Shown here: in pieces, positions 1 to 32,000 of the stretch | How the letters are laid out: every line of letters starts with the position of its first letter | Numbering within the stretch: position 1 is the first letter of the stretch | Source: Promethearchaeota archaeon | GTDB taxonomy: Archaea > Asgardarchaeota > Lokiarchaeia > Sigyniarchaeales > SOKP01 | Assembly: GCA_030606485.1 (NCBI GenBank) | Contig: JAUWGH010000006.1 | Location: 237,432 to 269,431, forward strand | Length of the DNA: 32,000 bases | Direction of reading: 5' to 3' | Position numbers and translations under genes: made by a program | The notes under the pieces: model-generated | Told to the model about the DNA's origin: nothing | Seen by the model: the letters and a program-made list of their open reading frames with translations, nothing else | Database searches by the model: none

Positions 1-1
1 T

Positions 2-547
2 TTTACTTTAATTTTCCCTACATCAGAAGAGTTCGATATGATAAAACATTCTTGTAACGATTTTGATAAAATTCACGCCTCTATTGGACTACTTGTATAC
101 GGTGTTTATTATAATCCCCATAAAATTAAATATCCTGAAAAGTATATTTCAGCATTAATAAGTCGAGGAGAATTAAGAGGTACTAATATATTCCTTAAAG
201 AAAAAATTTCCCAATTTAATCCAAGTATTTGTTCTGGCATTATTAATTATTCACCAGGCTTTTCTAAATATTTTACAAGCTATGGGAACTTAAAAACCTT
301 CGAGGTTCATAAACCAAAATTAATTTCTTCGGAGGATAATCGCAATGCACTAAATCAAGGATTAAGGTTATTTCTAAAAAATGATCCTCTCGAATTTGAA
401 ACAAATAAATTATTTGAAAAGTCAATTTTTGATATTGATATATTATATTCCGATACAGCCGGAATTTCGACTTTTCCTTTTAGTAGAAAAAAATCTTTAA
501 AAGAAAAATATATTGAAGAATTATTTCAATTAAGGAAAGAGAGATAA
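2..547 (+). CDS. Hypothetical protein, probably 5'-truncated by the window edge
   Basis: The frame is open from base 2 (FTLIFPTSEEFD) through the ATG at 38 to the stop at 547. It ends 2 nt before the next gene. No recognisable motif. Confidence 0.6.
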   Translation, partial: FTLIFPTSEEFDMIKHSCNDFDKIHASIGLLVYGVYYNPHKIKYPEKYISALISRGELRGTNIFLKEKISQFNPSICSGIINYSPGFSKYFTSYGNLKTFEVHKPKLISSEDNRNALNQGLRLFLKNDPLEFETNKLFEKSIFDIDILYSDTAGISTFPFSRKKSLKEKYIEELFQLRKER

Positions 548-549
548 AT

Positions 550-1647
550 ATGACTTTTGCTGGGAAAAATGATAAAGATAGAAAAAATAAATTATTATTA
601 TTTAATTTATTTTGGAAAAATGGATTCATTCCTCGTATAGAAATACCAATATATGAATATGTTGGAGATGATAAATTTGGAAATCCATTAACAGATTTAG
701 ATGTATTTGCATGGAAATATATACCATTTATCGGAATTATAAAACTTACTGGAAGCGCAAAAGGTGATACACCTAACGTTTCTCATAGATCTGAAATTTT
801 TAAATTAAAAGGTGTAAATGAATATTTTAATCCATTTCAATCTTTTTATGTTCACGATTCAAGTCCTACGGATGAACTGTATTGGTTTGGAAAAAAATTA
901 GGGATTGAAATATTATCAAAAGCTTCTATTTCATCAATGACAAAAAGATTAAAAGGAAATTTTAATTTTTCCGAAGTGGGAGCTAATTCTTTATGTAATT
1001 CAATATTACTTACAAAAAAATTAAATAAATATGATTTCATAACTTCATTAGTTTGGTTATCTAAAAATCCTGATAAAATTTATAAAATAGAAGCATTACT
1101 AATAGAAAGTATAAAAAAATATAATAACATTGATGAAAAAAATAACTTACTTCTTCTTCTCTATTTAATTTCAATATATCTTTTTTCAATTACTGAGATT
1201 ATTGAAAAAATTCAAAATGTAGCACCATCTGATCTTCAATTTAAATTAAAATGGGCATTATATGGAGGAAAAGAAATTTATAATACGGTAGTAGACGTAA
1301 TCGACGTGATTAATACATATTTAGAGAAAAAATATGAAGAGAAATCTACACCATTTAACTATGAAAACTTTATTCCCAAATTTAAACTTCACTCTTTAGT
1401 AATTAATAGATTTTTTTTACAGATAGAAGCTATTTTTATTGCAATTAGGTGTATTGATTTTATACTATTATATTATGCGGAGTATGATACTATTTTGGAT
1501 ATAGATGTTATAATAAATGATTTTACAAATTCTGAAGTTAAAAAAGGTGAGGCTTTAGGTGTATTAAGACATCTTTTTTTGTATTTTAAAGAGAATTTGG
1601 ACCCCAATTTTGAAAAAGTGGCTAAAAAAATTAATCTAATGAGATGA
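550..1647 (+). CDS. Putative PD-(D/E)XK restriction-endonuclease-like protein with helical C-terminal region
   Basis: 365 aa. N-terminal pattern F-x3-G...RIEIP...TDLDVFA...SAK...IFKLKGVNEYF resembles restriction-endonuclease-fold proteins. The acidic residue of the (D/E)xK motif appears to be Ser. Confidence 0.5.
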   Translation: MTFAGKNDKDRKNKLLLFNLFWKNGFIPRIEIPIYEYVGDDKFGNPLTDLDVFAWKYIPFIGIIKLTGSAKGDTPNVSHRSEIFKLKGVNEYFNPFQSFYVHDSSPTDELYWFGKKLGIEILSKASISSMTKRLKGNFNFSEVGANSLCNSILLTKKLNKYDFITSLVWLSKNPDKIYKIEALLIESIKKYNNIDEKNNLLLLLYLISIYLFSITEIIEKIQNVAPSDLQFKLKWALYGGKEIYNTVVDVIDVINTYLEKKYEEKSTPFNYENFIPKFKLHSLVINRFFLQIEAIFIAIRCIDFILLYYAEYDTILDIDVIINDFTNSEVKKGEALGVLRHLFLYFKENLDPNFEKVAKKINLMR

Positions 1648-1751
1648 ATCAAATTATATAAGACATGATAAATAATCCAATTGTAAATAGAGAGTATTAA
1701 AATAAAATTGTAATTTATATTATTTATTTTAAGATTTTTTTTCCATTTTCT

Positions 1752-1991
1752 TTATTCTTTTACTTTTCTGCTTAGTTTCATCCTGAGAGGTATTAGTTGT
1801 ACAGTTTCTAATGCAGGTTCAATTTTAATCGTTTTAAAAATACCTGGCTTAGCAATTCTCCATAATTTTATGTTGTTGGTGATATCTTCTGTTGTTTCTG
1901 CGTCTGATACGGATATTCCCCCACCTCCGGGAGTTAAATACCAGGTAAGTTGTTTTACTCGTGGGGCAGGATAAAACTTTTTCGAAAGCAA
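1752..1991 (-). pseudogene. DUF3303-like small protein, N-terminally truncated or interrupted (or a short intact gene from TTG 1991)
   Basis: FYP...KQLTWYLTPGGGGISVSDAET...WRIAKPGIFKTIKIEPA resembles archaeal DUF3303-type proteins from memory. The frame stays open upstream to 2030, where it meets the in-frame TAG of the RNase J-like gene. Confidence 0.45.
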
Positions 1992-2030
1992 CTTTTGTCC
2001 AAACTCGTTATTAAATTCCGAAGAAAAATT

Positions 2031-3518
2031 CTAAACACATTGAAATTTGATTGGTTCATTATGCTCGGCAATAATTACTTCTATTTCTGAGGTATGAAAA
2101 AATTTTTCAAAAAACTTAGCGTGTTCCGTATGAATTGGAATTAAATATCGCGGATTAATTTCATGTATAAAGTTAATTAAATCATGTGGCGTTGCATGTC
2201 CGGATGCATGAATACGATAAGCCGGGATTCCAATTTTTTCTAATTCCTTACTTATAGTTTTCGAATTATCATAGAACTCCTCGACATAGGGATCAACACT
2301 TGAAGATATAAACAAACCCTTGAGATTATGGTTAAGATTATTCATTAGATCTTCATAAAGATGAGTTATATATATAAAATAGTTTCTTTCCAAATCTTTT
2401 AGTTGATTATACTCAATAAATCTCTCTCCTTGCTGTTGTTTGTAAATAACTTGACGAATCTCCTCTTGCCAAGGAAATCTTACGCGTCCCTTTTTCAGAA
2501 TATAAACATGCTCATCCTCAATAATGTTGGGATCCATCATCGTTTCATAGATCGCATCCTTATTTAAAAGATAATAAAAATACGCATCCTTCTCTGTAAT
2601 AATGTATTTCCAGCCATACTCTTTCGCGATATGTGAATATGTCCTGAACCGATCCCAATCTATTCGATCATATTTTACTAAAATAAAATCAAAAGGATTC
2701 TTCTGAAATAATTTCTCTAAATTACTTTTCACACTATCTTCCGATTCGACCATTCCCTTATGAACTTTCGTTCCTTCACATATCAGCACTTTTACTCCAT
2801 TTGAAATTAGATTTTGCTCTTCCTGATTTAAATTAATTTTCGATAAGTATAAATTATTGGTTTTTATCTCTTGAAGAAATTCTTCTGTCATGTTCGATAA
2901 GGGTCCATGCATTCGAAAATCTCCCGTATAAACAATTGGTCCCGCAGAACTATATATAATAAATCCATACGCCGCAGGTATCGAATGATCCACATGAAAC
3001 GGGACCACATTCAATCCTTTGATACTCAATATATCTCCTGTCCTAAATGTATGCCAATTCAATCCGGCAAAATTATTCTCAATTGAACGCTTTGTAGACT
3101 TGTAGAATGCCATAATAATTTTCTTGGTAACAACACCCGTATAAATCGGAATTATGCGATTCACAAACGATATCCCTAAAAAATGATCCTTATGCGGATG
3201 CGAAATGAAAATCGCATCTAAATTTGAAGGGAAATCCTCATCAACTAAATTCTTAGGTTGAGTTCCAATTTGCTTAGTATATAAATTCTCAATAGAAAGA
3301 TGGTCCTCATTAGGAATTATGTCAAGACTTATTAACTCTTTAATCGATGAGGGATGCTGTCCCTTTCTATAATTCCCTTTAAATTTTTCAATATTTACGC
3401 CAAAATCCAAAAAAATCTTTACGCCATATCCAATATCTTCTAAAAATACGATATTCCCCCCTACTTCATTAACTCCACCTAATAAAGTTATCCTAATCGT
3501 CTGATTGGATTCTCCCAT
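2031..3518 (-). CDS. RNase J-like MBL/beta-CASP ribonuclease (paralogue 1)
   Basis: Complete motif set: GGVNEVGG, LDFG, SHPHKDH (HxHxDH), HVDHS, YTGDFRMHG, CEGT, HASGHA, PIHTEH. Confidence 0.9.
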   Translation of the reverse strand: MGESNQTIRITLLGGVNEVGGNIVFLEDIGYGVKIFLDFGVNIEKFKGNYRKGQHPSSIKELISLDIIPNEDHLSIENLYTKQIGTQPKNLVDEDFPSNLDAIFISHPHKDHFLGISFVNRIIPIYTGVVTKKIIMAFYKSTKRSIENNFAGLNWHTFRTGDILSIKGLNVVPFHVDHSIPAAYGFIIYSSAGPIVYTGDFRMHGPLSNMTEEFLQEIKTNNLYLSKINLNQEEQNLISNGVKVLICEGTKVHKGMVESEDSVKSNLEKLFQKNPFDFILVKYDRIDWDRFRTYSHIAKEYGWKYIITEKDAYFYYLLNKDAIYETMMDPNIIEDEHVYILKKGRVRFPWQEEIRQVIYKQQQGERFIEYNQLKDLERNYFIYITHLYEDLMNNLNHNLKGLFISSSVDPYVEEFYDNSKTISKELEKIGIPAYRIHASGHATPHDLINFIHEINPRYLIPIHTEHAKFFEKFFHTSEIEVIIAEHNEPIKFQCV

Positions 3519-3660
3519 AAATAATCAATTTATAGAATTTCTATTTACATTAAAATTATAAAAAGAGTTATTTTTAATTTATCTTATCTCAAATTTTCCC
3601 ATAATTTTATCCTTACACAAAATTTAAAAAAACCAAGTAAATCATATTATTAGAGAAATA

Positions 3661-5199
3661 ATGACATCTATAACGATTTATGATGGAGCAGATACTATTG
3701 GCGGAAGCAAAATATATGTGGAAGAAAATGGAAAAGGTGTTTTTCTCGATTTTGGAATGAATTTTAAGAAATACCATTACTTCTTTCAAGAATTTTTAAA
3801 AGAACGCTCTTCTAGAGGGCTCTATGATTTAATCCATTTAGATCTTATTCCAAAATTAAATATTTATCGAGAAGATTTAATCCCGCCCGACCTTGATCTT
3901 TCGAGTTATCCAAAATTAAATATTGAAGCAGTATTAGTAAGCCACCCCCACATGGATCATTTCGGCAATATAGGTTTACTTAAAACGGATATTCCCATCA
4001 TTGCTTCACCCATGAGCTTCGCATTAATAAAAGGAATGGCTGACTCATCAAACCTTACATTAAACTTGGAAGTTGCATTTTACTCCAAAAAAACTCAAGG
4101 AATATCTAACAAAATCTTAAAATCTCTTAAAGGCACATATAAAACCAGAAACTTGATTTGCACAGAAAGTTATCCTGATACTTTAGAATATTTCTTAACT
4201 ACAAACATTAAAAATGCTCCAGACAAAACAACAGGAGAATTAAAACCACTGGAACGTGGTGATTTATGTGATTTAAGCGCTAACCCCACTCAATTCGAAA
4301 TAAGTTGCTATGAAGTGGATCATTCCATCTACGGCTCTACGGGATACATTTTATCCGGTGATACCACAATAGCCTACACCGGCGATTTTCGATTACACGG
4401 AAAAAATGCCGATAAAAGTGAAAGATTTATAAAAAAAGCCAAGAACGCTTCTATTTTGATAATAGAAGGAACCAGAACTTCAAGAGAAGATATTGGTGAA
4501 TCGGAAGAAGAGGTTTATGAAAACTGCCTTAACGTTATTCAAGAAGCAAAAGGAGTCGTTGTCGCAGACTTTTCAGCGAGAAACTTCGAACGCCTTGAAT
4601 TATTTGAAAAAATCGCAAAAAAATCTAATAAAGAAATTGTTATCCCCGCTAAGCAAGTATACCTACTAAAAGCCCTTGAAAAAGTTGATGGGATTGATAG
4701 AACAAGCGAGATTCTCGTTTTTGATGAATATAAATCCAGCAAGAAGTATTGGGAAGAAAACTTTCTAAAAAACCAGCTTAATTATATCGATCCCAAGAAT
4801 ATAGCAAAATCTCCCGAAAACTATATCCTCTGCTTCTCGCTCTATGACATTAAACATCTGTTAGATATCAAACCTCAAAACGGGACTTATATCTACTCCT
4901 CGAGTGAAGCGTTCGAAGAAGAGTCCGAGTTTGACTTTATCAGATTGAATAATTGGCTTAAACATTTTGGATTCGAGGTTCATGGGTTCGAAATTATTAA
5001 AAAAGGCGGCCAGCAAAAACCCGAATTTATTAAAGGATTTCACGCATCAGGGCACGCAGCGAAAAGCGATTTAATGAGAGCAATCGAAATAATCGATCCA
5101 GACTATATCATCCCCGTCCATACCGAAAATCCCAACTGGTTTAAAGAACATTTTGATAATACGCTTCTAATAAAAAATGGGAAAATAAATAACTTCTAA
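3661..5199 (+). CDS. RNase J-like MBL/beta-CASP ribonuclease (paralogue 2)
   Basis: GADTIGG, LDFG, SHPHMDH, EVDHS, YTGDFRLHG, IEGT, HASGHA, PVHTE. Confidence 0.9.
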   Translation: MTSITIYDGADTIGGSKIYVEENGKGVFLDFGMNFKKYHYFFQEFLKERSSRGLYDLIHLDLIPKLNIYREDLIPPDLDLSSYPKLNIEAVLVSHPHMDHFGNIGLLKTDIPIIASPMSFALIKGMADSSNLTLNLEVAFYSKKTQGISNKILKSLKGTYKTRNLICTESYPDTLEYFLTTNIKNAPDKTTGELKPLERGDLCDLSANPTQFEISCYEVDHSIYGSTGYILSGDTTIAYTGDFRLHGKNADKSERFIKKAKNASILIIEGTRTSREDIGESEEEVYENCLNVIQEAKGVVVADFSARNFERLELFEKIAKKSNKEIVIPAKQVYLLKALEKVDGIDRTSEILVFDEYKSSKKYWEENFLKNQLNYIDPKNIAKSPENYILCFSLYDIKHLLDIKPQNGTYIYSSSEAFEEESEFDFIRLNNWLKHFGFEVHGFEIIKKGGQQKPEFIKGFHASGHAAKSDLMRAIEIIDPDYIIPVHTENPNWFKEHFDNTLLIKNGKINNF

Positions 5200-5438
5200 T
5201 ATCAAGCTTCTATTGTTTTTACTTCAATTTTAAAAAATTTAAGTCTATTAGCAAATATTTTTTTAGATTCTAGAATATCCCTATGTTTATGTTAACTAAT
5301 ATATACATATTCCTATTCCTATTAAGTATATCAGTAGGCCTAATATTTTAAATTTAATTTTGAAGAATTTAATACATTTAATGGGTTCCTTGCCATAATT
5401 TTGAATATATCTAATTTTTATTCTATTTTTTAAAAAAT

Positions 5439-8306
5439 TTAACTAAATAGAGAATCTAGATTAGATTTTACATTAATATCTTCAATCTTATCTGAGAGTT
5501 CTTTAATTAATTTTTTAATATTACTAAGATTCATTCCAGTTATACTCGTTGAAGCCTTAAAATCTACATTAAGTTTAATCTTAAGTGATTCTGACTTTTG
5601 TCCTAACATTAAAAGTAAAGTTTTTAAATTCATTAATAAATCCAAATTTTCCCAACTAAAATCCATCGAAAGGTTTAATTCTTTTAATATTTCAACAGTT
5701 GTTTCTGGAGGAGTAGTTGTTGGAGTAGCAGTGGTTGTCGTTGTTTCTGAAGGAGTAGTTGTTGGAGTAGTAGGAGTTGTCGTTGTTTCTGGAGGAGTAG
5801 CTGTTGGAGTAGTAGGAGTTGTTGTTGTTTCTGGAGGTTCACCTTTTTTAATAGAATTTTCAATAATTTGTTCAGCAATTGAATTTGGAATTAAAAGAGT
5901 ATCGTTAGAGATAGAAATTTTATTCTTCGAAACTTTTTCTTTAAAGTACCAATTTTTAAAGTCTTCAGTAGTTAATTCTGAAAAATCCTTTTCTTCAATA
6001 TTCTCTTGAAGTTTTCCATAAGCAAAATCTGCTCTTTGTACTCCTTGGATAATAGTTCTTATTAATACATTTTGATCTTTAAGAAGAACATCGCCTATTT
6101 GAAAGAATTGATTCCATATATTTTCAGAATTTTTAACTTCATTTAATGTTTGAACTAATGCTCCTGAAAAATAATTTTCAAAAATTTTGTTTTCATTAAT
6201 TAATGTATTTTCAGCTCGTTCTTGAATACACTTTCCATCTTGAGACATTTTTAATACTTCTATCTTTTCTTCTTTATCCCACTTGCATACGATTGAAAAG
6301 GTTTTGTAAAAGTGTTGCTCAAGATTATCATTTGTGTCTTTAATCCTTTTTTTTAAATCTTGCTTCTGGGAAGAAGATAATCTATTAATAATCTCAGATT
6401 TTTCTATTTTTTCTAAAGCTAATAATTCCTTTATTTTATCTCTCGTTTCATTAAAATTATATACTTCCGGCAAGATGAAAATTAAACCATTTTTATAGAC
6501 TCTATTTGATTGTCCTATATTTTTTGTAAATTCTAGTAATTTGGCAATTATTTCGGGATTTAAACTATATAATTTACTTAATGGAATACCAAATGAAGAA
6601 TCACATATGATATAATTAATTACTGGCTTTTCAGGGATATCTTTTGAAGAAGAAGGATAAATTACATATTGATAATTCTTTTTTATAATAGAATTAAGTT
6701 TAGATTTAAAGGTCTCATCAATTTCATTATCTTTTAATTTATTTTTTTCATCGATTATTATTGCATTTAAATTTACTTCTGTTTTTATTAAGAATTTTCC
6801 ATTTTCTTCAAAGAAATAGAATAAATAATTTTTCATCTTTTCTCTTGCAAGATCTATAAGAGCTGGAATAATGCCCGACTCATCGAACACAGATAGATTT
6901 AGGAATTTTTCATTAATACCAATCGGATCTGTTCCTACTTGAAAAGAATGTAGAAATATCACTCTAAATAATCTTTCTGCTAATTTAATTTCTTTTATTT
7001 TATCCTCACCGATTTCCTCTTCTTGTAGAAACCTAGCCCTTTTATTATCAGTATCAATAATACCTTCATAAGTTTGACCCATAAATTTTAGTAGAATAGC
7101 CTTGAGCTCTGGCTCGGTAATATTAAAGTGTCCTGGTAGAATTAGAGAGATATTTTTTTCATCTTTCAAATTTCTTAACAAAAGACTAAAGATATATAAT
7201 ACATATCTCGTTCGTTGGAAAGCTTCAGAAGCATTCCATTTTTCATAGAAGACTTTAATTAATTCTGGGTGAAATGGATAACTTAATTTTAACTTATCTT
7301 CATAATTTTCAATAACAGTAGAAAAAATTTCTTCAGGCATAGAATTACTATATCTTTTATAGAGAGTGAATATTTTATTACAAATTTTGGTTATTTCATT
7401 CTTTTTTGTTTCTGATAAAGGTTTAAATAACCGTTTCCTAATAATATGGTAGATTTCATCACCTTCTATAGGTGGAATAATACTTTCTTCTCTTCCGATC
7501 ATTTTCCTTAATGTTAGAAGATGTGCTTCTCCTCTTTCGGTTTGGGATTCAATACGGGTTTCTGGCAAAGATACTATTAAAGCAGTTTTTAGTTCTTCAT
7601 CATTAATAACTTCAGGTAATCTTCGAAAGAATTCGAAAGTTGTATTTAACCATTCTTTATCTAATTTATCTAAATTTGAAATATATCCTAAAACCTCGTC
7701 CATAAGAATTAATGAGGGCTGTTCAATGCTTAAGAAGACTTTTTTTAGAGAATCTTTTGTAGGACAAGTTTTATTTTTATCATCTACTTCGAGAATTTTG
7801 TAACTTTCAATTCCTCCTAATTGATAAGCAAGTTCTCCCCATATAGTATTTACTTTAATATTATTTTCAATAATTCTACCCTTGTTTACATCTAAATTCG
7901 CACCTACTATAATACATATTGTAGGTGAAAATTCTTTAGGAATTTTTGAAAGGAATCCTTCTAAAATTTCATTAAAAAGAGGCTCGTCCTTTAATTTATA
8001 ATAAGAATTATAGAAATGAAATAAAGCTGCCAATGCATGGGTTTTTCCACCACCAAAAGATGTTTGTAGATTATAAACACCCTCTGTAGTTAACCCTAAT
8101 AGCCGTGAAAGAACTCCCTTAAATAATTTTATTAGACCCTTGGTTAAATAAGTATTTTCAAAAAACAAAACAGGATCTGAATAATCTCTAACTCCTTTTC
8201 CTTTCTCAATTTTATCTAAATCTGCGACAAATAACGAGCTATCTATCTTGTTAAGCTCAATAAAATCTTGTAATTCAATTATATTTTGCCAATTTTGAAA
8301 TTTCAT
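5439..8306 (-). CDS. DUF499 family AAA+ ATPase (restriction-like system)
   Basis: FFENTYLTKGL, Walker A-like LQTSFGGGKTH, WGELAYQLG, Walker B ILMDEV, YPFHPEL, FQRTR. The ATG at 8306 lies downstream of GAGGT, so it is preferred over the TTG at 8315. Confidence 0.88.
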   Translation of the reverse strand: MKFQNWQNIIELQDFIELNKIDSSLFVADLDKIEKGKGVRDYSDPVLFFENTYLTKGLIKLFKGVLSRLLGLTTEGVYNLQTSFGGGKTHALAALFHFYNSYYKLKDEPLFNEILEGFLSKIPKEFSPTICIIVGANLDVNKGRIIENNIKVNTIWGELAYQLGGIESYKILEVDDKNKTCPTKDSLKKVFLSIEQPSLILMDEVLGYISNLDKLDKEWLNTTFEFFRRLPEVINDEELKTALIVSLPETRIESQTERGEAHLLTLRKMIGREESIIPPIEGDEIYHIIRKRLFKPLSETKKNEITKICNKIFTLYKRYSNSMPEEIFSTVIENYEDKLKLSYPFHPELIKVFYEKWNASEAFQRTRYVLYIFSLLLRNLKDEKNISLILPGHFNITEPELKAILLKFMGQTYEGIIDTDNKRARFLQEEEIGEDKIKEIKLAERLFRVIFLHSFQVGTDPIGINEKFLNLSVFDESGIIPALIDLAREKMKNYLFYFFEENGKFLIKTEVNLNAIIIDEKNKLKDNEIDETFKSKLNSIIKKNYQYVIYPSSSKDIPEKPVINYIICDSSFGIPLSKLYSLNPEIIAKLLEFTKNIGQSNRVYKNGLIFILPEVYNFNETRDKIKELLALEKIEKSEIINRLSSSQKQDLKKRIKDTNDNLEQHFYKTFSIVCKWDKEEKIEVLKMSQDGKCIQERAENTLINENKIFENYFSGALVQTLNEVKNSENIWNQFFQIGDVLLKDQNVLIRTIIQGVQRADFAYGKLQENIEEKDFSELTTEDFKNWYFKEKVSKNKISISNDTLLIPNSIAEQIIENSIKKGEPPETTTTPTTPTATPPETTTTPTTPTTTPSETTTTTATPTTTPPETTVEILKELNLSMDFSWENLDLLMNLKTLLLMLGQKSESLKIKLNVDFKASTSITGMNLSNIKKLIKELSDKIEDINVKSNLDSLFS
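5701..5837 (-). repeat. In-frame 42-bp tandem repeat (3 full units plus an 11-bp partial unit) encoding a Thr/Pro-rich linker in the DUF499 protein
   Basis: Units start at 5701, 5743, 5785 and 5827, each with GTTTCTG(G/A)AGG. The encoded peptide is PPETTTTPTTPTAT-PPETTTTPTTPTTT-PSETTTTTATPTTT-PPET. Confidence 0.92.
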
Positions 8307-8336
8307 TTTTTTCAACCTCTATTAATTTTAAATATA

Positions 8337-10964
8337 TTATAACCATTTCTTTAAATCGGTTTTTGTTTTTGTTTTCCCAAATCTTGCTAATAAACCTTGC
8401 AAATAATTATGTTCTTTATGATTACTTGGAAAAAATTCTGCTAGAGCTTGCCCTACTTTCCATATATTTTCACCATATTTTTGTTCGATTTTTTTCACTT
8501 CAATATCTAAGTTTTTATCATTATTCTTCCATAAAATTGCCAAGAAATGCAGATTAGCGATTAAAGTTTCTAGATTTTCTCTATTTTTTAATAGAAAATC
8601 TTCTCTAGCCTGATTGCTGGCTAACAATAATTTAAACTTTTTATCTTTTAATTTTATTAATTTTTTCTTTCTTAAATCGTTCAATTCTCCAACTCCAAAA
8701 GATTGCGCTAATTTTAAAGCATCATCAAGATCGATTCCATTATTTCTAAAAAACCAGCACCAAATAATATAAAGATTTGTAATATCATCAATAGACTTGA
8801 TTACATTTTTCTCTAAAACAGTACCGAGTAAAAAGTCATTGACTATTTTTCGAACTAAATCTAAAAACTTTGATACTTTTACTGTTTGACCTGTTTTTTG
8901 GCTAAGTACATTCTTATATCTTGTAAAGATGTTTAGAGAGAATCCAATTGCAGATATAAAAAAGTCAGCTCCATAGATTTCTAAATCAACTAATAAATTT
9001 TTCAATTTTTTTATTAATTCATTTTCTAAAATATTTTTGAAATTGGTTTCAAAAAAGATTACTTCTTTCTTTTTGATTTTTTTAAATACTATTGCTATAC
9101 TAGATGCTAAAGCAACCTTATTATCATCTCTTATACCTCCTTTTTTTTCAGTTTCAATTGGCCATGCTGCAGATATTGTAAGATTTGATTCAATTATAGC
9201 TATTATTAACGCCTCCCATGCATCAACGGATTTGTGTGTAAACATAATTACTCCTATTCCATTAGGTTTCAATACTCGATGAAATTCCTTTAAAACTTTT
9301 GTTAAAGAATCCTCGTAAAATCTTTTAGCCTTTTTTTTATCTCCTTCATGTCTAAATCTACTTTGGATTATTTCGTCCTCTTTAGGAGTTAATGAAAAAA
9401 GAAATAATTCAGGAAAAATAGATTCTAAACATCTTTTTAACCAAATGTAAAAAAAATCGGATGGATTAGCATATAGCATCGCATCATAATAAGGTGGATC
9501 TGTAATTAGTAAATCTATTGAACCATCATCAAATTCTAAACTCATAGCATTTCCTTGTTTTATATTAACTGTGTTGGAAAAATTTAAATTGTTCTCTGAA
9601 ATTTTATCTATAAAATCTAAATATCTAATAGGTGTCCCTGAAAAATCGGTAAAAGGGTTTAATTCGGGATAATTCCCCTTCATAAAAATGCCTGCTCTAG
9701 ACCAAGTTTGAGCAATTATTTCATTACTATCATGCCAATGAGTGAATTTTGAATTATAATTAATGATTCGGGACAATATAAAAGATAAAAATAAAATAAC
9801 TGCTTTACTAAATTCTTTATCATCATACGAATTCGTTATCTCTATTAATATTTTTTTTAATTCTTCTGTATATAAAATACAAAATAACAATTGCCTTTCA
9901 TTGAAAAACTCTTTCCATTTTAAAATACCATAATTTTGAACCTGCCATCTTCTAACTTCTTTAGGTAATTGTTCATTCGGAATTAATTCTTTAAAGCTTT
10001 CTAATTTTTCCTTTACTGAATTAAAAATCTCTTCATCATTATCAGTAGATAATCTATATATTCTATCATTTGATTTTTCATCTTTTTCTATAACAATCAA
10101 TAATCTATCCTCAATTTTTTTTTCTCTAAATCTAGCCATAACCTCCTCATTAGCTAAAGTTAAACCACAAGCGGGACAAGTAATTTTCCCTCTTGAAAAG
10201 ATTTTATAATCTTTTGGTTCAAAATCAATTTCTTCATTTTTTTGAATTATAAAATTGATTTCATTATTTTCTTTGGCTTTTTTTATAACAGGCTTTAAAT
10301 AAATTTTCTTATTTTCTTTGTTTGCTAATTTTAAATTTGAAATCATAGGAATTTGGGCATTACAATTAGAATTCTTGCATTTAATTTGCTTTGCCCAAAG
10401 ATATACTAAAATTGTATTTTGATTCACTGGATTGATATAATAATTTTTTATTAGGCGTTTTAATTTATTTTTGAGAATTTTCCACCATTTTCTAATTTCT
10501 ATGATTAAAGTTTTATTATACCTTTGGATATACTCAGTTGTAGCCTTACCAATTAGAACTGCTATCGGATTAAGATCTATAGCATAGCTTTTTAAACCAA
10601 TTCTGGCAGCCTCTAATGGTATCGCAGTACCACCAGAAAAAGTATCCAGTAGCACAAATTTTCTTCCAGTATTTTTTTCAACGATTAAAGAATTTAATTT
10701 TTCTTTGAATGTAATCTGGTTTGGTAATCTTTTAAAATCGGAACAACTATCTATTATAAATTTTTTAATTCTTTTTCTATCTACCTTATTTATTGGGTAA
10801 TCAAATAGACAAGATAAAATTAATGCTCTACAAACTGATGTTGGTCTTCTTGCCCACCATACATGAATCCCTGATATATTATCAGGTGGAGTGGTTTTTT
10901 CTTTACTCCCTATAACAGATAACTCGACAATTGGAAATTCTTCTTCTATAAATCTCTTCACCAT
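8337..10964 (-). CDS. DUF1156-containing N6-adenine DNA methyltransferase with Zn ribbon
   Basis: N-terminal FIEEEFP...IHVWWARRP (DUF1156), motif I DTFSGG...IPLEAARIG, CKNSNC and CPACG Cys clusters, motif IV ITDPPYYD. Confidence 0.92.
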   Translation of the reverse strand: MVKRFIEEEFPIVELSVIGSKEKTTPPDNISGIHVWWARRPTSVCRALILSCLFDYPINKVDRKRIKKFIIDSCSDFKRLPNQITFKEKLNSLIVEKNTGRKFVLLDTFSGGTAIPLEAARIGLKSYAIDLNPIAVLIGKATTEYIQRYNKTLIIEIRKWWKILKNKLKRLIKNYYINPVNQNTILVYLWAKQIKCKNSNCNAQIPMISNLKLANKENKKIYLKPVIKKAKENNEINFIIQKNEEIDFEPKDYKIFSRGKITCPACGLTLANEEVMARFREKKIEDRLLIVIEKDEKSNDRIYRLSTDNDEEIFNSVKEKLESFKELIPNEQLPKEVRRWQVQNYGILKWKEFFNERQLLFCILYTEELKKILIEITNSYDDKEFSKAVILFLSFILSRIINYNSKFTHWHDSNEIIAQTWSRAGIFMKGNYPELNPFTDFSGTPIRYLDFIDKISENNLNFSNTVNIKQGNAMSLEFDDGSIDLLITDPPYYDAMLYANPSDFFYIWLKRCLESIFPELFLFSLTPKEDEIIQSRFRHEGDKKKAKRFYEDSLTKVLKEFHRVLKPNGIGVIMFTHKSVDAWEALIIAIIESNLTISAAWPIETEKKGGIRDDNKVALASSIAIVFKKIKKKEVIFFETNFKNILENELIKKLKNLLVDLEIYGADFFISAIGFSLNIFTRYKNVLSQKTGQTVKVSKFLDLVRKIVNDFLLGTVLEKNVIKSIDDITNLYIIWCWFFRNNGIDLDDALKLAQSFGVGELNDLRKKKLIKLKDKKFKLLLASNQAREDFLLKNRENLETLIANLHFLAILWKNNDKNLDIEVKKIEQKYGENIWKVGQALAEFFPSNHKEHNYLQGLLARFGKTKTKTDLKKWL

Positions 10965-10965
10965 T

Positions 10966-13900
10966 TCACTTAACCATGAATTTTTTCCAATTTTTTTCTA
11001 AGATGATATATCGTTTTGTTTCTAAAATTTTGTCGTATTCTAAATTTTCAGCAGGATTTTGAACCGGGAAGATCTCTGGGTTATCTAAAGCGTAATCAAC
11101 TACATATAGCCAAAAATCATCACCAAATCTTCCTGCCATAAACCATTCATTAGGAGTTATAAAAACATCTCCGCTTTCTGAATGGCCTTTAACTTCAATA
11201 TGTCTTATTTCCTCTGTTATTGGATCTTTAGATAAAATATCATAACCACATCTTGTTAAATGTACATCTTTAGGTTTTCTTCTATTATCCTTTTCGTACT
11301 GAATTACAACCTTCATTGCAGCATCATCTATTTTATTTTTATCAATCCCGTTTTCATAAATAATTGCCTTTTCTTTATCGAATTCCTCTTTCCCTTCAAT
11401 GATACTTTTTGGAATAACCATCAAAATCCCAAAGAGTTGAGGAACATTTAATGTTATTTCTTTTTCTTTTAGAATTTGGTCAAATTTTAGTTTTTTTTCA
11501 TAGATTAATTTTTCTTTATTTCTTTTTTCATTATTCAATGCTAATTCGTAATTTTCTCCAGCATCAATTTTTTCTTGATAGTGATATATTTTTGAGAGGC
11601 TTTCTGAAATCTTCAAATTCATATTATTTTCAATTGCTTTTTTTTTAATTTCATAATTTTCATTTTTATTTTTATTCAATTTTTCAAAATATTCAATTCT
11701 CAGTATGTTTTCTACTTCATTTTTTATAGAATTCCTTTCATTCATTAACTTTTTAATTTCAGAAAAGATATTTGAATTGATAACTTGATCAAAATTATTA
11801 TTAGGGATTAAATCCCAAATTATCAAAGGTGATACTTCTCTAATTTCCCCCTGAACATTTTGGTAAAGAGATAAAATTTTTTCAGAGACAATATTGTTAT
11901 TACCATCTGTAATCTTACTATTATAAAACCAAATAAGGCCTATCATTTGATTGTCTGGATCAATAAAAACAGCACCTTTAGATAATTGATCTGAAAAATT
12001 CAAAATACATCCTTCTATTAATGATTCTAATAAGGGATGTCCAGGTGCAACATAAGTTTTCTTACTGTCTTTCTTCCAAATTTTTTTGTTAAAAGTTATA
12101 TCTTTATATCGTTCTAATAAAGGTCCATATTGTATCTCTAAATTATAATCCCATAAATCACAAATTTTATTTGGTAATATGTGGATTTTATTAGTAGTAA
12201 TTTTACCGCCAAATGATAATAGTGCAATCTCGGTATATTCTTTAATATATTCTGGCCACAATCTGAATTCATCGGACTTTCTTACATCTTCATTTAAAAT
12301 AGATAAATCTAAATGTTTTTGAGCTAAACTTTCAGATGAGAGAAGTTTTTGTGCTCTTTCTATCAAATCGTTGTCCATTTGATCGATTTTTTCTAAGACA
12401 TCATCCCATCCATTTGGGGCATTTAAAGCAATTTTAAATAATTGGTTTAATCCGACATCTGTAAAAATTTCACCAATTACATCAAAAACTCTATCACTAC
12501 TTAATGCTTTTCTAATAGTATCAAGTTTCTCTAATAAGCGTTCTAAAACTCTTCCTTCCATTGTATTTTTTGCTACACAATTATAAATATAACAATCATG
12601 TGTCTGCAAATATCTATGTATTCGCCCCATTCGTTGTTCTAATCGATTCGGATTCCATGGTATATCATAATTTACCATAAGCCAGCAAAATTGTAAATTA
12701 ATTCCTTCGCCAGCTGCTTCTGTCGCAACCAATATTTGTTTTTGGTTTCTAAATCTCTCTTCTGCATTTATTCTTTCATTCATATTCATCATTCCATGTA
12801 TCGTTTCAACCTCAAAGCCCCAATCAATCAATTTTTCTTTTAAATATTCAAGAGTGTCTCTAAATTCGGTAAAAATAATTAATTTTTCCTTATTATCTCG
12901 AATTTCTCCTTTTAAAGTTTCCCACAGATTTTTTAGTTTTGCTTCCTCTCCAAGATTTTCTACCTCTTCAGTTAATTCTATTAGATCATTTAATTCCTTA
13001 ATTTCATAATTCAATTCGTCAATATTTTTTGCCATTGTTAAAACTTCTAGTTGTTTTTCTATTTCCCACCGTTCTTTTTCAGATTTTTCTTCAAAATCAC
13101 CAAATTTAAGAGCTTCTTGTAATTCTCTTTCTTTTTCGAGTAGATCTCTTGTGCCAAAATTTTTAACAAAATCACTTTCTTTAATTTTCTCAAATTTGTT
13201 TTTACGTCTAATTAAAGATTTTTTAATTGACCGAATACTCGAACACAATCTTCTCTGTAGAAGTATTAATGCAAAAGCTACAGTTTTCCTCCTTTCGCTT
13301 AAAGCCAAATTATAATTTGTTTTTACATAATTGCTTACTTTTTCATATAATTCTTTTTCTTTAGCTGACAACTCAAACTTTATTGTTTTTGGATATCTAT
13401 CAGGAAATAAAGGTCTCTTTTTGAAATCAACCATGTTCTCTTTTAACCTTCTGATAAAAATTTCATTCTGTTTACTTTCTAAGTTCTTTAATTGATTTTC
13501 TAATTGAAAATTTTTAGAGATCCCGAACATTTCTGGTTCTAGTAGAGAGAGAAAAAGTGTAAAATTATTCATATCCCCTCTGTGTGGGGTAGCTGTTAAA
13601 AAGAGTAAGTGAGCACAAATTTTAGATAATATTTCTCCCAGTAGATACCTTTGGGTTTTTACTATTTTCGACCCAGATAACTTTGCTGACATTTTATGTG
13701 CCTCGTCAACAATTATCAAATCCCATTTCTCATTCTTGATTTTATCCCTAACATCTGACTGCTTTAGAAAATCTATTGATGTTAATATCTGCGCTTCTTT
13801 TCTCCATACATTTTGGTTCCAAAAAGAATTTAAATATTTACGATCAATGTGAGTAAAATTTTCTGAGAATTTCTCTTTTAATTCTCTCATCCAATTATTT

Positions 13901-14379
13901 ATTAGATGTCCGGGAGATACAATTAAGATTTTTTTTATTAATTTTCTATATTTCAATTCTTTAAGTACTAATCCAGCCATAATTGTTTTTCCAGCCCCAG
14001 GATCGTCAGCTATTAAAAACCTTATATTGGGTCTTGGGAGTATGTAATTATAAACTGCTTCTAATTGATGAGGAAGAGGATCAATCTTAGAAATTCCTAC
14101 AGCAAAAAAAGGGTTATATTCGTAATTTATTCGAATTAATTTCCCTATTAGCACTAAAAAAAATTTAGTTGGATCTCCTTCAAAATCATTTTCTTCAAAA
14201 ATTTCAATTTCATTATAACGATTTAATTTTATAGAATGCTCAAAATATTCTTTATTGCTAATATAATAACCTTGAATAAGAATGTGATCATCTTCATTTA
14301 CTACTGAGATAATTTTAACAACTCCATCCCACCAGGGAGCTTTGACTTTTTTATTACTTAATTTTTTTAACTCTAAAAT
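10966..14379 (-). CDS. SNF2-family helicase with C-terminal DUF3883 (PD-(D/E)XK) nuclease; start extended 75 codons beyond the ORF track
   Basis: DPLPHQLEAV, ADDPGAGKT, DEAH, TATPH, TEAAGEGINLQ, PWNPNRLEQRMGRIHR; C-terminal GYDILS...IEVKG...TPNEW. The frame is open upstream of GTG 14154 to 14382 (KAPWWDGVVKII...FEGDPTKFFL). The ATT at 14379 sits 5 nt after GGTGAT. The exact start is uncertain. Confidence 0.88.
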   Translation of the reverse strand: MLELKKLSNKKVKAPWWDGVVKIISVVNEDDHILIQGYYISNKEYFEHSIKLNRYNEIEIFEENDFEGDPTKFFLVLIGKLIRINYEYNPFFAVGISKIDPLPHQLEAVYNYILPRPNIRFLIADDPGAGKTIMAGLVLKELKYRKLIKKILIVSPGHLINNWMRELKEKFSENFTHIDRKYLNSFWNQNVWRKEAQILTSIDFLKQSDVRDKIKNEKWDLIIVDEAHKMSAKLSGSKIVKTQRYLLGEILSKICAHLLFLTATPHRGDMNNFTLFLSLLEPEMFGISKNFQLENQLKNLESKQNEIFIRRLKENMVDFKKRPLFPDRYPKTIKFELSAKEKELYEKVSNYVKTNYNLALSERRKTVAFALILLQRRLCSSIRSIKKSLIRRKNKFEKIKESDFVKNFGTRDLLEKERELQEALKFGDFEEKSEKERWEIEKQLEVLTMAKNIDELNYEIKELNDLIELTEEVENLGEEAKLKNLWETLKGEIRDNKEKLIIFTEFRDTLEYLKEKLIDWGFEVETIHGMMNMNERINAEERFRNQKQILVATEAAGEGINLQFCWLMVNYDIPWNPNRLEQRMGRIHRYLQTHDCYIYNCVAKNTMEGRVLERLLEKLDTIRKALSSDRVFDVIGEIFTDVGLNQLFKIALNAPNGWDDVLEKIDQMDNDLIERAQKLLSSESLAQKHLDLSILNEDVRKSDEFRLWPEYIKEYTEIALLSFGGKITTNKIHILPNKICDLWDYNLEIQYGPLLERYKDITFNKKIWKKDSKKTYVAPGHPLLESLIEGCILNFSDQLSKGAVFIDPDNQMIGLIWFYNSKITDGNNNIVSEKILSLYQNVQGEIREVSPLIIWDLIPNNNFDQVINSNIFSEIKKLMNERNSIKNEVENILRIEYFEKLNKNKNENYEIKKKAIENNMNLKISESLSKIYHYQEKIDAGENYELALNNEKRNKEKLIYEKKLKFDQILKEKEITLNVPQLFGILMVIPKSIIEGKEEFDKEKAIIYENGIDKNKIDDAAMKVVIQYEKDNRRKPKDVHLTRCGYDILSKDPITEEIRHIEVKGHSESGDVFITPNEWFMAGRFGDDFWLYVVDYALDNPEIFPVQNPAENLEYDKILETKRYIILEKNWKKFMVK

Positions 14380-14384
14380 ACATT

Positions 14385-14390
14385 ATCACC
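14385..14390 (-). promoter_or_regulatory. Archaeal-type Shine-Dalgarno GGTGAT for the SNF2 gene
   Basis: The plus strand reads ATCACC at 14385-14390, immediately upstream of the extended SNF2 frame. Confidence 0.6.
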
Positions 14391-14603
14391 AAAAATATAA
14401 TTTAAATAAAAAAAATGTCGGATTATTATTGCCAATTCTTATAATTATAATTGGATCGATATAATATTTAAAATTTAACAAATTTTTTAAAAAAAAAACT
14501 TTTCCAAAACAGTAAAAAATATAAATTGGATTAGTAAAATTAAGTATATTCCCTATTCTTTTTAGAAAATTAGAAAAAAAATCGAAAAAATTGATAAAAT
14601 GAT

Positions 14604-15332
14604 ATGAATATGATTGAAGAGAGTAATAATCAATGTATAGAGAAAATTATTAATTTTATGGAAGATAGAATATCAAGAATTATGAATAATGAAACCCCTT
14701 TACCATTTTATAAAAGCGCAAAGATAGTACTTCATTTAATTCCTATTATCTCCTATAAAATAGGACAAAATTTCGATCTAACACAGATAAACTGGGCGTT
14801 TAATGGAATAAAGCCAATTAGACCTAATTATTCAACTTGGGATTATGAAATCTGTGCTAATAGTTATATAGCATATAATAAACCCCCAGAAGAGAATATG
14901 GTAGATTCTTATATTGAGATATTTACTAATGGAATTATTGAAGCTGTCGATGGTTATATACTCAAACCTCGCAATAATGATCTATGGATTCGGCCAATTA
15001 TGTTAGAAAATCATATAATTAAGTCAATTGGTGAATATTTAACAATTCTTCAAAATCTAAATATAGAACTACCGATATATCTCTACTTAAATCTACTGGG
15101 AATCAATGGATATAAAGTGTATGTTCATGAAGGATTTGAAGGACACCTTTCTTCTGAAATTATTGAAGATGATCGATTATTTACACCTGAAGTAATTATC
15201 AATAATTATAATTCTAGACCAGAAGATATATTAAAAAAGTGTTTTGATGCTATCTGGCAAGCCTCTGGACTCAAAGGATCTTATAACTATTATCAAAGTG
15301 GAGAACGGAAGCAAAGACCATATAAAGAATAA
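14604..15332 (+). CDS. Stand-alone domain resembling the C-terminal part of Schlafen/AlbA_2 domain proteins
   Basis: EDRISRIMNNETPLPFYKSAKIVLHLIP...SYIEIFTNGIIEAV...LPIYLYLNLLGINGY...CFDAIWQASG matches, from memory, the region C-terminal to AlbA_2 domains. No AlbA_2 domain is present here. Confidence 0.6.
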   Translation: MNMIEESNNQCIEKIINFMEDRISRIMNNETPLPFYKSAKIVLHLIPIISYKIGQNFDLTQINWAFNGIKPIRPNYSTWDYEICANSYIAYNKPPEENMVDSYIEIFTNGIIEAVDGYILKPRNNDLWIRPIMLENHIIKSIGEYLTILQNLNIELPIYLYLNLLGINGYKVYVHEGFEGHLSSEIIEDDRLFTPEVIINNYNSRPEDILKKCFDAIWQASGLKGSYNYYQSGERKQRPYKE

Positions 15333-15370
15333 TTCTTAGATTAAACGTTAATAATATACAATATTTTATA

Positions 15371-15565
15371 ATGAATGATCAAAAGAAAGATTTAAGTATA
15401 AAAATAAAAAAATCTGAAATCCTAAATTTTTTAGTGAATTACTTCAGATATGCGATTCTAATTGTGATGATTATATTAGATTTTGTTTTAGTTGATCCTC
15501 TTTTAAATTTGATAATCTCATTTAGTTTGATTTTGATTTATATATTTATCATTATTATTAAATAA
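15371..15565 (+). CDS. Small two-TM membrane protein
   Basis: 64 aa with two long hydrophobic stretches separated by DFVLVDP; co-oriented between two larger genes. Confidence 0.5.
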   Translation: MNDQKKDLSIKIKKSEILNFLVNYFRYAILIVMIILDFVLVDPLLNLIISFSLILIYIFIIIIK

Positions 15566-15628
15566 AAAAAAAATTATTATATTTTTATAATTTAATAAAA
15601 TAAATTATATTATTCTGGGAAATTAAAA

Positions 15629-17506
15629 ATGACAACTCCAACTACTAATTCAATAATTACCAAAGAAAATATGTTAGGTGTAATAAAAATTGCTGATTTA
15701 ATTGTTAAAAATGGTTTAGAAGATGCAGTTCTTAGTAGAGGCGAAGAGGCTGAAAGAAAACGAGAACTTTATCATAATGAGATAAGGCCTAAAATTGAAG
15801 ATTATATAAGAAAAAATAATAAAACTCCAAATCTCATTTTAAAAAAATTTTTGGATAATTATATCGATGAAAATAACCTAAAAGACGAAATTGAATCAAT
15901 AGGCCGCCATTTTTATGGTCAAAAATTATATGCTTATACATGGGCATCAATTACAAAAATAGATCCCAGTATTCCTAATAAAAAATTTTCTTTTTATCCT
16001 CAATTATACATTCTAATTAATAAAGATGGTATTAAATTTGGTTTTGATTATGGTTCTTATATCTCTAATGATAATGAGAAAGTAAAAATAGGCAAAAACG
16101 ATTCAGAAATACAAGAAAACATTGTTAATTTTATAAATACCAATCCTGCTTTAAAAATATATAAAAAATCAAATCCTAGCATAGAACCAAATCCGGAGGA
16201 CAAAATAACTCTAGTAACTCCAGAAAATTTTAAGGATAAATGGGATAAAAATATTCATATTATTAAGTTCATATCTGAGGAAAATATCCCAGATGATATC
16301 GAAGCAGAAATAAAATCAACATTTGATACTCTCCTCTTTATTTTTTCTAAAACCTCTTTATTAAATATTCAAATTGAGCAACCAGAAACAAACGGTGAGA
16401 CACTGCCTGAACAACCAGTTGCTCCACGCATACTCACTTATGGTGATATAAGAGCATCACTAAATATTTTTCATGATAAAATAAATCAATTAGGAGAAAT
16501 TGATCTAAAGAAAGAGAATTTATATTTTAAAAATGAAAAATCAATATTAACACAAATTAAAATTGCATTAGAAAAGGGTAAAAATCTTATTCTTATCGGA
16601 CCACCAGGTACCGGAAAATCGAAATTAGCAAAGGCTATTTGTGAATATATATGTGGTCCTAACATGTATGTTATGAGTACGGCAACATCAGATTGGTCTA
16701 CATTTGATACGATTGGTGGATACAGACCAAATGTTGAAGGATTATTGGAGTTTTTTCCTGGAATTTTTCTTCAATGTTTTATGGATGGAAAAACACCAGT
16801 AAATAAATGGTTGATAATAGATGAAATAAATAGAGCGGATATTGATAAAGCCTTTGGAGCATTATTTTCTGCCTTAACAGGTGATAATATACTATTACCA
16901 TTTGAAATTTCTAAACCAGGAGAAACAGGAGAAAAGATTAAGATTTTTGGAAAACCTATTGACAAAATAAAAATCAAACCAAATCACTTCATTATTCCCC
17001 AAGATTGGCGAATTATTGCAACAATGAATACTTTTGATAAGAGCTCTTTATATGAAATGAGTTATGCTTTTATGAGACGCTTTGCTTTCATTAATATTTC
17101 GATACCCTTTTTAACAAATGAGGCAGATTATGAAAATCTGATAACCTTTTACATTAAAATCTGGGAAAATATAACTGATAGTGATATCAATAGTGATGAG
17201 TCAAAAAAGGTAATTATAAAAAATTTAGCAAAGATGTGGTATGAAATTAGTAAATATCGAACAATCGGTCCAGCAATAATCGAAGATATTTATAAATATT
17301 TGCTATCAGATAACTCTGATTATATTTCCCCTTTAGATCTTTATGTTTTACCTCAATTTGAAGGTTTATCTGAACAAGATCAAATAGAATTCATAAGAGA
17401 AATTCAGAAAAAGGATTTTATTGGTAATAACAAGAGTGATTTAGTAAAATTTGCATCAGAATACTTCGGTATAAACAAAAATTTATTAAAACCAGAAGTA
17501 AAATGA
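15629..17506 (+). CDS. mcrB: McrB-family AAA+ GTPase with N-terminal DNA-recognition domain
   Basis: GPPGTGKS (Walker A), WSTFDTIGGY, LIIDEINRADIDKAFG (Walker B), IIATMNTFD (McrB NxxD signature), MSYAFMRRF. Confidence 0.9.
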   Translation: MTTPTTNSIITKENMLGVIKIADLIVKNGLEDAVLSRGEEAERKRELYHNEIRPKIEDYIRKNNKTPNLILKKFLDNYIDENNLKDEIESIGRHFYGQKLYAYTWASITKIDPSIPNKKFSFYPQLYILINKDGIKFGFDYGSYISNDNEKVKIGKNDSEIQENIVNFINTNPALKIYKKSNPSIEPNPEDKITLVTPENFKDKWDKNIHIIKFISEENIPDDIEAEIKSTFDTLLFIFSKTSLLNIQIEQPETNGETLPEQPVAPRILTYGDIRASLNIFHDKINQLGEIDLKKENLYFKNEKSILTQIKIALEKGKNLILIGPPGTGKSKLAKAICEYICGPNMYVMSTATSDWSTFDTIGGYRPNVEGLLEFFPGIFLQCFMDGKTPVNKWLIIDEINRADIDKAFGALFSALTGDNILLPFEISKPGETGEKIKIFGKPIDKIKIKPNHFIIPQDWRIIATMNTFDKSSLYEMSYAFMRRFAFINISIPFLTNEADYENLITFYIKIWENITDSDINSDESKKVIIKNLAKMWYEISKYRTIGPAIIEDIYKYLLSDNSDYISPLDLYVLPQFEGLSEQDQIEFIREIQKKDFIGNNKSDLVKFASEYFGINKNLLKPEVK

Positions 17507-17590
17507 GTTATTTTTCTTTAATTTCTTCCCAAATCCTAATAAAAAGAGTAAAAACCGCAGAAGTATTTTTAATCTCAATAGGTAATCAAT

Positions 17591-18943
17591 TTGACTAAAG
17601 TTAGTAAAGACGATTTAATTGAGGAGATAGCATCCGATTTTATTGCTTATCTAAAAAACGGTGTGATTAATACCGAGTCAATTGTCAAAAGATTAGAACT
17701 TCAGCTTAATACTAACATTTTTGATTTTTATAGATTATTGAGAATTCATTTTGTTTTATGTGATGATGTAATCAATTTTGTTGAAAAATTGCCTTTAAGT
17801 TTGAGGAGAATCAAAACTAACGTGAAAACTGAAACTGAAGTATCACACGGGGAAGTACGCGGGAAAATCAATTGGGGTATTACCATAAAACATAGATTTA
17901 GTGAAGACCCGATAAGCAAAATTCTATTTGTTTGTGATAAACGGGAAAAAAATTACGATATACCAGAAAATATTATTCTTAAAAAGATTATACACCTAAT
18001 AACTACGATTTTATCTAATGATTTAAAAGATGCCATAAGTAAAAAGCCGGATTGGCTTAAGATATGGGTAAATAAAAAAGATTTAAAGAATAGAATCAAC
18101 TTGTTATATGCAAAAAACATTTATTTGAAAAGAATCAAACCAACCGATAAAAAAATTACCATGAGAATAATTAGTCGTTCTCTAAAATCGAGAAATCCTC
18201 TATATAGAGATGCTACCGCACTTCTTTTAAAATATAAAAACTTAATGAATTTTAATATCGATAAAAAAGAAACAATTCAAATTTTCAAAAATACATTTAT
18301 TGAACCAGAACCCGAGACTTTATTCGAATTATACTGGATTATTAAAATTCTCAATGAATTTACTGATTATAAACCAGAATATCAATTAATAGAATACGGA
18401 AATAATATTATTGCTAAATGGGAACTGGAAGATTATAAGTATATAATTTACCACAATTCCACAGGGAGTTCCAACATCTCTTTTTTCGAGGGAATTTTAG
18501 ATACATATAAGGATTTGAAAAAGAAAAATAATTATATCGGTAGAAAACTCAAAGCTGCAAAAAAATTTTTTCTTTTAACTTCTAGAAAGTCACGTTCGTT
18601 GTGGGAAGGAAGACCGGATATTCTTATTGAAAAATATGATAAAAACAATAATCTAATTCTCATATTCTTGGGAGAAGTGAAATATACACAAAATTATGAT
18701 TATGCTCTTGATGGTTTAATGCAATTACTCGAATATATTGCCTTGGTTAAGGAAAGTGAAAGCTATTTAAAAGACTATTATAGGATTTATAAAAAAGTTA
18801 GAAGTGATAAAAAGAATGTGATTGGTGGATTATTTATCGATAATATAAAAGATTTTAAAATTTCAGATGATAACCAAATTAGAATATATAAATACAAAAA
18901 GAATAAAACATACAACATTAAAGATTATATATTAAATTTTTAG
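17591..18943 (+). CDS. mcrC: McrC-like PD-(D/E)XK nuclease subunit
   Basis: Directly follows mcrB. GEVRGKINW, NYDIPENIILK, LFELYW, GRPDILI...GEVKYT. TTG start after AGGTAA. Confidence 0.78.
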   Translation: MTKVSKDDLIEEIASDFIAYLKNGVINTESIVKRLELQLNTNIFDFYRLLRIHFVLCDDVINFVEKLPLSLRRIKTNVKTETEVSHGEVRGKINWGITIKHRFSEDPISKILFVCDKREKNYDIPENIILKKIIHLITTILSNDLKDAISKKPDWLKIWVNKKDLKNRINLLYAKNIYLKRIKPTDKKITMRIISRSLKSRNPLYRDATALLLKYKNLMNFNIDKKETIQIFKNTFIEPEPETLFELYWIIKILNEFTDYKPEYQLIEYGNNIIAKWELEDYKYIIYHNSTGSSNISFFEGILDTYKDLKKKNNYIGRKLKAAKKFFLLTSRKSRSLWEGRPDILIEKYDKNNNLILIFLGEVKYTQNYDYALDGLMQLLEYIALVKESESYLKDYYRIYKKVRSDKKNVIGGLFIDNIKDFKISDDNQIRIYKYKKNKTYNIKDYILNF

Positions 18944-19049
18944 AGCTAAATATCAATATGAAATCCCAATTTTTTAATATTTAATTAAAATGTAAATCAA
19001 TTCAATTGAAAATATAATTGATAAATACATTTTTAATTTTAAAAAAAGA

Positions 19050-19056
19050 TTTATAA
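19050..19056 (+). promoter_or_regulatory. BRE/TATA box upstream of the 19077 gene
   Basis: AAAAAAAGA followed by TTTATAA, about 20-27 nt upstream of the GTG at 19077. Confidence 0.4.
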
Positions 19057-19076
19057 CCTGTTTGGAAAAAAATTAG

Positions 19077-19754
19077 GTGAAAGATAAAAATATGCTAAGT
19101 AAAACAATATTTAATCAACCTTATTTTCTAACATTAAAAGAATTAAGATTTTGTGGAAGAATTGTTAATAATCTAAAAAATATTTTGATACAAAAATATC
19201 AAATTCAAAATTTTAAAGAAATTATTAAAAATCTATTAGATTTAAATCTAATATATAAATCCCTTGATAGCGATAAAACGGGAGAACAAAAAGTATCTTT
19301 ATATGTATTGACTCAAAAAGGAAGATATTTATTAGAATCCATATATGTCCTCGAAGATATATCATCGGGAAAAATCAATATAAATGAATACCTCTCCCTA
19401 TTAAAACCTCAATTAAAGAATTCTATCTTTCTAAGTTTTGAGAACATCTGGACTATAATAAAAGAAAAAATTAAACCAGGAGTGATCTTATATTCTTTGA
19501 AACAAAGTAAGTCAAATGAAATTATAGCAATTAGTGAATTAGGTATTACGGTTAAAACTGAAAGAGGAACTGCCCTAATATATAAAATAGATATTAGAAA
19601 GGCTTGGTGTAATTTGGTTTTAGATGGCGTGTTAATTCGAGATGAACATGAAAAATCTACTTATCGAAGCTCTTTTATGTTAATGTTATTTTCACAATTT
19701 GATTTTGTAATAGTAATTAATAAACCTCGCCTCTCCATAAAATTATCATTTTAA
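19077..19754 (+). CDS. Winged-helix protein fused to an uncharacterised C-terminal domain
   Basis: N-terminal half ends in LLDLNLIYK...YVLTQKGRYLLE, a typical wHTH wing. The C-terminal half (FENIWTIIKEK...YRSSFMLMLF) is unassigned. The start could instead be the ATG at 19092. Confidence 0.55.
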   Translation: MKDKNMLSKTIFNQPYFLTLKELRFCGRIVNNLKNILIQKYQIQNFKEIIKNLLDLNLIYKSLDSDKTGEQKVSLYVLTQKGRYLLESIYVLEDISSGKININEYLSLLKPQLKNSIFLSFENIWTIIKEKIKPGVILYSLKQSKSNEIIAISELGITVKTERGTALIYKIDIRKAWCNLVLDGVLIRDEHEKSTYRSSFMLMLFSQFDFVIVINKPRLSIKLSF

Positions 19755-20087
19755 ACGAAAATAATCATATGATTTTAAGTACACAATTTTTAGAATTGTG
19801 GAATTGATTGATGTAATAAATTAGTCTTGCTAATCCTAAAGTAGGAAAAAACGTATTAAATATGATAATTAATCCAATTGAAAATAGAGAAGATTTAAAT
19901 TATTTTAATTTTAATTGGAGTATCTTCTTTCTATTATGACAAATATATAAATAGAACTTTATTGATAATTTAAATATAGAATTAATGGAATTATTAACAG
20001 AATCCATCGCATTTTAAAAAAGATAAGAATCAATCTAACTCTTAATTAAGGAGATTTTTTTATTATATAATTATAAATATGATAATA

Positions 20088-20108
20088 CGTGAAATTAACC
20101 GTTTCACG
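20088..20108. repeat. Perfect 7-7-7 inverted repeat CGTGAAA-TTAACCG-TTTCACG
   Basis: Read directly in the 19755-20162 intergenic region; GC-containing in an AT-rich background. Confidence 0.7.
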
Positions 20109-20162
20109 ATCATTAAATTTTTTAGGTTTAATTAAATTTTAGAGACAATTTTCGTGATCTTA

Positions 20163-21344
20163 TTATTCATACACCTGTAAAAATTCATTTATATCCTTAC
20201 ATAATGTAGGAGCTTTATCAAAATGTGTAAAGTCCACCGCAATTTGAGCTGCTGATTTATCAGGATTGACAATAATTAACTCTTCCAATTTATTTTTAGA
20301 AAAAACATCTAAAAAAAGCTTTTTAATTGAAAAATCAGTTTGAGAGAATGAATATCCAATTATTATAAGTTGTTTACATTGCTCAAGATATAATTTTGCT
20401 AAATTCCAAAGCTCTTTAAAAGGATTTTGTTGAATTAAATCATTTTTGTAAAGGACTGGAGTGATTATTAATGGATCTAACATCCAACCATTTAAATCAG
20501 GAGGTTCATTAATCCACCAAAACCCATTGATTAAAACAATTTGATTTATTAATTTTTGATCTTTATTTTTTGGTGTTGAATACTTATAAATAGGTAATAC
20601 TTTAAACCAATTTAAAGAACCATGAAGTTTTAAAATTTTCCATTCGTATAATGCATTATCTGGTATATTATAAAACTTATTTCGATCAATATATATTGGA
20701 GTTCCTGATTGGTAAAGTTGTACTTTGTTAAATTTAATTCCATAACTTAAGGGGCGATTCCAATTAAAATGACTATAAGTTATTAATTCATTTGGGATTT
20801 TGCTTAATCTCTTCCTAAGATCAATATCATAAAAAGATTTAGGTATTTCTGATCTAGGCATAGAAACAAGTTCAATTAATGCTTCTAGAATACAGTCATA
20901 ATTAAAAGTAATTATGTTTGGCTTTTTCCTCCAAATCAATTTAGTAAATACTCTTAAATCCTCCGATTTATAGCAATGTATTTCAAATTCTTTTAAAAAT
21001 GAAGCCAAAAGATTTTTCAATTGAAAATTAATATTTACTAATTGTAAATGTTCTTTAGGGTTTGTGGCATAATCAATTTCATTAATTTTTAATTGAAGGA
21101 AAGTGAAAATATCTTCCAAATTAAAGGGATTTTTAAGAAGATCATCTTTAGATTTCTTCCAATGATCTTGGATAAAGGTATAAAGAGGTTTCAATTTCTC
21201 AAAGTAAGCTTTATCTGTAAATTTTTCACTTTTAAGGATTGTTTGAAAAAAATTATTAGCTAGAGGTGGTTTTAATCCATTCCAATCCTCAACAGATTGG
21301 TTGAATCCCGCTCCTAATAAAAATAAGGTATTAGTATTAGTCAT
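20163..21344 (-). CDS. SIR2-like (SIR2_2) domain protein, putative NADase effector
   Basis: LFLLGAGFN, ITFNYDCILE, LKLHGSLNW, IIGYSFSQTD, IIVNPD. Confidence 0.85.
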   Translation of the reverse strand: MTNTNTLFLLGAGFNQSVEDWNGLKPPLANNFFQTILKSEKFTDKAYFEKLKPLYTFIQDHWKKSKDDLLKNPFNLEDIFTFLQLKINEIDYATNPKEHLQLVNINFQLKNLLASFLKEFEIHCYKSEDLRVFTKLIWRKKPNIITFNYDCILEALIELVSMPRSEIPKSFYDIDLRKRLSKIPNELITYSHFNWNRPLSYGIKFNKVQLYQSGTPIYIDRNKFYNIPDNALYEWKILKLHGSLNWFKVLPIYKYSTPKNKDQKLINQIVLINGFWWINEPPDLNGWMLDPLIITPVLYKNDLIQQNPFKELWNLAKLYLEQCKQLIIIGYSFSQTDFSIKKLFLDVFSKNKLEELIIVNPDKSAAQIAVDFTHFDKAPTLCKDINEFLQVYE

Positions 21345-21418
21345 AATTTTATTTTAATTCATATTTAATTTCATATCAACTTATGTTTAAAATTTGATTT
21401 TTAAAACTAAAATTTAAT

Positions 21419-22039
21419 TTAAATCCATTTTTTTGTAAATTTTGAGTAGTTATATTGATCTATTATTTTAATAAGACTTTTCTCTGATAAATCAATATAA
21501 CCTTTCACTTTTTCCGCTAATTTTTTTATCATTTTTGAAAAACTGATATATTTTTCTGCTGGATTCTCTTTATAGGAACAATTATAAGCTTTTGCTATAC
21601 TTACATCCCAAAGGGGAAAGAATTTGGGAGCTAAAAGATGTAAAGCTTTAGCAGCAGAAACAGGACTTTTTTTAACTTTACCTTCATTAATTATAATTTT
21701 AGAAGCTTCAAGTAGTTCATTAAACAAATCTGTTATGCATTCATTATCAAGGTCTGAAAATGTTAATATATCCCTCTTTCTAAAATCCTCCAAGAGGTTT
21801 AAATTTTTTTTTATAAATCTCTCGATTTCATCAATATCTAGACTTGAATACCTATAGAAAGCTTGATTCCAGGTTAATAATAATACTCCAAGAGCATCAG
21901 CCATTTCAGTTGGATTCCCCCAAAAGTGGTTTATAAGAAATGATGATACTTTATACATTGAATCTCGTTTTTCATTATCTTCAAATTTTTTGATACCTTC
22001 TCGAAAATCATTTTCTTCTGGAATTTCCATTTTAATCAT
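21419..22039 (-). CDS. Helical protein with HhH/DNA-glycosylase-like signature (DUF6308-like)
   Basis: LLTWNQAFYRY...PVSAAKALHLLAPKFFPLWDVSIAKAY. The K-x-LH-x3-P-x3-P-x-WD motif is recalled from DUF6308-like proteins. Confidence 0.5.
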   Translation of the reverse strand: MIKMEIPEENDFREGIKKFEDNEKRDSMYKVSSFLINHFWGNPTEMADALGVLLLTWNQAFYRYSSLDIDEIERFIKKNLNLLEDFRKRDILTFSDLDNECITDLFNELLEASKIIINEGKVKKSPVSAAKALHLLAPKFFPLWDVSIAKAYNCSYKENPAEKYISFSKMIKKLAEKVKGYIDLSEKSLIKIIDQYNYSKFTKKWI

Positions 22040-22056
22040 CTTAAATAATGCTTAAA

Positions 22057-23079
22057 TTAAAAATTTCTTAAGTTTTTATATGTGAATCTATCTATCGTTT
22101 TAGATTTGCCCATAGCGATATCCCACATACTCTTAACATCCTCATCTGTCCAATATTTAAATCTTTTATTCCTGTAATGTTTAATCATCTCTAACCAATC
22201 TCCACTAACATCTTTTCTACAGCAAAACAATAGCGTATAGTAAAATCCTGATTTTGAAGCAATTTTTAATTTTTCGATCCTTCCGAATTTAATTTTTCTC
22301 AATTGTTCAACATATAAGTCGCTTAGTTCATTTCTCTTTGTATCAGGAGGGACTACTCTGCCAAAGAATCTTAGAACTTTTTTTGGATGTAGTTTTAAAT
22401 TTCTAGCAATTCCTGCATCTTGAAAGGTTATAATTATATCCCCAAAATCATGAATCTCTTTAATATTTCTTATTGTTTCATAATAAATGTCCATTCCTTG
22501 ATTATCAATAACCATTAAATAATTAAAAGATTCATCTTTCTTGCGAATCTCTTTTAAAATGTCTAAAACCCATTGATTTGAATCAATTTTATTTTTGTTA
22601 GTATTAATCTCTATATCAATATGATTTTGGATTGCGTTATTGAATGCTTTAAGTCTGTTATATAACACAGTTCTCTTATCTTGTTTAATATCATTGGAAT
22701 AAATTTTGGAAAAACCATTATGCTTTTTATGAGATATTAATGCAGCACTTATTGATGTTCCTGGAAAAATAAATTGATCTTTCCCAGCCTGTTTAGTTAC
22801 TTTATTCATGCCAAAGCTACTTAACAGATCAATAAAATATAATTTAATATACGATCTTTTTCCTAAAATAGTCAAATATTCATCAATATAATGTCTAAAT
22901 ACAATCTGTTTTGTAGCCATCCACCAGCCTGCTTTATCATTTTTTTTATAAAAATGATTAGGATTTGATAAAGAGAAATTAGGAATTTTTCTTAAAAAGT
23001 TAGAATCTTCTATTAAATTTTTAATATTTTCTAAGTGAAATTCAAATTTAGTTTGGTCACTCAATTCGGGAAACGACAT
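22057..23079 (-). CDS. tcmP: Three-Cys-motif partner protein (TcmP)-like, SAM-dependent methyltransferase fold
   Basis: W..TKQIVFRHYIDEYLTIL...LYFIDLLSSFG (cf. the family pattern YIDxFAGxG), LMVIDNQG, GFYYTLLFCCR; adjacent to a CxxxCxxC protein. Confidence 0.68.
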   Translation of the reverse strand: MSFPELSDQTKFEFHLENIKNLIEDSNFLRKIPNFSLSNPNHFYKKNDKAGWWMATKQIVFRHYIDEYLTILGKRSYIKLYFIDLLSSFGMNKVTKQAGKDQFIFPGTSISAALISHKKHNGFSKIYSNDIKQDKRTVLYNRLKAFNNAIQNHIDIEINTNKNKIDSNQWVLDILKEIRKKDESFNYLMVIDNQGMDIYYETIRNIKEIHDFGDIIITFQDAGIARNLKLHPKKVLRFFGRVVPPDTKRNELSDLYVEQLRKIKFGRIEKLKIASKSGFYYTLLFCCRKDVSGDWLEMIKHYRNKRFKYWTDEDVKSMWDIAMGKSKTIDRFTYKNLRNF

Positions 23080-23157
23080 AATATAAATTAGAATAATTCG
23101 TATATTTGAGGTTTTTATCTCTTATTATTTGCATAGATTAAATTAATATTTATTTTT

Positions 23158-23928
23158 TTAGATACTGGAAGATATGGAGTTAAATATACTATCCTTAATT
23201 CTTAGAAAAGAAGGATCATATTTTTTTGCGCGTTCTAATATTTTAAGTAAGTTTTCTTTGGAATTAATTTCTTTAATTGAGTCATAAATTATTTTATCTC
23301 TTAAATTTATATTTTTTCTGGAGATATAATTCATTTTACCGATCCAAATTGATTCTGTTACATATGGAATTAATGTATCAACTAAATCAAAAGGATTATT
23401 ATCTAAATAGGGTTCAATTGAGATACTAGTTTTATATCCTTGGCTATAAGAAAATTTTAAAGCCTTAAATCTTTCCTCGAATTTTGGCGCTCCAGGCTCC
23501 CAAAACTTAAGTATTTCATTGTTTAATGAGGTAATAGTAAATCTAAATTGAATCTGGTCTTTAAATTTTTGAAATTCTATACAAATTTTTTTAATACAAT
23601 CAAATTTTGGCTTAGTAGTTATTAAAATCTCGTTTTGAGATTCAAGTAATTTTCTTAAGACAGTTAAACAATTATCTAAACTTTCTCTCGTAATATCATG
23701 AGAAGTAGGAAACATAACTCGACCTTGTCGCTTATGATATCCCTTATCAATATATTTTTGGTTCGGTTCCATTATTTTCCATGTTTCTTCTGTCTTTCGA
23801 TTAAAACGAATAGCCATTTTTTTTGCATAGCAATATCGGCAATTGTTTGAGCATCCAACATAACAGTTCACGTTACTATCGGCCCATTCTTTAGTTCCTA
23901 AAGTTATTTTTCGAGTTTTAGTCTCCAT
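23158..23928 (-). CDS. Radical SAM protein (SPL-like / DUF5131-related)
   Basis: EWADSNVNCYVGCSNNCRYCYA (CxxxCxxC), ILITTKP, TITSLN...FWEPGAP...ERFKAL, ISIEPYL. Confidence 0.85.
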   Translation of the reverse strand: METKTRKITLGTKEWADSNVNCYVGCSNNCRYCYAKKMAIRFNRKTEETWKIMEPNQKYIDKGYHKRQGRVMFPTSHDITRESLDNCLTVLRKLLESQNEILITTKPKFDCIKKICIEFQKFKDQIQFRFTITSLNNEILKFWEPGAPKFEERFKALKFSYSQGYKTSISIEPYLDNNPFDLVDTLIPYVTESIWIGKMNYISRKNINLRDKIIYDSIKEINSKENLLKILERAKKYDPSFLRIKDSIFNSISSSI

Positions 23929-24126
23929 TATGTTTTATTTTTATTCTCAAATTATTTAAAAGAAAATTTAGTTAAAAATTGAAATACTTACCCGATTTTT
24001 TAAAATTGATAATATGTAGATATTCTCACTTTCATAATATATTCACTAATACTAGTGATAATTTTCTAATTATAATTTTCAAATTAAAACATACTGAATT
24101 AAATAAAATGAGTTATTTCACGGTGA

Positions 24127-24846
24127 TTATAAGACAAATGTGGTTGATCCAGATTGATTTGGATTTTTCATTTTTAATTTATATCCAAGTTTTACCATTT
24201 CATTAATGAATAGTTCAGATCTAAAATAATTTTTTAATATTTGACCATGTCGATGTCCATGAATAATTTTAATTTCTCCGCCTTTTCTAATTCTGCATTC
24301 CTCAAGATGGTTAATTATTTCCTCTTTTGCATCCCATAATGTTAATCCATGCAAGTTACATGTAATATTTTTAGGGTTATAATAATCTTTTTCTATAATT
24401 TGTTCTATTTTGTCTGAATACTTTATTGCTTTATTTATTTTAGGCCAATCTGTCGGAGTTTTTTCTTTAAATTTATCCGTTATCCTTAGTGTTTTTCTTT
24501 TGTTTTTCATACTTTTCTTTTTTTGATCAAAAATATTCCACGATCTTGGATCTAATTTATTATATATTTTTTTTTCTTTAGTTTTTTTTAATTTTTCTTT
24601 AGTTTTTTTTAATTTTACATTATGTTTTGCAATCATATGTTGGTTAAGGTCTGTATCATTAACAAATTTTTTTTCACATTTAGGACATATTATTCCATGT
24701 TCAGCCCTCCTATGCTTTCGTAGTTTTTTTTTAGTAGCAAATTTTTCTTTGCAATTAGGACATATAAAATTTTGAATATTTTTATTTACTTTTTGTTGTT
24801 CTCTATTCTTTTCTTTATAACTGGAACGTTTTCTAGTAACTTTTAT
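24127..24846 (-). CDS. Tandem C2H2 zinc finger-Smr domain nuclease; start extended about 70 codons beyond the ORF track
   Basis: The frame is open from 24852 to 24127. The extension encodes CPNCKEKFATKKKLRKHRRAEH and CPKCEKKFVNDTDLNQHMIAKH. The C-terminus has the Smr pattern NLHGLTLWDAKEEI...KIIHGHRHG...GSTTFVL. There is no ATG/GTG/TTG upstream of 24636; candidate starts are ATA 24846 or GTT 24840 after GAGGTGA. Confidence 0.78.
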   Translation of the reverse strand: MKVTRKRSSYKEKNREQQKVNKNIQNFICPNCKEKFATKKKLRKHRRAEHGIICPKCEKKFVNDTDLNQHMIAKHNVKLKKTKEKLKKTKEKKIYNKLDPRSWNIFDQKKKSMKNKRKTLRITDKFKEKTPTDWPKINKAIKYSDKIEQIIEKDYYNPKNITCNLHGLTLWDAKEEIINHLEECRIRKGGEIKIIHGHRHGQILKNYFRSELFINEMVKLGYKLKMKNPNQSGSTTFVL

Positions 24847-24847
24847 A

Positions 24848-24854
24848 TCACCTC
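24848..24854 (-). promoter_or_regulatory. Shine-Dalgarno GAGGTGA for the C2H2-Smr gene
   Basis: The plus strand reads TCACCTC at 24848-24854, 8 nt after the stop of the CARF-HTH gene. Confidence 0.65.
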
Positions 24855-24862
24855 ATAGAAAA

Positions 24863-25531
24863 TTAAATAAACCATTTACCTTTATCAGTAATTTCAAAAA
24901 CTCTTTCTTTTCCCTTTTTTTCACTCGAAATTTCAATTAAGCCTATCTCCCTCAAATTTTTGAGGTATCTCGAAATCATTCCTTTACTTAAACCAGTTTC
25001 TTTTATTATCTTCTTTTGTGATAGATTTTTAGAATTTATTAAAAATAAGAGATTTTTTAATGGCTCCGATAACGGAACAGGCAAATATATTTCGATAGGT
25101 TTTATAGGTTTGTTTAAATCAGAGTCTTTTGGGATATAATAAAAAATATCAATTAAATTCTCAACAGTGGCTAAAAAATATGCTGAGAATCTCCATAATT
25201 CTAATCCAGAAGTTGCATTAAAGTAAATCCTGTATTCTAATCTTTTTAGTTCTCTTGTCTTTTCTTTTATAATGTGTATAAATTCTAAAACATCTCTAGT
25301 CTTAATTCTAATTATCTCAATTTTTTTAATCAATTTAGGTTCCAATTTTCTTTTATCAGATAAACTATAGCTTGGAATTAATTCTTGTTTGAGTTTATTT
25401 GCCAAATCAATATATTCCTTCTGAGGGGTTGTTAAAATTATTAAATAATTCCAATCATAATATAATAGACCTTCTTTAATCCAGTCTGGATTCATTCCTA
25501 AAGGAGCAATATGACAAATTATGTTTTGCAT
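24863..25531 (-). CDS. CARF-like (Csa3/DUF6293-type) domain fused to ArsR-type winged HTH; transcription regulator
   Basis: N-terminal Rossmann-like HIAPLG...IILTT...IYFNATSG...FYYIP; C-terminal LSQKKIIKETGLSKGMISRYLKNLREIGLI...FEITDKG. The start is ATG 25531 or TTG 25540. Confidence 0.72.
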   Translation of the reverse strand: MQNIICHIAPLGMNPDWIKEGLLYYDWNYLIILTTPQKEYIDLANKLKQELIPSYSLSDKRKLEPKLIKKIEIIRIKTRDVLEFIHIIKEKTRELKRLEYRIYFNATSGLELWRFSAYFLATVENLIDIFYYIPKDSDLNKPIKPIEIYLPVPLSEPLKNLLFLINSKNLSQKKIIKETGLSKGMISRYLKNLREIGLIEISSEKKGKERVFEITDKGKWFI

Positions 25532-25542
25532 TCTTCTCAAAA

Positions 25543-25584
25543 AAGTTTATTAATATAATAAACCTTTATAAAATTAATAAACTT
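25543..25584. promoter_or_regulatory. Overlapping divergent TATA boxes flanked by a perfect 12-bp inverted repeat (putative operator)
   Basis: AAGTTTATTAAT (25543-25554) and ATTAATAAACTT (25573-25584) enclose TATAAA-acc-TTTATA. On the plus strand this gives AAAACC-TTTATAAA, and on the minus strand AAAGG-TTTTATAT about 25 nt before ATG 25531. Confidence 0.65.
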
Positions 25585-25658
25585 AATTAATAAAAATTAA
25601 TTATTTTTTAAAAATATTTCGTATTAATTATAAAAATAATAGAAGGAGGTATTCAATA

Positions 25659-32000: not shown

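What the first reader, a model, noticed from the sequence alone, without database searches (positions are those of the whole stretch)
24127..24852. Hidden tandem classical C2H2 zinc fingers fused to an Smr nuclease domain
Seen: the ORF track starts this gene at ATG 24636, which lies inside the second finger. The frame is open for 72 more codons and encodes two perfect C-x2-C-x3-F-x5-L-x2-H-x4-H fingers (about 24622-24762), then a Lys-rich linker and an Smr domain (NLHG...IIHG, with Asn in place of the usual Asp of DLHG). Established: classical C2H2 fingers are mostly eukaryotic; Smr domains are endonucleases, and SmrB, MutS2 and Cue2 act at collided ribosomes, while the collision sensor ZNF598/Hel2 contains C2H2 fingers. 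Inference: this is a eukaryote-like nucleic-acid-binding Smr nuclease, either a ribosome-collision/RNA surveillance factor or an anti-viral effector, which standard gene callers would truncate.
Basis: partly seen in the sequence, partly recalled or inferred. Interest (0 to 1): 0.8.

Follow-up and report, generated by a model that had tools for sequence, protein, structure and literature searches.

The report
Zinc-finger Smr nuclease in Asgard defence island
A Loki-type Asgard archaeon carries a gene joining two classical zinc fingers to a small Smr nuclease domain; it has no normal start codon, sits behind a CARF-type signal-sensing regulator in a defence island, and belongs to a small, apparently undescribed family of natural zinc-finger nucleases.

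Summary
Frame 24852-24130 (-) is open for 241 codons. It encodes two C2H2 fingers (Pfam E 1.7e-9), a Lys-rich helical linker and an Smr domain (Pfam just above cut-off; Z 10.6 to the MutS2 Smr structure). ATG 24636 lies between the two His ligands of finger 2.

The fingers are real coding sequence. A 54-62% identical metagenomic homologue keeps all eight zinc ligands (dN/dS 0.28) and starts at an ATG before finger 1. About ten other Loki-type proteins also join C2H2 fingers (1-9) to this Smr subfamily.

New here:
- The gene follows a Csa3-like CARF-wHTH regulator by 10 nt. A 61% identical regulator precedes another ZnF-Smr gene in an unrelated contig.
- Other homologues of this regulator carry different cargo (HEPN-like, STAND) behind the same Shine-Dalgarno site.
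- The window is a defence island.

Caveats:
- No ATG, GTG or TTG precedes the fingers. The only near-cognate codon is ATA 24846-24844, abutting GAGGTGAT. ATA/ATT/ATC starts look real in this genome, but usually lie 8-9 nt after GGT, not 3.
- The catalytic DxH motif reads NLH.
- The closest homologue has an in-frame TAA.

Best reading: an inducible nucleic-acid-targeting defence effector. Decay is a live rival. The scan had already noted a related Smr/C2H2 protein in another genome.

The parts
24130..24852 (-). Full open frame of the ZnF-Smr gene (241 codons; stop TAA 24129-24127)
   Evidence: Pfam zf-C2H2 x2 and Smr; AF2 mean pLDDT 80.7
24847..24854 (-). Shine-Dalgarno-like GAGGTGAT, 8 nt after the stop of the upstream gene
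   Evidence: the same GAGGTGA follows the stop of homologous CARF-wHTH genes in L029, L030, L032 and L026
24844..24846 (-). ATA, the only near-cognate start candidate upstream of the fingers (3 nt after GGT of the SD)
   Evidence: inferred, not shown
24697..24762 (-). C2H2 finger 1 (C31 C34 H47 H52)
   Evidence: pLDDT 92-94 with strand-strand-helix pattern; ligands conserved in P0001
24622..24687 (-). C2H2 finger 2 (C56 C59 H72 H77); contains ATG 24636-24634 (Met73), the start chosen by the ORF track
24373..24621 (-). Lys-rich helical linker. Includes a 21-nt in-frame tandem duplication (KKTKEKL) within 24571-24628 that is absent from strain variants and from L002
24130..24372 (-). Smr domain (residues 161-241). 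NLH at 166-168 (24357-24349) stands in place of DxH; IIHGHRHG at 196-203
   Evidence: Pfam; profile hits to MutS2 Smr chains 2zqe and 4och; VIA Z 10.6 / 10.3, rmsd 1.9-2.0 over 74 residues; family alignment A1
24863..25531 (-). Upstream Csa3-like CARF + wHTH regulator gene (ATG 25531; stop TAA 24865-24863), probably co-transcribed with the ZnF-Smr gene
   Evidence: PADLOC CARF3 1.4e-16, CasR, Csa3; Pfam HFX_2341_N plus wHTH families; 61% identical homologue directly upstream of a ZnF-Smr gene in L019
25543..25584 (.). 12-bp perfect inverted repeat (AAGTTTATTAAT / ATTAATAAACTT) around a TATA-like TTTATAAA. Candidate operator and promoter of the CARF-wHTH/ZnF-Smr operon
   Evidence: AAGTTTAT...ATAAACTT arms conserved upstream of homologous CARF-wHTH genes in L029, L031, L032 and L033
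25659..26642 (+). Divergent gene with a C-terminal RNKIAH (Rx4H, HEPN-type) motif. Its homologues accompany the CARF-wHTH gene in L029, L031 and L032
   Evidence: sequence; tblastn 38-43% identity

Best explanation
The frame 24852-24130 (-) is one gene for a 241-residue protein: a short basic tail, two C2H2 zinc fingers, a Lys-rich helical linker and a C-terminal mini-Smr domain.

It is the distal gene of a two-gene operon headed by a Csa3-like CARF-wHTH regulator (25531-24863). That regulator probably represses its own promoter through the conserved AAGTTTAT...ATAAACTT inverted repeat.

Proposed mechanism (inferred):
- A ligand bound by the CARF domain relieves repression.
- The operon is then transcribed, possibly with the divergent HEPN gene.
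- The ZnF-Smr protein is made at a low level from the strong SD GAGGTGAT. Initiation is at the near-cognate ATA 24846-24844, or by termination-reinitiation after the upstream TAA 24865-24863.
- The fingers tether the Smr endonuclease to nucleic acid, which it nicks or cleaves.
- The protein thus acts as a defence or abortive-infection effector.

Shown: the architecture, the folds, purifying selection on the fingers, the recurrence of ZnF-Smr fusions, the conserved regulator-cargo arrangement, and the defence-island setting.

Inferred: the start codon, co-transcription, nuclease activity with Asn in the DxH motif, the substrate (DNA or RNA), and the defence role.
For: Architecture and folds:
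- Pfam zf-C2H2 x2 (E 1.7e-9) and Smr above its cut-off.
- AF2 pLDDT above 90 for the fingers and the Smr domain.
- The Smr fold matches 2zqe at Z 10.6, 4och at 10.3, human Smr 3fau at 8.4 and SmrB 7qgr at 7.3.
- A family profile hits MutS2 Smr chains at E about 1e-3.

The fingers are coding:
- Homologue P0001/L002 keeps all eight ligands and starts at an ATG 10 residues before finger 1.
- dN/dS against it is 0.28 for the fingers, 0.42 for the linker and 0.14 for Smr.
- Strain variants show only substitutions and in-frame indels.

The fusion recurs:
- P0007/P0152 (9 fingers), P0012, P0158, P0031, P0048 and P0066.
- G193, G240 and G044, the last with domains in reversed order.

Operon and defence link:
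- 10-nt gap between the upstream stop and the frame opening, same strand, with the SD in the gap.
- The regulator matches PADLOC CARF3 at 1.4e-16.
- A 61% identical regulator sits immediately upstream of, and overlaps, P0152 in L019.
- Five other 62-69% homologues carry other cargo behind the same SD: a HEPN-like 382-aa protein, a wHTH plus STAND NTPase, and unknowns.
- The operator is conserved.
- Neighbours are SIR2, PDC-M41A/B, NERD+UvrD (C3a187, 4.9e-74), an SNF2/DUF1156 system and a McrB-like AAA_5 protein.

Start codon:
- In this genome, 21 of 23 long ORFs without a nearby canonical start have ATA/ATT/ATC 3-9 nt after an SD GGT.
- The start region is identical in an independent metagenome contig.
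Against: - No ATG, GTG or TTG lies upstream of the fingers. All other ZnF-Smr genes seen have a canonical start.
- ATA lies only 3 nt after GGT. Canonical and ATH starts in this genome peak at 7-11 and 8-9 nt. ATH at spacer 3 is not enriched over chance (4 of 23 sites).
- The DxH motif, whose DLH-to-ALA mutation abolishes SmrB activity (bioRxiv 10.1101/2021.08.16.456513), reads NLH here. Asp-to-Asn is a classical inactivating change. However, 4 of 18 family members have Asn.
- The closest homologue has an in-frame TAA right after DLHGYELW, so this clade may be decaying.
- The regulator-ZnF-Smr pairing rests on two intact loci only.
- No Cas10 and no CRISPR array were found in the genome, so the source of any CARF ligand is unknown.
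- Stand-alone members of the Smr subfamily lie in varied, non-defence contexts.
Confidence: 0.45

Rival explanations
1. Recently inactivated gene. The ZnF-Smr gene was functional until recently. It has since lost its start codon and its catalytic Asp, and is not made, or not active, in this organism.
For: - No canonical start; the ATA is at an atypically short spacing.
- NLH stands in place of DLH.
- The sister copy in L002 carries an in-frame TAA.
- Many copies of this Smr subfamily in relatives have internal stops.
- Strain variants show more non-synonymous than synonymous changes in this gene (about 8 against 4), compared with 8 against 18 in the CARF gene (small numbers).
Against: - 241 codons stay open in 24% GC DNA.
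- dN/dS against L002 is 0.14-0.42.
- All zinc ligands and the invariant family residues H168, G199, G203, S212 and F215 are intact.
- Asn at the DxH position recurs in otherwise intact family members.
- ATH starts appear to be used in this genome.
- The identical start region persists in another metagenome.
Confidence: 0.22
2. Truncated product. Translation starts at ATG 24636 (Met73) and yields a 169-residue linker-Smr protein. The finger codons would be a relic of a former N-terminus.
For: ATG 24636 is the first canonical start. Stand-alone Smr proteins of about 80 aa are the commonest form of the family in relatives.
Against: - There is no SD before ATG 24636, while a perfect SD sits at the opening of the frame.
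- Met73 lies inside finger 2.
- The fingers are under purifying selection against L002.
- Stand-alone forms start just before DLHG, without the 90-residue linker.
Confidence: 0.1
3. Housekeeping RNA surveillance. The protein would be an archaeal counterpart of SmrB, Cue2 or MutS2 that cleaves mRNA at collided ribosomes, with the fingers binding rRNA or mRNA.
For: - It is the only Smr domain in this genome.
- The Smr fold also matches ribosome-bound MutS2 (8r55, Z 8.2) and SmrB (7qgr, Z 7.3).
- Smr domains are known RNases at collided ribosomes (bioRxiv 10.1101/2021.08.16.456513).
- There are weak NCBIfam alignments to SmrB and MutS2 across the linker (far below cut-offs).
Against: - Distribution is patchy. 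The subfamily is found in 58 of 400 Asgard genomes and 2 of the 5 genomes of its own genus (G000 and G002), and is not found in G001, which is 100% complete.
- Several genomes hold multiple copies and pseudogenes.
- The gene is operonic with a CARF-wHTH regulator inside a defence island.
- No ribosome-binding or ubiquitin-binding module was recognised.
Confidence: 0.1
4. Non-catalytic DNA-binding protein. The Smr domain would be an inactive interaction or nucleic-acid-binding module, as in SmrA-like proteins that lack DxH. The protein would act as a co-regulator with the CARF-wHTH factor.
For: - Asn replaces Asp in DxH.
- The Smr fold is shared with small DNA/RNA-binding proteins: Alba family members at Z 6.8-7.5 and the IF3 C-terminal domain at Z 5.7-6.8.
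- E. coli SmrA lacks DxH and had no effect on the stalling reporter in the SmrB study (bioRxiv 10.1101/2021.08.16.456513).
Against: The His of DxH and the HG loop are invariant in the family. The closest homologue and most members keep DLH.
Confidence: 0.08

Closest known systems
Smr (small MutS-related) endonuclease domains: MutS2 C-terminal domain, E. coli SmrB and YdaL (SmrA), yeast Cue2, human N4BP2
   Same: Pfam PF01713 above its cut-off. The alpha/beta fold matches with Z 7.3-10.6. The His of DxH and the HG loop are conserved. The domain sits at the C-terminus after a basic helical region.
   Different: - It belongs to a distinct Loki-type subfamily with consensus DLHG...IIHGYxHGQVLKNYFRS...NPG.
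- This copy has Asn for the DxH Asp.
- It is fused to C2H2 fingers rather than to MutS, CUE, DUF1771, KOW or PPR modules.
- No link to ribosomes was found.
Classical C2H2 zinc fingers (PF00096; TFIIIA/Krueppel type; zf-Di19 double finger)
   Same: The C-x2-C-x12-H-x4-H ligands, the Phe/Leu core and the predicted beta-beta-alpha fold. Foldseek aligns the pair to CTCF, WT1 and designed finger arrays (weak E-values, as expected for so small a domain).
   Different: - The period is 25 residues, with only Gly plus two strand residues between fingers and no TGEKP linker.
- H-x4-H spacing.
- The best two-finger profile match is zf-Di19, at 25.6 bits, just below its cut-off of 27.5.
- Whether the target is DNA or RNA is unknown.
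Csa3/CasR-type CARF-wHTH regulators with associated effectors (CRISPR type I-A/III accessory signalling)
   Same: The upstream gene matches the CARF3, CasR and Csa3 models. It has a palindromic operator over its promoter. Nucleases or RNases (HEPN, Smr) sit beside it.
   Different: No Cas10, no CRISPR array and no cas genes were found in this genome. The regulator is a separate protein from the nuclease, not a CARF-nuclease fusion like Csm6, Csx1 or Can1. An Smr effector has not been reported with CARF in the literature I could search.
Engineered zinc-finger nucleases (C2H2 array + FokI) and natural finger-nuclease fusions such as the R2 retrotransposon protein (from my own knowledge)
   Same: A modular C2H2 array is joined by a linker to a non-specific nuclease domain. 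The number of fingers varies across the family (1-9).
   Different: The nuclease is Smr, not FokI or an RLE nuclease. No dimerisation or target site is known. Activity is untested.

Membership tests
Smr domain (PF01713) | Match to the family HMM above the curated cut-off | tested here: met
   26.4 bits against a cut-off of 25.7, residues 166-236; whole-genome scan 28.6 bits. The margin is small.
Smr domain (PF01713) | Smr alpha/beta fold | tested here: met
   AF2 pLDDT 92-97 over residues 161-241. VIA Z 10.6 (2zqe), 10.3 (4och), 8.4 (3fau) and 8.1 (3qd7), rmsd 1.9-2.4 over 70-75 residues.
Smr domain (PF01713) | Catalytic DxH motif (DLH in SmrB; DLH-to-ALA abolishes cleavage) | tested here: not met
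   The sequence reads N166-L-H168: His is kept, Asp is replaced by Asn. 13 of the 17 family sequences that cover the position have Asp and 4 have Asn (P0002 is cut before it).
Smr domain (PF01713) | GxG / HGxG substrate loop | tested here: inconclusive
   The sequence is IIHGHRHG. H198, G199 and G203 are (nearly) invariant in the family, but the loop is one residue longer than HGKG.
Smr domain (PF01713) | Endonuclease activity on DNA or RNA | not testable with these tools
   Needs biochemistry.
Classical C2H2 zinc finger (PF00096) | Cys2-His2 ligand spacing, conserved Phe/Leu core and HMM match | tested here: met
   Two stretches, E 1.7e-9, 38 bits against a cut-off of 25.2. Both fingers read C-x2-C-x3-F-x5-L-x2-H-x4-H.
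Classical C2H2 zinc finger (PF00096) | Beta-beta-alpha fold | tested here: met
   AF2 shows strand, strand, helix for each finger at pLDDT 92-94. Foldseek aligns them to CTCF, WT1 and Zif268-type arrays.
Krueppel-type tandem array | TGEKP-like 7-residue H-to-C linker and 28-residue period | tested here: not met
   The H52-to-C56 linker is G-I-I and the period is 25 residues. The same period is seen in P0152 and P0012.
SmrB/Cue2/MutS2-type collided-ribosome nuclease | Ribosome- or ubiquitin-binding module (SmrB N-terminal hook, CUE domains, MutS2 KOW and clamp) | tested here: inconclusive
   No such Pfam domain was found. There are only weak, sub-threshold NCBIfam alignments to SmrB (21.6 bits against 128) and MutS2 (19.1 against 400) over the basic linker.
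SmrB/Cue2/MutS2-type collided-ribosome nuclease | Binding to and cleavage at collided ribosomes | not testable with these tools
   Needs disome binding and cleavage assays.
Csa3-like CARF-wHTH regulator (upstream gene 25531-24863) | N-terminal CARF Rossmann-like domain plus C-terminal wHTH | tested here: met
   PADLOC CARF3 1.4e-16 over residues 7-224, CasR 4e-12, Csa3 2.6e-9. Pfam HFX_2341_N plus several wHTH families. NCBIfam cas_HTH scores 30.8 bits, below its cut-off of 60.2.
Type III CRISPR-Cas cyclic-oligoadenylate signalling module | Cas10 cyclase and a CRISPR array in the genome | tested here: not met
   No match to TIGR02578 or TIGR02577. No repeat array by a 20-mer spacing scan. The genome is 100% complete by markers but lies in 13 contigs.

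The most novel reading that the evidence does not exclude
Loki-type Asgard archaea may have a family of natural zinc-finger nucleases. In this reading, modular C2H2 arrays of 1-9 fingers guide a mini-Smr endonuclease to specific DNA or RNA sequences. At least some members would be inducible immune effectors, switched on by a ligand-sensing CARF-wHTH regulator that works independently of CRISPR-Cas. The near-cognate ATA start would keep the basal level of the toxic nuclease low.
Probability: 0.2. Interest if true: 0.8.

Novelty: new variant of a known kind. Interest (0 to 1): 0.55.

Why it matters
Smr nucleases and C2H2 fingers are each well known. Smr domains in Asgard archaea have been noted (bioRxiv 10.1101/2021.08.16.456513), and so have C2H2 fingers in Asgard TniQ proteins (bioRxiv 10.1101/2025.07.27.667033). 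I found no description of their fusion, nor of an Smr gene under a CARF-wHTH regulator.

If the proteins are active, three things would follow:
- They would be natural counterparts of engineered zinc-finger nucleases, in the archaeal lineage closest to eukaryotes.
- They would add Smr to the list of effector domains used in CARF-linked defence.
- They would give a compact system for studying how short-linker C2H2 arrays read nucleic acids.

The case is also a practical warning. Gene callers cut these genes inside a finger, both here and in L019. This genome appears to use ATA/ATT/ATC starts, so its proteome annotations miss N-terminal domains.

Tried and rejected
- Alternative genetic code, or a frameshift fusion with the CARF gene: rejected. 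The ZnF frame has its own TGA (24855-24853) downstream of the CARF stop, so a fusion would need both a frameshift and stop read-through.
- Assembly error at the start: rejected for practical purposes. X1, the likely source run, laid almost nothing on the stretch. Differences close to contig ends may go unlisted.
- RNA evidence: no RNA holder is listed for this stretch. This says nothing about expression.
- The search for homologous proteins on the Smr region alone found nothing (a limit of the word index).
I therefore have no organism names for the relatives.
- ATA at spacer 3 in other genes: the two other candidates were uninformative. A MinD/Mrp-like ATPase on C5 also has CTG at spacer 9, and an ORF on C10 looks non-coding.
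- Phylogeny of 42 Smr domains: the backbone is unresolved (83 columns). I cannot say whether the N-terminal finger fusions arose once or several times. The window+L002 pair (100/100) does not fall inside the seven-member ZnF clade (86/91).
- PADLOC gave no defence-model hit for the ZnF-Smr protein itself.
- A possible third CARF-Smr association, in G034, has both genes degenerate and convergent. I did not count it.
Full report
**1. What is in the sequence**

On the minus strand the frame opens at 24852, right after an in-frame TGA (24855-24853). It runs 241 codons to TAA 24129-24127.

The first ATG/GTG/TTG is ATG 24636. This is Met73, which lies between His72 and His77 of the second finger.

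The protein has these parts:
- A basic tail (residues 1-28).
- Finger 1: C31, C34, H47, H52.
- Finger 2: C56, C59, H72, H77.
- A Lys-rich linker (79-160).
- A C-terminal domain (161-241) with NLHG at 166-169 and IIHGHRHG at 196-203.

Pfam gives zf-C2H2 (E 1.7e-9, two stretches). It gives Smr at 26.4 bits against a cut-off of 25.7. In DNA of 24% GC, 72 open codons upstream of the ATG would occur by chance about once in a thousand (my estimate).

**2. Folds**

An AlphaFold2 model built on a 17-row family alignment has a mean pLDDT of 80.7. Values reach 92-94 over both fingers, which show the strand-strand-helix pattern. Values reach 92-97 over residues 161-241. The linker is predicted as three long helices of lower confidence.

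VIA-align puts Smr structures on top:

| Structure | Z | rmsd / aligned |
|---|---|---|
| Thermus MutS2 Smr, 2zqe | 10.6 | 1.9 over 74 of 80 |
| Deinococcus MutS2 Smr, 4och | 10.3 | 2.0 over 74 |
| human Smr, 3fau | 8.4 | 2.4 over 70 |
| YdaL, 3qd7 | 8.1 | 2.2 over 75 |
| SmrB on the disome, 7qgr | 7.3 | 2.2 over 74 |

A profile of the family's Smr domains hits the two MutS2 Smr chains at E about 1e-3. Foldseek aligns the fingers to CTCF, WT1 and designed finger arrays.

The fingers are classical in ligands and core. The array, however, has a 25-residue period, with H-x4-H spacing and only G-I-I between the last His and the next Cys. It has no TGEKP linker. The best two-finger profile match is zf-Di19, just under its cut-off.

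**3. Are the fingers part of the real gene?**

Yes, at least until very recently.

- One metagenomic homologue (P0001, on contig L002) is 54% identical over the fingers and linker by BLASTP. It is 62% identical over residues 23-241 by tblastn. It keeps all eight ligands and begins at an ATG ten residues before finger 1.
- Nei-Gojobori dN/dS between the two genes is 0.28 for the fingers, 0.42 for the linker and 0.14 for Smr.
- Strain variants in two other sediment metagenomes differ by substitutions and in-frame changes. One such change is loss of a copy of a 21-nt repeat encoding KKTKEKL, which L002 also lacks.
- An exhaustive HMMER search and genome scans found further fusions of C2H2 fingers to this Smr subfamily:

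| Protein | Length (aa) | Fingers and layout |
|---|---|---|
| P0007/P0152 | 422 from GTG 5860 | nine fingers |
| P0012 | 245 | several fingers (three fit the strict pattern) |
| P0158 | 259 | several fingers (three fit the strict pattern) |
| P0031 | 274 | two fingers |
| P0066 | 201 | two fingers |
| P0048 | 190 | three fingers |
| G193 protein | 224 | fingers plus a further N-terminal region |
| G240 protein | 130 | one finger |
| G044 protein | 542 | Smr, then coiled coil, then three fingers |

- A separate clade has a C-terminal zinc ribbon instead of fingers.

**4. The Smr subfamily**

With the family profile, 58 of 400 Asgard species genomes have a match. The matches are concentrated in the window's own family (34 of 134) and a sister family (12 of 14).

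Most copies are stand-alone proteins of 80-100 residues in varied neighbourhoods. Several genomes have two to four copies, and many copies carry internal stops. Counting G000 itself, two of the five genomes of the window's own genus have a copy. A 100%-complete congener has none.

In this genome the ZnF-Smr gene is the only Smr domain. It is one of only two loci with C2H2 fingers. Smr domains were already reported as present mainly in Asgardarchaeota and Thermoplasmatota among archaea (bioRxiv 10.1101/2021.08.16.456513).

**5. Context**

The gene lies 10 nt downstream of, and on the same strand as, a 222-residue Csa3-like CARF-wHTH regulator. The regulator matches PADLOC CARF3 at 1.4e-16, CasR at 4e-12 and Csa3 at 2.6e-9. 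It also matches Pfam HFX_2341_N and several wHTH families.

In an unrelated 44-kb metagenome contig (L019), a 61% identical regulator is followed by the nine-finger ZnF-Smr gene. That gene's GTG 5860 overlaps the regulator's stop by 13 nt. The two Smr proteins are not sisters in the domain tree. The pairing is therefore either old or has arisen twice.

Six further homologues of the regulator (62-69% identical) have a strong SD shortly after the stop. In four of them it is GAGGTGA. The downstream gene differs:
- a 382-aa protein with a weak HEPN hit, in two loci;
- a wHTH protein plus a STAND NTPase;
- a 375-aa unknown protein;
- a small ORF;
- nothing.

Three of these loci also share the divergent neighbour of the window (25659-26642). 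That protein ends in an RNKIAH HEPN-type motif.

Upstream of the regulator genes an inverted repeat, AAGTTTAT...ATAAACTT, is conserved. In the window it is a perfect 12-bp repeat (25584-25573 and 25554-25543) around a TATA-like TTTATAAA.

The rest of the window is a defence island:
- an SNF2 / DUF1156-methylase system;
- a McrB-like AAA_5 protein;
- SIR2;
- the PDC-M41A/B radical-SAM pair;
- a NERD+UvrD helicase (C3a187, E 4.9e-74).

No Cas10 and no CRISPR array were found in the genome.

**6. The start codon**

All other ZnF-Smr genes seen have ATG or GTG upstream of the fingers. This one does not.

The frame opens inside a perfect SD, GAGGTGAT (24854-24847). The next codon is ATA (24846-24844).

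I tested the claim genome-wide. I took the 23 ORFs of 150 codons or more that open near an SD and have no canonical start for at least 25 codons. Of these, 21 have ATA/ATT/ATC 3-9 nt after the SD's GGT, with a sharp peak at 8-9 nt (14 cases). That is the same spacing as for ATG. Near-cognate initiation is therefore credible in this organism.

Here, though, the ATA lies only 3 nt after GGT, and that spacing is not enriched over chance. Re-initiation after the upstream TAA, 16 nt before, is an alternative.

The start region is identical in an independent metagenome contig, and no indel was reported there.

I cannot decide the start computationally. My rough split is:

| Outcome | Probability |
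|---|---|
| Fingers translated | about 0.6 |
| Only a Met73 product made | about 0.1 |
| Not expressed, or inactive | the rest |

**7. Activity**

In SmrB the DxH motif is needed for cleavage, while the central residue of GxG is not. The window protein has N-L-H.

The position is covered by 17 of the 18 aligned family sequences. Asp stands there in 13 and Asn in 4. The His is invariant. The closest homologue has DLH, but it also has an in-frame TAA two codons after the conserved Trp. Its downstream Smr codons are still 76% identical at dN/dS 0.14, so that stop is recent or an error.

Activity of the window copy therefore remains open.

**8. Interpretation**

The best-supported reading is a nucleic-acid-tethered Smr endonuclease. 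It occupies the variable effector slot of an autoregulated CARF-wHTH operon in a defence island.

The ribosome-collision idea has no specific support, and it fits poorly with the patchy, multi-copy, decaying distribution of the subfamily. A recently inactivated gene is the main rival.

The fusion and its link to a CARF regulator appear undescribed in the literature I could search. I class the finding as a new variant (a new architecture and context) of a known kind. The scan had already noted the related Smr / coiled-coil / C2H2 protein in another genome (e1-5449014), which I found independently as the G044 protein.

Noticed in passing
whole genome (G000); e.g. window 14379 (ATT behind GGTGAT for the SNF2 helicase, ORF track start GTG 14154): 21 of 23 long ORFs that lack a canonical start near their opening have ATA/ATT/ATC 3-9 nt after an SD GGT, peaking at 8-9 nt, the same spacing as ATG. 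Gene callers limited to ATG/GTG/TTG will truncate these genes.
   Followed up: partly
L019:5854-7128: The nine-finger ZnF-Smr gene was called from GTG 6001, inside a finger. GTG 5860 overlaps the CARF-wHTH stop by 13 nt and adds 47 residues with further fingers.
   Followed up: yes
L002:1196-1849: The closest homologue has an in-frame TAA (1634-1636) right after DLHGYELW. The Smr codons beyond it are intact and conserved, so this is a recent pseudogene, a polymorphism or a sequencing error.
   Followed up: partly
window 24571-24628: A 21-nt in-frame tandem duplication (KKTKEKL) in the linker. Contigs in runs X2 and X3 and the L002 homologue lack one copy.
   Followed up: partly
window 24679-24755: One low-depth contig in run X3 skips 75 nt (25 codons) between the two fingers, which would give a one-finger variant. 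This could be real recombination between the finger repeats or an assembly collapse on the shared 11-mer.
   Followed up: no
window 25543-25584; L026, L029, L031, L032, L033 upstream of the CARF-wHTH genes: A conserved AAGTTTAT...ATAAACTT inverted repeat over a TATA-like box. It is a candidate operator shared by all close homologues of the regulator.
   Followed up: partly
window 25659-26642; L029:1898-3001, L031:2420-3853, L032:1459-2886: The divergent gene ending in an RNKIAH (HEPN-type) motif travels with the CARF-wHTH gene in three other loci. The gene downstream of the regulator varies.
   Followed up: partly
L036:1836-3464 (G044, a closed 4.4-Mb genome): A 542-aa protein with the domains in the opposite order: N-terminal Smr, long coiled coil, then three C2H2 fingers (one a JAZ/zf-met type).
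   Followed up: partly
L037, L039, L040, L041, L045; P0106, P0122: A well-supported clade of the same Smr subfamily carries a C-terminal CxxC...CPKCG zinc ribbon instead of C2H2 fingers.
   Followed up: no
L008 (G015:C375:2940-5941): A truncated Smr gene lies directly upstream of NERD-like and UvrD-like ORFs. The window also has a NERD+UvrD gene (26782-28554) about 1.9 kb from the ZnF-Smr gene.
   Followed up: no
window 22057-23928; L049; L004: The radical-SAM / TcmP-like pair (PADLOC PDC-M41B/A) follows the ZnF-Smr gene here and in contig L049 (95% identical Smr). A TcmP-like gene also lies near the stand-alone Smr of the congener G002.
   Followed up: partly
G000:C5:113670-114614 (-): A MinD/Mrp-like ATPase whose Walker A (GKGGVGKT) lies upstream of the first ATG/GTG/TTG. 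Candidate starts are ATA (3 nt after GGT) or CTG (9 nt).
   Followed up: no
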